DNA of 56,920 nt from Candidatus Acetothermia bacterium. GTDB lineage: Bacteria; Bipolaricaulota; Bipolaricaulia; UBA7950. The translations under genes were made by a program, and so were the position numbers. The stretch is from NCBI GenBank assembly GCA_022684035.1, contig JAJHSB010000033.1, positions 1 to 56,920 of the forward strand, written 5' to 3'. Below the pieces are notes generated by a model that searched no databases, was not told the DNA's origin, and saw only the letters and a program-made list of their open reading frames with translations. Of this stretch, positions 1 to 56,920 are shown piece by piece. How positions within the stretch are numbered: position 1 is the first letter of the stretch; each line of letters opens with the position of its first letter.

Positions 1-451
1 AAATCAGCTCTGCCTCGGCGCGATGATTAGCAAATGTTACGAGGAATGCATCCAGTCCAACTACATAAATGGGGGTTTCTGTATGATGCCACACATGGAC
101 GCGCTGAATTATTCCCGCTGTATCTGTTTTCACGAACAACTTTATCGGTCCAGCCCACCCCACTTCTGTTCCGAGGAAGACGAATCCAGCCAACCGACGA
201 TCAGCGGTATGCAGCGTGTAATAGGCAAAATCATCCTTTGCAGCTGGAATAAATGTCAATGCAGTATCAGCGAGGAAATTTCGTAAATGAATCCGGTGCG
301 GGATAGTCTCGACCTGTTCTGGTATTGGTGCTGATTCTTCGCCGAAGATTCCTGCAAAATAAAGGCCGAGTGCAACTACCGCAATGACCACAACTGCCGA
401 TAATCCAATGATCAATTTGACTTTGTGATTAGCGGAACAACATGATGCCAT
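1..451 (-). CDS. FMN-binding domain membrane-anchored protein (RnfG/NqrC/NosR-like), 3' end outside window
   Basis: Not in ORF track. Hand translation from ATG at 451 (RBS GGAGG): MASCCSANHKVKLIIGLSAVVVIAVVALGLYF (TM)...GWAGPIKLFVKTDTAGIIQRVHVWHHTETP, resembling the RnfG/FMN_bind GYxGxI...HxETP segment. Confidence 0.75.
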   Translation of the reverse strand, partial: MASCCSANHKVKLIIGLSAVVVIAVVALGLYFAGIFGEESAPIPEQVETIPHRIHLRNFLADTALTFIPAAKDDFAYYTLHTADRRLAGFVFLGTEVGWAGPIKLFVKTDTAGIIQRVHVWHHTETPIYVVGLDAFLVTFANHRAEAELI

Positions 452-522
452 TTTGTTGTCACCTCCAAAGTTTTTATGGCAACTAAATTGTTTGGACAGC
501 CTGTTGTATTTATTTGACTAAC

Positions 523-581
523 GATGAGAGAAAGGCCGGCGACCAAAACTTGCACGATTGCTGCCGGCCATTCATCTCATC
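523..581. other. Intergenic stem-loop between SBP gene and FMN-binding gene
   Basis: GATGAG-A-GAA-A-GGCCGGC ... GCCGGCC-A-TTC-AT-CTCATC inverted repeat; no clean U-tract, so an mRNA-stabilising hairpin or weak terminator. Confidence 0.5.
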
Positions 582-618
582 TCCTTCAAGTAGGCAGAAA
601 GTGCTGTATTAGTCTTAA

Positions 619-1617
619 CTAACGTGCTACAATCCAGTCTACCTTCGCTTCCAGCTCCAAACATATGATGGCCTGTGTCGGAATGAAAACAAAGTTAAAG
701 TTATTTTCTTCCACTATTGCTGGCGCAGGACCACCAGGGAGAGCTGAAGCCTTATTGAATACTCTCGCAAACAACTCGGCTCCCTCCGGACTCATGATGA
801 TATCAGCCGGCCGGAGGTGATACTCAGTCGGATTATCTGGGATTACCAGAAGACCCGGTTTGGCAATCGCCCCTTCTTCAGGCCAAATCACCCCTACCTT
901 GCCATCTCTTACCCTTACGTCCTGTAGAGTAGAAATACCCACTGCCACCGTACCGTTCTTCACTGCTTCTGTAACATGTCCTTGGCTACCTCTGACTGCC
1001 GCAATAGCCATGAGTCGCGTGAAGTTTTCCGCTCCCAAGTGATAAAAGAGGGCCATCATTCCCCAAGTTCCAATGCAACCGGTAGTGGGAACGCCAATTA
1101 TTCGATCAAAATTGGCTAAGGCTTCCATTGTAGATGGTACATCGGCTCGTGCAATCAAAGCAGGGTTATATATGATGACATAAGCATTAACCCAGACTAA
1201 ATGCAACTCTCCGCGTGGATCAGCCAATTTTGCCAACTCCTCGCGAACTGGAAAGCGCCCGGGTAACTCGGCAATAAATGGCCGGGCCATTTCAAACTGC
1301 CGGTGAACCTCACGGTGATTATAAGAAAAGAGTGTTCCTCTCATAATTCTTCCTATCTCAAGTGCTCTCCCCAGGTAACGACGCAAATCTGCTGACTCAG
1401 TAGCAAAGAGTGTCACCGGTGTAGCAAACTGCTCTCTTACAAATGCCACCATGGTATCCCGAAAGCCTCCGGAACCAGTCATATGGATGTGCCCGACTGT
1501 CGGCTCCTCCGCGTGTGCGTATCCGACTACCAATGTTAGTATCAAACTGACTACCAATGTTAGTATCAAACTGAGTGCCATAACGATTGAAATTATCTTT
1601 ACAATTCTGTTTTTCAT
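619..1617 (-). CDS. ABC transporter substrate-binding protein (Fe3+/2-AEP-like, SBP_bac_6-like)
   Basis: Signal peptide ending AHA; motifs VIIYNPAL, VPSTMEAL, VIWPEEGAI, IIMSPEG typical of cluster D SBPs; RBS AGGAG. Confidence 0.7.
   Translation of the reverse strand: MKNRIVKIISIVMALSLILTLVVSLILTLVVGYAHAEEPTVGHIHMTGSGGFRDTMVAFVREQFATPVTLFATESADLRRYLGRALEIGRIMRGTLFSYNHREVHRQFEMARPFIAELPGRFPVREELAKLADPRGELHLVWVNAYVIIYNPALIARADVPSTMEALANFDRIIGVPTTGCIGTWGMMALFYHLGAENFTRLMAIAAVRGSQGHVTEAVKNGTVAVGISTLQDVRVRDGKVGVIWPEEGAIAKPGLLVIPDNPTEYHLRPADIIMSPEGAELFARVFNKASALPGGPAPAIVEENNFNFVFIPTQAIICLELEAKVDWIVAR
1525..1574. repeat. Exact 24-bp tandem duplication in SBP signal peptide (SLILTLVV x2)
   Basis: GACTACCAATGTTAGTATCAAACT twice in tandem. 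Confidence 0.95.
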
Positions 1618-1780
1618 TTGATTCTCTCCTTTGTGTTTAGATGTGAAACTTTTGTTAAAGTTAACATCGCAAATGTGTTAGCTCTTCTTTACTTAATCTG
1701 TCCTTAATTTAGCGCCTTTCTCTCACCTCCGTCTGGTTCTGTACCGGGGCGCAGCCATCAACCGAAGAGCTTGTTGCCTG

Positions 1781-1809
1781 AGTATACTTATGCGAACTGT
1801 TTGCAATAA
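1781..1809 (-). promoter_or_regulatory. Putative promoter (TTATTG-17-TATACT) with 7-1-7 operator TGCAAAC-A-GTTCGCA
   Basis: Palindrome at 1791-1805; the same motif occurs in the same register upstream of feoA (6489-6503). Confidence 0.6.
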
Positions 1810-1829
1810 ACAAGAGAAAAATTATTCGC

Positions 1830-2016
1830 CCGAGCACGAGAGATAACAGAGACCCTCAAAGACAATCTTACCTCTTAGGCACGACAATAAATTTTACCAT
1901 CATCGAGATGATTCTCTCCGAATAATCTCGATAAGCAGGGATCGTTGCTTGGCAACCCTCATCCTGATACTATTCAATGATCTACGTATGGTTTCTCGAT
2001 ATCCGGCTTCTTCCAT
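1830..2016 (-). pseudogene. fur: Degraded Fur-family regulator (N-terminal DNA-binding part)
   Basis: MEEAGYRETIRRSLNSIRMRVAKQRSLLIEIIR, then after a frameshift ENHLDDGKIYCRA*EVRLSL; matches the Fur pattern L...GxRxTxQRxxILE...HLxAxEIYxxA...xLSL. 3' limit approximate. Confidence 0.6.
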
Positions 2017-2047
2017 TGACTTGATATTACTAATGAAATTGATTAGT

Positions 2048-2076
2048 ATTATAAACTAAGGATTTAGGTTTGTCAA
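2048..2076 (-). promoter_or_regulatory. Consensus sigma70 promoter for fur remnant/SBP direction
   Basis: TTGACA (2076-2071), 17 bp, TATAAT (2053-2048). Confidence 0.8.
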
Positions 2077-2104
2077 TCCCATCCAAGCTTGTCTGGAGAA
2101 GGCA

Positions 2105-2133
2105 TTGACAGCTAAATCCTGCTGGATCAGAAT
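2105..2133 (+). promoter_or_regulatory. Putative divergent promoter for NAS-like operon
   Basis: TTGACA (2105-2110), 17 bp, CAGAAT (2128-2133). Confidence 0.55.
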
Positions 2134-2246
2134 AATTGCGTATCATCAATAGTAACAATTGGTCAAGTGAGGCATTCACGGAGATTGGATCTCCAATACG
2201 CTTGCGAAAACCGTAAGACGAAGATTCGAGGTTATTTTCGAAAGGA

Positions 2247-2822
2247 ATGAACTGGGTAGAAAAGATATGGACTGATAATATACTGATCAGGCAATTGGAG
2301 AAAGTGCTCTCACGCCTGCCCCCGTTGGCCTTCCTCTACTGCCGCCCTTACATCAGAGTCGTTAAGCAGGAGATCAGATTAGCATCCATTACGGATAGGG
2401 ATGTAGTAGTCAACATCGGCTGCGGGGCTGTTCCCTTTACCGCCATCTACCTGGCACGCTTGACTGGCGCCAGGGTTATTGCACTGGACAGGGATAGGGA
2501 AGCAGCCGAATGCGCTCGCAGATACATCAGGGCCAGTGGTCTTGCGGAAATCATAGAGGTTGTGTGGGGCGATGGGGCAGATGCGCCTCAGTACGAAGAT
2601 GCCACTGTGTGGATCGTTGCCCTCCAGGCCGCACCCAAAAGGGACATCCTGGAACACTTCTTGAAAAGCGCTCCCAAAGGGGCGCGCATCATGTTCCGCG
2701 AGCCGAGACCGAAGTTCGCTAATCAGTATGATCAATTGCCCCGTAGCGCCCAGCCTCAATCCGTGGCCAGCCACAACATGGTTACATTCGACAGAACGGT
2801 TCTGTTCACACAAAAGGCATAG
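2247..2822 (+). CDS. Nicotianamine-synthase-like class I SAM-dependent enzyme (short form)
   Basis: YxxxYxxVVKQE helix followed by VVNIGCGAVPFTAIYLA (NAS/CntL-type IGxGPxPxT), LDRD, VVWGDG, and FREP motifs. Confidence 0.7.
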   Translation: MNWVEKIWTDNILIRQLEKVLSRLPPLAFLYCRPYIRVVKQEIRLASITDRDVVVNIGCGAVPFTAIYLARLTGARVIALDRDREAAECARRYIRASGLAEIIEVVWGDGADAPQYEDATVWIVALQAAPKRDILEHFLKSAPKGARIMFREPRPKFANQYDQLPRSAQPQSVASHNMVTFDRTVLFTQKA

Positions 2823-2828
2823 AAGAAA

Positions 2829-3840
2829 GTGACACAAATCTCAGTAAGAAAGGGTATCCTCTGGATCGTGGCGATATTGGTGCTTGCCACAATTGTGCTG
2901 GCATCCGGCCTTGACGAGGTTGCCACTGCTCTAGTCCTATTCGATCCCCTGTGGTTAGTTGGGCTCAGTTTACTTCAACTACTGACCATATCCATGACTA
3001 CCCTCGCCTGGCATCTTGCAATCCGTGCCGCCGGCGGCAAAATCAGATTTGGAGAGACACTGAGCATCAACTTGGCCGGCTCCTTCATTGAGAGTGTTAC
3101 ACCATCCAGTAAGTTAGGTGGGGAGGTAGCTAAAATCCACCTCCTGCACCAACACGTCGGGTTGAGCTATCAGCAACTGGCTGCCGTCACTCTGGTCTCC
3201 AAACTGCTCACCCTCCTGCCGTTTCTGGCACTTGCCGGACTTTTCCTCGCCTGGGAGGCAGTCAAGGGGCAGATCGTTTTCCCAGCAGCCGTTGCCTTTC
3301 TGGCACTGAGCGTATTTACCGGGGCGCTGGCCTGGATCTGCCACGTTGAGAGAACAGCGGAGGAAGCCGTACCACGGACAGGTCACATATCAGGTGGAGT
3401 GTTGCATTTTGCTCCGCTTATTCGCCGAGTGTTTGCCTTTCTCAGACAGGCCAGACGAGAATCCAGTCATCTCCTTTCTCGGCGCAGGCGCCTCACTTTT
3501 CTGGCATTGATCTCCATCGTCTGGATCCTCTACCCGGTCAAGGTTCTGCTGGTGACACAGATGCTTGGTATGGAGGTGGAATTCGCAGATGTTGCCACTG
3601 CTACCTATGCGGCCTATCTGGTGAGCATGCTGCCGCTCCTTCCCCGGAGGACTGGGTTCTTTCGAGATAACCATGGCCTTACTGCTAAGCTCTATGGACG
3701 TGTCGTTTAGTGAGGGCCTGGCGGTAGCTCTTCTTGCTCGCCTGGTGACTTTCTGGCTGCCGCTTGGGCTCTCGGCTATAGCAGCCGGTCTGACGGCATT
3801 GAAGGTGAGGCGTGGTCATCAGCATACGGATCCTCTATGA
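2829..3840 (+). CDS. UPF0104 / lysylphosphatidylglycerol-synthase TM (MprF-type flippase) protein, +1 frameshift near 3642-3645
   Basis: Multi-TM, VTPSSKLGGE motif. Removing one C in CCCC restores LPGGLGSFE...ARLVTFWLP and a TGA at 3838-3840 overlapping the next ATG (ATGA). Confidence 0.8.
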
Positions 3841-4466
3841 ACAAGGAAGAAAGATCCGCAAGATATTCCCCCGAGCGGCGCTCAAACAGGCTACTTGCTC
3901 CGGCTAACAGCATCTTGAATTGGATCGAGAGCCTGGGAGCGCGAGGTCAGAGGTACGGCAAGTGGTACCGCGACAGATTTTACCACCGGCTGGTAGAGAG
4001 AGAACTGAAATCCGCCTGCTTGAAGCCTGGGGCGATGGTGCTTCATATCGGCTGTGGCCCTTTCCCCATGACCGCTCTTTATCTAGCGGAAATGGGATTT
4101 CGGGTTGTGGCAATCGATTATGGCTCGGCTGCGGTGCGCTCAGCCCGCGAGGTAGTTCGACGCTGGTTGCTGGATGAGCGTATTACTGTATGGGAGGCAG
4201 ACGGGAGCGAAATTGACTGCTCCCCGTTTGACGCGGTTTGGGTATCGTTAGTCGTAAACGACAAGCAGAGAATTGTGATCCGGGCACTGCAAACCTTGAG
4301 ACCCGGAGCGTGCGTGCTTTACCGCAACTACCGGGGGCCGCTCACATTGCTCTACCCCTGGCTTGCTCCAGATGACCTCGACCTTGAGTGTGAACACCGA
4401 TGTGTAACCCATGCTCTCGGCAAGGAGACGATCATTGTCTGGCGGAAACTCATAAGAACAGTGTGA
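3837..4466 (+). CDS. Second nicotianamine-synthase-like SAM-dependent enzyme (short form)
   Basis: YRDRFYHRLVERE, VLHIGCGPFPMTALYLA, AID, EADG, LYRN motifs; paralogous to 2247..2822. Confidence 0.7.
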   Translation: MNKEERSARYSPERRSNRLLAPANSILNWIESLGARGQRYGKWYRDRFYHRLVERELKSACLKPGAMVLHIGCGPFPMTALYLAEMGFRVVAIDYGSAAVRSAREVVRRWLLDERITVWEADGSEIDCSPFDAVWVSLVVNDKQRIVIRALQTLRPGACVLYRNYRGPLTLLYPWLAPDDLDLECEHRCVTHALGKETIIVWRKLIRTV

Positions 4467-6132
4467 ATGCTACGTTTAACATCCCTCCCATGATGAATGC
4501 AATTACTATCGTCGCCATGGCAATAACGACTGCATACCTCACCCCAAATTCCTTCATTAACACCGGGAGAACCGCAGCACAAGGGATGTAGAACAACGCA
4601 ACGATTGCACCCACAATCAGTTGCACCAGAGTTAAATCCAAACCGAGAAGGGCGGTAACAGCCAGCTCTCGCCGCACAATTCCCAAAATCAGCGAGACAC
4701 TCGCTTCAGCCGGCAGTCCCAACAGATCAACTACAATCGGGCGTAAGAATAGACCAATGTGGTAAAGTGCTCCGGATTCATAGAGCATTGCCGCAATAAA
4801 CACACCAAAAATAATCAGCGGTACCGCATCAAGAAGATATGATTTCAGGTGCATCCATACCTTTTTGGCAACCGAGGTGGCATTTGGAATGCGGTATGGC
4901 GGAATCTCCATCAGAAAAGAGGGTGTTGTGCCAGGAAGCATTCTGTTTAATGCCATTCCCACGATGAAGATAAACAGGAAGGCAATAAGGTAAACAAAGG
5001 CCAGGGCAGCGATTGATTTTTCCGCCAAAAGGGCAATAATTGCTCCGGTCTGGGCGGCACAGGGAATTGCCAGGCACATTAGGGCAACAACGATAATTCT
5101 CTCCCGCCGCGTTTCCAGCATCCTTGTCGACAAGATTCCGCCGATAGTGCACCCGAATCCAAGCAGGAAGGGTATAACCGCTCCCCCATGAACACCGCTC
5201 TTGTGAAACAGCGTATCCAGCATGCAGGCTAATCGCGGCAGGTAACCAGTATCCTCCAGTATCGCCAGGACGAGGTAAAACGCCAGTAAGTACGGCAAAA
5301 CTAGTGCGAGCGGCCAGCCAATACCATCGATGAGCACTCCAAAATGGCCGATCAATATCTCACGTATAAACCCCTCAGGAACAACTGCGGTAACAGCATC
5401 TCTTATGGGTGGGAAGATTAAAGTTTCAAAAAAGGGTAGCAAAATAAATTGCCTCAGCCCCATCCCAATCCCAATAACTGCCCCAAATGCCACTAGCGCA
5501 GCAATAATCGCAACTGGGATGCCGGTAGATGGCAGAATAGCCGCATCCTCTATTCTCTCTCGTAAGGTGTGATGACGGTGAGTTAAGGTTTGCACCTGGC
5601 GCACTATATTCCCGATCTCGCTCCATCTTTCATCTTCGGTGCCTTGATAGAGTTGTGATCTGGACTCTGGAATCCGTAGGACGAGCTCCTTAATTCCCTC
5701 ACCTGTTACCGCAACCGTAGGAACAACTGGAACGCCCAGCAGCTCTTCCAGCTTCTCTACATCGATTGTTACCCCCTTGTGCTTAGCTTCATCCCAGAGG
5801 TTAAGCGCCACAACCATCGGAATTTCTTGCTCCAGTAGCTCAAGTGTCAGGCGTAGATTCCGCTCCAGATGAGTGGCATCAATTACATTAATGACCACAT
5901 CACCCTCTTTGACCATCTCTACCGCTATTTCTTCCGCCTTGTTGGTGGGATCGAGCGTGTAAGCTCCTGGCACATCGATTATTTGTGCACTAAGACTCCC
6001 AAATTTTAAGGTGCCTTTTCTAAATGTAACTGTTGTTCCGGGATAATTAGAAGCGACAACATTGATGCCTGTTAGACGGGAAAAGAGAACGCTTTTGCCC
6101 ACATTGGGATTTCCCATCAAGAGTATTTTCAC
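4450..6132 (-). CDS. feoB: Ferrous iron transporter FeoB
   Basis: GNPNVGKS, NYPGTT, DVPG G-motifs; LEDTGYLPR, GFGC, IPC gate motifs. Confidence 0.95.
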   Translation of the reverse strand: MKILLMGNPNVGKSVLFSRLTGINVVASNYPGTTVTFRKGTLKFGSLSAQIIDVPGAYTLDPTNKAEEIAVEMVKEGDVVINVIDATHLERNLRLTLELLEQEIPMVVALNLWDEAKHKGVTIDVEKLEELLGVPVVPTVAVTGEGIKELVLRIPESRSQLYQGTEDERWSEIGNIVRQVQTLTHRHHTLRERIEDAAILPSTGIPVAIIAALVAFGAVIGIGMGLRQFILLPFFETLIFPPIRDAVTAVVPEGFIREILIGHFGVLIDGIGWPLALVLPYLLAFYLVLAILEDTGYLPRLACMLDTLFHKSGVHGGAVIPFLLGFGCTIGGILSTRMLETRRERIIVVALMCLAIPCAAQTGAIIALLAEKSIAALAFVYLIAFLFIFIVGMALNRMLPGTTPSFLMEIPPYRIPNATSVAKKVWMHLKSYLLDAVPLIIFGVFIAAMLYESGALYHIGLFLRPIVVDLLGLPAEASVSLILGIVRRELAVTALLGLDLTLVQLIVGAIVALFYIPCAAVLPVLMKEFGVRYAVVIAMATIVIAFIMGGMLNVAFTLFL

Positions 6133-6365
6133 GTTGGCAATTCCTCGACAAGAACCTTCATCGCCATTCCTTTGCCGATGGCAACCTTGGTTCTATCCAC
6201 TTCAACAACAACCGGACCGTTAAACGGCCCAGAACCAACCTTACGAATAGTCTGACCAACTCTGATACCCAGCGACGTAAGGCGTCTCTGGGAGCTGTAT
6301 CCTCCCTCTATCCGCTTGATCACTGCTGCTTTTCCGGTACCCAGTTCCAGTAATTTAGTCTCCAT
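6129..6365 (-). CDS. feoA: FeoA
   Basis: RRLTSLGIRVG...GPVVV...VAIG SH3-like FeoA; overlaps feoB start. Confidence 0.9.
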   Translation of the reverse strand: METKLLELGTGKAAVIKRIEGGYSSQRRLTSLGIRVGQTIRKVGSGPFNGPVVVEVDRTKVAIGKGMAMKVLVEELPT

Positions 6366-6477
6366 ATCCTACATCCATTGACTCCTTTGATAGATCAACT
6401 ACCAATAATCAGCTTCACGTTAAACTCAGTAATTACCAGTTAGGCCACTTCATATTTATGACACCAATAACCTTAAG

Positions 6478-6507
6478 GATAATAAATATGCAAACTGTTT
6501 TCAACAA
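6478..6507 (-). promoter_or_regulatory. feoAB promoter (TTGTTG-17-TATTAT) with 7-1-7 operator TGAAAAC-A-GTTTGCA
   Basis: Palindrome at 6489-6503, same motif and register as at 1791-1805. Confidence 0.6.
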
Positions 6508-6687
6508 GCATCGCAAAATTTGTGTAACTGCACAAGTGAATAGACTAAAAGTGGAAGACTAACAATTCCGGATAGACAACAACTTCGAATATATCGACCG
6601 CACAGTAATAATAAGAAGCACTCTTTAGTGAAATGATTTGTAGACCCTCTCTGTTTCGAGCATATTCTAAAGTGAAATTTTTGGCAC

Positions 6688-6715
6688 TTGACACAGGAGG
6701 TGAATATATTATAAT
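6688..6715 (+). promoter_or_regulatory. sigma70 promoter of hsp20
   Basis: TTGACA 6688-6693, 16 bp, TATAAT 6710-6715. Confidence 0.7.
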
Positions 6716-6719
6716 ATAA

Positions 6720-6746
6720 TTAGCAGTCAAGAGCTAAGATTGCTAA
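6720..6746 (+). promoter_or_regulatory. CIRCE element (HrcA operator)
   Basis: TTAGCAGTC-N9-GATTGCTAA vs consensus TTAGCACTC-N9-GAGTGCTAA, directly upstream of a small heat-shock gene. Confidence 0.85.
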
Positions 6747-6771
6747 TTGACAATATAAAAAGGAGGCTACA

Positions 6772-7221
6772 ATGAGAATTACAAGACTTCCAGCAATAGG
6801 ATCATTTGGGATTCACAGTTACCTGAGCCGCTTGTTGGATGAGTTAGTCAGTGACTTCACTGAGGTCGGGTTAGAAGTAGGTACCAAGTTTGGGGCCACC
6901 GATATCTACGAAAAAGATAAGAAGATCTACTTTGAAACCGAACTTCCAGGTGCAACCAAAGACGACATCGAACTCAAAGTCGAGGACGATAAACTACTCA
7001 TCAGTGGTACGATCAAACGGAGCGAAGAGGTGAAAGATGAGAATTACTTCCGCATCGGGCGCCGTTACGGGCAGTTCCAGCGGGTCTTTCCCCTCCCGTC
7101 GCAAGTCGGTGATCACAAAAAGATCAGCGCTAAATTCAAAGACGGAATCTTGCAGGTAGTCGTTCCTCTCCGCGATTCAATCAAAGAGAAGGCAGCGGCA
7201 ATCGATATCAAGATCGAGTAA
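6772..7221 (+). CDS. Hsp20/alpha-crystallin small heat shock protein
   Basis: TDIYE, ELPG, RRYGQFQRVFPLP, AKFKDGILQV motifs; RBS AGGAGG. Confidence 0.95.
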   Translation: MRITRLPAIGSFGIHSYLSRLLDELVSDFTEVGLEVGTKFGATDIYEKDKKIYFETELPGATKDDIELKVEDDKLLISGTIKRSEEVKDENYFRIGRRYGQFQRVFPLPSQVGDHKKISAKFKDGILQVVVPLRDSIKEKAAAIDIKIE

Positions 7222-7262
7222 CCACATAAGATTTAGGATTTACACCTAATCACACTTAGATA

Positions 7263-7300
7263 AAAGGGGCGAAGCCATTGGGCTCGCCCCTTCTTTTATT
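7263..7300 (+). terminator. Rho-independent terminator after hsp20
   Basis: AAGGGGCGAAGCC-ATTG-GGCTCGCCCCTT followed by CTTTTATT. Confidence 0.8.
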
Positions 7301-7439
7301 TGGGTTCTTCGTAGCTTGGAGTTTAGAAAGAGTTCATTTAGTTCATTGGGGCAGAAGAGGCTTATGGCTTATAGCCTGTAGGGGCACGGCACACAGAGAG
7401 ATTGAGAGGTTCACGGTTCACGGGTTAGAGCCAGAGTCC

Positions 7440-7554
7440 GTCATTGTGAGTCTCTGTGAAGCAATCCTGTTCCTTTAGCCTCCGTCGTTTGTTTTGTGCC
7501 TCAACGAGGATTTTCTGTTCGGGATTGCCACGAGTTCTCCGAACTCTCGTAATG
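7440..7554. repeat. Palindromic MITE-like element (GTCATTG.GAG..GAAGCAATC ... GATTGCCACG..CTCG.AATG family)
   Basis: Terminal inverted repeats. 7518-7554 nearly identical to 40708-40744; interior 7487-7527 is the reverse complement (with mismatches) of 40797-40837. Confidence 0.8.
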
Positions 7555-7749
7555 TTAGGAATTATCACGCCCGATCCGTAGACTAAAGCCACGTGTAAGA
7601 AAGCTATTTAGCGGGTATGATGTAAAATAGATATACGATATATTTGCAAAGCGGATCTATTATGCGAACTATAATTGAGTTTCCAAAGATGGTCGAATAA
7701 GTACGTGAAGCATTTGGTTCGGTTTGATTGCTGCAAAGAAGTTGGTTGA

Positions 7750-9369
7750 TTGATGAAAATACAGCGTTCTATCAGTATAGGAGGATGGATAGCGCTTGCG
7801 TTGGCGTTGAGCGCGGCTTTGTGGGCCAACAAAGAGCGAAACGCTTGGGAGAGAGAATATCGCGGTATCACTCTGGCAGTTCATTTTGATCAGCGGTCTT
7901 ATAACAGTAAGTCTCTTTCATTTACTGAATTGGCACAAGCGGGAATAGACAGCATTCTGCTTCCCACTTCAAAGAGTATCGCTGATATAGCAATTATTGC
8001 GGCTGAGATAAATGCCGCAGGTCTTTCTCTCTACCTCTTTGTCGATCACGCGCGGCAATCAGAGGAAGAGTGGCAATCGCTGATCAATCTGGTGCATCCG
8101 CAAATTATCATATTAGATTCCACTCTCCAGTTGCAAGATGGGATAAGCAGCCTTGCAGCGGTAGTTACTGATAAATCCCTACCAGACCAGTCTGCGATTC
8201 AACTGGGAATGATCGAATTTTCTGACTTAACTATCATCCAGTACCTGTGGTGTCAGGGATGGCGCGATGTCATCCGTTTCCATGAAATAACAATCGAAGA
8301 GCTGCTGCCAATGGAAGAGAGAGAGATAATCGCCCGATGGCGTCGCGCTGTGCGGGAACGAAATATCCGTGGCCTTATTCTCCAGCCACTTCCGCACCTA
8401 TCTTTAGCAGAGAACCTCGCCTATTTCGCCCAAGTACACTCAGTAGTAAGTGCGATGGGATTTCAATCGAGAGCGCCAATATCCCTGCCATCGCCGCAAA
8501 GTCCGCTCATTCCCTTCGTGATCGGTATTGGTGTAAGCGCATTGCTGCTCCTCATCGCCCTGAAGCTACAACCGCAAAGAGCAACTATTTACCTACTGGG
8601 AAGTATAATCATAATTGGATTTGCTTTTTTGCTTCCGCTCGATAGCGTCATTGCGCGACAGACGATCGCCCTGCTGATCGCCCTACTTATGCCTCCTTTT
8701 GCCATACTCCTGCTGCTGCCGCGATTAAGCAACCGCAAAGGTTGGCAAGCGGGGATAATGACGGTTGTTCTGTTCTCTCTTATCTCCTTAAGCGCAGGAT
8801 TACTCATCAGTGCTCTTTTAGCTTCGCCTGCTTTTCTCGTCAAGGTACATCAATTTCGCGGTGTAAAACTTGCTCTGTCTCTTCCGCTTATCTTTACTGC
8901 GATTATCTATTATCGCGATGGTGGTTTCAGTTTGTTTTACCAACCTTTATCCCGGTTGCGTCGACCGAGCAAGTTATTCTTTATTGCTGCACTAATAGTG
9001 GTATTAGCGATCGTGATTCTCCGCAGTGGTGCTTACGGCTTGATATATCTGGAATTTGAAATGGCTATCCGGCAATTATTGGAAGAGACGCTTTACGCGC
9101 GGCCGCGATTCAAGGAGTTTCTGTTCGGCCACCCACTCTTATTCCTCGCTGCTGCGAGTACAGTGAGTAGTTTTAAGAGCATCGCTGTCGTGCTGGGAAT
9201 GGTAGGACAAGTATCAATCATCAACACCTTTGCCCATGCCCATACACCGATTTATCTCTCGCTGTTGCGCACTGGAAATGGGTTATTATTAGGGCTTCTT
9301 GCCGGCGGAGTGGTATATCTCGGTATTAAGTACGGTAAAAAGATACTTATTTGGTGTCAAGGTCGGTAA
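7750..9369 (+). CDS. DUF5693-like integral membrane protein
   Basis: RAVRERNIR, FRGVKL, RPRFKEFLFGHP, GQVSIINTFAHAHTP motifs; large soluble N-domain plus many C-terminal TMs. Confidence 0.65.
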   Translation: MMKIQRSISIGGWIALALALSAALWANKERNAWEREYRGITLAVHFDQRSYNSKSLSFTELAQAGIDSILLPTSKSIADIAIIAAEINAAGLSLYLFVDHARQSEEEWQSLINLVHPQIIILDSTLQLQDGISSLAAVVTDKSLPDQSAIQLGMIEFSDLTIIQYLWCQGWRDVIRFHEITIEELLPMEEREIIARWRRAVRERNIRGLILQPLPHLSLAENLAYFAQVHSVVSAMGFQSRAPISLPSPQSPLIPFVIGIGVSALLLLIALKLQPQRATIYLLGSIIIIGFAFLLPLDSVIARQTIALLIALLMPPFAILLLLPRLSNRKGWQAGIMTVVLFSLISLSAGLLISALLASPAFLVKVHQFRGVKLALSLPLIFTAIIYYRDGGFSLFYQPLSRLRRPSKLFFIAALIVVLAIVILRSGAYGLIYLEFEMAIRQLLEETLYARPRFKEFLFGHPLLFLAAASTVSSFKSIAVVLGMVGQVSIINTFAHAHTPIYLSLLRTGNGLLLGLLAGGVVYLGIKYGKKILIWCQGR

Positions 9370-9481
9370 AGACGGGAAATTTTTAGGGTTATAGATCGCT
9401 ATTGACTTTTTCCTTATTTCAATAGAGAATAAAATGATTGGATATGATTTAATCTCTCGCAAAGATAATCCGGAGGAAGTG

Positions 9482-10918
9482 ATGGCACAGCAGCAACTGG
9501 ATAGTGCACAAATTAGCGATCTATGGCGCAAAGCACGCTCTCTGTTGAATGATCGTGTTCTTCAAGCATGCCTCCCGCACAACTCAAAGCACATTGCCCT
9601 GGGAGAAGATACTGTCAAGATCAGGGTGGATAGTGAATTTAAGAAAGAGTACTGCTATCAAAAACTGGCTAAATTAGAGAAGATAGTGGGAGAAATTTTT
9701 GGAAAACGCTATGTCATTATCACAGAACTGCCTTTGATCGAAGAACTCGATCAAGTAAAAGAGGAACCCAAACTGCATACCAAGTTATCTGTATTAGGAA
9801 AAGAAGAGAGACAAACAGAGAAGGAACAGAAGCCGTATACTAAGATAGCTGTATTAGGAATTGGAGATGGCGGGTTAAACGCGATCAACAGGATGAAAGA
9901 ACAAGGTCTCCGCGGCGTCACATTGATCGCACTCGACACCGACCGTCAAATCCTGAGTATCTCCTCAGCCGACAAGAAAGTACAAATGGGAGCGGAGCTC
10001 ACAGCTGGCAGAGGGACTGGGGGTGACCTCAAGAAAGGTGAATTAGCAACAGAAGAATCTCGCTGGGAAATCTCATCCCTGCTTGCAGGAATGGATCTTG
10101 TTTTTCTTGCCTGCGGCCTCGGTGGAGGAACAGGAACGAGTGCTACTCCGATGATCGCCCAGATTGCGAAGGAAGCAGGAGCATTGACAATCGGGGTAGT
10201 CACGCAGCCATTCTCATTTGAGGGGATGATTCGCCAACAGAGAGCTGAGCAAGGATTACTCAAATTGCGGCAGACTGCCGATGTAACGATTGCAATCTCC
10301 AATGATCGTTTACTAGAGACAGCTCCAAAAGGATTATCGATGATTCAAGCATTTAAGCTCGCTGACAGTGTTTTGCACCAAGGCGTACGTGGAATCTCTG
10401 ATTTAATAACGATTCCGGGAATCGTTAATCTTGATTTCGCCGACATCCGTAGTGTTCTCGCTGGTGCAGGAACAGCAATGATGGGAATAGGTGAGGCACA
10501 AGGAGAACAACGCGGTCTTACTGCAGCAAAGTTAGCATCTTCTAATCCACTACTTGACGGTGGAACGATCCGCGGAGCACAGAAATTAATCATGAATGTA
10601 ACCGGCGGCACCGATATGACTTTAGATGAGGTGACGCAAGCCGCTGACCTGATCCGTAAAGCAACTATATCTGAATGTGAAATCATCTTTGGTGCAGTGG
10701 TAGATGAACGACTGACAGGTCGTCTGAAAATTACGGTGATTGCTACCGCCTTTCAAGCGGTCACGGAAAAACCGCTGCGCACCGCCTACAAGAAGCGCGA
10801 GCGAATATCAACGACCAATCTGGAAGTTCCAACCTTCTTGCGCCGCCAACAGCAAGAAGAGAAAGAGACAAAGAAAGAGACAAAGAAAGAAATAAGAGGA
10901 CAGAATTTAAAAAGATGA
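9482..10918 (+). CDS. ftsZ: FtsZ with N-terminal DnaA-domain-I-like extension
   Basis: GLGGGTGTS tubulin signature, VTQPFSFEG, ISNDRL, NLDFADI (T7 loop), C-terminal LEVPTFLRR. Start at 9482 chosen for RBS GGAGG (ORF track starts 9434). About 120 aa precede the GTPase domain. Confidence 0.9.
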   Translation: MAQQQLDSAQISDLWRKARSLLNDRVLQACLPHNSKHIALGEDTVKIRVDSEFKKEYCYQKLAKLEKIVGEIFGKRYVIITELPLIEELDQVKEEPKLHTKLSVLGKEERQTEKEQKPYTKIAVLGIGDGGLNAINRMKEQGLRGVTLIALDTDRQILSISSADKKVQMGAELTAGRGTGGDLKKGELATEESRWEISSLLAGMDLVFLACGLGGGTGTSATPMIAQIAKEAGALTIGVVTQPFSFEGMIRQQRAEQGLLKLRQTADVTIAISNDRLLETAPKGLSMIQAFKLADSVLHQGVRGISDLITIPGIVNLDFADIRSVLAGAGTAMMGIGEAQGEQRGLTAAKLASSNPLLDGGTIRGAQKLIMNVTGGTDMTLDEVTQAADLIRKATISECEIIFGAVVDERLTGRLKITVIATAFQAVTEKPLRTAYKKRERISTTNLEVPTFLRRQQQEEKETKKETKKEIRGQNLKR

Positions 10919-11045
10919 ATGGGGAATGGTGAAGAGAAATCACTTCCCTTTGGCAACTATCGCCTTATCAAACCGTTGATATTCTCATTTACTATTGACT
11001 ACTTACTTAAGGTGGATAGATTTAAAGTCTGAAGGTGAAAGGCTA

Positions 11046-11077
11046 ACGTAGGGGTACGGCATGCCGTGCCCCTACGT
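11046..11077. repeat. GTAG-type REP palindrome
   Basis: ACGTAGGGGTACGGCATGCCGTGCCCCTACGT, near-perfect palindrome; half copy GTAGGGGCACGGCA at 7378-7391. Confidence 0.8.
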
Positions 11078-11214
11078 GTTGTTCAAAGAGCCAATGTGAC
11101 AATGCGAGTTGTTTAGTTATTTATCATAAAGTATAATTATATTGATTATAATCACATTACAGAATGATGATTATATTTCAGAAATAGACTGGTAATCTGT
11201 AAAAGCGATTTGCA

Positions 11215-13005
11215 GTGAGGAGAATTTTAATGTCAAAGTACCATATTGGAATTGATATCGGATCACTTACAATTAAAGTAGTTGTGCTGGATGATGCCGA
11301 TCAGGTACGGGCAAAGATTTATCGCCCTTCTCACGGATCACCGCTGCCCGTTGCCAAAGCAGCCTTAGAAGAATTATTCACCGAGATTGCGCCGGCAGAT
11401 ATTAATGGTTTTGTCGCCACGGGATCAGGAGGACGCAAGCTGGCACAGATATTGAAGATCAATCATATCAATGAATTAATTGCGCAAACAAAAGCGGTAC
11501 AACGGTATTACCCAAAAGTGCGTACAGTAATTGAAATCGGTGGACAAGATTCTAAACTTCTGCTTCTCGGCGAGGAAGGAGGTCAACTGATACTCCAAGA
11601 TTTCTCACTCAATACACAATGTGCTGCTGGTACCGGTTCTTTCCTGGAACAGCAGGCCCAGCGGCTCGAACTTACGATCGAGGAATTCTCTCATCGTGCT
11701 ACACAGGCAGAGAATCCACCCAATATCGCCGGACGGTGCGCTGTCTTTGCCAAGTCGGATATCATTCACCTCCAGCAGGTGGGAACACCGCTAAATGAGA
11801 TCTTGGCCGGCTTATGCTTCGCCTTGGCGCGTAATTTCCGCAGTGATATCGGACGGGGGAAAGAATTCGTCAAGCCGATTCTCTTTCAAGGTGGAGTCTC
11901 ACTTAATCAAGGAATGATCAAGGCATTTGAGAAGATTCTTGATCTTGAGCAAGGAGAATTGATTATCCCCGAACACAATGTTTTGATGGCAGCGCTCGGG
12001 GCGGTTATTATCGACAAAGAACGGCGTGCGCGTGAGAGTCGGCGGGGTCATACCAACAACGATCAATCACCGAATATCGCCGCCAATTATCTGCAATCTC
12101 TTACTGATGCAATCGCTGAGCAGACAAACTACATTCATACTCCCCATACAAAGTTATCGATGCCCATAAAAGTAGGTAACAATTACCGCATTGCGCGTAC
12201 GACCGCTAACGGTCAACTGTGCGCATACTTAGGTATAGATGTCGGCTCGATCAGTACTAAAGCGGTGGCGATCGATAAAGAAGGACGACTGATAGCGCGT
12301 GTTTATTTACGTACTTCTGGTGATCCATTGCAGGCGGTACAAAGATGTTTATCCAAATTGCACGAGGATGCAGCAACGATGCTGCGTAATGTGCGCGGGG
12401 TAGGTGTGACCGGCTCCGGACGGGAGTTGATCGGTAAATTCGTTGGCGCTGATATAATAAAAAACGAAATTACCGCACAGGTCCGCGCCGCTGTGGCTAT
12501 CGACCCGAGAGTGGATACGATAATTGAAATTGGTGGACAAGACTCAAAGTATATCCGTCTGGAAAACGGGATCGTCGTTGACTTTACGTTGAATAAAGTC
12601 TGCGCCGCAGGCACAGGATCATTCTTGGAAGAACAGGCAGCACGATTAGGAATCGCAATCGCGGACTTCAGTGCGTTAGCACTTAACAGTGATCAGCCGA
12701 ATCGATTGGGAGAACGGTGTACGGTCTTTATTGAATCCGACCTGATCCATCACCAGCAACAAGGTTCATCAAAGAATGATCTCGTTGCCGGACTGGCATA
12801 CTCAGTCGCTTATAATTATTTAAACCGGGTTGTGGGCGACAAATCAATTGGCGAGCACGTATTCTTTCAAGGCGGAGTAGCTGGAAATGACGCTGTTGTT
12901 GCCGCTTTCCGCAATCTGCTCGGTCGAGAGATAATAGTTCCGGAACACCATGAACTCACAGGAGCGTATGGTATTGCGTTGATAACGCAAGAGGAGATGA
13001 AATGA
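11215..13005 (+). CDS. Acyl-CoA dehydratase activase, two BadF/BadG/BcrA/BcrD ASKHA ATPase domains
   Basis: Duplicated GIDxGS, EIGGQDSK, CAAGTGSFLE, RCxVF, FQGGV motifs. Start may be ATG 11230. Confidence 0.9.
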   Translation: MRRILMSKYHIGIDIGSLTIKVVVLDDADQVRAKIYRPSHGSPLPVAKAALEELFTEIAPADINGFVATGSGGRKLAQILKINHINELIAQTKAVQRYYPKVRTVIEIGGQDSKLLLLGEEGGQLILQDFSLNTQCAAGTGSFLEQQAQRLELTIEEFSHRATQAENPPNIAGRCAVFAKSDIIHLQQVGTPLNEILAGLCFALARNFRSDIGRGKEFVKPILFQGGVSLNQGMIKAFEKILDLEQGELIIPEHNVLMAALGAVIIDKERRARESRRGHTNNDQSPNIAANYLQSLTDAIAEQTNYIHTPHTKLSMPIKVGNNYRIARTTANGQLCAYLGIDVGSISTKAVAIDKEGRLIARVYLRTSGDPLQAVQRCLSKLHEDAATMLRNVRGVGVTGSGRELIGKFVGADIIKNEITAQVRAAVAIDPRVDTIIEIGGQDSKYIRLENGIVVDFTLNKVCAAGTGSFLEEQAARLGIAIADFSALALNSDQPNRLGERCTVFIESDLIHHQQQGSSKNDLVAGLAYSVAYNYLNRVVGDKSIGEHVFFQGGVAGNDAVVAAFRNLLGREIIVPEHHELTGAYGIALITQEEMK

Positions 13006-15500
13006 CTACAACAACAAAATTCCGTGGCTTTGAATTGGCGGAACACTCATATAAAACAGCGCACTTTACCTGTGATTTATGCTCCAATCTCTGTAAAATT
13101 ACCCGAGTTACTCTGCAAGACGAAGAGTCACTCTACCATGGAGCACGCTGTGGCCGATTCGACAGCCTGGTTGAAAAGGCGCATACCCACCACCATCCTG
13201 ATCTCTTTGCGGCGCGCAATCAGATTATTTTCGATCCTGAGAATACAGGATTAAAAATCGAAAAAGAGATATCTTTACCTCCGTATAGCGGGCAAGTCCG
13301 CGGTCGTATCGGTATTCCACGCACCCTTGCGCTGTGGGATAAATTCCCTTTTTTCGCTGCTTATTTCCGTGTGCTCGGCTATGAGATCATTCTCTCGCCG
13401 ATGACCGGGCAAAAGATTATCCATAATTCGGTGCAGGCGGCAGAGCCGAATATTTGCCTGCCGGCAAAGATAACTCATGGTCATGTCGAGATGCTGCTCA
13501 ACAAAGAGATTGATCATATCTTCCTCCCTGCTCTGATTGACATTGATCACGCCAATACACAGACGCGCACGAATTACACCTGCCCACTTATCCAGACCCA
13601 GCCCTGTATTATAAAAAGTCAGTTTGACTTCGCTGCGCACGGCGTCAACCTAATCGAGACTCCGTTCCATTTCTATCATGAAGCGAAAGTGAGGAAGGAA
13701 TTAACAGAGTTGGGACGTAGTCTCATTAAAAATCGAGCAACAGTCAGGCACGCGATTAACACAGGGTTTAACGCACAGCAAAATGCATATACTGCTCTGC
13801 AGCGACTTGGATCTAAGGCATTTGCTTGCATAGAAACCGGAAGTTTGGGGATAGTCATTTTAGGACGCCCTTATAATAGCTGTGATCATGGGATCAGTCT
13901 GGAAATTTCGCAGAAGCTACGCAAGCTCGGCGTTCTTCCCATCCCAATCGATATTCTCCCTTGGAATACGATCGATGTCGATAGAGATTACCCGCATATG
14001 CAGTGGCACAGCGGCAAGCGGATCATCGCCGCTGCTAAACTCGTTCAGCAAACGGATAATCTATACGGCTTATATCTCTCGCACTTTAATTGTGGACCAG
14101 ACTCGTTTATTCTCCATTATGTCAAAGAAATTTTAACCGGCAAACCATTCCTCAATCTTGAACTCGATGAACACAGTGCTGACGCAGGAGTAATTACTCG
14201 CTGTGAAGCGTTCCTCGACTCACTGACGTTATCGAAAGAGCGAGTCAACCGACAAGGACGATCCTCTCCCGTCTCCGCCCATTCGAAAACAGAACTCGAT
14301 CCCAGCAAGAAACTCTATCTGCCCAATATGCTTGACCATCATCACGCGATTGAAGGGGCATTGATCCATTTTGGCATCGACGCAGAGACTCTTCCGCCGC
14401 CCGATAAAGAGAGTATCATCTTAGGCCGTCAATATGCCACTGGTGGAGAGTGTTTACCATTCATCATCACTGCGGGTGATTTTATCAAACTCGTCACAAA
14501 GCCGGATTTTGATCCGGAAAAATCATCTCTGTTTATGGCAACGAGCAGCGGACCATGTCGCTTTTGCCATTATTTTGCCGCGCAAAAGTTGATCATGCGC
14601 AAACTGGGCGTTAAGGTTGACCTTGTCACACTTGAGTCGTACAGTGGCTACTCAATGAAAAGTTTAGGATCGTCATTCAGGCGGGCGACTTGGGATGGAA
14701 TAGTTGCGATAGATATGCTGCAGAAACTATTGTGGAAGACCCGGCCTTATGAAGCCGAGCGAGGTAGCACCGATATAGTATACCAACGAGCACTCAAAGA
14801 GATTCGTGCTGCGCTGATAAGCAACGGCCGCGCCGGCCTGATTTCATCATTACCCAAAATTATTACCCCGTTCAAGACGATAAAGCAGATTGAGGAAGAG
14901 AGACCATTGATCGGGATAGTAGGCGAGATCTACTTGCGCGTCAATGAGTTCAGCAACAGCAACCTTGCGCGACTGGTCGAAGAACTGGGCGGCGAAGCAC
15001 GTGTTGCACCGATGAGCGAATGGATTGCCTACACTAACTATAAAAAGGTCGGGGATACATGGGAGAAGCGGGAGATCAAAGCCCATCTCAAAGCACAGAT
15101 TGAAAAGAAGTTTCTCTCGCTCGATGAACATGCGATCGCACGTCTATTCAAAGAACAATTATCAGCGAATGATCTGGAAGAACCATTGACTGCGCAAGTC
15201 ATTGCCCACAGTGATCCCTATATCTCTGACGCCTATCGGGGAGAACCAGTACTGACAGTCGGTAAAGCGATCGACTATACGATCAAGGGATTTGATGGCA
15301 TTTTGAATGTAATGCCTTTTTCATGTATGCCCGGCGCAATGGTCAGTGCCGTCTCTACGTTGATAAAATGTGATTATCACTTACCCTGGTTGAACCTCAC
15401 ATTCGACGGCCAAGAACAGACCAATCTCCGTACGCGATTAGAGGCATTTCTCCATCAGGCGCAGGTACACAAAGAGAGACGTTCTGCAGTAATAAAGTGA
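13002..15500 (+). CDS. CoA-enzyme-activase-associated protein (DUF2229 / HgdAB-like domains)
   Basis: CxxCxNxC N-terminus, IGIPR, CLPAKITHGH, GRPYN, FNCGPDSF, LDEH, GPCRF, GIVGEIY, PFSCMPG. Confidence 0.85.
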   Translation: MTTTTKFRGFELAEHSYKTAHFTCDLCSNLCKITRVTLQDEESLYHGARCGRFDSLVEKAHTHHHPDLFAARNQIIFDPENTGLKIEKEISLPPYSGQVRGRIGIPRTLALWDKFPFFAAYFRVLGYEIILSPMTGQKIIHNSVQAAEPNICLPAKITHGHVEMLLNKEIDHIFLPALIDIDHANTQTRTNYTCPLIQTQPCIIKSQFDFAAHGVNLIETPFHFYHEAKVRKELTELGRSLIKNRATVRHAINTGFNAQQNAYTALQRLGSKAFACIETGSLGIVILGRPYNSCDHGISLEISQKLRKLGVLPIPIDILPWNTIDVDRDYPHMQWHSGKRIIAAAKLVQQTDNLYGLYLSHFNCGPDSFILHYVKEILTGKPFLNLELDEHSADAGVITRCEAFLDSLTLSKERVNRQGRSSPVSAHSKTELDPSKKLYLPNMLDHHHAIEGALIHFGIDAETLPPPDKESIILGRQYATGGECLPFIITAGDFIKLVTKPDFDPEKSSLFMATSSGPCRFCHYFAAQKLIMRKLGVKVDLVTLESYSGYSMKSLGSSFRRATWDGIVAIDMLQKLLWKTRPYEAERGSTDIVYQRALKEIRAALISNGRAGLISSLPKIITPFKTIKQIEEERPLIGIVGEIYLRVNEFSNSNLARLVEELGGEARVAPMSEWIAYTNYKKVGDTWEKREIKAHLKAQIEKKFLSLDEHAIARLFKEQLSANDLEEPLTAQVIAHSDPYISDAYRGEPVLTVGKAIDYTIKGFDGILNVMPFSCMPGAMVSAVSTLIKCDYHLPWLNLTFDGQEQTNLRTRLEAFLHQAQVHKERRSAVIK

Positions 15501-15547
15501 CACTAAACTCAATCAGGTGAGCATAACAACTATGCACCCCTCTATTT

Positions 15548-15910
15548 TTAGACTGGTCGCTGCCGCTGTAGAGAACGCCGGGCACGTGGCGGCCCGATGA
15601 TCTCCGTTAAAATGACAGCATCAATCAGAGTCCGCCGGTTACGCAGCAAGTGTGTAATACCTTCGCTGCGGCGGGAAAGAGAGTCACGCGGAACCTTTTG
15701 CCTATCTTTGAGCTCCAAACTCCTCTGAATCTCAGCGTTCTCCTTCCGCAGTTTGGCATTCTCTTCCCTGAACCTGGCATTCTCTTGCGTCAGTCGCTGT
15801 ATCTCGATAATGATCTTCTGGTAATCCTCTCTTTCCAGGAAGATTACATCCTCGTGAGTTATGTCATCTATGGGAATGCGCAACGGGAGTCGCATCATAT
15901 TAACCACCAA
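15548..15910 (-). CDS. Small coiled-coil protein, third gene of nfeD-floA operon
   Basis: Coiled-coil ENARFREENAKLRKEN and C-terminal AVILTEIIGPPRA; position after floA. Confidence 0.55.
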   Translation of the reverse strand: MVVNMMRLPLRIPIDDITHEDVIFLEREDYQKIIIEIQRLTQENARFREENAKLRKENAEIQRSLELKDRQKVPRDSLSRRSEGITHLLRNRRTLIDAVILTEIIGPPRARRSLQRQRPV

Positions 15911-15995
15911 AATAGATCCGATAGCAAGATTTCAGAAGCAAGACTATATTGGGTCAACGGTTACTCCGATCTCCTGTTGTTAACTTACTTCCTGG

Positions 15996-16985
15996 TTATT
16001 TCTTTCCACCGGGTTCTTTTTCTGCGGGTACTTTCGAAATGGAGGTACGCATCTCAGTATCAGCCATGATATTGCGCATGTTATAATAATCCATTATCCC
16101 CAGATTTCCTGCTTTGAACGCCTCAGCTATTGCTTGCGGCACGAGGACTTCGGCTTCGACAACTTTGGCCCGCATCTCCTGCACCAGGGCAAGCATTTCT
16201 TGCTCTTTGGCCACGGCCATTGCACGTCGCTCTTCTGCCTTTGCTTGTGCAATCTGTTTGTCAGCCTCTGCCTGATCTATCTGCAGTGCGGCGCCGATGT
16301 TCTTCCCTACATCGACATCAGCGATATCGATCGAGAGGATTTCAAATGCGGTGCCGGCATCGAGCCCCTTTTCCAGAACACGCCTAGATATCGAATCCGG
16401 ATTTTCCAGCACTAATTTGTGGCTCTCTGCTGAACCGATAGTGGTAACGATCCCCTCGCCAACACGGGCCAAGACAGTTGCTTCACCGGCTCCTCCGATC
16501 AGCCGCTCGATATTGGCGCGTACTGTAACTTTGGATTTAGCCTTGAGCTCGATGCCGTCTTTGGCCACTGCCGCCACAACCGGTGTTTCGAGCACTCTCG
16601 GATTTACACTCATCTGCACCGCTTCCAGAACATTGCGTCCGGCAAGGTCGATCGCTGCCGCGCGCTCAAAGGGTAATGGTATCTGGGCGCGCTGTGCGGC
16701 AATGAGTGCATCTACAACGCGACTTACATTCCCTCCTGCCAGAAAATGGGCCTCCAGCTTGTCGCTCTCTGCTTTTAAACCGGCCTTGACCGATTTGATC
16801 ATCGCCAGTACGATGAGTGCCGGCGGTACTTTACGCAAGCGCATCCCGATTAGAGCGCCGATTCCGATCGGTACTTTGGCTGCCAAGGCAGAGATCCATA
16901 GCCTGACCGGGATAAAACTGCCGATGATCAGTATGACAACGACAGCTATTCCAATAAGGATTAGTGTGATATTCCCTCCATTCAT
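15996..16985 (-). CDS. floA: Flotillin-like protein FloA (YqfA)
   Basis: [51 protein letters not shown]. Start 16985 after RBS GAGGAGG (track start 17060). Confidence 0.92.
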
Positions 16986-17076
16986 GTGAAAAACCTCCTC
17001 TAAAAAAATGCCAACAATTGTCCCAGCTATTCCCGTGAGTAGCCATTTCCAGAAAAACATCTAGAGCCTTTTAATT

Positions 17077-18402
17077 TTAGTCTTTTTGGCGCACGCGACG
17101 CACAATGACGCGTGTGCCCTCGACTTTACGCACTTCTATTTCGGTACCTTTATCGATAAACTCGCCATCAGTGACAACATCGACGCGGGAATCACCAAAT
17201 TCCGCAGTGCCGGCCGGGCGTAGCGGAGTGATTACGCGGCCAATCATTCCAACGAGATCTGATCGCTCCGGTACTGCTGTATACCCTGAATCAACGCTCT
17301 CCTCATGCTGGAGCACAAAGCGGCCGAATAGTCGACTACCACGCCCCATTACCTTTACTGCAACGATCGCTCCTATCACGCTGACCACAAAGCCGGCTCC
17401 GAGGTAGATTGCTCCGTACCCTGGCGATGGAGCAGCCATGATGATGCTGGCGATAATCCCGCTGGTTCCCAGTACTCCCAATATACCACCGGGAACGAAA
17501 AGTTCCGCGATCAAGAGCGCAATACTGGCAATAATAAGGAGGAGTATCTCCCATCCGACCAAACCGGCAAAGAGGTGGCCGCCGAAGAAGAGAAGGAGTG
17601 CTACTGCCCCAATCGGCGCAGTTATCGCCCAGGAACCAGTCATAATCGCTGTCGTTATTGCAAGCGAACCGAAGCTGAACAAGAGCGCACTGATAGTGGG
17701 ATGCGTTACCCAACTGGCAACGTGTTCGAAAAAGGCGGGATAGATCACCACCACTTGATATTGCTCTAAATCATAGAGGCGCAATACCGCTTCCCGAGTA
17801 GCAAGGAGGTGATCGGCAAGCTTCAAGTCTACCGCTTCTTCCGCAGTCAGCGACAGTATTCTTCCACGCTCGACGACCCCCTCGATCTCGATCCGTGCAT
17901 CGGCCATCGCCTCCACCAATCTCGGGTCTCTGCCTGTCGCCTCTGCTGCTGCTCGCAGGCGGGATTTCCAATACGACAGCACCTTCTCATCGAGCGGTCG
18001 CGGTTCTGCTGCACCGATCGTTGAACCTGGTGCCATCACCACTCCCTTGCGAGCGGAGATAGTGATCAGCACTCCGGCAGAGGTCGCCTCGCGGGTGACG
18101 AAGCTGATCACCGGAACGGGACTTGCCAACATACGGGCGCTGATATCTATCACTGCATCGAGCCGCCCTCCCGGAGTATCGATCTCTACGATCACCGCAC
18201 GAGCATTGGCTCGCGCTGCCTCACGCAACGCGCGGTTGACAAAACCGGCTGCTCCCCAATCGATGACTCCGCGGATGGGAATGATGTAGAGACTTCCTCC
18301 CGATCCACTTCCTCCTGATCCGATTATTACGCCGGAAAGCAACCCAGCGGCAGCAAGCAGGATACAGACTATTCTCACAATTATCTTCTTTCTCCTGCCC
18401 AT
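17077..18402 (-). CDS. nfeD: NfeD/YqeZ membrane-bound serine protease-like protein
   Basis: EIDTPGG, SAGVLI, IGAAEP ClpP-like domain; TM region; C-terminal OB fold TPLRPAG...DVVTDGEFI. Confidence 0.9.
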   Translation of the reverse strand: MGRRKKIIVRIVCILLAAAGLLSGVIIGSGGSGSGGSLYIIPIRGVIDWGAAGFVNRALREAARANARAVIVEIDTPGGRLDAVIDISARMLASPVPVISFVTREATSAGVLITISARKGVVMAPGSTIGAAEPRPLDEKVLSYWKSRLRAAAEATGRDPRLVEAMADARIEIEGVVERGRILSLTAEEAVDLKLADHLLATREAVLRLYDLEQYQVVVIYPAFFEHVASWVTHPTISALLFSFGSLAITTAIMTGSWAITAPIGAVALLLFFGGHLFAGLVGWEILLLIIASIALLIAELFVPGGILGVLGTSGIIASIIMAAPSPGYGAIYLGAGFVVSVIGAIVAVKVMGRGSRLFGRFVLQHEESVDSGYTAVPERSDLVGMIGRVITPLRPAGTAEFGDSRVDVVTDGEFIDKGTEIEVRKVEGTRVIVRRVRQKD

Positions 18403-18655
18403 TTTCCCTCCTTGCCAATAAAGACGGAAATTATCATTATTCGATTGGTTGATCTTACTCTTATATTATACCATCATCTACCATCATCGGCAACTACGTC
18501 ATGAAAATTTCGAGTCTACTGAGCATTAGAAAAGCGACTCACTTTTCGAACTGCCCGACGAGTACTATCTTTCACAACCGTGGCATTACTCGGCAACCAA
18601 TCAATCATTTTCTGTTTCAGTTGAGGGTCGATACGCAGATTATATTGATACTCCT

Positions 18656-19465
18656 TTACTTCCCCGCATTGAATATCAACCTTAAAATACGGTTAATCTC
18701 CATCATATCAGCGCCGGTGTAGGTCAGTGTACGGTTATCAATCTGTTTTATACCTGGGATGTCCTGCGCTGAATAGACGGATAAGGGCTGGATAAGATCT
18801 ACTTCCAAGCGAATCGGTCTTTTGATCACTAATGGTGGTATATTTCCCAGATTAGTGAGTGCCGTTTTAATTCCTGTATGGATCGCCTTCTGCGCGTTTT
18901 TTGGAGTGAGACTGCGAGCAGCAGTAGTATTTATCGCCCATTTTACGATCACCCGCTTGGTCGATGGCAACAGGGAGGCAATCTCAGCATCGATCGTATC
19001 ATCACCGGCAACAAAGGCGAGCGGAACACCAAAATGTCCGGCAATGGCAGCGTTGAACCCTCCTTCACCGACCGTCGTTCCGTTGAGCCGGAGGTTGTAT
19101 ACCTGCCCGGTGAACGAATGGGCAAGCACCCCTGCTCTATCTCCTGCGCGGGAGTGATAACCAATAAAAGAAGCAGCAGCGAATGTATTATCGATTCCCG
19201 CCATCATCCCTAATGGACGTGGTGATCCTTGAATAATGATGGCAGCTTCATGGAGTTCGTCGAGCAATAAGTTACGCATATGTCCGTGTGAGTCGGCAAC
19301 AACCACCTCGGTTGCTCCTGCCTCCAACGTTCCTTCGATCGCTGCATTTGTTTCGCCGGTCATCCATTTGCGTGCCTTTTCGTATTCCGGTCCTTCTAAC
19401 TTAACGTGATCGCCATGGGTTACACCAGCGATTCCTTCCATATCAACTGAGATATAAACCTTCAT
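18656..19465 (-). CDS. dppA: D-aminopeptidase, M55 family
   Basis: YISVDMEGIAG, DSHG, IGYH, LAHS, GDD motifs. Confidence 0.92.
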   Translation of the reverse strand: MKVYISVDMEGIAGVTHGDHVKLEGPEYEKARKWMTGETNAAIEGTLEAGATEVVVADSHGHMRNLLLDELHEAAIIIQGSPRPLGMMAGIDNTFAAASFIGYHSRAGDRAGVLAHSFTGQVYNLRLNGTTVGEGGFNAAIAGHFGVPLAFVAGDDTIDAEIASLLPSTKRVIVKWAINTTAARSLTPKNAQKAIHTGIKTALTNLGNIPPLVIKRPIRLEVDLIQPLSVYSAQDIPGIKQIDNRTLTYTGADMMEINRILRLIFNAGK

Positions 19466-19627
19466 TCTTCCTCCTTTCTATGTGTATAGGAAAGTATAGA
19501 ATATTTGCCTACTTAAGTCTTTAGTTATCTTTTCCTCCTCGTTAGCGTGTGTTATGGATAATTAACCGCCGAGCATGCAGAGAATAGAGAGTTCTTATTT
19601 TTGGTTCTTCTCCAATTTAGTTGCTAA

Positions 19628-19765
19628 AAAGGATTCAAGGGTTCAAGTACTTATTTTTTAGTAAGGATTTTATAAGCATTTCCCTTGACTCCTCGCATCC
19701 TTTTGTAATTCTTAAGTATCTCCCTCGAATCCTCATAATCTTACCAACTTTTTTGGAGATGATCC
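19628..19765 (-). mobile_element. Internally deleted copy of a four-helix-bundle (IVP/Avd-like) cassette
   Basis: Minus-strand 5' 44 nt match 49718-49761 with one mismatch; other end ATAAAATCCTTA..AAATAAG..CTTGAACCCTTGAATCCTTT resembles 49956-49990. Confidence 0.65.
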
Positions 19766-19902
19766 ACTGATATTAGTCCAATTAACAAGGAGAATAAGGA
19801 TGGAATCAGGTCTTGCAATCCAACATTTTTGGTGAGCCAACCCTCATGCTTGTATTATCTTGTATTGTGACACATATATGCCGTAAAATCACTTTGTGAT
19901 TA

Positions 19903-20793
19903 ATGATGGCAGATATAAATTTTGATGTCGATAGTATCGTAAAAGAAGCGACGAAAGGATATTCCGGTGCTCATGATATCCTTCGCATTTACCTGCGGGA
20001 AATTGCGCGGTTTCCGGTTCTGACAGAAGAGAGAGAGAAAGAGCTGGCAGAACGCAAAAGTGATGGGGACATAAAAGCGTATGAGGAATTGGTCCTTTCG
20101 CATCTGCCATTTGTTGTCACCATCGCTCGCCAATACAGTGGTTCCGGTATCGCTCTCCTTGACCTCATCCAAGAAGGGAACATCGGCTTGATCGAGGGAG
20201 TGAAACGGTTTGATCAGAGAAAAGGATATCGTTTAAGCACATATTCTTCTTGGTGGATCAGACGGGCGATCCGCAATGCAATTACCGAATATTCGCGTAT
20301 GATTCGCATCCCAGAATACATCTTCCGTGCGATCAACACACTCGAAGAGTTACGTACTCGTAGCGATGGAAAGCCGCTTGATGAACAGGAGATTATCAAC
20401 GCGATTGGCATATCAGTCGATACTCTGCGTCAAATCGAAGCACAAGTGAAAGAGGTATTGTCACTCGATCAATTGGTGGGAGATACGAGTGATGATCTCC
20501 GCTACGAAACGATCGAGGATAAAACGATTCCAGCGCCGGAAAAAGAGGCTTTGCGACTCATCTTGCACGAGGAATTGGAAGACGAATTAAAAGAGATTCC
20601 TCTCCGCGAAGCGCTGGTATTACGCTATTACTATGGATTACATGATGCTCGTTCGTATTCACTGGCAGAGATCGGCCGTCAACTCGGTGTGAGTCGAGAA
20701 AGAGTTCGCCAATTGTTAAATCAAGGATTAGGGCGTCTCAGTGAGACTTGGGATCGTTATGCAATGGAGTTTCTCCGTTCGCTCAATGATTGA
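19903..20793 (+). CDS. RNA polymerase sigma-70 family factor, RpoD/RpoS-like without region 1.1
   Basis: YLREI (1.2), DLIQEGNIGL (2.2), STYSSWWIRRAI (2.3-2.4), SLAEIG...SRERVRQ (4.2). Confidence 0.9.
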   Translation: MMADINFDVDSIVKEATKGYSGAHDILRIYLREIARFPVLTEEREKELAERKSDGDIKAYEELVLSHLPFVVTIARQYSGSGIALLDLIQEGNIGLIEGVKRFDQRKGYRLSTYSSWWIRRAIRNAITEYSRMIRIPEYIFRAINTLEELRTRSDGKPLDEQEIINAIGISVDTLRQIEAQVKEVLSLDQLVGDTSDDLRYETIEDKTIPAPEKEALRLILHEELEDELKEIPLREALVLRYYYGLHDARSYSLAEIGRQLGVSRERVRQLLNQGLGRLSETWDRYAMEFLRSLND

Positions 20794-20899
20794 GCAATAG
20801 ACTGCGTTTACCATCTACCTGGCAACGGGCAGAGCGGAAAACTTTATGATCTTACGTGAAATTACGGTAAGGAGCAAGGATTCCCGATATATTTTGCTG

Positions 20900-23990
<3,091 letters not shown>

Positions 23991-25049
23991 TTATACCGGA
24001 CTTAACAGTTGGTGGCACTTACCAACGAATTCAGTAACAAAGTGAATAGTGTGCTCCAAATCATTGAGACGCAATACTGATATAGGAGAATGAATATAGC
24101 GACACGGTACAGAGACGACACCGCTGATAACGCCTGCTTTTGTCAAGTGAATCGCGCCAGCGTCGGTTCCGCCGTAAGTCGGCAACTTGTATTGATACGG
24201 AATCATTGCTTCTTCTGCCACCCTCTCTAACGCCTGGACCATTCGCGGGTGAATGATAATTGAGTTATCAACCACCGTGATTGCTGGCCCTTTACCCAGA
24301 CGAACCGGCTGTCGTGCTTCAGGAACACCAGGCATATCCGCCCCAATCGTTCCCTCGACTGCAAGCGCGATATCCGGGTCGATTTGATAGGTAGCTGTCC
24401 GTGCACCACGTAACCCTACCTCTTCGCCGATGACAAAGGCGAAGACAAGCTCGATGTCGAGTGATACCTTGGCGATCTTACGGGCAACTTCGATCAACAC
24501 TGTACAACCAGCCCGATCATCAAATGCCTTGCCAGTAACGTATCCTGGTGTAAGTTCTGTGAACGGATAGTGGATAACGAGCGGATCACCGATGTGTATC
24601 CCTATCTCTTTTATCTCTTTACGTGATGTTGCTCCGACATCGATAAACATCTCATCGATTGAAATGACCTTTTTCCGATCCTTATCGTCAAGAATATGGG
24701 GAGGAGCACTACCGATTACCCCGTAGACCTTCTTGCCTGAGCGGAGTTGAATCGTTACTCGATGGGCCGGAATAATCCGGTTATCCCATCCTCCGAGCGG
24801 AACAAACCGCAGATATCCACTCTCTTCGATGTACTTGACGATAAATCCAACCTCATCCATATGGGCATCGAGCAACAATCTCATCTTGCCCTTACCGCGG
24901 CGGTAGGCGATCAGGTTACCTAATCGATCGACTCTAATATCATCGACATAAGGTTTGATCAACTCTTTGATCTTTTCTTGTACCTCGGTTTCAAAACCTG
25001 GTACTCCGAAGCTATCGGAGAGCGCGCACAATATTTCGTTTGCCTTCAT
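23991..25049 (-). CDS. M42 family aminopeptidase
   Basis: AHMDEVG, KAFDDRAG, EEVGLRGA, GGTDAG, RYIHSP. Confidence 0.93.
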   Translation of the reverse strand: MKANEILCALSDSFGVPGFETEVQEKIKELIKPYVDDIRVDRLGNLIAYRRGKGKMRLLLDAHMDEVGFIVKYIEESGYLRFVPLGGWDNRIIPAHRVTIQLRSGKKVYGVIGSAPPHILDDKDRKKVISIDEMFIDVGATSRKEIKEIGIHIGDPLVIHYPFTELTPGYVTGKAFDDRAGCTVLIEVARKIAKVSLDIELVFAFVIGEEVGLRGARTATYQIDPDIALAVEGTIGADMPGVPEARQPVRLGKGPAITVVDNSIIIHPRMVQALERVAEEAMIPYQYKLPTYGGTDAGAIHLTKAGVISGVVSVPCRYIHSPISVLRLNDLEHTIHFVTEFVGKCHQLLSPV

Positions 25050-25157
25050 CTAATTCCTCCTGATTGTGAGATTATATAGACAGAAGCAGTATTACGCAAT
25101 TGCTTCTCTCTTGCCAGCTGGCTAATCAGTCTCTCTGGCGCTACAATTTGATCAGTT

Positions 25158-26654
25158 ATGGCAGTCATTAATAAGATCAGTAAAGTGATGAACAGAGACC
25201 GTGTACTGGTCTCCTTCGACCAAAGTCGGATAGTGCGGGCGTTGGCCCGTGCCGCTGCATCGATCGGTGGTTTTGAGCGTGATTATCTGCCGGCGATCAA
25301 TGGCCGTATCTTTGACTCCTGTAAAACTGGCGGTCCAGGCACAGCAACTGATGAAACAATTGCCGACTTTCTCTCTGACTTGGTCGTAACCTGTCTCAAT
25401 GCCAATCCCTACCATCTTGTCTCTAATTTCCCTCCGAACGTGGAACAGATACAAGATGTTGTTCTCCATGTTCTGCGCAGCTACGGATTTACCATCACTG
25501 CCGACGCTTATGAATCTTTTCGCTGGGGTAATCACTGGGTGCGCCAGAAAGCGATCACTCCTCAACAGTTCGTTCGCAATGGCTATCCATCGGCACATAT
25601 AGAAAAGATCGAGCAATGGAACCGCGATCATCATTGCCTTACGATCGCTGACTTAAACGAAATCACCCGCAGCGGAAAGATCAAAGAGTTGATCGATGCT
25701 GGTTTGGCCGCCTACGAAGCTTCGCTCGATGAAGGAGTAGCACGGGTCATCGCGCGCATCAATGGAGGCGATAAGATTAAACTTATCTGGATCAGCGGTC
25801 CCTCTTCATCGGGTAAAACAACGACTACCGTAAAATTAGCGGAACGATTGCGCTGTCACGGCTTGGAATTTCTCATGCTTAACCTCGATGATTATTTTTT
25901 GCCGTTGATCACGCATCCAACAGACTGGATCGATGATCGTAATTATGAGACGCCGGAAGCGCTCGATATTCAATTGATCAACGAACACCTGTTAAGACTC
26001 CTTGCCGGCGAACGAGTGGCCAAACCGATCTATAGTTTCACAGAAGGCCGCCGGATAGGCACTGAGGAAGTAAAATTGGAACGCGACCAGATACTCCTGC
26101 TCGATTGCCTGCATGGGTTCTACCCGCCGATCAATAAAGGAATCGATTCGTATTCAATATTCCGTCTGTACATCGAAGCGATGAATGTCCTGTATGAGAA
26201 CGATGGTAATAGCAAGGAAGCAAACAAAAGAAAGATGACGCGATTTGAAGATATCCGCCTTCTTCGCAGGACATTGCGCGACGCAAAATACCGTAACCAT
26301 AGCCCTCTGTCAACGTTTCTCCACTGGCATTATGTGCGAGCAGGCGAGCTATCCAGCATCATTCCCTTGAAGGGGTTGGCCGATATAATCATCAATGGCG
26401 GCATGCCGTTTGACCTGCCGGTTCTACAACCATTCTTTGCCGGCAACAGCAGGTACTGGCCGAAACAGGAAGATTTCACGCAATATCGAACTTTTCTCGA
26501 TGCGTACATCCGCTATGAGCGACTGGGATCGCTCTTGCAATCAGTCGAAGGGTTACCGATGACGCAGATTCAGGATCATCGCCTCATTCCTGGGGATGCT
26601 CTACTCAGGGAATTCATCGGGGGGAACACGATCAAGATTCCTCACAATGAGTGA
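25158..26654 (+). CDS. ATP-cone domain fused to uridine/nucleoside kinase-like P-loop domain
   Basis: N-terminal VMNRD..VSFDQSRI...VEQIQDVV...AY ATP cone; GPSSSGKTT Walker A, LDDYF, RLLRR. Confidence 0.8.
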   Translation: MAVINKISKVMNRDRVLVSFDQSRIVRALARAAASIGGFERDYLPAINGRIFDSCKTGGPGTATDETIADFLSDLVVTCLNANPYHLVSNFPPNVEQIQDVVLHVLRSYGFTITADAYESFRWGNHWVRQKAITPQQFVRNGYPSAHIEKIEQWNRDHHCLTIADLNEITRSGKIKELIDAGLAAYEASLDEGVARVIARINGGDKIKLIWISGPSSSGKTTTTVKLAERLRCHGLEFLMLNLDDYFLPLITHPTDWIDDRNYETPEALDIQLINEHLLRLLAGERVAKPIYSFTEGRRIGTEEVKLERDQILLLDCLHGFYPPINKGIDSYSIFRLYIEAMNVLYENDGNSKEANKRKMTRFEDIRLLRRTLRDAKYRNHSPLSTFLHWHYVRAGELSSIIPLKGLADIIINGGMPFDLPVLQPFFAGNSRYWPKQEDFTQYRTFLDAYIRYERLGSLLQSVEGLPMTQIQDHRLIPGDALLREFIGGNTIKIPHNE

Positions 26655-26662
26655 ATTCCATC

Positions 26663-27031
26663 TTAAGTTCGATTCTCCTCCGCTTCAATATCAGGCTTTC
26701 TCCGCAGTTGTTTCTTCTCTGCCAGTCGTTCTTTGTCGATGCGGCGTTGCGCCCGCCCGCCACGGGAAATGGCAGTCGGAATACGGGGTGGATCTACCTG
26801 TAACAGGGCGTCCAACTTACGTCTTAACTGCGCCAATGCGATCTGTTTATTGCGATATTGACTGCGCTCACGTTGGCACGTCACAACGATTCCTGTCGGA
26901 CGGTGTCGAATTCTCACCGCTGTATCCCGCTTGTTGACATTCTGCCCGCCCGGACCACTTGAGCGGAATCTCTCTACAATGCATTCGGCAAGGAGATCCT
27001 TCTCTGAACTTGGAATCTTCAGAACTGTCAT
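26663..27031 (-). CDS. Peptidyl-tRNA hydrolase, RF-1 domain, ArfB/YaeJ-like ribosome rescue factor
   Basis: [19 protein letters not shown], basic C-terminal tail. Confidence 0.85.
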
Positions 27032-27152
27032 AATCGATCTTCACCGAATAGGATATCTGGTTGAGTGCAGGTTTGTCGAACCAAAGCGAACGTAGATCTT
27101 TGGCTCTATGAGCTGTTTCGTTATATGTAACGTCGGCATACTGAATGCATCC

Positions 27153-28529
27153 TTACCCACTGCAGCGCAGAATACGGAAACCGACTGCTGGAACCTCAAT
27201 TGGTGACGAAGTATTCTCCTGAAGATAAAGATCATAAAAATTCTCTTTAATGGAGGCGGGGAGCTTAACTGAGACCGGTTTATTGCCGGTGTTGATTACG
27301 ATGAGAATCTTTTCTGCTCCCAGCTGCCGCAGATAAGCGAGAATCGCCTCTTCTGCTTGGATTAGTACGAATTCACCCCGGCGCAGCGCTCTTATCTCTG
27401 TCCGTAATTTGATCAACTCTTTAACAACACCAAAGATATTCCTATCTTGCTTTTCTTCGTTCCAGAGAAAAGTACGGCGACAATCCGGATCTTCCTCTCC
27501 TCTCATACCGATCTCGTCTCCATAATAGATTGCCGGCACACCAGGAAAGGTAAAGAGGAACGCCGCAGCAAGAAGGAATTTGCGATGGTCATCGTTGCAG
27601 AGGGTGAGAAAGCGGGGTTTGTCATGGCTCCCGAGGAGGGTATAAGAGGTGTAGTTTGCCTCCTTGGGGTAGCTCTTCCAGATACCGTGAAGATAATTGC
27701 TGAACTGCCCTGCATCCCATTCGCCCTTTGCAAAGAAGGAGACGAGCCCTTCCCACAATTTATAGTGCATCACTCCATCGAGCGCATCATGTTTAAACCA
27801 CGAAGTGGCGAGCCCCATCACTTCTCCCATAACATAGGCATCGGGGTTCTCTTCCTTGGCAGCACTGCGAACAGAACGGACAAAATCCGGAGGGAGGTAC
27901 TCAGTCGTATCAAGCCGCCAGCCATCGATCTTGTACTCATTGATCCAGTAGCGCACCACAGAGAGCAAGTATTCCCAAACATCCGGGTTACGATGGTTCC
28001 ATTCTGGCATACTTGCAACCCCGGCCCAGCAGACGTAATTTGGTTGTGGTTTGTAAACAACTTGCTCGCCGGAGAGAGTGAACCAGTTCCAATAAGGAGA
28101 GCTCGGCCCGCGTGCGATGATATCCTGGAAAAACGGATGCGTTTTGCCGCAGTGGTTGAAGACTCCGTCGAGGACGATGCGCATCTGGCGATCGTGTAAT
28201 TCCGTAATCAGTCTGCGGAGAGCGGCATTTCCTCCGAATGCCGGGTCGACTCGGAAGTAGTCCTCGGTATCATATTTGTGATTCGACGGGGCAGTAAAGA
28301 TCGGAGTGAGATAGAGCGTGTTTACTCCGAGCCTCTGTAGGTAGTCGAGCTTCTTTACGATGCCGACAAGATCACCACCGAAGAAGGAATGACTCTGCGG
28401 GCGGTCTCCCCACGGCCACACCCCATCTGGATCATTCCCTGGATCGCCGTTAAAAAACCGCTCGGGAAAGATCTGGTAGAAGATCGCATCGCGGATCCAG
28501 TCTGGTGTTGTAAGTCTTTCTGTTCTCAT
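27153..28529 (-). CDS. GH13 cyclomaltodextrinase/neopullulanase-like alpha-glucan hydrolase
   Basis: YQIFPERF, DGVFNH, DGWRLD, GE, LLGSHD, DPDCRR. Start 28529 overlaps malG stop (ATGA); track start 28640 is probably too long. Confidence 0.9.
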   Translation of the reverse strand: MRTERLTTPDWIRDAIFYQIFPERFFNGDPGNDPDGVWPWGDRPQSHSFFGGDLVGIVKKLDYLQRLGVNTLYLTPIFTAPSNHKYDTEDYFRVDPAFGGNAALRRLITELHDRQMRIVLDGVFNHCGKTHPFFQDIIARGPSSPYWNWFTLSGEQVVYKPQPNYVCWAGVASMPEWNHRNPDVWEYLLSVVRYWINEYKIDGWRLDTTEYLPPDFVRSVRSAAKEENPDAYVMGEVMGLATSWFKHDALDGVMHYKLWEGLVSFFAKGEWDAGQFSNYLHGIWKSYPKEANYTSYTLLGSHDKPRFLTLCNDDHRKFLLAAAFLFTFPGVPAIYYGDEIGMRGEEDPDCRRTFLWNEEKQDRNIFGVVKELIKLRTEIRALRRGEFVLIQAEEAILAYLRQLGAEKILIVINTGNKPVSVKLPASIKENFYDLYLQENTSSPIEVPAVGFRILRCSG

Positions 28530-29383
28530 CCCTTGACTGCTCCGCGGGTGAGGCCGGAGACGATAAAGTCTTGCAGGAGAAGAAAGATAATCACAATGGG
28601 AAGAGCGCCCAGTAATGCTGCAGCAGCGAAAATCCCCCAACGGGTATCAAATTCGCCTACAATGAATAATCGCAGCCCCACGGCAAAGGTATACTGTTCA
28701 GTGCCTGTCAATAGAATACTGGGTAAGAGAAAGTCACCATATGTTCCGATGAAGGTTAATATTGCGATCACCGCTAATATTGGCCGTACCAAAGGGAGAA
28801 TGATCCAGATAAATGCCTGGAACGGCGTAGCTCCGTCGATCAGTGCTGATTCCTCAAGCGAACGTGGAATAGTGTCAAAATACCCTTTCATCAGCCATGC
28901 ATTGAACCCCAGCGCTCCTCCCAGGTAGATGAGGATCAGTCCGGCATGCGTATTCAATCCCGCCCACGGAACGAGTCCGCCAATCCGCTGAAGAAAGAGG
29001 AAGAGCGCTACCATCGCCATCATTGATGGGAACATCTGCACGAGTAACATTGTAACAAGACCGGTTCGTCGCCCGCGAAAGCGAAACCGGGAAAAGGCAT
29101 ACGCAGCCAGCGCGCCCATAGCAACAGTGAGGATAGCAGTTATACCAGAGATTTTGACGCTGTTTAGCAGCCACCGCCCAAATGGATGGCGTGGATTGGT
29201 GAATAAATTTACAAAGTGATCCCAGTTGGCATTCGGGGGAATCAACTCCTGGCCAATCAGTGTATTGGCCGGATTGAGCGATGCAGAAAAGATCCATGCA
29301 ATTGGAAAGAAAACGAGCGCGATAAATACCCAGATGATCAGATGTTTGCTGATTCTGCGCGGTAGGGATGATCGTCTAAACAT
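28526..29383 (-). CDS. malG: Maltose/maltodextrin ABC permease MalG
   Basis: AYAFSRFRFRGRR, LVQMFP, EAA loop LEESALIDGA, GLTRGAVKG. Confidence 0.92.
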   Translation of the reverse strand: MFRRSSLPRRISKHLIIWVFIALVFFPIAWIFSASLNPANTLIGQELIPPNANWDHFVNLFTNPRHPFGRWLLNSVKISGITAILTVAMGALAAYAFSRFRFRGRRTGLVTMLLVQMFPSMMAMVALFLFLQRIGGLVPWAGLNTHAGLILIYLGGALGFNAWLMKGYFDTIPRSLEESALIDGATPFQAFIWIILPLVRPILAVIAILTFIGTYGDFLLPSILLTGTEQYTFAVGLRLFIVGEFDTRWGIFAAAALLGALPIVIIFLLLQDFIVSGLTRGAVKG

Positions 29384-30959
29384 CTATCGTCACCTCCTTG
29401 AAAGTTCCGCTGAGCTTAAAGTTAATCAGACTGATCGTCCCGATGATAAGGGCGATAATAATGGAAACAGCAGAAGCGAGGCCGTATTGGATACCCCATC
29501 CGCCGCCACCAAATGCGAGCTTATAGGTATAAGAAATCAAAATATCCGTCGCTCCTGCTGCGCCCGGCATCCCGGGAATGTGCGGACCACCGCCGGTTAG
29601 CAGGAAGACTAACGCAAAATTATTGAAGTTAAATGCGAATGAACCAACGAGTAACGGTGCCAGTGAGACCATGAGTAGCGGAAAGGTTATGCTATGAAAT
29701 CGTTGCCATGGTGAAGCGCCATCGACATAAGCAGCTTCATGGAGTTCATGCGGAATCGACTGTAGCGCTCCCAAAGAGATCGTCATCATGAACGGGAAAC
29801 CGAGCCAGAGATTTACAAGGATCAATGCCGTCCGCGCCAAAAAGGGATCCTGAAACCACGGGATTCTATGCCCGATCAACTGGTTGATGATACCTACCTC
29901 GGTGTTAAAGAGACCAGCCCAGATCAAAACAGAGATAAAACCGGGGATGGCCCAGGGAATGATCAATATTGAGCGGTAGAATTTTTTCCCTCCCAAGAGC
30001 GGATCGTTAAAGGTAAGTGCAAGAAAGAGACCGAGCGCAAAGGTAGTGACAACGCTGAGGCCAGCAAAGAGAAATGTCCAGTAAAAGACTCGGAAGAATG
30101 GACGAGAGATCGCAGGATTGTGCAGTATCTCCCGGAAATGACGCCATCCGATATCAGCTTTGAATCCTGGCGTGAGTCTCTCTCCAGCAGCGGAAGTGAA
30201 AATACCATATTGCGGTCGATAGATCGTTCCAGTCTTCAGATCGATCATTACTTCTTCTATAGGGTCATAGCGGAATCGCTGGTGAAAGCGCGTAAACTCC
30301 GCCGGCGAAGTCATCTTGACAATATACTCATCCTTTGATAGCCTAAGTCTTTCTAAGGCGGCTAAATTCCTGAATATCTCCATCCGTGTCAAGCGACGGT
30401 AGCCATCAAACCGGTCGATTAGTCCGTCGTTATTATCATCGATAAAGCGTACCTGCGAGAGATCGACAGCGATCAATTGCTCAGCGTCAGAGATGAATGA
30501 GTCGCCATCAATAGTAGTCAGAATGACACGCAAAGCGCCTGCTTCATTTTGAAATGCCTGAAAGGTGTAACGCACGGGGTCTTGCGGCCGGTAGTAACGA
30601 CCTTCCAAGACCTCGATCGCGCGTCTTTTGGTGAGAAAATGGCCCGTTCCAAAGTTAGTGAATGCGATGCGCACAGTGTACACAAGCGGAAAGATGACCA
30701 TCGCGACGAAGAAGATCAACCCTGGCAGAATATAGCGGAAAGGATAAGCGCGACGATTCAAGAAGACAAAATTAATGCACAATACACCCGCTGCCAGCGC
30801 TCCGACCAGCCAATACTCTTCCATACCGATCAGGATGATCATTGCCCATAGAGCAACTGCCGACATCCCCGATAAGAGGATGATCTTTAATATCAGCGGA
30901 TATAGATTATCATTTCTCATCTCTCTCTGCGGGCCGGTTATAAGATAACCGACCCGCAA
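29376..30959 (-). CDS. malF: Maltose/maltodextrin ABC permease MalF with P2 loop
   Basis: IAFTN, large periplasmic loop, PWAIP, NLWLGFP, EAAYVDGA, FAFNFNNF, GATDILISY. Confidence 0.92.
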   Translation of the reverse strand: MRVGYLITGPQREMRNDNLYPLILKIILLSGMSAVALWAMIILIGMEEYWLVGALAAGVLCINFVFLNRRAYPFRYILPGLIFFVAMVIFPLVYTVRIAFTNFGTGHFLTKRRAIEVLEGRYYRPQDPVRYTFQAFQNEAGALRVILTTIDGDSFISDAEQLIAVDLSQVRFIDDNNDGLIDRFDGYRRLTRMEIFRNLAALERLRLSKDEYIVKMTSPAEFTRFHQRFRYDPIEEVMIDLKTGTIYRPQYGIFTSAAGERLTPGFKADIGWRHFREILHNPAISRPFFRVFYWTFLFAGLSVVTTFALGLFLALTFNDPLLGGKKFYRSILIIPWAIPGFISVLIWAGLFNTEVGIINQLIGHRIPWFQDPFLARTALILVNLWLGFPFMMTISLGALQSIPHELHEAAYVDGASPWQRFHSITFPLLMVSLAPLLVGSFAFNFNNFALVFLLTGGGPHIPGMPGAAGATDILISYTYKLAFGGGGWGIQYGLASAVSIIIALIIGTISLINFKLSGTFKEVTIDV

Positions 30960-30971
30960 CCTTCACCTCCG

Positions 30972-32177
30972 TTAATACCTAATGAGTCCTTTTATCGCTT
31001 CTACCGCGGCTGTCAGCGCCTCTGCCGGTGACAGTTCCGTAGTAATGATATGGCCAAGTGCCGCTCCCATAACGGCCCAGACTGCTCCCATCTCAGGGAT
31101 ATTCGGCATTGGAATGCCGTCAGCTGCGCTCAATCCGATAGCCTTTACATCTGGATCAGCCTGCACCTCAGGAGAGAGGAAAGCCGGTAAGAAAGTGGGA
31201 ATCCGTGGGTCGGCCCGCCAGATCTGTAGTTGAATTTCCTTTGTGAAAACGTATGTTCTGAGGAAATAGTTAGCGATAACTATATTCCTGCTGAGAGAGT
31301 TAATCATAAATCCGTGCACGCCGACGAACGGTCGCATCACATTATTGTCGATCGTGGGGAGCTTGGCGATACCGTAATCGATCCCCGCGGCACGCACATC
31401 ACTGATGAACCACGGGCCATTGATGATCATCGCAGCTCTACCAGCGGTAAATAGACCAGCCATTACCCCATAGTCAACCCCAGGGAAGATTATCCTCTCT
31501 TTCACTAATCGGAGTATAAGTTCTCCGCCGCGGATCGCTCCTTCATTGGCTAGACCGATATCACGCGGATTGAGCGCGCCATATTCGTCAACACCAAATA
31601 CGTAGCCACCAGAGGCGCTCAAGAAAGGGAATGTGAAATAGAAGTTAGCCGCATCCCACAAGAAACCGTATTTACCGACTTCTGGGTCGGTCAACTTCCG
31701 CGCGATTGTGATCAACTCTTCAAAGGTAGTTGGTGGTACTGGAACTAACGCCCGGTTGTAAAAGAGAGCTACAGCCTCCATGATGTACGGAAAGCCGAAA
31801 AGTTCTCCTCCCCAAGAAAAGGCGTTGATGCCAACAGGCGATAAGAGTTCCTTTTCTTCCGGTTTGAGGTGAATCTGGGCGAGAAGGCCGGCTGCGGTCA
31901 ACTCGCCGACCCAGTCGTGTGCTCCGATCAGTATATCCGGCCCTTCGCCAGCCGGCGCAGCGATAAGGAACTTAGGTTTGAGCTCGCCAAACCCGATTTC
32001 ATGGACGATTACTTGAATGCCATATGCGGCTGCGAATTCTGCCGCAATAGGCTCCAGTATTTGTGCCCGTGTCCCATCGGCCCAGATAGTGAGCACCCCA
32101 GGCACACTCGCTCCTACTGTGCCGGTGATACCGACAAGTAAGATAAAACTTAGTAATAATGTAATAAACTTTTTCAT
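30972..32177 (-). CDS. malE: Maltose/maltodextrin-binding protein
   Basis: Signal peptide; GPDILIGAHDWVG, EAVALFYN, INGPW, MPNIPEMGAVW. Confidence 0.92.
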   Translation of the reverse strand: MKKFITLLLSFILLVGITGTVGASVPGVLTIWADGTRAQILEPIAAEFAAAYGIQVIVHEIGFGELKPKFLIAAPAGEGPDILIGAHDWVGELTAAGLLAQIHLKPEEKELLSPVGINAFSWGGELFGFPYIMEAVALFYNRALVPVPPTTFEELITIARKLTDPEVGKYGFLWDAANFYFTFPFLSASGGYVFGVDEYGALNPRDIGLANEGAIRGGELILRLVKERIIFPGVDYGVMAGLFTAGRAAMIINGPWFISDVRAAGIDYGIAKLPTIDNNVMRPFVGVHGFMINSLSRNIVIANYFLRTYVFTKEIQLQIWRADPRIPTFLPAFLSPEVQADPDVKAIGLSAADGIPMPNIPEMGAVWAVMGAALGHIITTELSPAEALTAAVEAIKGLIRY

Positions 32178-32264
32178 TCAAACTACCTCCTGTTGTAGTG
32201 TTGTAGTGTTATCTGCAAAATTTTCTTGCTGATTTATTCTTGCTGATTTATTACATCACCTCCG

Positions 32265-35200
32265 TTATTCTATGATAATCGGCACGAGGACAGCGAACGT
32301 TCTCGCCACAACATCAAATCCGGACAGAATATCTTCTTGCGAATATCCCTCTGGTGCTAAATAGTCGAAGACGAGCGGGGCAACGGGCGGAGCAGGGTTC
32401 CCTCCGCCGATCCACTCTCCGGCAGTGCGGGCCACCGGTCGTATATGATCTGGCCCGAAGCCGTCTTGTGAGGCGATCATCACGTAATGAGCCCCGCGGA
32501 TCTCCGGCAGCAACTCTTTCGGAATCCGCACCAATACCAGTCGCCGCGCTGGATCAGCGGAGACATCGATCAGGTGCATCTCATCATATGCAGTAAACAA
32601 GTGCCGGCCATATTCGGGCCAGCCCGCCACCTTGATAAAGAGATCCCATGGATGGTCGGGGTGAAATCTGACCTGCATTGCATCTCCCTCTGGGTGTGCC
32701 TCGGTCAAACCGCCCGGCTGCACGTCAAAATAAAGGTTAATGATCGGATGGCTGAATCCGTGTGGTCCGCCCCATGGGTTGGGGAGTGCGGCAAATTCGA
32801 AGGCGAGGAGCCATTTATCTCCCTGATCGAAGATTGTGTAGCTCAACAGGTCGAAGAGTCCTTCAACGTCGAATACACCCGCGGTCGGATAGACAAAGGT
32901 TCCCATGCCGTGATCATCGCCGACTGGATCGGTAAACGAAGCGATTACCTCACTGCCGACCAGGGCTGGGAGACGTGCAATCACCGGCCGCAGCGGCGCG
33001 GTGCCGACTATCTTGCCTGCTTTCTCCATTGCAAGTCGCATCCAGACGGTCAACTCTTCGGTCCGGTCGAGCCCTAGTTCCGCAAATGGGACCTGGATCT
33101 CGATCGTCTCATCGACGCGGACGATGCGCTTTAAGAGCAACCGGATATCGCTGTCAAACCGCCAGCCTTCCATGCCGTCGGCGACGAACCTAAACACGTA
33201 TCCGCGACCGTCCGGTCGGATGTGATCGAACCGCGCTTGCACGAGTTGAATAAGCGGAAAGCCGAGTTCCTCCCCTGCAAACCGTGTGCGGGCGTTGATC
33301 GGTGTGCCCGGATTAGCCCCGGTGTGAAAACCGATATACAGGACGAGGCGGTATTCCTCTCCGATCAGCTCAGTCGGCAGAAGAACGGTGTTGACCCGCA
33401 GATAGAGGTTATGCGTGCCATAACCGATGAAAGCTTGTTCCATTAAGCCTTCACCAGTAAACCTGGCTGCCTTCTCCCATTCACCTATCTCGGCTGTCCC
33501 GTCGATCATCGGACTTACTTCACCTAATGGAGAGAAGATCGGACTGACCCGTGTGAGCGGAAGGAGACCGGGTGTAACTTCTATTACATTCGAATGTGCG
33601 CGATTGAATGAGCGGTCGACTGTGATAACCTGGTAGCGGTATCTCTGCCCGTGCGCGACTCTCTGATCGAGAAATGAGGTCGCGCCAGCTGCAAGTCGCG
33701 TCAACTCCTCCCATGGTCGATCGCCGCGCTGGCGAAGGACCTGGAGATGATCGATCCCTGCTCTGTCCGGAATCTCCCACTGTAATACGACGAAGCTTGG
33801 CGTATCGAGTCGGTGAAGAGTCGTTGCCGGATCAAGGTGCGGGGCCGCGGGCGGAGTGAGATCATCAGTCGGGATGACAGTGAACCACGGCAAGGTACCG
33901 TCCGGATAAGTAGCGATTCTCCAGCTCATCCCATCATTGGTGGAAAAGCGGAGCGAGACGAACCATTTGCCGAGCTGCTCCGGTACGAACCGGCCAACAT
34001 ATATATCGACTTTATCCTGATCCTCGCTGTAGTCGGCCTCGATCCAGACCCAGGTTGTGGGGTCAGGATCCTGGCCGAAGCCAAATTGAGCGCTGATCCC
34101 TTTACCGCGACCGGGAAGGTCAGTCACCCCTGTCATATAGACTGCAACGACCACCGGCTCGATTTTGCGTCCCACGCTGATTATATGTTCCTCTCCAAGA
34201 AGATCAAATGGAAGAATTGTTATCCGGTCGAGCGGCAGCGAAGGAACTGCTGCCACATGACCAGAGAAAGGACTCTCATTGCCGGCTTTATCGACGGCGG
34301 TAACAGTGTAAAAGTAGCGTCTTAGATTTTCGACCCCAAGGTCGGTAAAGCTTGTCCCAATCAAACCAGTGGCGATCCGCTCATAATGGCCGCCGATGAT
34401 CGTCGTGCGATAGACGTTGTAGAAAAGAGCATCCGCGACCGGTTCCCACGTGAGTTCCACCCGTCGATCATGCGAGACGGCAACAAGGTCACTCGGCGGT
34501 TCCGGTGGAAGGAGATCCTGCGGGCCGTGACGCGCGATTAAGATCGCACCCCACCAAGGCGGTAGATCGAGGGTAATCCCTCCATCTACGACCACATACT
34601 CCTGGCCGTTGTTCAGCAGATCGACAAAGAGAGCGCCGTCACGCACAAATTGAGATAGATCAAGGCGTAACCCCATCTCTCCGGTTCGGCTGATCGCGAC
34701 GATTGCCAGTGCGTTCTGCTCCGCGATCCTGATCATCTCACCAGTATGATAGTTGATCGTATACTCGCTCCTGCCGAGCGCATCGGTATCACCGAGTATC
34801 CGCCGGCCAATAACATAAGTTCTGCCCTGTGCATGCAGAGTGATAAGATTGCCTATCCGTAGAACCGGGTTTTCATTGCGGATCGCAGCGAGCCTGCGAT
34901 AGTGATTAAGCAGCACGTTCTCTTCGGTAACCCGTTCCCATGGGAAGGTACGGCGGCAGTCGGGGTCGCGATGCCCAGGCAAGCCGACTTCGGTTCCGTA
35001 GTAGATCGTCGGTGATCCGGGATAGCTAAACTTGAATATCGCCATCATCTTCACCCGCGCCAGTGCGAGTGCGTTCGCGGCCTCAATCTCTTCTCGTCTC
35101 ATCCTTGCAACTCGCTCGCGGTCGGCGAACGTATCGATTTCAACATAGCCGAACGTCTTCAAGATACGCTCTGTATCATGCGATTCGATTAGGTTCATCA

Positions 35201-36866
35201 TCACGTAGAACGCTTCGGCCGGGTAATCCTCATAAATCTCAGTCAGGGTACGGTCAAAGTGATAGGCGTCCCCATGTAGGACGAACTCAATCACCGCATT
35301 GCGGAAGCGGTAGTTCATCGTTGAGTCGAATGTATCACCGAGCAGATCAAGAGTAGCATCATGCCAGTTTTCAGCGATCATAATCGGCATGCCATGCGGG
35401 AAGCACATATTCCTTATGTAGGTGCGAAACTCAGCCCAGAAGTCATGCGCCACGTCCGGAGAGACATCGAGCCGCCAGCCGCTCGATCCGTATCTTATCC
35501 ATTGCCGGGCAATCGAATTCTCAGCGCGGATGGTATAATCGGCGAACGATGTCAGGTTGAGCTCGCTCCCGCCTGGGGCGCTTATTACCGGCATGCTCTC
35601 TAATCCCCACCAGCCCGGATAGTCGTGCCTCTCTGCACCATAGACCCCGACCCCGCCGACGTTCACCACCCGGTTTCTCACCTCAAACCACTCGGTGAAC
35701 GTAAAATCAGTCAGGCCCTGGGTGATGAACTCATTCTGCACTCGTTCTTTGGCAGCAGCTTGTGAGAGCCCTTCCGCGGCCATCAGATTAAAGACCGCTG
35801 ACCAATATTCGTACGCCCCGATATACTCCGGCCATCTGCGGTAACGGTCAAAGTAGCGCGAATCATCGCCGACGTGGTTAAACGAGGCGTCGAGGATCAG
35901 GTGGATGCCACGTTCTCGTGCTCGGCGCGCCAGCTCCTTGAAGAGGGCGTTGTCACCGAATGCGCGGTCGATATTCCGATAGTCACCATGGTCGAACTTG
36001 TGGTTACTCGCTGCCTCGAAGATCGGGTTAAGGTATATTACCCCTACTCCCAGTTTTGATAGATAGTCGAGCTGGGCAATCACTCCGGCCAGATCACCAC
36101 CAAAGAAGTCGTTATTCCAGATTCCGTCACCGTCGTAGGCCGGGTTTACACCCTTTTCGCGCGGATTATCGGGCAATTGCCCCCACTCCCGATGCTCAAG
36201 TGGGGTGCCGCCGCGGAAGCCGCGTTTATCTGCTGCCTGGTTGTTCGTCGGATCACCGTCGTAGAACCGGTCGAGGAAGATCTGATAGGTGATCGCATTC
36301 TTCATCCAGTCCGGGGTGCGGAAATACCGGCAGTAGATCGTCAACTGAAAGTCATCAGGGTTGCGCAAGACCACACGACCTGTGCCTCCGTCTTGACCTG
36401 GATCACCATAATAGACCGTCTTATCGCTACCTTTAATGATGAAGTGGTACCAGAGGACTGTCGGCGTTTCAGAAATGAGTCTGACCTCCCAGTAGTCGTA
36501 GCGCCGATCAGGCGAGTGGCCGACGATCTCCATCCCGCGTATCTTTCTGATCCGCTGCGTGTGATCCCAATAGGAGATGGTGACCGCTTCTGCATCGCCA
36601 GTTCCAACGCGAATCCGCAGCCGGATCTCTGTGCCGGTCGGCACAGCGCCGAACGGATACCGGAATAGTAAATTATGTGTGTTGTGCTCAATGAGCGCGG
36701 TCCGAATCTGGGCCGTACCAGCCAAACCAGCGATAAGAACGAAGATCAATGCCCCGATGAGTCCGAGGAGAGAGATAATCCGATAATGATTTGATTTAGA
36801 AAGACGTGCGTGTAATTTCGATTGATCCAATTCTGGCATTTGTCTACCTCCTGATGAACAATTCAT
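32265..36866 (-). CDS. Secreted/membrane-anchored amylopullulanase (GH13 + FN3 + glucodextranase DOMON-like domains)
   Basis: N-terminal hydrophobic segment; YQIFLDRF, DASFNH, GWRLDV, ENW, ESHD; FN3 repeats; C-terminal DPVGDDHG..Y.YP, NPWGGPHGFS. Alternative start 36839. Confidence 0.88.
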   Translation of the reverse strand: MNCSSGGRQMPELDQSKLHARLSKSNHYRIISLLGLIGALIFVLIAGLAGTAQIRTALIEHNTHNLLFRYPFGAVPTGTEIRLRIRVGTGDAEAVTISYWDHTQRIRKIRGMEIVGHSPDRRYDYWEVRLISETPTVLWYHFIIKGSDKTVYYGDPGQDGGTGRVVLRNPDDFQLTIYCRYFRTPDWMKNAITYQIFLDRFYDGDPTNNQAADKRGFRGGTPLEHREWGQLPDNPREKGVNPAYDGDGIWNNDFFGGDLAGVIAQLDYLSKLGVGVIYLNPIFEAASNHKFDHGDYRNIDRAFGDNALFKELARRARERGIHLILDASFNHVGDDSRYFDRYRRWPEYIGAYEYWSAVFNLMAAEGLSQAAAKERVQNEFITQGLTDFTFTEWFEVRNRVVNVGGVGVYGAERHDYPGWWGLESMPVISAPGGSELNLTSFADYTIRAENSIARQWIRYGSSGWRLDVSPDVAHDFWAEFRTYIRNMCFPHGMPIMIAENWHDATLDLLGDTFDSTMNYRFRNAVIEFVLHGDAYHFDRTLTEIYEDYPAEAFYVMMNLIESHDTERILKTFGYVEIDTFADRERVARMRREEIEAANALALARVKMMAIFKFSYPGSPTIYYGTEVGLPGHRDPDCRRTFPWERVTEENVLLNHYRRLAAIRNENPVLRIGNLITLHAQGRTYVIGRRILGDTDALGRSEYTINYHTGEMIRIAEQNALAIVAISRTGEMGLRLDLSQFVRDGALFVDLLNNGQEYVVVDGGITLDLPPWWGAILIARHGPQDLLPPEPPSDLVAVSHDRRVELTWEPVADALFYNVYRTTIIGGHYERIATGLIGTSFTDLGVENLRRYFYTVTAVDKAGNESPFSGHVAAVPSLPLDRITILPFDLLGEEHIISVGRKIEPVVVAVYMTGVTDLPGRGKGISAQFGFGQDPDPTTWVWIEADYSEDQDKVDIYVGRFVPEQLGKWFVSLRFSTNDGMSWRIATYPDGTLPWFTVIPTDDLTPPAAPHLDPATTLHRLDTPSFVVLQWEIPDRAGIDHLQVLRQRGDRPWEELTRLAAGATSFLDQRVAHGQRYRYQVITVDRSFNRAHSNVIEVTPGLLPLTRVSPIFSPLGEVSPMIDGTAEIGEWEKAARFTGEGLMEQAFIGYGTHNLYLRVNTVLLPTELIGEEYRLVLYIGFHTGANPGTPINARTRFAGEELGFPLIQLVQARFDHIRPDGRGYVFRFVADGMEGWRFDSDIRLLLKRIVRVDETIEIQVPFAELGLDRTEELTVWMRLAMEKAGKIVGTAPLRPVIARLPALVGSEVIASFTDPVGDDHGMGTFVYPTAGVFDVEGLFDLLSYTIFDQGDKWLLAFEFAALPNPWGGPHGFSHPIINLYFDVQPGGLTEAHPEGDAMQVRFHPDHPWDLFIKVAGWPEYGRHLFTAYDEMHLIDVSADPARRLVLVRIPKELLPEIRGAHYVMIASQDGFGPDHIRPVARTAGEWIGGGNPAPPVAPLVFDYLAPEGYSQEDILSGFDVVARTFAVLVPIIIE

Positions 36867-36953
36867 GCTCCCCTCCTTGACCTCACAGGTCCACCGATTA
36901 TGCAGTTACGAAGCGAATAAAGACGAGCAACAGCCCACTTAACTTCTTTTATT

Positions 36954-39170
36954 TCATCGGCATCCCTCTGTGATCACGAGTGTAAAATCCTCCTGCGTCG
37001 GTTCGACGACTATCCGTTGATAACCCTCTTTCGTCATAACTTCTCGAATTATGGCTCTTTCTGCTGTGATCTGTAAATCTCTGCCTCCGCATGCTGCAAT
37101 GGCGTACCGATGAAGCGGCGGAACATGGAATGTAGCCGTCATTCCACCGGTTAATAGTTCACGGATATCTCTTATCCGTGCCGCAGGCAGAGTGACGTAT
37201 TTGTCGATAAAGCCAAGCAATGCGACTCCACCCACACGCGGAGGAAGGATGTAATAGGCGATCCCAGCCGGCGGCAGAGAACCGCATACGCGATCGACCA
37301 TCGTTTCAGCAAAGTAATCGTAGATCAGCCGGTCGTCGTCGCAAATCATGTCGATATCAACTATGTATTCCTGGTCCTTCTCTCCCACGTTGCAGATCAA
37401 CAGATAAATGGTGCTCAGATTAGCGCTCCGACTCTCGGTGTAGGTCACCAGCAGGTCACCAAAGATCGTTGATGGCACGACAAATGGTGGATGATCGGCT
37501 TTGGCCAATATCCCATCAGGGAAGACGAGGCGGTTAACGATCTCTTTGTCAACTTCTCCTATCTTATCACCGATCCCTACCGGTCCGGTAGAGAGAGCAC
37601 GTAAGAGCGCTTCCTCAGCGGCCTGCGGCTCGGCAAACCCTTCTGGATGGTGCCGGTTGGTGATGAACAGGTCATAGAACGGATAAAGGCCCAAGCCCCA
37701 GCAGAACATTCCCACCAGAAGATTCTGTTTGATGAATTCCCGTTTCGCCGTTGATTCGCGACTAAAACCGTCTAAGTTGCGATCGGCTAAATCCGCTAAT
37801 TGTCCTGCTTGTCCAAACAGGTAATCAGTGAACGAGCGCACTGCAATAATGTTCGGTTGCTGCGTGGAAGCTAAATTCATCCCCATCGTCTCCATGCACA
37901 GAAGCATGGAAAGCGATTCACTTGAGAAAGCCTGTGCTATTTCGGAGAACCATTCTTCGGCTGCTTGCGGATCGCAGCGGAGCTTCGCCGTCAGATGCTG
38001 CTGAGTACGCAACCAATCGTGCCAGGCAGTGATCCCCCCTTCTTCTGTCAGTTGAGCGGCGATCCGGCGGTAAATCTGCGAAAAATCTCCATCTGAACCG
38101 TACTGATGCTCTTTGTCTAAAGCAGAGAGGTGCAACACATAAGGAAGTTTTGTCTCATCACTTACGCTCTTTAACCCACGCGGATACTTCCTCCTCTGCG
38201 GACTGTATGAACGAGCTAAGCCGATGTGATCGAAGTTATACCACAAATCAAGCCCAAAGTAGCTGACCGGGATCTTCTCCATGCGGAAATAAGCAGCTAA
38301 CTCGTGGAGTTTCTCTTCATCGAGCCCGTGGAATATTTCCGCATAGTAGCCGCCATAGGCGTTCCAATGACCGAGGCGTTCGAGAAGAATGTGATCATTT
38401 GTTACAGGTCGCTCTTTGCCCGAGAAGGCGAGGAGAAGGTCGCCAAAGGCGCAGATCGTCGCTGCCAAGCCATCACCGAAGAAGAATATCGTCTTTGTCA
38501 CTGTCCCGCGTAAAAGTTTATCGACCGAACCATGCAAACCGCGGCCGATAGATCCATCAGCAAAGCGTCGCAGTGGACTTGTAATGTAAAAGTTAAACGG
38601 TGCAACGATCAGCACCCGCGGTCGGTCGGCAGTTCTGATATCTCCTTTCTCTGTCCCGTGGAACAAGATGAGTGGAACAAATGGTTTATTGAGCGGAATC
38701 TCTTTGCTGCTGCGTCCGTAGATCGCCTCCGGCCAGTAGCCTCCAGGATAATCATCGCCCGCTCGATCGAGGCCGAAGGTGTAAAGAAGAAAATTCAGAT
38801 CATCAGCAATGTGAAAGGTCGGAGCGTTGAATGTGCTGTCAGAGAAACTATCTTTGCTGTGTAGGCCATGCAGATCTGTCAGTGTCTCTGCCTCAGTGAC
38901 AACAGCAGAAAGATCGTGGTAGACCTTGATAGTAAAGCGGATAATTGGGGTTGGTTCTATATGATAATCAGTCTCATACGCCTGGTAACGGCCGAGTCGA
39001 TCCTCTCCCACATGCTCCTGAAAACTATTCTTATCGGTTCGGCGGCTGTCGAGCCATTTTCCATTTACCGGAAAATAGGCACCGAAATCCGTAATCCATT
39101 TTCGGCCATCACAAACGAGGGCCGGTGATCTTCCATCGTTGATAAATTCCATCAGTTTACGTTGTGGCAT
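36954..39170 (-). CDS. Uncharacterised glycoside hydrolase, GH clan D-like (GH27/31/36)
   Basis: YFGLDLWY, WHDWL, RSFTDY, and ALSTGPVGIGDKIG...DG.L resembling the raffinose-synthase/GH36 AISGGPVYVSD segment; inside sugar operon. Confidence 0.55.
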   Translation of the reverse strand: MPQRKLMEFINDGRSPALVCDGRKWITDFGAYFPVNGKWLDSRRTDKNSFQEHVGEDRLGRYQAYETDYHIEPTPIIRFTIKVYHDLSAVVTEAETLTDLHGLHSKDSFSDSTFNAPTFHIADDLNFLLYTFGLDRAGDDYPGGYWPEAIYGRSSKEIPLNKPFVPLILFHGTEKGDIRTADRPRVLIVAPFNFYITSPLRRFADGSIGRGLHGSVDKLLRGTVTKTIFFFGDGLAATICAFGDLLLAFSGKERPVTNDHILLERLGHWNAYGGYYAEIFHGLDEEKLHELAAYFRMEKIPVSYFGLDLWYNFDHIGLARSYSPQRRKYPRGLKSVSDETKLPYVLHLSALDKEHQYGSDGDFSQIYRRIAAQLTEEGGITAWHDWLRTQQHLTAKLRCDPQAAEEWFSEIAQAFSSESLSMLLCMETMGMNLASTQQPNIIAVRSFTDYLFGQAGQLADLADRNLDGFSRESTAKREFIKQNLLVGMFCWGLGLYPFYDLFITNRHHPEGFAEPQAAEEALLRALSTGPVGIGDKIGEVDKEIVNRLVFPDGILAKADHPPFVVPSTIFGDLLVTYTESRSANLSTIYLLICNVGEKDQEYIVDIDMICDDDRLIYDYFAETMVDRVCGSLPPAGIAYYILPPRVGGVALLGFIDKYVTLPAARIRDIRELLTGGMTATFHVPPLHRYAIAACGGRDLQITAERAIIREVMTKEGYQRIVVEPTQEDFTLVITEGCR

Positions 39171-40365
39171 AAATGATATTCCTTCCCGGCTTTCGACCGG
39201 TATAAAGTGGTGGTTCGAAGATTGCTTGCGTAACTAATGTCCCCGCGCCGATGAGGAATCCTGCTTCGCCCAGTTGCGCTTCAGTGATAATAAGCTCGCG
39301 TGCGACATCAGGAAACGAATGGTGCCGTACCATGTCTGTGAACGCCGGCAAAAAGAAGGGAGAAGCATTCATCCGCTCTCCGCCGAGGATAATCGCCTGC
39401 GGGTTGAGGAGATTGATGATATTCTTCACTCCGATCCCTAAGTTCTCTCCCATCATCACGAAGATATCTTGCGCACATCTATCCCCGTTTGTAGCAGCAG
39501 TGAGTAAATCTTCGATCGAATGAGCGATCCCCTTATCTTGTGCGGTGCGAACGAGGAAGGAATCAGCGGTAACTGCCTCCAAGCAGCCGCGCTCACCGCA
39601 TGCGCAGAGATGACCATCCGGATCGATCATCATGTGCCCGATCTCTCCTGCTCCACCTGCTGAACCGCGATAGAGCTTATTGTCGATCACGACGCCGGAG
39701 CCAATTCCGGTCCCCACAGTTACGCAGACAAAATTCTGATATGGTCGACCAGCGCCGTACCAATGTTCAGCAAGGGTGAGCGAATTCACATCATTGTCCA
39801 ATAACACAGGAACCTTATAAAGCTTTTCCAGCGGTGCAGCGATCGGCACATTACGCCAGTTCAGTACAGGCGAAAAGATCACCACGCCTCGATCCATATC
39901 GATAAACCCCGAGACTCCGATACCGATGCCCAGCAGTCGTCCGGGATTAGGCAACTGTTCCAATCCTCTCTTGAGTACTTTGAGGACTTGTTTGCCAGTG
40001 CTGCCGCGCGGAAAAGCCTCTTCATGGCGTGTTAAGAGCTTACCGCCTAAATCGATTAAGCCGAGTAGAACGCGATCGATTTCGATCTTGATCCCAGCGA
40101 TAAATCCATACTGGGAGTTAAATTCGAATAGCGCGGGACAGCGGCCACCGCTCGATTCTCCTTTACCGTTTTTGTGGATGATTCCCGTATTAAGGAGAAC
40201 ATTGATAATCGCAGTAAGGGTGGGTTGGGTCAGATTAGTATAAGCAGCGATAGCAGCACGGGAAACAGGACCATTCTCGCGGATAAAGTTAACGACGATC
40301 GCCCGGTTGAGATCTTTGATCAACCGCTTGCTTCCTTTGCAGAGATTCTGGTAGCCCATCGCCAC
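39157..40365 (-). CDS. ROK family transcriptional repressor
   Basis: N-terminal HTH (GPVSRA..T.LT), SSGGR, LDNDVN, GEIGH, CACGERGCLE. Confidence 0.93.
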   Translation of the reverse strand: MAMGYQNLCKGSKRLIKDLNRAIVVNFIRENGPVSRAAIAAYTNLTQPTLTAIINVLLNTGIIHKNGKGESSGGRCPALFEFNSQYGFIAGIKIEIDRVLLGLIDLGGKLLTRHEEAFPRGSTGKQVLKVLKRGLEQLPNPGRLLGIGIGVSGFIDMDRGVVIFSPVLNWRNVPIAAPLEKLYKVPVLLDNDVNSLTLAEHWYGAGRPYQNFVCVTVGTGIGSGVVIDNKLYRGSAGGAGEIGHMMIDPDGHLCACGERGCLEAVTADSFLVRTAQDKGIAHSIEDLLTAATNGDRCAQDIFVMMGENLGIGVKNIINLLNPQAIILGGERMNASPFFLPAFTDMVRHHSFPDVARELIITEAQLGEAGFLIGAGTLVTQAIFEPPLYTGRKPGRNIIYATT

Positions 40366-40372
40366 TCACTTC

Positions 40373-40423
40373 CTTAATTCAGTGAACAAAGTTTATTATA
40401 GCATCAATTTCGCTCCATGTCAA
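40373..40423 (-). promoter_or_regulatory. Consensus sigma70 promoter of ROK/maltodextrin operon with downstream palindromic operator
   Basis: TTGACA (40423-40418), 17 bp, TATAAT (40400-40395); imperfect palindrome CTTAATTCA-G-TGAACAAAG at 40373-40391 over the predicted start site. Confidence 0.75.
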
Positions 40424-40544
40424 GTGCCCGCATTGCCTCATCAAAAAAGCACTCCAAATCGTATCGTTGCCTCACGTAGTAAACTGGTTATTGGGATTTG
40501 GTCATTGGGATTTCCAGTTTATCCGGATTAGGTAATTGGTAATG

Positions 40545-40900
40545 GAGTCTGCGAAGCAATCTCGTTAGTAGAGGCTTCTGGTTGCTGGTGGCTAGTAGCT
40601 GGTTTCTGGTTTCTGGTTTCTGGTTTCTGGTTTCTGGCTTCTGGTTCCTGACTACTGACTACTGACTACTGACTACTGACTACTGACTACTGACTACTGT
40701 CTTCTGATTCGGGATTGCCACGAGTTCTGCGAACTCTCGCAATGACAAGATAAAGAAGACACGCTATGCCTTTTCTGTCATTGCGAGTTCGCGAAGCAAT
40801 CCCAAACAGACAATTCTCGTTGAGGTGCAAAACAAACCCTTCGGGATTGCTTTATCGCTGCTTCCTCATTGCATTCGGGGCTACAGCTTCGCGCAATGAC
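40545..40900. repeat. Two adjacent palindromic MITE-like elements (40545-40746 containing the heptamer array; 40777-40900)
   Basis: GCGAAGCAATC ... GATTGCC/T ... CGCAATGAC termini, same family as 7440-7554. Confidence 0.8.
40578..40710. repeat. Compound heptamer tandem array, 19 units in register, including (CTGGTTT)5 and (CTGACTA)7
   Basis: Read directly; every unit starts CTG/CTA at 7-bp spacing. Confidence 0.95.
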
Positions 40901-40998
40901 GGAAAAGAAGGCCACGGTCTTACGTGTGGGTAAAAGTTTTTTCTACCTGTGCGGATCCACACCAGACAGGTTATTGCGATAAATACCATATCGGAATG

Positions 40999-41904
40999 CT
41001 AATTCTGTTTCTTTTTGCAAGTAAGAATTTTAATCGCCTGCGGAATAATATCTGCTGTATACTTGCCTGCCGGCAGGCTCAGTGGTTCACCGTCGATATG
41101 TGCAATCAGCGGTGCGGGAGAATCGATTGTGATCTGTTTATCCTGCCAGTGATGGACCTTAGAAAAGTTGATATGTTCGCCATTCCTTGCATAAGGAAGA
41201 TAGATTATCCGTTCTGGGATTGAGTAGTCACCAATTGCCCAGAGGTCGATCAACCCATCATTGATTTTGGCTGACGGTGCGAGATTGAATCCGCCACCAC
41301 AATATTTACCATTGGCGATATTGAGGGAGATATAGCGACGTTCGTCTTGCCAATCCGTACCACTCACGTGAGCGGAAAAAGCACGGAACGTCATTACTGC
41401 CTTCAATGACGCATACAAGTAGGCAGGTATGTCGCGCAACCATTTCATCTTCCGAACATTTTGCGCCACTTGCGCGTCGATTCCAATTCCAACACAGTTA
41501 ACAAAGTAGTGACTTCCCCCTACCCAATTGAACAATCCAAGGTCGACAGTCATTATCTCGTCTGAATGAAGGAGAGATACTGCCTGGATTGGATTGCGCG
41601 GAATACCGGTCATGCGAATAAAATCGTTTCCCATTCCGGCAGGAATGACACCGACGATAACGTCGCTATCCACCAAGCCGTTTATCACTTCGTTGATCGT
41701 TCCGTCGCCTCCCAGAGCGATGATACGTGAATAACCTGCGATAACCCCTTGTTGGGCCATTGCTGTTGCCTCGTGTGGTTGACGGGTACAATAGAGTTCA
41801 TAGCTGATGCCTAACCGTTCCAGTTCACGGCGCACCGGCGCAATCAACTTCTTGGCGCGACCACGCCCGGCAGTAAGATTAGCAATGATCAGAGATTTAT
41901 CCAT
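40999..41904 (-). CDS. Diacylglycerol/lipid kinase family protein (YegS/BmrU)
   Basis: IANLTAG, GGDGTINEV, IPAGMGNDF, GIDA, HIDGE. Start 41904 or 41940. Confidence 0.9.
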   Translation of the reverse strand: MDKSLIIANLTAGRGRAKKLIAPVRRELERLGISYELYCTRQPHEATAMAQQGVIAGYSRIIALGGDGTINEVINGLVDSDVIVGVIPAGMGNDFIRMTGIPRNPIQAVSLLHSDEIMTVDLGLFNWVGGSHYFVNCVGIGIDAQVAQNVRKMKWLRDIPAYLYASLKAVMTFRAFSAHVSGTDWQDERRYISLNIANGKYCGGGFNLAPSAKINDGLIDLWAIGDYSIPERIIYLPYARNGEHINFSKVHHWQDKQITIDSPAPLIAHIDGEPLSLPAGKYTADIIPQAIKILTCKKKQN

Positions 41905-41981
41905 AATTTGGATAGTATACTGTAAAAGCATCTGCGGCACGATCGTTGCATAGTTAGGCGGAACTGGTATACTGATCTTTT

Positions 41982-44576
41982 ATGAGCACACCGACGTCGA
42001 TGATGGACCAATATCTGCGAATAAAAGCAGCGCATCCTGATGCAATTTTGTTCTTCCATCTGGGGGATTTTTATGAGACTTTTTACGATGATGCTAAGTT
42101 GACGGCGCAGCGACTCGATATCGTCCTTACCGCACGGAACGGTATTCCTATGGCGGGAGTACCGGTAAAGAAAGTCGATATTTATCTCAACCGCCTCCTG
42201 CGGCATGGGCATAAAGTTGTGTTGTGTCAACAAGTTGAAGATGCCCAGAAAGCAACCGGGCTGGTCAAGCGGGAAGTAGTGCGGGTTATAACACCCGGCA
42301 CGATCCTCGACGATGAGGCGCTTGAGGTAGGAGTAAATAACTATCTCTGCGCAATCTATGCGAGTGAAGATGGTAATGGTATAGGAACAGCAGTTCTCGA
42401 TCTCTCTACTGGCGAGTATAGTTGTCAGGATCTGCCGAATATCGAGGAATTATGGAGTGAACTGGTTCGTCTTACTCCGGCGGAAATTTTGCTTTCCAAC
42501 AAGCAAGATCAGTTACGTACTACATTGCAAGCCAATCTTACTGGTCCATTGATCTCACTATCATCAGTTGCAATTACAGAAGTGCGGAGCGAAGAGTTTG
42601 ACCCTGAAGCGGTATCACGCTGGTTTGAGTTGGCCACCAGCGCGGAAATCAAAGCTCCGGCAGATTCTAACGGACTTAAAGCAGCCGGTGCGATTCTTGC
42701 CTATATCTCCCGCACGCAGCGCAGCCGTCTGCCTCATATCCGGCCGCTTCTTTATCGACGACCACAGGAAAGGATCAAACTCGATCCATTTACGCAACAT
42801 AGTTTGGAGTTAGTGCAGACAATGCGGGGTGAAAGCGGTCGTGGTACACTCATCGCTGTTCTCGATCAGACAACGACACAAATGGGACGGCGTCTACTGC
42901 GGCGATTCCTTCTGGCGCCTCTCACAGATCAAACGGCTATTAAGCGACGGTTGGACGCGGTAGAGGCGCTGCTGCGTAAAGAATTACTCCAGCAAGAATT
43001 AATCCAGCAACTTAAAAGAGTGAGTGATTTAGAACGACTGGCCGGAAAACTTGGGACTAAGCGGCTGACTCCCCGCGATCTATTAGCGATTGCTAATAGT
43101 TTAAAAGAGCTTCCTGCATTGCACAGCAGCGTGCAAGAAGCTATTGCCGATTCATCTTCCCATGCATTAGAAGAGATCGCTATCCATCTCCACGCACCAC
43201 AGTTGGAAAGACTGCGCTCTAATGTTGACGGAATAATCGTTGATGATCCCCCTGTTGACCCGCGGGAGGGGAACTTGATTCGAGATGGAGTGAATCAGCG
43301 ACTTGACTCACTGCGTGAGGAGGCACGTGCATACCGTTCCCAGATAGCGATGTTGGAACAAAGAGAGCGAGCACGGAGTGGTATCTCTTCTCTGAAAGTC
43401 GGATATAACCGCGTATTTGGCTATTACATCGAAGTAACAACAGCCAATCTCGACAAGGTTCCACCTGACTATACACGGCGACAGACATTAGCCAATGCAG
43501 AGCGATTTATCACCGAAGAATTAAAAGATTATGAACAGAAGATCGCGTTGACTGCGGAACGAATAAACGCATTGGAACATGAGATATTCGCTGCTACAGT
43601 AGAGAAACTGACTGCACAGCTCGAAGTGCTACAAAAAGTCGCTGATGCGCTCGCCGCGCTCGATGTCTATCTCTCTCTGGCGATTGTCGCCGGCCGATAT
43701 GGCTACACACGCCCGCAATTTACTGCGCAACATCGGATCAAGATTCTCGACGGTCGTCACCCCGTAGTAGAACAGGTAACAGAATTCGTTCCTAATGACC
43801 TTATTATGGATGAGAGAATACACCTGGTTATTCTTACTGGTCCGAATATGGCAGGAAAATCCGTCTATCTCCGCCAGGCAGCGCTGATTAGTCTGATGGC
43901 ACAGATGGGATCGTTCGTTCCGGCTAAAGAAGCGCTCTTACCTGTTTTAACGCGTATCTTCACTCGCATCGGAGCAACTGATATGGTAGCAGAAGGCCGG
44001 AGTACATTTATGATGGAAATGTTAGAAACAGTGTCGATTTTGCGTAATGCCGATCGTAACTCTCTGATCATCCTCGACGAGCTGGGGCGTGGAACGAGTA
44101 CCTTTGATGGCGTATCAATCGCCTGGGCCGTGGCACGCAAATTGGCTACCACCATCAAAGCAAAGACCCTTTTCGCTACTCATTACCATGAACTGACCAA
44201 ACTGGCAGATGAAATTCCCGGCGTTAGTAACTCGCATATTGTCGTACAAGAAGTAGGAAGCGAAATAGTCTTTCTCCACCGCGTGGAAGAGGGAACCGCT
44301 ACCGGAAGCTATGGGATTCATGTTGCCCGGCTGGCCGGTTTACCCAAAGATGTGATCGCTACTGCAGACGAAATATTGGCCAAATTAACCAGCAATAATT
44401 TGTTCAGTGCACTCGGTGATGCGCAAAGCAAGAAACTGAGAGCAGATTGCGTCCAATTACCGCTATTTGGTACTGAAGACCATCCTGTTCTTAAGTCTCT
44501 ACAAAAGATCGATCCTAATCAACTTACCCCACTGCAAGCGCTGGAGTTACTTGCTAAATTGAAGCAGCAGTTGTAA
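41982..44576 (+). CDS. mutS: DNA mismatch repair protein MutS
   Basis: GDFYETF, TGPNMAGKS, STFM, DELGRGT, FATHYHEL, SYGIHVA. Confidence 0.97.
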   Translation: MSTPTSMMDQYLRIKAAHPDAILFFHLGDFYETFYDDAKLTAQRLDIVLTARNGIPMAGVPVKKVDIYLNRLLRHGHKVVLCQQVEDAQKATGLVKREVVRVITPGTILDDEALEVGVNNYLCAIYASEDGNGIGTAVLDLSTGEYSCQDLPNIEELWSELVRLTPAEILLSNKQDQLRTTLQANLTGPLISLSSVAITEVRSEEFDPEAVSRWFELATSAEIKAPADSNGLKAAGAILAYISRTQRSRLPHIRPLLYRRPQERIKLDPFTQHSLELVQTMRGESGRGTLIAVLDQTTTQMGRRLLRRFLLAPLTDQTAIKRRLDAVEALLRKELLQQELIQQLKRVSDLERLAGKLGTKRLTPRDLLAIANSLKELPALHSSVQEAIADSSSHALEEIAIHLHAPQLERLRSNVDGIIVDDPPVDPREGNLIRDGVNQRLDSLREEARAYRSQIAMLEQRERARSGISSLKVGYNRVFGYYIEVTTANLDKVPPDYTRRQTLANAERFITEELKDYEQKIALTAERINALEHEIFAATVEKLTAQLEVLQKVADALAALDVYLSLAIVAGRYGYTRPQFTAQHRIKILDGRHPVVEQVTEFVPNDLIMDERIHLVILTGPNMAGKSVYLRQAALISLMAQMGSFVPAKEALLPVLTRIFTRIGATDMVAEGRSTFMMEMLETVSILRNADRNSLIILDELGRGTSTFDGVSIAWAVARKLATTIKAKTLFATHYHELTKLADEIPGVSNSHIVVQEVGSEIVFLHRVEEGTATGSYGIHVARLAGLPKDVIATADEILAKLTSNNLFSALGDAQSKKLRADCVQLPLFGTEDHPVLKSLQKIDPNQLTPLQALELLAKLKQQL

Positions 44577-44675
44577 CGATCCCTGTCGGCAATGAACAGA
44601 GGAGAGATTCGGCGCTGGGATATCTTGCGCTGCGAATCTATATCAATCGTGAGGTGAACTTGCCAGAACCGATAC

Positions 44676-44704
44676 TTGACTTAGCGTAAATTAGCGAATA
44701 AACT
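44676..44704 (+). promoter_or_regulatory. Putative promoter upstream of structured leader and beta-helix gene
   Basis: TTGACT-17-TAAACT. Confidence 0.45.
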
Positions 44705-44905
44705 GAGATAAGATTTCTACCGCATCTCCTCCACTTTATCAGAGAATGTGTCATTAGTAACAGTTACTTTAAGAGTATGGGTCGTATGTTACAGCGCAGC
44801 GTGGAGAAGGCTTAAGCGGTGATATAAACTTTTGATCAGATCCTGTTGTTGAACGTATTCACCCGCCTAAATTTAAGGAATATAAAAAGTAAAAAAGAGG
44901 TAACG

Positions 44906-45460
44906 ATGAAGAGATATTACGTTACGTTAACGGTGCTGGCAGCGCTCCTTGCGATCACGATCATTGGGATAGGAGAGCAGAGGCCAACTTATACAATCTT
45001 CGTCCAGCCAGAGGAGTCGATCCAGGAGGCGATCGACAGGGCACCCGAAGGAGCGGTGATCTACCTTTGGGAAGGAACCTGGCAGGAGAATATCAAGATC
45101 ACAAAGCCCCTTACCCTGCGAGGTCAGGGGCCGGAGAATACGGTGATCAAAGCCGTTGAAGCAGGGCCGCTGGTAGAGATCGAAGGGGAAGGAATCTAAG
45201 TGGTCCTTAAAGGCCTAATGATCACCGGCGCACATGGTTGGAATGAGCAAGGTGTAGAGGTTCGAGGCAGTGCCCATGCCACGATCGAGAATAACCTGAT
45301 CCACAGGAACACCCACTATGGAATGGCCTTAAAGGTTTTCACCGGCTATGTCGCCGGCAAGGGCAACACGATCCAGGAGAACGGCAGAGGCGACGTCTAC
45401 CCTGAGAAGCTCCTCTTCCTCGCCACTGAGGAAGGTGGCGCTCTCGATCGCCGGAAGTAA
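44906..45460 (+). pseudogene. Secreted right-handed beta-helix (pectin-lyase-like/NosD-like) protein with in-frame TAA at 45197-45199
   Basis: Signal peptide, SIQEAIDRAPEGAVI...GTWQENI.I.KPLTLRG; frame continues directly after TAA with VVLKGLMITG...IENNLI. Confidence 0.75.
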
Positions 45461-45701
45461 CCCCGGTTAGGTCACATTCATATAGTTAAACTAAAGGAGG
45501 ATAAAAAGAAGTCATAAAAATAGAGACATATTACATTGAAAACTGTAATTTACATTGTTATGAAGTTACATGAGGAAAGAAGAATCTTGTGTAATTTCTA
45601 GTAAAGATTCTCTGTGTCCTCTGCGGTTAACTCTTTGTGGTTAATTCTTTGACAATACAATACAATACTTTTGGAATATATGGGAGGATAAAGAAAGAAT
45701 A

Positions 45702-47177
45702 ATGGAGACAGAGCTCAGCGATCAACGATTGCCGGAAGAAGAATTTCTCGGCATGCGTAAAAAAGTTCTCTCTCAATGGCCGACAGGTCAAGAGGTAGAT
45801 ATAGAAGAGGCAATCTCTTACCATAACAAACTTCCCGACAAAAAAAACGTGGCGGCAGTACTGATGCGTGCTGTCAGCTGTGGAGAGACTCTCATTCAAC
45901 CCCGAGCTGGAGTAACTCTTCTCGAAGACCAGATAAAACTCCTTCGTTATCTGCAAGATGAGGGCGGAGCTGACATTCTTCCGACGACAATCGACAGTTA
46001 TACCCGTCAAAATCAGTATGACGCAGCCCAAAAAGGGATCGAAATGAGCAAAAATATGGGACGTTCAGTGCTCAATGGATTTCCGGCGGTCAACTACGGT
46101 GTTGGTGCGTGTCGTCGTCTGGTAGAGGAGCTTGACCGGCCGCTGCAAATTCGTCATGGCACCCCTGATGCTCGCTTACTGGCAGAGATCTCCCTTGCCG
46201 GCGGATTCACTGACTTTGAGGGAGGGGGGATCGGTTATAATATTCCCTATGCGAAAGATATCTCACTTGAATCTACGGTTACTGCCTGGCAATACGTCGA
46301 TCGGTTAGTCGGTTATTATTATGAGCATGGAATAGCGATCAACCGCGAACTGTACGGAACACTGACCGGCACTTTGATTCCCCCGTCGATTTCCCACGTT
46401 GTCGGAATTATTGAAGGAGTTTTAGCGGCCAAACAAGGAGTAAAATCCATCACCTTCGGTTGCGGGCAGAATGGACATTTCTTACAAGATATAGCATCCA
46501 TCCAAACATTACAGGAGATAGCAACCGAATATCTGGCACAGGAAGGATTCCCCGATGTACTGGTGACAACGGTTTTTCATCAATGGATGGGTGGTTTCCC
46601 GCCGGATGAGGCACGGGCATTTGCAGTGATCGCCTGGGGCGCAGTTGTAGCCGCGTTAGCCAAAGCAAATAAGATAATCGTGAAAACTCCACATGAAGCA
46701 GTCGGAATTCCAACAAAAGAGGCGAATGCGCAAGGGCTAAGAGCAACCAAGCAGATTGTGGAGATGCTCAAAGCACAATCAATTGAACAGACAAAGAAGA
46801 TGGACATAGAAAAGAGAATGATCAGATCTGAAGTAAAACAGATGATTGATAAAGTATTGGAAGTGGGAGAGGGTGATTGGGCGAAGGGAGCTGTGAGAGG
46901 GTTTGCGGCGGGAATCATTGATGTGCCGTTTGCTCCCAGCCGGTATACACGTGGAACTATGCTGCCGGCACGTGACTCAGAAGGCGCGATCAGATTCCTC
47001 GATTTCGGTAATCTGCCCTTTGATCAAGAGGTGAAAGAATTTCATCGCGAGAAAATAACTGCGAGAGGAAAGAAAGAAGATCGCGAACCTAACTTCCAGA
47101 TGGTCATAGATGACGTATATGCCATTGGGCAGGGACGTCTGGTCGGTCTTCCGCAAGCGAAAAGAGCAGCGAGATGA
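45702..47177 (+). CDS. glmE: Glutamate (methylaspartate) mutase E subunit
   Basis: QPRAGV, LPTTIDSYTRQN, LNGFPAVNYG, RHGTPDARLL, VKTPHEA. Confidence 0.95.
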   Translation: METELSDQRLPEEEFLGMRKKVLSQWPTGQEVDIEEAISYHNKLPDKKNVAAVLMRAVSCGETLIQPRAGVTLLEDQIKLLRYLQDEGGADILPTTIDSYTRQNQYDAAQKGIEMSKNMGRSVLNGFPAVNYGVGACRRLVEELDRPLQIRHGTPDARLLAEISLAGGFTDFEGGGIGYNIPYAKDISLESTVTAWQYVDRLVGYYYEHGIAINRELYGTLTGTLIPPSISHVVGIIEGVLAAKQGVKSITFGCGQNGHFLQDIASIQTLQEIATEYLAQEGFPDVLVTTVFHQWMGGFPPDEARAFAVIAWGAVVAALAKANKIIVKTPHEAVGIPTKEANAQGLRATKQIVEMLKAQSIEQTKKMDIEKRMIRSEVKQMIDKVLEVGEGDWAKGAVRGFAAGIIDVPFAPSRYTRGTMLPARDSEGAIRFLDFGNLPFDQEVKEFHREKITARGKKEDREPNFQMVIDDVYAIGQGRLVGLPQAKRAAR

Positions 47178-48427
47178 AGATCACCAACGTACTGGCTTCC
47201 CCTGGATTGACCGGCTTCTATTTCGATGATCAGAAGGCAATTAAAGCCGATGCGCAGCCGGATGGTTTTACTTATCGTGGCAAACCGTTGACAGCAGGGT
47301 TTAGAGAGATCCGCCAACAAGGAGAATCGATATCGATCATCCTCATACTATCAGATGGACAGATAGCATACGGCGATTGTGCTGCGGTTCAATATTCCGG
47401 CACAGGTGGCCGTGATCCACTCTTCCTTGCACGCCATTATCTTCCGCTGATTGAAAAAGATTTGGCTCCGACTCTCGTGGGACGGAGACTCTCTTCATTT
47501 AGAGAGATTACCACCGAATACGATGCTTTCCGCCTCAGTAATGGAGATTCTCTTCATACCGCCATCCGCTACGGAATATCGCAAGCATTACTCGATGCAA
47601 CAGCAAAAGCACGGAGAGTGACAATGACGGAGGTAATCATTGAGGAATACGGACTCTCCTGGAACGAGATCAAGCCGGTTCCCATCTTCGCTCAGACAGG
47701 AGATGATCGCTACACCGGTGCAGATAAAGCGATTCTCAAACGGGTACAGGTTCTTCCCCATGGACTTATTAACAATGTGTGCGACAAATTAGGCTCACAA
47801 GGTGAGTTGTTACATGAGTATATTCGTTGGTTAAAGAACCGTTGCATCGCTCTGGGAGGCAGAACGTATAAGCCGATATTTCATATCGATGTTTACGGGA
47901 CGATCGGACTCCTCTTTGAGAATGATATCCCACGCATCGCTGAATACCTATTGAAATTGGAAGAGGCAGCTGCGCCCCATCGACTGCGCATCGAAGGGCC
48001 ACTCGATGCCGGTGGTAAAGAGGAACAGATTAAGCAGCTATATCAGCTCAAAGAGGAGATTCACCACCGCGGCGGGAGAGTGGAAATTGTCGCTGATGAG
48101 TGGTGTAATACTTTACAAGATATACGTGAATTCGCCGCTGCCGCGGCAGCTGATGTAATTCAGATCAAGACACCGGATTTAGGCGGAATAGACAATACAA
48201 TTGAAGCGATCATCTACTGTAAAGAGAAAGGAGTAGGCGCCTACTTGGGTGGAACGAGCAATGAGACCGATCGCTCCGCCCAGGTGTGCACCCATATCGC
48301 CTTGGCGTTGCAACCCGACCAGATACTTGCTAAACCAGGAATGGGAGTTGATGAAGGACTGATGATCGTCTTCAATGAGATGCAGAGAACTCTGGCATTG
48401 CTGGAGTATCGCCGCGCAATAAGGTAG
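47174..48427 (+). CDS. mal: Methylaspartate ammonia-lyase
   Basis: GFYFDDQ, GDCAAVQYSG, HTAIRYG, HIDVYG, VADEWCN, QIKTPDLG, AKPGMG. Confidence 0.95.
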   Translation: MKITNVLASPGLTGFYFDDQKAIKADAQPDGFTYRGKPLTAGFREIRQQGESISIILILSDGQIAYGDCAAVQYSGTGGRDPLFLARHYLPLIEKDLAPTLVGRRLSSFREITTEYDAFRLSNGDSLHTAIRYGISQALLDATAKARRVTMTEVIIEEYGLSWNEIKPVPIFAQTGDDRYTGADKAILKRVQVLPHGLINNVCDKLGSQGELLHEYIRWLKNRCIALGGRTYKPIFHIDVYGTIGLLFENDIPRIAEYLLKLEEAAAPHRLRIEGPLDAGGKEEQIKQLYQLKEEIHHRGGRVEIVADEWCNTLQDIREFAAAAAADVIQIKTPDLGGIDNTIEAIIYCKEKGVGAYLGGTSNETDRSAQVCTHIALALQPDQILAKPGMGVDEGLMIVFNEMQRTLALLEYRRAIR

Positions 48428-48565
48428 AATGTAGAAGGCTACTACAACCTTCGGTCTTCAACCTAAATGGCTGCATAACTTACAATATGGCGTCGTTTAA
48501 GGTTATAAAATAATGTAACACGATAGTGGTTAAGATAGCGAACTTCTTTTATTCCAGGAGGGAAA

Positions 48566-49681
48566 GTGAAAATAACATTAAGCGCAATCAAAGCAGATAT
48601 TGGCAGTATTGGAGGACATATTGCCCCCAGTGTCGATCTCTTAATGGAAGTAGAAACATATATTGACAAAGCAGTAGGAGATCTGGTCTTCGACTATTTT
48701 ATCAGTAATATCGGTGATGATATCACAATCCTTCTTAGTCATGAGCACGGTTCAGATAGCGAAAAGATCCACCGGTTAGCGTGGGATGCGTTCCACGCTG
48801 GAACAGAGGTTGCTAAAGAACAAGGCTTGTACGGAGCAGGGCAAGATTTGCTTGCCGACTCATTCGCCGGGAATATTTGCGGGTTGGGCCCTGGAATCGC
48901 TGAGATGACCTTTGACGAGCGGGAGAATGAGCCGTTCCTCCTCATAGCCGCAGATAAAACAGAGCCGGGAGCATTCAACTTGCCTCTTTATCTGGGATTT
49001 GCTGATCCGATGTATAACTCCGGCCTAATCCTCGCGCCGGCGATGAGCAAAGGTTTCTCTTTTACCGTGATCGATGTCTCACACATAAAGGGTGATCGAG
49101 TGATCGAACTGGTAACCCCGGAAGAGATGTACGATCTCGTTGCGCTATTACGTGATAATGGTCGTTTCGTCGTAGAATCGATTCATACGCGTACTACCGG
49201 CGAGCAAGTTGTGGCGTGCAGTACTACTCGTCTACGGAACATCGCCGGCAAATATGTCGGTAAAGATGATCCTATTATGCTCATTCGCACGCAGAAAGAT
49301 TTTCCCGCTACTGGAGAGATCATTGCACCGTATGAAATCGGCCATCTTGTGGCAGGTTCTATGCGTGGTAGTCACACCGGGCCATTGATGCCGGTAAAGG
49401 GAGGCAGTGGAATATCCTTCTTCGATGGACCGCCGAGTGTCTCTTGCCTGGCGTTTTGCGTTCACAATGGAATTCTCACTGAACCAAGCGATCTCTTTGA
49501 ACATCCCTACTGGGACTGGGTGAGAAATAATATTTGCACCAAAGCACATGAGATCAGACGACAGGGGTTCTCCGGCGCAGCGATGCTCCCTTACTCGGAC
49601 TTAGAGTATGGAGGTATCACTAAGCGGATGAAAGAATTGGAAAATAAGTTTACAGTAAGAAGCCAACGAGTATTGACCTGA
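48566..49681 (+). CDS. fbp: Fructose-1,6-bisphosphate aldolase/phosphatase (class V, archaeal type)
   Basis: IKADIGS, GLYGAGQDLL, ADKTEPGAFN, YVGKDDP, MRGSH. Confidence 0.93.
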   Translation: MKITLSAIKADIGSIGGHIAPSVDLLMEVETYIDKAVGDLVFDYFISNIGDDITILLSHEHGSDSEKIHRLAWDAFHAGTEVAKEQGLYGAGQDLLADSFAGNICGLGPGIAEMTFDERENEPFLLIAADKTEPGAFNLPLYLGFADPMYNSGLILAPAMSKGFSFTVIDVSHIKGDRVIELVTPEEMYDLVALLRDNGRFVVESIHTRTTGEQVVACSTTRLRNIAGKYVGKDDPIMLIRTQKDFPATGEIIAPYEIGHLVAGSMRGSHTGPLMPVKGGSGISFFDGPPSVSCLAFCVHNGILTEPSDLFEHPYWDWVRNNICTKAHEIRRQGFSGAAMLPYSDLEYGGITKRMKELENKFTVRSQRVLT

Positions 49682-49717
49682 TATCGCACTATTGCAATAC
49701 GCAAAGTTAGAATAAAC

Positions 49718-49990
49718 GGATCATCTCCAAAAAAGTTGGTAAGATCATGAGGATTCGAGGGGTCAAGGGGTCAAGGGGTCAAGCGGAATACTTGAACCCT
49801 TGAATCCTCGAACCATATATATAGCTTATGGTTCAAACTGCGAATTAGAAACTCAAATACTGCTATCTGGAGATTTAGGTTATATTAAAGCTGAAGAGAA
49901 ATTAAAGAAACTTCAGGTAGATATAGGAGAAGTTGAAAGAATCCTTAAGGCACTAATAAAATTCTTAGAAAATAAGCCCTTGAATCCTTT
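49718..49990 (+). mobile_element. Truncated four-helix-bundle (23S rRNA IVP / Avd-like) gene cassette with 8-bp repeats
   Basis: (GGGGTCAA)3 at 49759-49782 and inverted CTTGAACCCTTGAATCCTCGAACC; encodes only the C-terminal half YIAYGSNCELETQILLSGDLGYI...LIKFLENKPLNP. Confidence 0.75.
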
Positions 49991-50012
49991 CTATCTATAT
50001 TGGGAGAAAACG

Positions 50013-50573
50013 ATGCATGAACGGATGGAGCGGATTCTCTTCACCGCGGAGACTATCCAAAGACGAGTACAGGATATTGGCAAAGCAATATCCTCTGATT
50101 ATCAAGCTACGGGAGCAGCGAAAGATCGAGAAGGCCGTCCGCTAATTGCAGTTTGCATCCTCCAGGGAGCGGTAATGTTCATGGCAGATCTGATGCGCGC
50201 AATTGAAATCCCAGTGGAGTACGATTTTATGTCGATCTCCTCATACGGCAACTCTACCTCTCCCGGGGCAGTTCGGCTACTGCAAGATCTATCTCATCCC
50301 ATCACCGGACGTGATGTGCTGGTTGTGGAAGATATTATCGATACTGGATTTACCGCTAACTACATTAAACGCGGCTTATTGGCTCGTAACCCAGCATCAT
50401 TCCGTATCTGTACTTTGTTGGATAAGCCATTTCGCCGGGAAGAGGCAATCAAAATGGACTATGTCGGCTTCTTCCTCGAAGAAGATCTGTTCGTCGTCGG
50501 CTATGGCATGGATTATGCCGGAATATATCGTAACTTTCCCCATATCGCTCTCCTTAAACCAGAGTACAGGTGA
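50013..50573 (+). CDS. hpt: Hypoxanthine phosphoribosyltransferase
   Basis: CILQGAVMF, ISSY, VLVVEDIIDTGFT, LLDK, FVVGYGMD. Start 50013 (RBS GGGAG); the track ORF from 49800 includes the four-helix remnant. Confidence 0.92.
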   Translation: MHERMERILFTAETIQRRVQDIGKAISSDYQATGAAKDREGRPLIAVCILQGAVMFMADLMRAIEIPVEYDFMSISSYGNSTSPGAVRLLQDLSHPITGRDVLVVEDIIDTGFTANYIKRGLLARNPASFRICTLLDKPFRREEAIKMDYVGFFLEEDLFVVGYGMDYAGIYRNFPHIALLKPEYR

Positions 50574-50588
50574 GAGGGGAAATTACTC

Positions 50589-51593
50589 ATGGAACGTTCA
50601 ATATACACACTGGGAATTGAAACATCTTGTGATGAGACTGCGATAGCGATCCTACGCAACGAAACTGATATCTTAGCCAATATTGTCTATTCTCAAGCCG
50701 GGCTGCATGCAAAATACGGTGGAGTCGTGCCTGAGATCGCCTCTCGTAACCACTTACGTAAACTCCCTTATTTGGTGAAAGAAGGGCTGGAACACGCCAA
50801 GATAAAGTTCAGCGATCTTTCCCTCGTTGCCGCTACTTACGGACCCGGGCTTGTCGGTCCGCTCCTTGTCGGACTCTCGGCCGCGAAAGGGATCGCCTGC
50901 GGAAGTGGAGCAGCCTTCTTAGGAGTCAATCATTTAGAAGGACATATCTTCTCCCATCGGCTCGCCTATCCGACAGTCAAGCCGCCGTTTTTAGTATTGA
51001 TCGTATCGGGTGGTCATACTAGTTTAGTGGAAGTAAAACGGTATGGTGAATATCAACCGATCGGCGCAACACGTGATGACGCTGCTGGAGAGGTGTTAGA
51101 CAAAGTAGGAAAGATGCTCGGCCTTGATTATCCAGCCGGCAAAGAGATCGACAAACTGGCGATAGCAGGTGACCAATCAACGATCCGCTTTCCTCGACCG
51201 ATGTTAGGTGACACCGGGTTTGATTTTAGTTTTTCTGGTCTGAAGACCGCTACTGCTTACTACCTGCGCGAAAATCCAACCTTTAAAGTAGAAGATGTTG
51301 CTGCTTCGTTTTTAGCCGCTGTGATCGATGTCCTCGTTGACAAAACATTGAAAGCTGCTCGTCGCTACAAACTGACACAGATTGCCGTTGTGGGGGGTGT
51401 GGCAGCGAATTCACTATTGCGCCGGAGATTAACTGCACATGGGAAACGATTCGGCATTCAGCCTTTCTTCCCTCCACTTGATCTGTGTACTGATAATGGA
51501 GCGATGATCGCAGCGACCGCAGTATTCCGATACATTCATCTTAATGAACAGCACGATCCGTCGTTGGAACCGGCTCCATCTTTGGAGTTTTAG
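50589..51593 (+). CDS. tsaD: t6A37 threonylcarbamoyltransferase TsaD
   Basis: GIETSCDET, GGVVPEIASR, NHLEGH, VSGGHT, FSFSGLKT, CTDNGAMIA. Confidence 0.96.
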   Translation: MERSIYTLGIETSCDETAIAILRNETDILANIVYSQAGLHAKYGGVVPEIASRNHLRKLPYLVKEGLEHAKIKFSDLSLVAATYGPGLVGPLLVGLSAAKGIACGSGAAFLGVNHLEGHIFSHRLAYPTVKPPFLVLIVSGGHTSLVEVKRYGEYQPIGATRDDAAGEVLDKVGKMLGLDYPAGKEIDKLAIAGDQSTIRFPRPMLGDTGFDFSFSGLKTATAYYLRENPTFKVEDVAASFLAAVIDVLVDKTLKAARRYKLTQIAVVGGVAANSLLRRRLTAHGKRFGIQPFFPPLDLCTDNGAMIAATAVFRYIHLNEQHDPSLEPAPSLEF

Positions 51594-51615
51594 TCACTTT
51601 TATTTGGAGGTAACT

Positions 51616-51951
51616 ATGTTAGCAGAGTTCAGTATCGTCCCGCTCGGAAAGGGAGAGAGTTTAAGTAAAGATGTAGCAGTAGTTCTCGATCTGGTTGACA
51701 GAAGCGGGCTCTCCTACCAATTTACTGCTATGGGAACGATCGTGGAAGGAGAATTTGATGAAGTCTTCGCTCTGATTAAAGATTGTCATACAGCGATGCG
51801 CCAACAAGCGAACCGTGTCCTTACTACTATCCGGATCGACGACCGTGCAAACGCGTCGGGACGCATGGAAGCCAAAACAAGGAAAGTAGAAGATAGGCTG
51901 GCCAAAAAACTCGTTACCTCTCCTTTATCTCGGGATCAGAGAGAAATTTAA
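51616..51951 (+). CDS. MTH1187/YkoF thiamine-binding family protein
   Basis: MLAEFSIVPLG..ESLS, MGTIVEG, IRIDDR; RBS GGAGG before ATG 51616. Confidence 0.85.
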   Translation: MLAEFSIVPLGKGESLSKDVAVVLDLVDRSGLSYQFTAMGTIVEGEFDEVFALIKDCHTAMRQQANRVLTTIRIDDRANASGRMEAKTRKVEDRLAKKLVTSPLSRDQREI

Positions 51952-52090
51952 TTTATACCATAACTGGTAAGAGCCTGATCAGAGAACGACCGCATGATAT
52001 TAATCTATCGATGGCGGAAGTCTTTGCAAATAGAATAATCACTCCTTAAGTTCGTACAATAGTGCGGGTAATAACTATGTGGAAGAGAGA

Positions 52091-53321
52091 ATGGAAGAGA
52101 AACGAGTTTATACTGTATCACAATTAAACCAGGACGCGCGGCAATTACTCGAAAGCAACTTCGGTGCATTATGGTTGGAAGGAGAGATATCGAACCTAAG
52201 ACGTGCTCCATCCGGCCATCTTTATTTTACCCTCAAAGATGAGAGCTCGGAAATCGCCGTAGTTAAATTCGGGGGCAATAGAGCCTTTTCATCTCCGATC
52301 AAGGCCGGTCTTTCAGTCCTCGCGTACGGGTATTTGACGATCTATCACCCGCGCGGTCGTTATCAGTTCATCGCATCGTTAATCAAGCCGGCCGGCGTTG
52401 GACAACTGCAACTCCAATTTGAGCAATTGAAAGCTAAACTCCACAAAGAAGGATTATTTGCGCCTGAACTGAAAGCAAAACTTCCTGTGCTACCCCGCTG
52501 TATCGGAGTGATAACTTCAAGTACAGGAGCAGCAGTCAGAGATGTGATCTCCATTCTTTCCCGCCGTGCGCCGATAGTGGATATCTTCCTCTTTGAAACA
52601 TCGGTGCAAGGAGAAGAAGCGATCGATCAGATTATTGCCGCTCTCGATGCTGCCCAGCGATTCAGTGCGACAACGATGCCGCTCGATCTATTAATTCTAA
52701 CTCGTGGTGGCGGATCACTGGAGGATTTAGCGCCGTTTAACAGCGAGCCAGTGGCACGGGCAATTTTCGCATCTACCATTCCAATAATCGCAGCGATCGG
52801 GCATGAGATCGATTTTACGATTGCCGATTTTGTAGCTGATCTGCGTGCGCCTAACACCATCAGCCGCAGCCGAGCTTGCTGTTCCTGACCAGCATGCGTT
52901 ACGCGACCGGCTATCCCAGCTAACAGCAATGCTTAATAGAACGATAACTGATCACCTTACCCGTCGTTACAAAACGCTGGATGATAATTTACACCGCTAT
53001 ATATTCCGGTTTCCCTTACGCAAGATATATGATGAGCAACAACGGCTCGATCTGCTCGGTGATCGGATCAGTCGGGCGTTACGAGAAAGACTGCGCAGAC
53101 ACGCTCAGAAGCGAGAGCAACTGGAAGAAGTTTTGCGCATCGCCGATCCCTATGGGCCGCTGCGGCGCGGTTATTCACTCACCTTTCGCGTTGGGAGCAA
53201 CAAACCACTTATCAGTGCCGATGAAATTAGTCCTGGAGAATACATAACAACACAGCTTTATAAAGGACGACTGACTGCTCAGATAGAGGAGGTGCTCAAT
53301 AATAGCTACACAGAACGATAA
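52091..53321 (+). CDS. xseA: Exodeoxyribonuclease VII large subunit, +1 frameshift at 52853-52854
   Basis: GEISN, SGHLYFTLKD, RGGGS, IGHEIDF. An extra A splits the conserved DLRAPTPSAAAE; second frame ends ...LRRGYS. Confidence 0.9.
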
Positions 53322-53328
53322 TCCACAA

Positions 53329-53547
53329 GTGAAGATCAAGATAGATGAATCACTGACCCGATTGGAAGAGATTACAAAGCGACTGGAAGAGGAGGCATTG
53401 CCACTTGAAGAGGCGTTGGAGCTATTTGCCGCCGGCGTGCAGATCGCTGCTGCGGTAAAGAAAGAACTGGAGAGAGCAAAGACGACGATTCGACAAGTAG
53501 TGGAAGAGAGTGATGGTCTCTTCTCGCTGGCAGAGTTTGATATATAG
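53329..53547 (+). CDS. xseB: Exodeoxyribonuclease VII small subunit
   Basis: LEEITKRLE...LPLEEALELF..G; follows xseA. Confidence 0.88.
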   Translation: MKIKIDESLTRLEEITKRLEEEALPLEEALELFAAGVQIAAAVKKELERAKTTIRQVVEESDGLFSLAEFDI

Positions 53548-53742
53548 CTTAGGGAGGAAGAGGGTAGGGTAAAGAGAGTGACAGCCAACAGTCAAACGAG
53601 AGGTAAGACGGTCAGAGCGGTCAAAGGGTATAGATCAGGGATTAGCTTGTTTGCTCATACTTAACCGCCCAACTGCTCACCTCCTTTCTGGCCCGTTTGG
53701 GTTAGAATTTAACAATAGTTAATTGTTGGAGACAAAAAGAAG

Positions 53743-54690
53743 ATGAATACACGACAATATGATCTAATCATCATCGGAGCTGGGCCAGCCGGGCTGACTG
53801 CCGCTATTTACGCCGGACGAGCGTTGCTCAATACATTATTGCTGGAACGCACCCTTCCAGGCGGTCAACTGAACGAGACCGACTACGTAGAGAATTTTCC
53901 TGGGTTTGAAGAGAAGATTGCCGGCCCACAGTTGATGGGACAAATGAAACGTCAGGCAGAGCGCTTCGGAGTTAAAATCGAAATTGCCGCTGTCACAGCT
54001 ATCGCCGCAGAAGGGGAATCACTCTCGGTGACGAGCGATAGAGGGACTTATTTTACCCGTACGATTATCGTTGCTACTGGCACAAGGCCGCGTGAACTTG
54101 TTGCCGCTGGAGCGGCTAAATTCAAAGGTCGCGGTCTCTCCTACTGTGCTACCTGCGATGGTTATTTCTTCCGTAATAAAGATGTTTTGGAAGTAGGAGC
54201 AGGTGACGCCGGCTTAACTGCAGCATTATTCTTAAGTAAATTAGTAAAATCAGTAGGAATCGTAGTCCGCCACCCGCAACATGATCCTAATGCGTTGCGC
54301 GCTGCACCGCTACTTCGCCAACGGGCGGAAGAGAACCCCAAAGTATATTTCGTGTGGAATAAAGTGATCACAGAAGTACTGGGAGAAACCCATCTCAAAG
54401 CAGTTAAATTACAGGATTTGGCAACCGGTAAAGAAGAAATCATGACAACTGACGGAGTATTTGTGAATATCGGTCATATTCCTGCCACTGACTTTCTCCG
54501 CGGGACCCTGGCGCTCGATGAATCAGGGTATATTATTACTGACGACAAGTTGCAGACGAATATTCCGGGAGTCTTTGCTGCTGGCGATATTCGCAGTTGG
54601 GCAAATCGCTATGCTCAAGCCGTCGTCGCTGCAAGCGACGGTGCCGTAGCCGCGATTGAAGTAGAGAAATACCTTGCCAATCGCCGTTGA
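53743..54690 (+). CDS. trxB: Thioredoxin-disulfide reductase
   Basis: IIGAGPAGLTAAIY, VENFPG, SYCATCDG, GVFAAGD. Confidence 0.9.
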   Translation: MNTRQYDLIIIGAGPAGLTAAIYAGRALLNTLLLERTLPGGQLNETDYVENFPGFEEKIAGPQLMGQMKRQAERFGVKIEIAAVTAIAAEGESLSVTSDRGTYFTRTIIVATGTRPRELVAAGAAKFKGRGLSYCATCDGYFFRNKDVLEVGAGDAGLTAALFLSKLVKSVGIVVRHPQHDPNALRAAPLLRQRAEENPKVYFVWNKVITEVLGETHLKAVKLQDLATGKEEIMTTDGVFVNIGHIPATDFLRGTLALDESGYIITDDKLQTNIPGVFAAGDIRSWANRYAQAVVAASDGAVAAIEVEKYLANRR

Positions 54691-54810
54691 AAATTAGCTC
54701 CTCGCTTCGCTCAGAACTTAGACTCATAATGACGTCTCTGCATGCGAAGAGGCCCCGCCAGGCGGCGCGGCGTTGCCCGTACATGTTATTTCGTGACTCA
54801 TGACTATAGC

Positions 54811-56337
54811 TTATAGAGCGGCAAGAGCGTAAATAACACCGAGGAATCCAATAATAGTCAAGGCGAAAACTAGTTTTTCCGACATCTTTCCACCTTGTCC
54901 CATTGCCTTGCCGAAAGTAAAAAAGACCATTGGGTGCACTAAAAAAGGCATGGCAAAGATAAAGGGGATCAACTCAGCTCCTTCTGGGCCAAACATCCCT
55001 CCATGCAGTGCGGCAAATAACCCAAAGTGAGATAGGGCAGAAGATTGGCTCATCGCAGCGTGTGCAAGCGGCATTGCAGCAAAGTGTAAGAGTAAAAGAC
55101 CGCCGAACATCGCGCATAATTGCCAACCAAAGGAGAACTGCATTAACCCCTTTACTTCAGTATCATCGTCATCGTTAGCTTTGCGAAGAGTCTTTAGAGC
55201 TATTATCGTTAAAATGATGCCACCCAATACAACGGCCAGTGACGGCCAGAGCATCAGAGAACCTCTACCAATACTCGCTGCCAAGATTGAAAATACGAAA
55301 ACATGACCGAAAAATGGTATGTTAATCATGATCGGGGCTCGATTGGCAGCTGTCGTCCCAAAATCTCCCGCAGTACAAGCTCCGGTTAGACCGGCATGAG
55401 ACAGAGATCCTGCCATCCCCGGCGCGAGATTGCGGACATGGTTTGCTTTACCTAAAACTATCAATAGCGCAATGCCACCGAACATCCAGAGTATCTGACC
55501 AAAGAATCCGTATGCGATTACTGAATGCATACCGACAATAGCAAAAACTTCACTGATCCGTGAGCCGCCGACCAAGAAATTACCCGCTAAAACCACCGGG
55601 ATCCCGGCGAATAATAATGATTTAATGGTCGGGCCAAACCGCCATTTATACAAAATTGCTCCCAAAGAGACCGACCCGATCATTACGAAGAAGATCTGTG
55701 GAAGCGGAATGATTGGCTTAATCCATACAGCCGTCCAATAAGAAAGGACCAATATTATGACGACGCCAATGATCTCTACAATCCCTTTTTTGAAATACAA
55801 CCGTTTATCGGTTATGGAAGCCTTGCTGTCGATTAAGATGACCGCTCCGGCTAAACAGATATAGACAATAAGCGGATAATATTTGCTCAACCCAGCGGCT
55901 CCAACACCGAGAATCAAACGTTCCAACGCTTCAATACCCAGCAAAAGTAGCAACGCCTGTATAATGAAGACCAATTGGGTTCTCATAGTACCCAAGAAAG
56001 TTTCTTCCTGCGATGAGATGATCATCTCTTCTTGCTTGAATTTCATCTTGCCGAACAGCTTTCGCAATTCTTGCCCACCAACAAAAAAGACGACCGCCAA
56101 TGCAATGATCGCTGTTCCGCCGACCATCCCGATAATCGGAAATTCAGGCAATCCAATTCGGGATACACCGCCTTCCACCAGAAGAAACCCTGCGACAAGG
56201 CCGAAGATCACGATAATCAGTATCGGTGAATATCTAGTCCCTGTCACCACAGCCCGTGCAATAAGTACTACAGGCACCAACAGCATAAGAGCCAGCCATA
56301 GCTGGTTTAAAATTTGCAGATCAAGTATTGGTTCCAA
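54811..56337 (-). CDS. Uncharacterised polytopic membrane protein, probable secondary transporter
   Basis: 508 aa, almost wholly hydrophobic with Gly-rich segments; RBS AGGAG before a TTG start; no family recognised. Confidence 0.65.
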   Translation of the reverse strand: MEPILDLQILNQLWLALMLLVPVVLIARAVVTGTRYSPILIIVIFGLVAGFLLVEGGVSRIGLPEFPIIGMVGGTAIIALAVVFFVGGQELRKLFGKMKFKQEEMIISSQEETFLGTMRTQLVFIIQALLLLLGIEALERLILGVGAAGLSKYYPLIVYICLAGAVILIDSKASITDKRLYFKKGIVEIIGVVIILVLSYWTAVWIKPIIPLPQIFFVMIGSVSLGAILYKWRFGPTIKSLLFAGIPVVLAGNFLVGGSRISEVFAIVGMHSVIAYGFFGQILWMFGGIALLIVLGKANHVRNLAPGMAGSLSHAGLTGACTAGDFGTTAANRAPIMINIPFFGHVFVFSILAASIGRGSLMLWPSLAVVLGGIILTIIALKTLRKANDDDDTEVKGLMQFSFGWQLCAMFGGLLLLHFAAMPLAHAAMSQSSALSHFGLFAALHGGMFGPEGAELIPFIFAMPFLVHPMVFFTFGKAMGQGGKMSEKLVFALTIIGFLGVIYALAAL

Positions 56338-56560
56338 GACCGATTCAACTCCTTGTAAAAATATTAAGATTTCATATATCTGCTTCTATCAGGAAGAGTT
56401 TTTTCACTGTTAAGAATCAACGCTGATTTGTTCTAAGTTTTTAGTAGCCATAAACAAAATCTTCCATCATAAGATACTCACTACGATCACTTAAATTTCT
56501 ATAACTGTCCCAAATTATAACATCCACTCGTGCAAAATCTACCCTATCAGTTCACAGAAC

Positions 56561-56920
56561 CCTGAATCCGTGAGGCTAGCTGGACTTTTCCTTGCATTTT
56601 GTATCTGAAACCTGCTATACGCAAGTGTGGGGAAGCCGCTGAAGACTTTCACCCTAAAGGTGAAGATGCGTTTCGAGATAGTGCAGGGAGACGAACAACT
56701 TTCCAGTCATTCGGGCTTAGCCTTGATAGGTGCTATACTGGACAGGACCAATATTCGGGAGCGATTAGATAAGGTGGTGTTGCCGGGACATCCATTTCCG
56801 GAGATCAGCCACGGTGAGGTGGCTACAGCCATGATTGGGCTCATCTGCCTGGGCAAGCCCGACTTCGATGCTATCGAGCCCTTCCGTGGTGACCACTTCT
56901 TCGCTCAGTCGCTGGGCCTG
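56561..56920 (+). mobile_element. Left end of IS1380-family insertion sequence
   Basis: Begins CCTGAAT as IS1380 ends often do; shift to GC-richer sequence; transposase follows. Right end outside window. Confidence 0.75.
56666..56920 (+). CDS. IS1380-family transposase, N-terminal part
   Basis: Hand translation MRFEIVQGDEQLSSHSGLALIG...MIGLICLGKPDFDAIEPFRGDHFFAQSLGL, matching IS1380 N-terminal LTSxxGL and GxxDFxAI..FR.D.FF...LGL. Confidence 0.8.
   Translation, partial: MRFEIVQGDEQLSSHSGLALIGAILDRTNIRERLDKVVLPGHPFPEISHGEVATAMIGLICLGKPDFDAIEPFRGDHFFAQSLGL

Follow-up and report, generated by a model that had tools for sequence, protein, structure and literature searches.

Gene content of the locus

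We analyzed contig JAJHSB010000033.1 of Candidatus Acetothermia bacterium (assembly GCA_022684035.1) over positions 1–56,920 of the forward strand; this whole stretch of 56,920 nucleotides is referred to below as the window. Near its beginning, genes for two small SAM-dependent enzymes (P1 and P3) flank a gene for a membrane protein (FLIP) and are followed by genes of ferrous iron transport (Table 1). P1 and FLIP are separated by 6 bases (2823–2828), while feoB and feoA are convergent with P3, the 3′ ends of feoB and P3 overlapping by 17 bases. FeoB of the window consisted of the G-domain, Gate and FeoB_C, and together with FeoA it represents a canonical Feo set (TIGR00437 cut-off of 315.65 bits).

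Table 1. Features of the module locus in the window
Feature	Position	Strand	Evidence and remarks
P1, truncated NAS/CntL-like SAM-dependent enzyme, 191 aa	2247–2822	+	Pfam NAS, 29.1 bits; constant module member
FLIP, UPF0104/PplT (MprF flippase-domain) membrane protein, frameshifted	2829–3840	+	PF03706, TIGR00374
FLIP frame A, 293 aa, stop at 3708–3710	2829–3710	+	PF03706, 100.6 bits
FLIP frame B, conserved C-terminus (PGGLGSFE...)	3625–3840	+	PF03706, 41.0 bits
Single extra base in FLIP (CCCCGG vs CCGGG/CCTGG in orthologues)	3642–3647	+	DNA alignment with L002, L003 and L004
P3, truncated NAS/CntL-like enzyme, 209 aa, Feo-tied paralogue	3837–4466	+	Pfam NAS, 36.1 bits
FeoB, ferrous iron transporter	4450–6132	-	TIGR00437, 363.5 bits; FeoB_N, Gate, FeoB_C
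FeoA, small SH3-like FeoB partner	6129–6365	-	PF04023, 70.4 bits
fur gene remnant, N-terminal 37 residues only	1915–2025	-	tblastn with L002 Fur
Weak Fur-box-like site, divergent promoter region	2040–2054		3 mismatches to the 7-1-7 consensus
Solute-binding protein SBP_bac_6, module membership doubtful	619–1617	-	PF13343, 38.8 bits

A first-pass annotation had placed the three genes, with their 6-bp gap, in a metal-uptake island between a fur remnant, a solute-binding protein gene and feoAB. All of these elements were recovered: the solute-binding protein gene by its Pfam match, both feo genes by Pfam and NCBIfam profiles, and the fur remnant by its 54% identity over 37 aa to Fur of the related locus L002 (tblastn E-value of 1e-7 in a 7-kb search). 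The remnant was evident from tblastn only, as Pfam gave no FUR match in six small frames of the 1618–2246 spacer. The term "island" suits about 0.6–6.4 kb of the window but not the part from 9.4 kb onward, where the genes were housekeeping ones (FtsZ, FloA, sigma-70, LigA). SBP_bac_6 was absent from the gene families recurring among 76 related loci. Neither a riboswitch nor any other RNA family was detected by an Rfam scan of positions 1–12,000 at E ≤ 0.1.

FLIP scored above the curated cut-offs of PF03706 and TIGR00374 (79.8 bits) over the eight-helix domain, although it is split by a frameshift in the window. Frame A covered profile positions 1–263 of the 302 of PF03706 and ended 126 bases before P3, while the conserved C-terminus resumed in the other frame, which covered profile positions 258–300. 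The intact orthologue from locus L002 (742–1749, 335 aa, 153.9 bits with PF03706) aligned with frame A over residues 1–271 (69%) and with frame B over residues 270–329 (92%). In the DNA alignment, CTTCCCCGGAGG of the window stood against CTT-CCGGGAGG in L002 and L003 and CTC-CCTGGAGG in L004, i.e., the window had one extra base. The middle gene had previously been taken as a single open frame ending in an ATGA overlap with P3; the frameshift was overlooked there. Without reading through the frameshift there is no such overlap (3837–3840); as written, the gene stops earlier (Table 1). The frameshift may mark a genuine pseudogene or a homopolymer assembly error, both of which fit the window, and the local copy may therefore be inactive or mis-assembled.

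The assignment of the middle gene to the UPF0104/MprF-type flippase domain was thus upheld, and FLIP is a PplT/UPF0104 translocator domain, for which lipid translocation is predicted. The MprF equivalog profile gave 17.4 and 35.6 bits in the window and at most 61.8 bits in a fusion protein from L004 against a cut-off of 600 bits, and no aminoacyl-PG synthase domain was therefore assigned. In the sources consulted, the contexts of PF03706 studied so far all concern lipids: MprF, gpgSDF, hexSDF, and YbhN with ClsB (10.1101/2022.03.11.483950; PMC12713373). These sources credit only MprF of the PplT/UPF0104 family with an experimentally supported function (10.1101/2022.03.11.483950), give the flippase activity of GpgF as a prediction only (PMC12713373), and list "SAM-dependent methyltransferase" among rare fusion partners of PplT with no further comment (10.1101/2022.03.11.483950).

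P1 and P3 as relatives of NAS and CntL

P1 and P3 had 34% identity over 132 aa (E-value of 2e-16) and, judging by this alignment, are ancient paralogues. Both carry a helix motif (Y31..Y35..VV..E42 in P1 and Y44..Y49..LV..E56 in P3) and a GxGxxPxT motif (IGCGAVPFT and IGCGPFPMT, respectively). NAS (PF03059) was the best Pfam family for both, and both exceeded its gathering score of 27.1 bits (Table 1). The margin was narrow: P1 orthologues from L002 (23.9 bits) and L067 (26.0 bits) fell under the gathering score, while L002 P3 (43.7 bits), L012 (44.6 bits) and L004 (41.3 bits) were above it. None of the curated NCBIfam families corresponded to P1, to P3 or to the fusions described below; the best scores, 36 and 25.6 bits with the CntL equivalog (cut-off of 350 bits) and 38.7–42.5 bits with CpaM (cut-off of 180 bits), were far under the cut-offs.

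By profile and fold, the nearest solved relatives of P1 and P3 were MtNAS (PDB 3fpe, 3fpg, 3o31) and CntL (7c7m, 7c9m). Against PDB sequences, the P1-family profile (A1) gave E-values of 1.3e-16 for MtNAS and 2.3e-13 for CntL, followed by CbiT with 6.8e-9; the P3-family profile (A2) gave 1.1e-22 and 1.9e-19, followed by 1e-7. The N-terminal 90 profile positions alone matched seven PDB sequences, all of them MtNAS or CntL. The P1 model (pLDDT of 86.7) had its highest Foldseek TMq with MtNAS (0.72–0.77; 0.70 with CntL), while its top match by E-value was the RNA methyltransferase 5bxy (3.7e-12), level with MtNAS. For P3, ranks 1–4 were occupied by MtNAS throughout (TMq of 0.71–0.73). Atlas models of NAS-family clusters of 254–268 aa aligned over residues 1–191 with a TMq of 0.82–0.85.

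The likeness to MtNAS and CntL comprises the Rossmann core, GxGxxPxT, 'A..PK', 'YR/FR', and the helix region in which the catalytic Tyr lies (Y107 in MtNAS) together with a Glu aligned with E84 of CntL. Invariant residues were E18, Y31, Y35, E42, G58, G60, P63, T65, D81, K131 and R151 in 26 P1 sequences and E31, Y49, E56, G72, G74, P77 and R163 in 31 P3 sequences. The invariant P1 Y35 and P3 Y49 align with Y107 of MtNAS (chain residue 107 of 3fpg), by chain numbering the catalytic tyrosine. For AtNAS1, the catalytic tyrosine is given as Y106, with Y106F inactive (PMC10248798). The invariant Glu column (P1 E18, P3 E31) aligns with CntL E84, and the E84Q mutant chain of CntL (7c9k) scored 3.8–4.3 bits under the wild type with the A1 and A2 profiles. 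In MtNAS, where the catalytic glutamate is E81 (E77 in AtNAS1), the profile alignments placed a different Glu in this column, in two registers (E87 and E90), and the E81Q chain had no drop in score; the numbers E81 and E84 are those of the PDB titles.

P1 and P3 differ from MtNAS and CntL (about 260–280 aa) in size and in occurring as two paralogues per module locus. Their alignments begin at MtNAS residue 81–100 and CntL chain residue 72–76; the two-domain build of core NAS (about 250–280 aa) was not found, the first 60–80 N-terminal residues being missing, and the models contained only 2–3 N-terminal helices. The loss of these helices leaves the acceptor side open. Thus, P1 and P3 are assigned by profile and fold to the NAS/CntL superfamily as truncated members. 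This agrees with the first-pass annotation, which had described two NAS/CntL-like paralogues of about 200 aa, distinct from ordinary methyltransferases and devoid of the N-terminal part of NAS. A search of 1.84 billion cluster representatives gave about 140 sequences of the P1-type minimal NAS at E ≤ 1e-30.

Distribution, gene fusions and predicted iron regulation of the module

Related loci were collected with peptide patterns of the P1 family, so that all counts are conditional on the presence of P1 and its close relatives. The 76 loci obtained span 10 bacterial phyla and one archaeal phylum, the commonest gene order being P1-FLIP-P3-FeoA-FeoB. P1 was called in 75 loci, of which 47 contained FLIP, 45 P3, 49 FeoA and 50 FeoB; counting L067 in addition, FeoB was found in 51 of the 76. 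In 36 loci P1 was directly followed by FLIP on the same strand, and the largest class of these had a median gap of 12 nt. In 30 loci, termed complete, P1 was flanked by 4 kb or more on either side: FLIP, P3 and FeoB occurred together in 13 of them and at least one of these in 28. P1 was present without P3 in 11, FLIP was absent from 9, P1-FLIP stood without P3 or Feo in 4, and P1 (with or without P3) was accompanied by Feo but not by FLIP in 7. Thus, the association of the P1, FLIP, P3, FeoA and FeoB genes is kept across phyla. Lack of conservation of the triad, which the first-pass annotation had set as a refutation of its proposal, was not observed; at the same time, the notion of an obligatory heterodimeric synthase is not supported by the gene content, as some complete loci have P1 without P3.

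Beyond these five genes, no gene family occurred in more than 8 of the 76 loci (YibE/F in 8, Fur in 6, ABC ATPase in 6). We failed to find a recurring opine dehydrogenase, MFS/DMT exporter or chelate importer among the 76 loci, in line with the lack of the former two already remarked for the window. The module therefore differs from the cnt operon (CntKLM with exporter and importer): it is devoid of the CntM opine dehydrogenase, the CntK racemase and the MFS/DMT exporter, has a PF03706 protein and FeoAB as partners, shows no recurring Opp/Nik-type importer, and its enzymes lie far below the CntL cut-off. Importers adjoined some P1 or P1-FLIP genes, namely an Opu-type ABC transporter with an OpuAC binding protein (L011, L042) and CbiM-CbiQ-ABC (L055).

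Genera with natron-, alkali- or Serpentini- in their names appear in 10 of the 76 record titles, and many of the titles that name a genus refer to alkaliphiles; the module occurred mostly in alkali-loving anaerobes. Cultured, non-pathogenic carriers were Alkalispirochaeta alkalica DSM 8900, Fuchsiella alkaliacetigena Z-7100 and Serpentinicella sp. ANB-PHB4. A 111-base stretch of FLIP DNA was common to the window, Dehalococcoidia and Methanobacterium with about 88% mean column identity, which shows that the cluster as a whole has recently been transferred between bacteria and archaea.

Gene fusions connect every part of the module. P3-FeoA was encoded by 13 ORFs, FLIP-P3 by 3, and FLIP-P3-FeoA by 2, including one from the isolate A. 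alkalica DSM 8900. An exhaustive representative search yielded three library proteins joining a P1-type enzyme with FeoA: P1-P3-FeoA (P0072), FeoA-NAS (P0191) and NAS-FeoA (P0142). The single P1-P3-FeoA protein shows that both enzymes work together where both exist. Longer, fused forms of P1 were not found in a set of 5.8 billion proteins, a result rated as weak evidence by the search tool itself. In fusion loci with FeoA, no separate FeoA was called. FeoAB had been regarded as a mere neighbourhood of the triad; the frequency of FeoB at the loci and the fusions of FeoA to the module enzymes contradict this. Compared with the Feo system (FeoA, FeoB, FeoC), the module has canonical FeoA and FeoB, and elsewhere NAS-like enzymes and the flippase domain are joined to its FeoA in single proteins. 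A survey of Feo architectures mentions FeoA domains with an extra domain; the words methyltransferase, nicotianamine and flippase do not occur in it (PMC8749426).

When up to 2 mismatches were allowed, 14 of 93 regions upstream of module genes contained a Fur-box-like site vs 3 of 237 for the remaining genes of these loci (Fisher p of 2.9e-6), and sites with at most 3 mismatches preceded P1 in 18 of 27 cases; a single 7-1-7 consensus was used, while Fur boxes vary between phyla. The site of the window overlaps promoter-like hexamers. In the window, 10 sites with 3 mismatches were counted vs 3.8 expected; the Fur box of the window taken alone was not significant and was rejected as evidence, the enrichment being significant only across loci. 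An intact Fur gene was present in 6 related loci (PF01475, 119 bits, for the ORF of L002).

Possible function and comparison with known systems

The module probably helps its carriers to take up iron. The reading we prefer, tentatively, is a five-part, iron-regulated accessory machine of Feo building a lipid-anchored nicotianamine-like ligand. The FeoA domain would tether P1 and P3 next to FeoB at the cytoplasmic face of the membrane. P1 and P3 would each in turn transfer the 3-amino-3-carboxypropyl group of SAM onto an amine with the release of MTA, and sequential transfers would build a nicotianamine-like polyamino-carboxylate ligand at this face. The acceptor would most likely be the amine of a PE- or PS-type lipid head group. 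FLIP would carry the product to the outer face, and the chelator would stay anchored around FeoB and pass Fe(II) on in alkaline anoxic habitats poor in free Fe(II). Slightly more doubtful is the particular scheme in which the two mini-NAS add a first and then a second aminocarboxypropyl group to a PE/PS-type amine and the flipped 'lipo-nicotianamine' feeds FeoB in alkaliphilic anaerobes. A metallophore on the one hand and lipid head-group modification with flipping on the other, set as alternatives by the first-pass annotation, may be one and the same.

The kinship to NAS and CntL, the catalytic residues, the conservation, the fusions, the enrichment of Fur boxes, the lipid context of PF03706 and the ecology of the carriers all argue for the lipid-anchored ligand. 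The lack of a recurring importer for a soluble chelate, the open acceptor side of the enzymes and the FLIP-P3 fusions, which keep the domain order of MprF (membrane translocator, then cytoplasmic enzyme), speak for a lipid carrier. However, the known acceptors of the NAS family are all soluble amino acids, and no NAS-type enzyme is known to act on a lipid; both points count against this reading. The narrow PF03059 scores, the tie with 5bxy, the E81Q chain without a drop in score, and the complete loci without FLIP or with P1-FLIP alone likewise weigh against it.

Precedents exist for separate elements of the lipid-anchored ligand. In the synthesis of the betaine lipid DGTS, BtaA transfers the aminocarboxypropyl group of SAM onto a lipid, but it belongs to another protein family, and the homoserine lipid it makes is ether-linked and not known to act on metals. 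Mycobactin, a lipophilic envelope-bound siderophore, is a precedent for a chelator kept in the envelope, although it is a non-ribosomal peptide/polyketide product and not a modified phospholipid. MprF carries its own aminoacyl-PG synthase domain, which is absent from the module, where the partner enzyme is SAM-dependent and not tRNA-dependent. The operons gpgSDF of Pseudomonas aeruginosa and hexSDF of Clostridioides difficile resemble the module in combining a UPF0104 flippase-like protein with two cytoplasmic enzymes that modify a lipid head group in successive steps; however, one of these enzymes is a glycosyltransferase and the other a deacetylase, the operons are not linked to metal transport, and the role of the flippase is predicted (PMC12713373).

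Nearly as likely as the lipid-anchored ligand, and likewise doubtful, is a soluble metallophore: a free thermonicotianamine-like chelator of Fe(II) or other metals made from an amino acid and SAM, with FLIP recruited as the exporter and the metal recovered via FeoB or another importer. The characterized NAS/CntL enzymes all make soluble chelators (PMC10248798; 10.1101/641969), MtNAS alone putting two aminobutyrate units on glutamate (title of PDB 3fpe; PMC10248798). The metal or zwitterion importers beside P1 or P1-FLIP in L011, L042 and L055 fit a soluble, re-imported ligand better, and the Fur-box enrichment and Feo linkage suit any iron chelator. At the same time, export of a soluble compound is not known for any PF03706 protein (10.1101/2022.03.11.483950). 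No chelate importer recurred at the loci, FeoB being known as an ion transporter; tethering of the synthase to FeoB by FeoA would bring no evident benefit if the product is secreted; and the N-terminal helices that close the chamber for small substrates in MtNAS and CntL are missing from P1 and P3.

Improbable is a remodelling of the cell surface at high pH, in which P1 and P3 would alkylate lipid head groups (with aminocarboxypropyl or methyl), FLIP would flip them and the surface charge would change, the Feo link reflecting a lipid need of FeoB. It accords with the lipid context of PF03706 (10.1101/2022.03.11.483950; PMC12713373), with the skew to alkaliphiles and with P1-FLIP lacking Feo in some complete loci; from general chemistry, a C–N alkyl link would outlast alkaline pH, while the aminoacyl esters of MprF are base-labile. 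However, it leaves the FeoA fusions (at least 18 proteins), the Fur-box enrichment and the CbiMQO neighbour unexplained, and the enzymes are much closer to NAS and CntL than to lipid methyltransferases.

Slightly less probable still is a ligand that would stay in the cytoplasm, take Fe(II) at the exit of FeoB and buffer it at alkaline cytoplasmic pH, with a separate role for FLIP. FeoA is a protein of the cytoplasm whose target is the cytosolic domain of FeoB (PMC8980893), the FeoA fusions place P3 at this side, and the complete loci with Feo but no FLIP agree with it. Against it stand the position of FLIP directly after P1 and its fusion to P3 in 5 ORFs, which make it very likely that the substrate of FLIP is the product of the enzymes. 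That P1 and P3 are ordinary methyltransferases, or modifiers of FeoA, FeoB or another macromolecule sharing only fold ancestry with NAS, is very improbable: generic methyltransferase Pfam families come close behind NAS, 5bxy ties with MtNAS for P1 and the database names are all 'methyltransferase', but in the profile searches NAS and CntL were ahead of every methyltransferase by 8–15 orders of magnitude, and the N-terminal helices bearing the catalytic Tyr and the invariant Glu are confined to NAS/CntL (7/7 PDB matches).

We found no description of the module in the literature on NAS, CntL, FeoA/FeoB fusions, UPF0104/MprF flippases, aminocarboxypropyl lipids and iron in alkaliphiles; the gene module is apparently undescribed so far. 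At pH 9–11, Fe(II) is bound up in carbonate, sulfide and hydroxide phases. The module bears on the supply of Fe(II) to FeoB, on the role of FeoA and on how anaerobes find iron at such pH, and it physically ties a chelator-type biosynthetic enzyme to FeoA/FeoB via gene fusion. With it, the NAS family comes to include a minimal form of about 190 aa; the module also adds a testable system for PplT/UPF0104, a family present in most prokaryotic phyla. If 'lipo-nicotianamine' is indeed formed, it would represent a new class of membrane lipids, a metallophore that is never released would be a new mode of metal acquisition, and an accessory enzyme linked to FeoA would have its first defined job.

Gene triad and the frame break in FLIP

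Three tightly packed genes (window ORFs) encoded two shortened NAS/CntL-like enzymes, P1 and P3, and between them FLIP, a flippase-like membrane protein of the PF03706/TIGR00374 family (Pfam, NCBIfam). P1 and P3 were paralogues (34% identity over 132 aa, E 2e-16), and FLIP started 6 bases 3' of P1. Genes feoB and feoA were located downstream of the triad in convergent orientation; on the 5' side, a 630-base spacer with an N-terminal fur remnant was followed by a solute-binding protein gene. The G+C content was 55-56% in the triad versus 43-49% in the flanks. The nearest database proteins in the P1 and P3 searches (95% and 90% identity) were labelled Candidatus Acetothermia bacterium. Housekeeping genes filled the window from 9.4 kb on.

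The first-pass annotation had described three genes in this region. The genes are real, but FLIP had been read straight through, and a break in its frame was overlooked: the conserved C-terminus continued in a second frame, the TGA of which overlapped the ATG of P3. Residues up to 271 of intact 335-aa orthologues matched the first frame and those from 270 onwards the second, and DNA alignment with three intact orthologues revealed one surplus base in the window. Since residues past the break were still 92% identical to the orthologue, the surplus base appears to be either a recent change or an assembly error.

A partial gene running off the window start and adjoining the solute-binding protein gene encoded a membrane-anchored protein with a weak FMN_bind/RnfG-like domain (Pfam 18.9 bits; TIGR01947 22 bits). 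An FtsZ homologue extended by ~135 residues at its N-terminus and, immediately 5' of it, a DUF5693 membrane protein (287 bits) had no relation to the triad or the feo genes. Perfect 12-of-12 sigma-70-type promoter matches preceded the Hsp20 gene and the fur remnant, the latter overlapping a Fur-box-like site.

Coordinates of features in the window and in related loci from the genome scan (L handles)
Feature	Position	Strand	Remark
Triad	2247-4466	+	three genes
P1	2247-2822	+	191 aa
FLIP, first frame	2829-3710	+	
FLIP, second frame	to 3840	+	
Surplus base in FLIP	3642-3647		
FLIP stretch compared between phyla	3590-3700		111 bases
P3	3837-4466	+	209 aa
Fur-box-like site	2040-2054		3 mismatches
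Sigma-70-type match	2048-2076	-	before fur remnant
Sigma-70-type match	6688-6715	+	before Hsp20 gene
Hsp20 gene	6772-7221		
Partial gene	2-451	-	FMN_bind/RnfG-like
DUF5693 protein	7750-9369	+	
FtsZ homologue	9434-10918	+	
P3-like subgroup 1	L006:7403-8014; L016:1449-2024; L018:2224-2844		upstream of P1
P3-like subgroup 2	L066:4303-4863; L072:7349-7939	-	on opposite strand together with FLIP
YibE/F-like protein	L007:7798-8964; L012:8613-9734		directly 3' of FeoB
P1 or P1-FLIP beside other uptake systems	L011:546-7745; L042:2787-6154; L055:5680-10802		Feo-less loci

Kinship of P1 and P3 with nicotianamine synthase

Nicotianamine synthase (NAS) was the top Pfam family for both enzymes (P1 29.1 and P3 36.1 bits; gathering score 27.1), with generic methyltransferase families close behind. 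In single-sequence PDB searches, both matched thermonicotianamine synthase (MtNAS) first and the staphylopine enzyme CntL second. The same order was obtained with profile A1, built from 26 P1 sequences (MtNAS 1.3e-16, CntL 2.3e-13, next CbiT 6.8e-9, ordinary methyltransferases at 1e-5 or worse), and with profile A2, built from 31 P3 sequences (1.1e-22, 1.9e-19, next sequence 1e-7). All seven matches at E<=0.01 to profile A4, covering the first 90 positions of P3, were MtNAS or CntL. AlphaFold models were confident (pLDDT 86.7 for P1 and 84.5 for P3). In Foldseek searches, MtNAS occupied ranks 1-4 for P3 and gave the highest TM-scores for P1 (0.72-0.77), yet an RNA methyltransferase tied with it on E-value. 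The entire P1 aligned with Atlas models of full-length NAS-family clusters (TMq 0.82-0.85).

Beyond the generic SAM fold, P1 and P3 shared with MtNAS and CntL the motifs GxGxxPxT, 'A..PK' and 'YR/FR', and a helix with two tyrosines and a glutamate before GxGxxPxT. P1 Y35 and P3 Y49 aligned with MtNAS Y107. The column aligned to CntL E84 held the invariant glutamate (P1 E18, P3 E31), and the CntL E84Q mutant chain scored 4.3 and 3.8 bits below the wild type against the profiles; around MtNAS E81, the profile alignments gave two different registers. The Arabidopsis NAS1 equivalents, E77 and Y106, are described as essential for activity (PMC10248798). Since these motifs are kept and 60-80 residues are gone from the start of the NAS N-terminal domain, P1 and P3 are minimal-form members of the NAS/CntL superfamily.

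One branch of the family tree separated P1 from P3 (SH-aLRT 94; 76 and 46 rows). The full set of conserved residues was kept in both (26 and 31 sequences), and judging from sequence, neither has the look of an inactive partner. Membership in the curated CntL family was ruled out (36 and 25.6 bits against the NCBIfam cut-off of 350), and NCBIfam contained no curated model covering P1 or P3. Two divergent P3-like subgroups were also found: the first (L006, L016, L018) had a shortened glycine motif, HIG-GGIPYTA; the second (L066, L072) had long branches and lacked the C-terminal part.

Linkage of the triad to FeoA and FeoB by shared loci and gene fusions

Screening a single genome from each species with the P1 profile yielded 76 loci, whose ORFs were called and searched with profiles from the five window proteins. 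L067 was dropped from the ORF set (ambiguous bases), leaving 75 loci with a called P1; 30 loci with at least 4 kb on both sides of P1 were treated as complete. With many contigs short, and conditional on the presence of P1 and the peptide patterns used, FLIP was found in 47 of the 75 loci (21 of the 30 complete ones), P3 in 45 (19), FeoA in 49 (21), and FeoB in 50 (22). In the commonest arrangement, P1-FLIP-P3-FeoA-FeoB on a single strand, neighbouring genes overlapped or lay a few bases apart. The triad makes up one half of a bigger unit (the module), which also includes FeoA and FeoB. The initial interpretation, either a minimal metallophore synthase with an unusual exporter or a lipid head-group modification and flipping system, was partly right and too narrow.

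FLIP, P3 and FeoB were all present in 13/30 complete loci, all absent from two (L055, L059), and P1-FLIP stood alone in four. P3 tracked Feo: FeoB occurred in 17/19 complete loci with P3 versus 5/11 without it. No further gene family recurred in more than 8/76 loci (YibE/F 8, Fur 6, ABC ATPase 6); therefore, opine dehydrogenase, racemase and a classical exporter are not part of the unit. The YibE/F-like membrane protein (268-281 bits for PF07907) might also belong to the module as an optional component.

Single-ORF fusions comprised P3-FeoA (13 loci), FLIP-P3 (3 loci) and FLIP-P3-FeoA (L074), with Pfam confirmation for L012 (NAS + FeoA), L004 (PF03706 + NAS) and L074. L067, from the isolate Alkalispirochaeta alkalica DSM 8900, encoded an ORF extending from PF03706 to FeoA with FeoB directly after it (Pfam); its middle part was 40% identical to the window P3. 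An exhaustive search of representatives added the library proteins P0072 (P1-P3-FeoA), P0191 (FeoA-NAS) and P0142 (NAS-FeoA). Thus, each component shares at least one natural fusion with another component. In loci carrying the P3-FeoA fusion, ORF calling gave no separate FeoA, so the fused domain is probably the working FeoA.

Fur-box-like sites (7-1-7 consensus) were enriched upstream of module genes: 14/93 regions versus 3/237 for other genes of the same loci at <=2 mismatches (Fisher p 2.9e-6), and 27/93 versus 14/237 at <=3 mismatches (p 7.7e-8). Of these 27 sites, 18 preceded P1. In a separate scan, restricted to the 250 bases 5' of the module gene that comes first in each locus, most listed two-mismatch sites lay 40-120 bases upstream of that gene. 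The site in the window proves nothing alone.

The 76 loci belonged to ten bacterial phyla and one archaeal phylum, two more bacterial loci being without an assigned phylum. Natron-, alkali- or Serpentini- genera were named in ten record titles, including the cultured Fuchsiella alkaliacetigena, Serpentinicella, Candidatus Methanocrinis natronophilus and Alkalispirochaeta alkalica; Candidatus Contubernalis alkaliaceticus was among the protein matches in the database search. With 140 representatives at E<=1e-30 and 784 at E<=1e-10 in a set of 1.84 billion, the family is a small one. P1 and P3 of the window each grouped with Dehalococcoidia, Methanobacterium and a Firmicutes MAG in a small clade with full support, joined in the case of P1 by a Planctomycetia sequence. 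Mean column identity of the FLIP DNA stretch was ~88% between the Acetothermia-like window, two Dehalococcoidia and one Methanobacterium (L002, L003, L004). These clades and this identity, together with the raised G+C content of the triad, point to a recent transfer of the whole cluster across phyla and domains.

Possible product of the module

We infer that, like NAS and CntL, P1 and P3 would move the aminocarboxypropyl group of SAM onto an amine and, where P1 and P3 co-occur, would act in series to form a nicotianamine-like polyamino-carboxylate. The FeoA domain would tie these reactions to the cytoplasmic face of FeoB; transport of the product to the outer face would fall to FLIP.

Tentatively, the product may be a lipid-anchored chelator, built on a lipid head group. 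A lipid acceptor is favoured because no free-chelate importer recurs in the loci, because tethering to FeoB suits a membrane-retained product, and because loss of the N-terminal helices opens the acceptor side. Alkaline pH, which hydrolyses MprF-type aminoacyl esters, would leave a C-N alkyl link intact. To our knowledge, the known NAS-family acceptors are free amino acids, which counts against a lipid, and the absence of FLIP from 9/30 complete loci weakens this reading as well. A lipid acceptor is further favoured by the FLIP-P3 fusion, which repeats the domain order of MprF, and by the studied PF03706 contexts, all of lipid synthesis in the accessible parts of the sources (MprF, gpgSDF, hexSDF, and YbhN with ClsB; 10.1101/2022.03.11.483950, PMC12713373); the gpgSDF and hexSDF operons likewise combine two cytoplasmic enzymes with a UPF0104 protein (PMC12713373).

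A soluble metallophore is only slightly less probable as the product. The position of a few P1 or P1-FLIP genes beside Opu-type ABC importers (L011, L042) or CbiMQO (L055) fits such a ligand and counts against the lipid reading. In these Feo-less loci, the Opu-type transporter was accompanied by an OpuAC binding protein, a BpsA-type branched polyamine synthase was also encoded upstream in L011, and MatE and CbiM-CbiQ-ABC were the neighbours in L055. Lower probabilities fall to a change of surface charge that involves no chelation, to an Fe(II) acceptor inside the cell, and to simple methyl transfer.

In the full-text literature searched, we found no paper tying NAS-like enzymes to Feo or to a PF03706 protein; an earlier mention elsewhere is possible. 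The available text of a Feo architecture survey states that FeoA sometimes occurs with 'an additional domain'; the terms methyltransferase, nicotianamine and flippase are absent from it (PMC8749426). In the available part of the PplT preprint, a SAM-dependent methyltransferase is named, with no discussion, as one of the rare fusion partners (10.1101/2022.03.11.483950), and that of a CntLM diversity study mentions neither Feo nor archaea (10.1101/641969). The families of all parts are known; their combination was found nowhere in the literature searched. Should the product prove to be a lipid, the finding would be new in kind. Cultured, non-pathogenic carriers make bench work on the module possible, and the finding is worth it.

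Follow-up and report, generated by a model that had tools for sequence, protein, structure and literature searches.

Why does an ftsZ gene of an uncultured groundwater bacterium begin with about 120 codons ahead of its GTPase domain, and what might the encoded segment do? The window (the whole stretch of DNA that we analyzed, 56,920 nucleotides) carries this gene, designated ftsZ2-KH, in an open reading frame that extends from 9434 to 10918 on the forward strand, and the DLWRKARSLL... peptide quoted in the initial annotation is encoded within it. The length given there for the extension agrees with the domain boundaries, the Pfam GTPase domain covering residues 121-280 and TIGR00065 residues 111-443. 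The gene and its putative ribosome-binding signal are as follows.

9482 to 10918, forward strand: ftsZ2-KH gene, 478 amino acids from the ATG at 9482, stop codon included
9472 to 9476, forward strand: Shine-Dalgarno-like GGAGG, 5 nucleotides before the ATG at 9482, read off the sequence

We prefer the ATG at 9482 as the start because of the GGAGG upstream, whereas the ATG at 9434 has no Shine-Dalgarno-like site and the residues that it would place before MAQQ are not common to close relatives, making 9482 the best supported of the putative starts. The possibility had been raised that translation starts near 9839, which would leave the extension outside the protein. No in-frame ATG, GTG or TTG was found between 9734 and 9893, and the ATG at 9893 lies downstream of the GxGxGG motif; a start near 9839 is therefore not available, the core having no in-frame start of its own and the Shine-Dalgarno-like site standing at 9472-9476.

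The extension is in-frame and stop-free in 120 of the 184 genomes of the phylum, and 20 sequencing runs contain the stretch that bears it. A 1353-nt contig from an RNA library spans 9460-10812 with 0 differences, a contig from a second RNA run covers 9787-10652, and the junction between the N-terminal domain and the core is bridged by metatranscriptome contigs, with the reservation that RNA libraries may contain DNA. No RNA-library contigs were found over the flanks (9200-9391 and 10864-11100), a result with no bearing on transcript ends, which such contigs cannot reveal. The extension belongs to the coding frame and is not there by chance. It is extremely improbable that we are dealing with an annotation or assembly artefact, or with the untranslated leader of a gene whose real protein is an ordinary FtsZ. 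Beyond its general possibility, this explanation can draw on the N-terminal 119 residues of the window protein, over which no Pfam or NCBIfam model matched even at E ≤ 10. It is already contradicted by protein-level conservation (the 120 of 184 genomes and 79 database clusters), by the site before 9482 together with the lack of a start codon at 9734-9893, by the sequencing runs and the junction-bridging RNA contigs, and by the confidently predicted fold of the extension.

The remainder of the protein is, judging from its sequence, a bona fide FtsZ that is predicted to be polymerization-competent. TIGR00065 matched it at 358.8 bits over residues 111-443, compared to a cut-off of 295.2 (360 bits in the genome scan), and the following elements of the core were recognized.

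9842 to 10321, forward strand: Tubulin/FtsZ GTPase domain, residues 121-280 (PF00091, E 6.4e-39)
10121 to 10141, forward strand: G-box GGGTGTS, aligned with the canonical FtsZ of the genome
10427 to 10444, forward strand: NLDFAD motif, identical in the canonical copy, in invariant columns
10469 to 10753, forward strand: FtsZ C-terminal domain, residues 330-424 (PF12327, E 3.1e-27)
10820 to 10846, forward strand: C-terminal peptide LEVPTFLRR with a K/E-rich tail after it, from the alignment with canonical DIPAFLRR

The NLDFAD motif is presumably the T7 synergy loop. Both it and LEVPTFLRR align with the canonical copy, in agreement with the earlier statement that the T7 loop and an FtsA/SepF-type C-terminal peptide are kept. 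Within the peptide P, F, L, R and R are invariant, the consensus of the fusion family is LDxPAFLRR, and the predicted FtsA/SepF-type tether is kept in FtsZ2-KH.

The genome holds two ftsZ genes. The other, the second canonical ftsZ that the initial annotation proposed to look for, lies directly after ftsA on another contig. The two proteins have the GTPase and FtsZ_C domains, the G-box, NLDFAD and PxFLRR in common and are 48% identical over the common part, but the canonical FtsZ lacks the roughly 120 N-terminal residues (folded domain and linker) of FtsZ2-KH, and the T3-type loop reads GRGTGGD in FtsZ2-KH and GLGAGGN in canonical FtsZ1. They also differ in that the ftsZ2-KH gene is away from ftsA and falls in a separate FtsZ2 clade. 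As had been noted, the gene is outside a dcw cluster; its upstream neighbor encodes a DUF5693 membrane protein and its downstream neighbors a BcrAD/BadFG-type ATPase and a DUF2229/HGD-D protein. In 18 relatives and the window we found no replication or division genes next to the fusion gene and no neighbors shared across families. Neighborhoods are kept locally within family f2 (RNase H-like, unknown, OmpR-type regulator, GNAT, PKD protein and PhoH) and within family f3 (beta-helix/DUF192, HAD and M1 peptidase). At 3 of the 18 loci (L106, L109 and L115) the greedy ORF picker missed the fusion gene itself, so the neighborhood table is descriptive only.

A survey of relatives for the fusion showed that the extension is conserved well beyond this genome. 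The domain profile matched 128 of the 184 Bipolaricaulota (Acetothermia) genomes. The strong matches (120 of 184; E 1e-21 to 1e-48) all lie in families f1-f3, in open frames of FtsZ length, and the 8 weak ones (E 4e-6 to 5e-4 per genome) belong to family f8, where those checked, five of the eight, fall in DnaX. All 79 of the 79 longer database matches to the profile carry PF00091. At least two TIGR00065 matches were present in 4/4 genomes of family f1, 64/74 of f2 and 46/50 of f3. One 710-aa protein with 13 tandem repeats matched over a 20-residue stretch only; we consider it unrelated or artefactual and dropped it from the family. When 46 FtsZ cores were analyzed with IQ-TREE, all second copies and fusions formed one FtsZ2 clade (UFBoot 100), within which the 19 fusions were themselves a clade (UFBoot 99). 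The N-terminal domain is missing from the related FtsZ2 proteins of families f10 and f4 and of a single f6 genome; FtsZ2 therefore has a role independent of the domain.

FtsZ2-KH might lie outside the division ring and form a specialized cytoskeletal filament, for instance for polar prosthecae or for chromosome or replisome positioning, with the N-terminal domain as a cargo adaptor; we regard this as improbable. The position of the gene outside the ftsA-ftsZ locus, the long branches of FtsZ2 and its divergent T3-type loop would suit such a filament, and bipolar prosthecae have been described for an Acetothermia bacterium in a paper whose available portion makes no mention of Fts genes (PMC6092417). 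However, the strict retention of the FtsA/SepF-type C-terminal peptide argues for the membrane tether used by FtsZ1, and the TIGR00065 score exceeds the cut-off of this ftsZ equivalog model.

We modeled the extension with AlphaFold and searched the model with Foldseek, the check that had been proposed for a KH-like fold, and such a fold was predicted. The segments of the extension are listed below.

9503 to 9736, forward strand: N-terminal KH-like domain, residues ~8-85, from the AlphaFold model, conservation, and fold and profile matches
9725 to 9745, forward strand: post-domain motif E-[LP]-P-L-[IVL]-E-E (here ELPLIEE), from alignments, E82 and P84 nearly invariant
9737 to 9841, forward strand: variable, low-confidence linker between the N-terminal domain and the GTPase core, pLDDT <50 at residues 87-98

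In the model, helices (residues 8-21 and 25-30), strands (38-40 and 44-49), a further helix (52-73) and a last strand (77-82) follow one another in an alpha-alpha-beta-beta-alpha-beta topology, with an AlphaFold pLDDT of about 86-88 over residues 10-80. The AlphaFold run on the whole protein, made with a 5-row alignment, had a mean pLDDT of 52.6 and was used only for the order of secondary structure. The extension is 74-79% identical in three close relatives. W15, D24, L27, P32, K54, Y57 and K61 are invariant in the domain, F53 is near-invariant, and DRiLRACLP and DSxFKKxYxxRK are the invariant motifs of the fusion family. The most conserved patch of the domain is the basic face of helix 3 (S51, F53, K54, Y57, R60 and K61). 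The linker is flexible, 25-50 residues long, and differs in length among relatives.

The structure comparisons place this domain in the DnaA_N/DnaX_C/DciA fold group. The first two Foldseek ranks went to 4tps_D and 4tps_B (prob 1.00/0.99), with weak E-values, the best being 0.017 and none ≤0.001. In a VIA structure search, 4tps_D was the only one of 48,161 chains at Z≥8 (Z 9.0, rmsd 2.2, 75/84 residues), followed by DciA (Z 7.4 and 7.0), DnaA (6.7, 6.4 and 5.3) and the E. coli tau C-terminus (5.8). Outside replication, the domain matched the fold of type-II KH proteins, namely RbfA, NusA, Era, Der and ribosomal proteins. The ESM Atlas leads for residues 1-95 (unnamed clusters at 0.91-0.93, DnaA_N-like_STI at 0.90 and DnaX_C at 0.89) agree with the other evidence on homology and are not counted.

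Every sequence-level link of the domain to DnaX_C or DnaA_N falls below the curated cut-offs, and we therefore give these comparisons with their controls. When we searched all PDB sequences with a profile of the extension, B. subtilis DnaA domain I (4tps_B) came first of 3 matches, at E 0.075, and was covered over nearly its full length. Aligned by hhalign with the DnaA_N of the phylum, the profile gave 91% (P 1.1e-6, 64 columns, score 36.7), compared to 13.9 and 14.4 for reversed controls and at most 16.7 for 40 column-permuted ones. The initial annotation was thus borne out in its proposal of a resemblance to DnaA domain I, through this first rank, the hhalign result, the AlphaFold fold and the Z of 9.0. 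The likeness in fold and profile did not extend to detection by the Pfam model that it had named: PF11638 had no match on the window protein at E ≤ 10, and the genome scan with it found only DnaA. Its aside on DnaX was the better guess. DnaX_C (PF20964) is the nearest Pfam family, with 93.7% by hhalign (P 1.8e-7, 70 columns, score 41.1; reversed control 11.5, maximum of 40 permuted controls 16.3) and weak matches to 17 of the 69 members of the fusion family at E ≤ 1, the best at E 4.6e-5 and all below the cut-off. Genome scans with PF20964 gave 25.0, 20.2 and 20.0 bits on the FtsZ N-terminal domain of three genomes, the cut-off being 26.2. At the same E ≤ 1, other Pfam models matched fewer members: DnaA_N-like_STI 5/69, DciA 3/69 and DnaA_N 1/69 (E 0.049). 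The suggested relation to DciA stood as a likeness of fold but not as profile homology, hhalign giving 24% over 18 columns and PF05258 one 17.2-bit match in a relative.

Each of these relatives also differs from the FtsZ domain. DnaX_C, the best Pfam relative, has the pattern W..vL...(strand)L.IEvd..F.K..LeK...LeeaV..v.G..v.I in common with it, but is C-terminal on an AAA+ clamp-loader subunit where the FtsZ domain is N-terminal and has the family-specific invariants DRiLRACLP and DSxFKKxYxxRK. The DnaX of this genome carries a DnaX_C of its own. DnaA domain I (PDB 4TPS, 2E0G, 2WP0 and 2JMP), the best structural match, sits on the initiator AAA+ module; it keeps the helix-1 Trp and helix-3 Phe positions, W15 aligning with the 'LW' Trp and F53 with the 'PNxF' Phe. 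The published text that we draw on for E. coli DnaA gives Trp6 as a dimerization residue and Phe46 as a DnaB/DiaA-binding one (PMC5448010). In the profile alignment the invariant P32 takes the place of the DnaB-binding Glu21 of E. coli DnaA; helix 2, where it lies, is shorter in the FtsZ domain, and the DnaB interface is therefore not conserved as a whole. The DciA N-terminal domain (PF05258/DUF721; PDB 8A3V and 7YKM) belongs to the same fold group with a weak relation in sequence, and the genome has a separate DciA beside dnaA. According to the available part of one report, DciA has its KH fold in common with domain V of DnaX and domain I of DnaA, and an interaction with DnaB has been described for each of these two (PMC9912922). 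On the strength of the profile comparisons and the predicted structure, the N-terminal domain is a putative type-II-KH-like module homologous to the DnaX/tau C-terminal domain (PF20964) and DnaA domain I.

It is highly probable that FtsZ2-KH is a true FtsZ with intact motifs and an in-frame extension that forms an independently folding domain of the DnaA_N/DnaX_C/DciA group, and that this fusion arose once in FtsZ2 and has been kept in three families beside the ftsA-ftsZ pair. We infer that the domain most likely serves as a tether, holding FtsZ2 filaments to DNA or to some component of the replisome. With its FtsZ core and FtsA-binding tail, FtsZ2 would become part of the Z ring or assemble beside it. 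The module would project on the side opposite the membrane, where FtsZ presumably has its N-terminus, and could dock the filaments onto a component of replication. Candidate partners are DnaB and Pol III alpha, named because they are known partners of homologous modules, or alternatively single-stranded DNA, and the ring might thereby assemble, or take its position, according to how far or where chromosome replication is under way. We put this sequence of events forward tentatively, its chances being noticeably short of even. The explanation as a whole, an FtsZ2-KH paralogue with a DnaX_C/DnaA-I-like module on a flexible linker that docks on replication, is our best and comes close to an even chance. 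It is somewhat doubtful that FtsZ2-KH is a direct physical coupler of replisome and divisome, the division protein bearing its own copy of the module with which tau and DnaA hold DnaB or the polymerase. In these bacteria, where MinC was not found, contact with the replication machinery or with the DNA that it exposes, and not Min or nucleoid-occlusion proteins, would then license or position the Z ring. When the DnaB of the genome and FtsZ-N residues 1-95 were co-folded (alignments of 19 and 69 rows, respectively), the score was 0.00 (mark 0.32), which, run without controls, allows no call either way.

The same conserved residues can be read differently. The domain might associate with itself and cross-link or bundle protofilaments of FtsZ2, or mixed ones of FtsZ1 and FtsZ2, in a Zap-like manner with no link to replication, which we consider unlikely. 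[quoted passage not shown] A flexible linker of this length would suit a cross-linker, and ZapA went undetected in this genome, which is 92.6% complete, as did SepF. Conservation, however, peaks on the helix-3 face, which in DnaA is the partner-binding side and not the dimer side. The basic residues of that face (K54, R60 and K61) would also fit a domain that binds nucleic acid and anchors FtsZ2 to RNA or to the chromosome, whether to its DNA generally or to the single-stranded DNA of forks, with no protein partner, as a positive or negative nucleoid-linked signal to the ring. The type-II KH proteins among the fold matches are consistent with such binding, and the sources, as far as available, report weak single-stranded DNA binding by DnaA domain I (PMC5448010) and single-stranded DNA binding by the DUF721 domain of DciA (PMC12547741). 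We rate it as quite unlikely, since a GXXG-type loop is not evident in the sequence of the domain, single KH-like domains bind weakly, and the domain is only mildly basic.

Docking onto replication, our preferred reading, touches on a problem of long standing, the coordination of replication and division in bacteria. The connections known so far (Min, nucleoid occlusion, the Ter linkage, and metabolic or DnaA-dependent checkpoints) act indirectly. In FtsZ2-KH a single polypeptide joins an intact FtsZ to a module otherwise seen only in DnaX/tau, DnaA and DciA, and the fusion hints at a direct link from chromosome copying to cell division. It has long been retained, across three families and in 120 of the 184 genomes of an uncultured phylum where MinC was not found, and offers a concrete, testable handle. 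MinC_C was detected in 0 of the 130 phylum genomes of at least 85% completeness, so there is no contrast with the presence of the fusion to draw. Should the module do no more than bundle filaments or bind DNA, this would still be a new form of in-cis regulation of FtsZ and the first occurrence of the DnaX_C/DnaA_N fold in another context.

The initial annotation knew of no described FtsZ with this architecture, and our literature search, which covered article texts, likewise found no published description of an FtsZ with such an N-terminal domain. Archaea and plants each have two FtsZ paralogues (FtsZ1 and FtsZ2), and cyanobacterial FtsZ has a short N-terminal peptide. The likeness to these lies in paired paralogues with presumably divided roles or in an N-terminal addition; to our knowledge none of them carries a folded replication-protein domain. 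The FtsZ2 paralogue clade of the Bipolaricaulota is now defined, where the existing annotation reads plainly 'cell division protein FtsZ'.

A separate observation concerns the region where the linker meets the core.

9762 to 9867, forward strand: in-frame 60-nt tandem duplication, 9762-9807 and 9822-9867 being 76% identical

The duplication copies the end of the linker and the codons of the first beta-strand (HTKLSVLG / YTKIAVLG), and we observed it only in the genus-level group to which the window belongs.

The FtsZ fusion gene of the window (ftsZ2-KH) encodes an intact FtsZ paralogue that carries a folded, conserved DnaX_C/DnaA domain I-like module at its N-terminus, on a flexible linker. 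The gene, its protein domains and its neighbors are as follows.

Upstream neighbor of the fusion gene: DUF5693 membrane protein
9434..10918, +: single open frame of 494 codons
9472-9476, +: GGAGG, 5 nt upstream of ATG 9482
9482-10918, +: fusion gene, 478 aa counted from the ATG at 9482
Residues 121-280 of the fusion protein: Tubulin/FtsZ GTPase (Pfam PF00091, E 6.4e-39)
Residues 330-424 of the fusion protein: FtsZ_C (Pfam PF12327, E 3.1e-27)
9725-9745, +: post-domain motif E-[LP]-P-L-[IVL]-E-E (residues 82-88), directly after the last N-domain strand and also in relatives
11215-15500, +, downstream: BcrAD/BadFG-type double ATPase (596 aa), then an overlapping 832-aa DUF2229/HGD-D-like protein
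15996-18402, -, further downstream: FloA flotillin-like protein and an adjoining NfeD1b-type membrane protease-like protein

The fusion protein scored 358.8 bits against TIGR00065, the NCBIfam ftsZ equivalog (cut-off 295.2, residues 111-443), and residues 1-119 had no Pfam or NCBIfam match, even at E<=10. The N-terminal peptide quoted in the initial annotation is present in the 478-aa protein read from ATG 9482. Nothing like GGAGG precedes the alternative ATG at 9434, and the 16 residues added by that start are absent from close relatives. We ruled out the translation start near 9839 that would have left the extension outside the protein: after 9734 the first in-frame start codon (ATG, GTG or TTG) is the ATG at 9893, downstream of the GxGxGG motif in the GTPase domain, so a protein beginning at the FtsZ core is not available. 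The stretch was found in 20 public runs, including groundwater metagenomes, and two of the 20 are metatranscriptome libraries from one study. A 1353-nt contig of the first spans 9460-10812 with zero differences and contigs of the second span 9491-9792 and 9787-10652; both RNA runs thus bridge the junction between extension and GTPase core, in libraries where DNA may be present and from contigs in which transcript ends are not visible. That the extension is an artefact is hardly credible to us.

The extension is conserved. It is 74-79% identical to those of three close relatives, which begin MAQ(Q/R). A phmmer search with the 119 residues against 1.84 billion representatives gave 12 matches at E<=0.001; judged by eye, seven continue into FtsZ GTPase motifs, four are short fragments and one is the database protein P0017. 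We dropped P0017 as a family member, only 20 residues of this 13-fold tandem-repeat protein being matched. Its 710 aa hold 13 near-identical repeats of ~52 residues, each including L-L-L-D-R-V-L-R-A-C, a stretch similar to helix 2 in the N-domain (FtsZ-N, residues ~8-85), and it may be an artefact of assembly or gene calling. With the extension profile, 79 longer proteins were matched (353-494 aa; PF00091 in 79/79, PF12327 in 78/79). The 13 short-protein matches are partial genes or fragments (PF00091 in three), and we found no stand-alone family of the N-domain among them. By the names of its close relatives, the organism belongs to Candidatus Acetothermia / Bipolaricaulota. Across this phylum, the profile matched 128/184 genomes, once per genome, in open frames of about 440-620 codons, shorter where a contig end cuts them. 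The eight matches in family f8 were weak (E 4e-6 to 5e-4) and fall within the DnaX C-terminal domain rather than FtsZ (5/8 checked by ORF and Pfam or by coinciding PF20964 matches); the fusion is thus present in 120/184 genomes, all in f1-f3.

Table. Genomes with two or more TIGR00065 matches (matches per genome, not strict copy numbers) and genomes with an extension-profile match, by family.
f1: TIGR00065 4/4 (window's genome included); extension 3/3 plus the window's genome
f2: TIGR00065 64/74; extension 69/74
f3: TIGR00065 46/50; extension 47/50
f8: TIGR00065 4/18, some with weak E-values typical of split genes; extension 8/18
f10: TIGR00065 4/4
f4: TIGR00065 1/1
f6: TIGR00065 1/19
f5, f7, f9, f11: TIGR00065 0/14
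The seven families other than f1-f3 and f8: extension 0/38

In 69 FtsZ-N sequences, W15, D24, L27, P32, K54, Y57 and K61 are invariant and R28, C30, L31, S51, F53, R60, L65, G74, E82 and P84 nearly so, giving the motifs W-R-x-V-L, D-R-I-L-R-A-C-L-P and D-S-x-F-K-K-x-Y-x-L-R-K-L, followed by the post-domain motif. The extension profile had three matches at E<=10 among all PDB sequences, the best of them a weak one (E 0.075) to B. subtilis DnaA domain I (4tps_B; profile 12-77 against chain 5-74). In hhalign comparisons, FtsZ-N (69 sequences) aligned with 30 DnaA domain I sequences of the phylum (91%, P 1.1e-6, score 36.7, 64 columns) and with 33 DnaX C-terminal domains (93.7%, P 1.8e-7, score 41.1, 70 columns), and DnaA_N aligned with DnaX_C at a similar level (94%, P 1.4e-7, score 41.3, 75 columns); 31 DciA sequences gave 24% (P 8.1e-4, score 23.5, 18 columns). 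Reversed alignments scored 11.5-14.4, and 40 column-permuted alignments per test all scored <=16.7. Pfam links were sub-threshold throughout, the window's own sequence having no match. When 69 rows (68 full-length fusions and the window's N-terminal piece) were searched singly at E<=1, DnaX_C matched 17/69 (best E 4.6e-5), DnaA_N-like_STI 5/69, DciA 3/69 and DnaA_N 1/69. Genome scans with PF20964 (cut-off 26.2) gave 25.0, 20.2 and 20.0 bits on FtsZ-N of three genomes and 25.2 bits on one DnaA domain I.

AlphaFold with the 69-row alignment predicted helices at residues 8-21 and 25-30, strands at 38-40 and 44-49, a helix at 52-73, a strand at 77-82 and then a low-confidence linker, with pLDDT of about 86-88 across residues 10-80. 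Foldseek against the PDB had no match at E<=0.001 and ranked 4tps_D first (E 0.017, probability 1.00, TM by target 0.67) and 4tps_B second (E 0.052, probability 0.99, TM by target 0.70). A Foldseek-independent aligner gave 4tps_D as the sole chain with Z>=8 among 48,161 (Z 9.0, rmsd 2.2, 75/84 residues), followed by DciA of V. cholerae (7.4) and D. radiodurans (7.0), the E. coli DnaA N-terminus (6.7), H. pylori DnaA domain I (6.4), E. coli tau residues 519-595 (5.8) and M. genitalium DnaA (5.3), interleaved with type-II KH proteins, e.g. RbfA, NusA, Era and Der. Sections of PMC9912922 describe a KH fold common to the DciA N-terminal domain, DnaA domain I and DnaX domain V, the latter two interacting with DnaB. 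The extension belongs to this DnaA_N/DnaX_C/DciA fold group as a divergent member. The likeness to DnaA domain I in the initial annotation holds for the best fold match, the top PDB profile match and hhalign; it is not exclusive, DnaX_C and DnaA_N being about equally near to the extension, and the nearest Pfam model is DnaX_C.

The 'LW' Trp and 'PNxF' Phe of DnaA domain I align with W15 and F53 of FtsZ-N. In E. coli DnaA, as described in sections of PMC5448010, Trp6 serves dimerisation, Phe46 binds DnaB, DiaA and YfdR, and Glu21 is a second DnaB contact. The Glu21 position is the invariant P32 in FtsZ-N, whose helix 2 is three residues shorter; therefore, a DnaA-type interface is only partly kept. 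Self-association of the N-domain, bundling filaments, is a somewhat unlikely alternative in our estimation. The DnaA_N Pfam model matched 0/10 f8 genomes (>=90% completeness) compared to 19/20 in f2 and 20/21 in f3, and domain I of f8 DnaA may be missing or strongly diverged (e.g. G085, G078, G080). DnaB open frames span 865-916 codons in several genomes of the phylum (L191/G105, L200/G095, G084, G090, G041) versus about 455-475 elsewhere, a size expected of intein-containing DnaB.

The window's genome (1.56 Mb, 81 contigs, 92.6% complete) has two ftsZ matches. The other copy (364 aa) is on a separate contig, with its start overlapping the end of ftsA; the fusion gene, unlike this pair, stands alone. 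The canonical pair on L001 (ftsA 245-1480, ftsZ 1477-2571) shares 4 nt (1477-1480), which suggests translational coupling. The two FtsZ proteins are 48% identical across the shared part, with GGGTGT, NLDFAD and a C-terminal P-x-FLRR peptide in common. We take NxDFAD of the fusion protein to be the T7 synergy loop, and its C-terminal tail presumably binds FtsA/SepF. In the second-copy clade (FtsZ2), the second strand block is followed by a glycine-rich loop with the sequence T-A/G-G-R-G-T-G-G-D, where canonical copies have T-G-G-L-G-A-G-G-N-P; this clade-specific change is within a nucleotide-contacting loop. The placement of the gene outside a dcw cluster was confirmed, there being no dcw genes among its neighbors in the window (DUF5693, the BcrAD/BadFG-type ATPase, DUF2229/HGD-D and FloA/NfeD). 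The pair at 11215-15500 has the pattern of a fused activase with a 2-hydroxyacyl-CoA-dehydratase-like partner, and FloA and NfeD are a usual operon pair. Neighborhoods of the fusion gene differ from family to family, and those examined across families hold no replication or division genes. A cytoskeletal role of FtsZ2 outside division is, we judge, quite unlikely.

We built a tree of 46 FtsZ cores (IQ-TREE, LG+G4, 1000 ultrafast bootstraps, 339 columns) from 22 canonical copies, 19 fusions and five domain-less second copies. In this unrooted tree of the phylum, second copies and fusions form one clade (support 100), within which the 19 fusions form another (support 99). Second copies from f10, f4 and a single f6 genome are in frames of 350-380 codons and lack the domain, since at most 28 codons precede the core. 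The simplest reading is one duplication yielding FtsZ2, then one domain gain in the f1-f3 ancestor, with a DnaX_C/DnaA_N-type domain from within this lineage as the likely source.

Through its FtsZ core and tail, the fusion protein would sit within the FtsA-tethered ring or next to it. In work on 'inside-out' Z rings, the FtsZ N-terminus leaves the filament opposite the C-terminal tether; were this also true here, the module would point into the cytoplasm. Homologues of the module, in sections of PMC9912922 and PMC5448010, serve the replication machinery by docking proteins (DnaB, regulators, Pol III alpha) and also bind single-stranded DNA weakly. Plain nucleic-acid binding by the N-domain is, in our view, unlikely. 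We tentatively favor, at slightly under an even chance, the proposal that the module tethers FtsZ2 to fork DNA or to a component of the replisome, so that the assembly or position of the ring would be coupled to replication. The window's genome also has DnaA with domain I, an adjoining DciA, DnaX with DnaX_C, and DnaB. Neither SepF nor ZapA was found in this 92.6% complete genome, and MinC_C was found in 0/130 genomes of the phylum (completeness at least 85%). A full-text literature search, covering few subscription journals, found no published FtsZ with this domain; term searches of an FtsZ/tubulin evolution paper and a DciA diversity preprint returned nothing relevant to the fusion, and the prosthecate Acetothermia paper (PMC6092417) does not mention Fts genes. 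The source databases label the fusion proteins simply 'cell division protein FtsZ'. What we take to be new here is an FtsZ domain architecture and a context for the DnaX_C/DnaA_N fold.

The linker contains an in-frame 60-nt tandem duplication (9762-9807 and 9822-9867, 76% identical) that repeats the codons of the linker end and of beta-strand 1 in the GTPase core (HTKLSVLG / YTKIAVLG). The longer linker is common to the three closest relatives and absent in more distant fusions. The post-domain motif sits in a low-confidence stretch of the model and might act as a linear binding motif or cap the fold.
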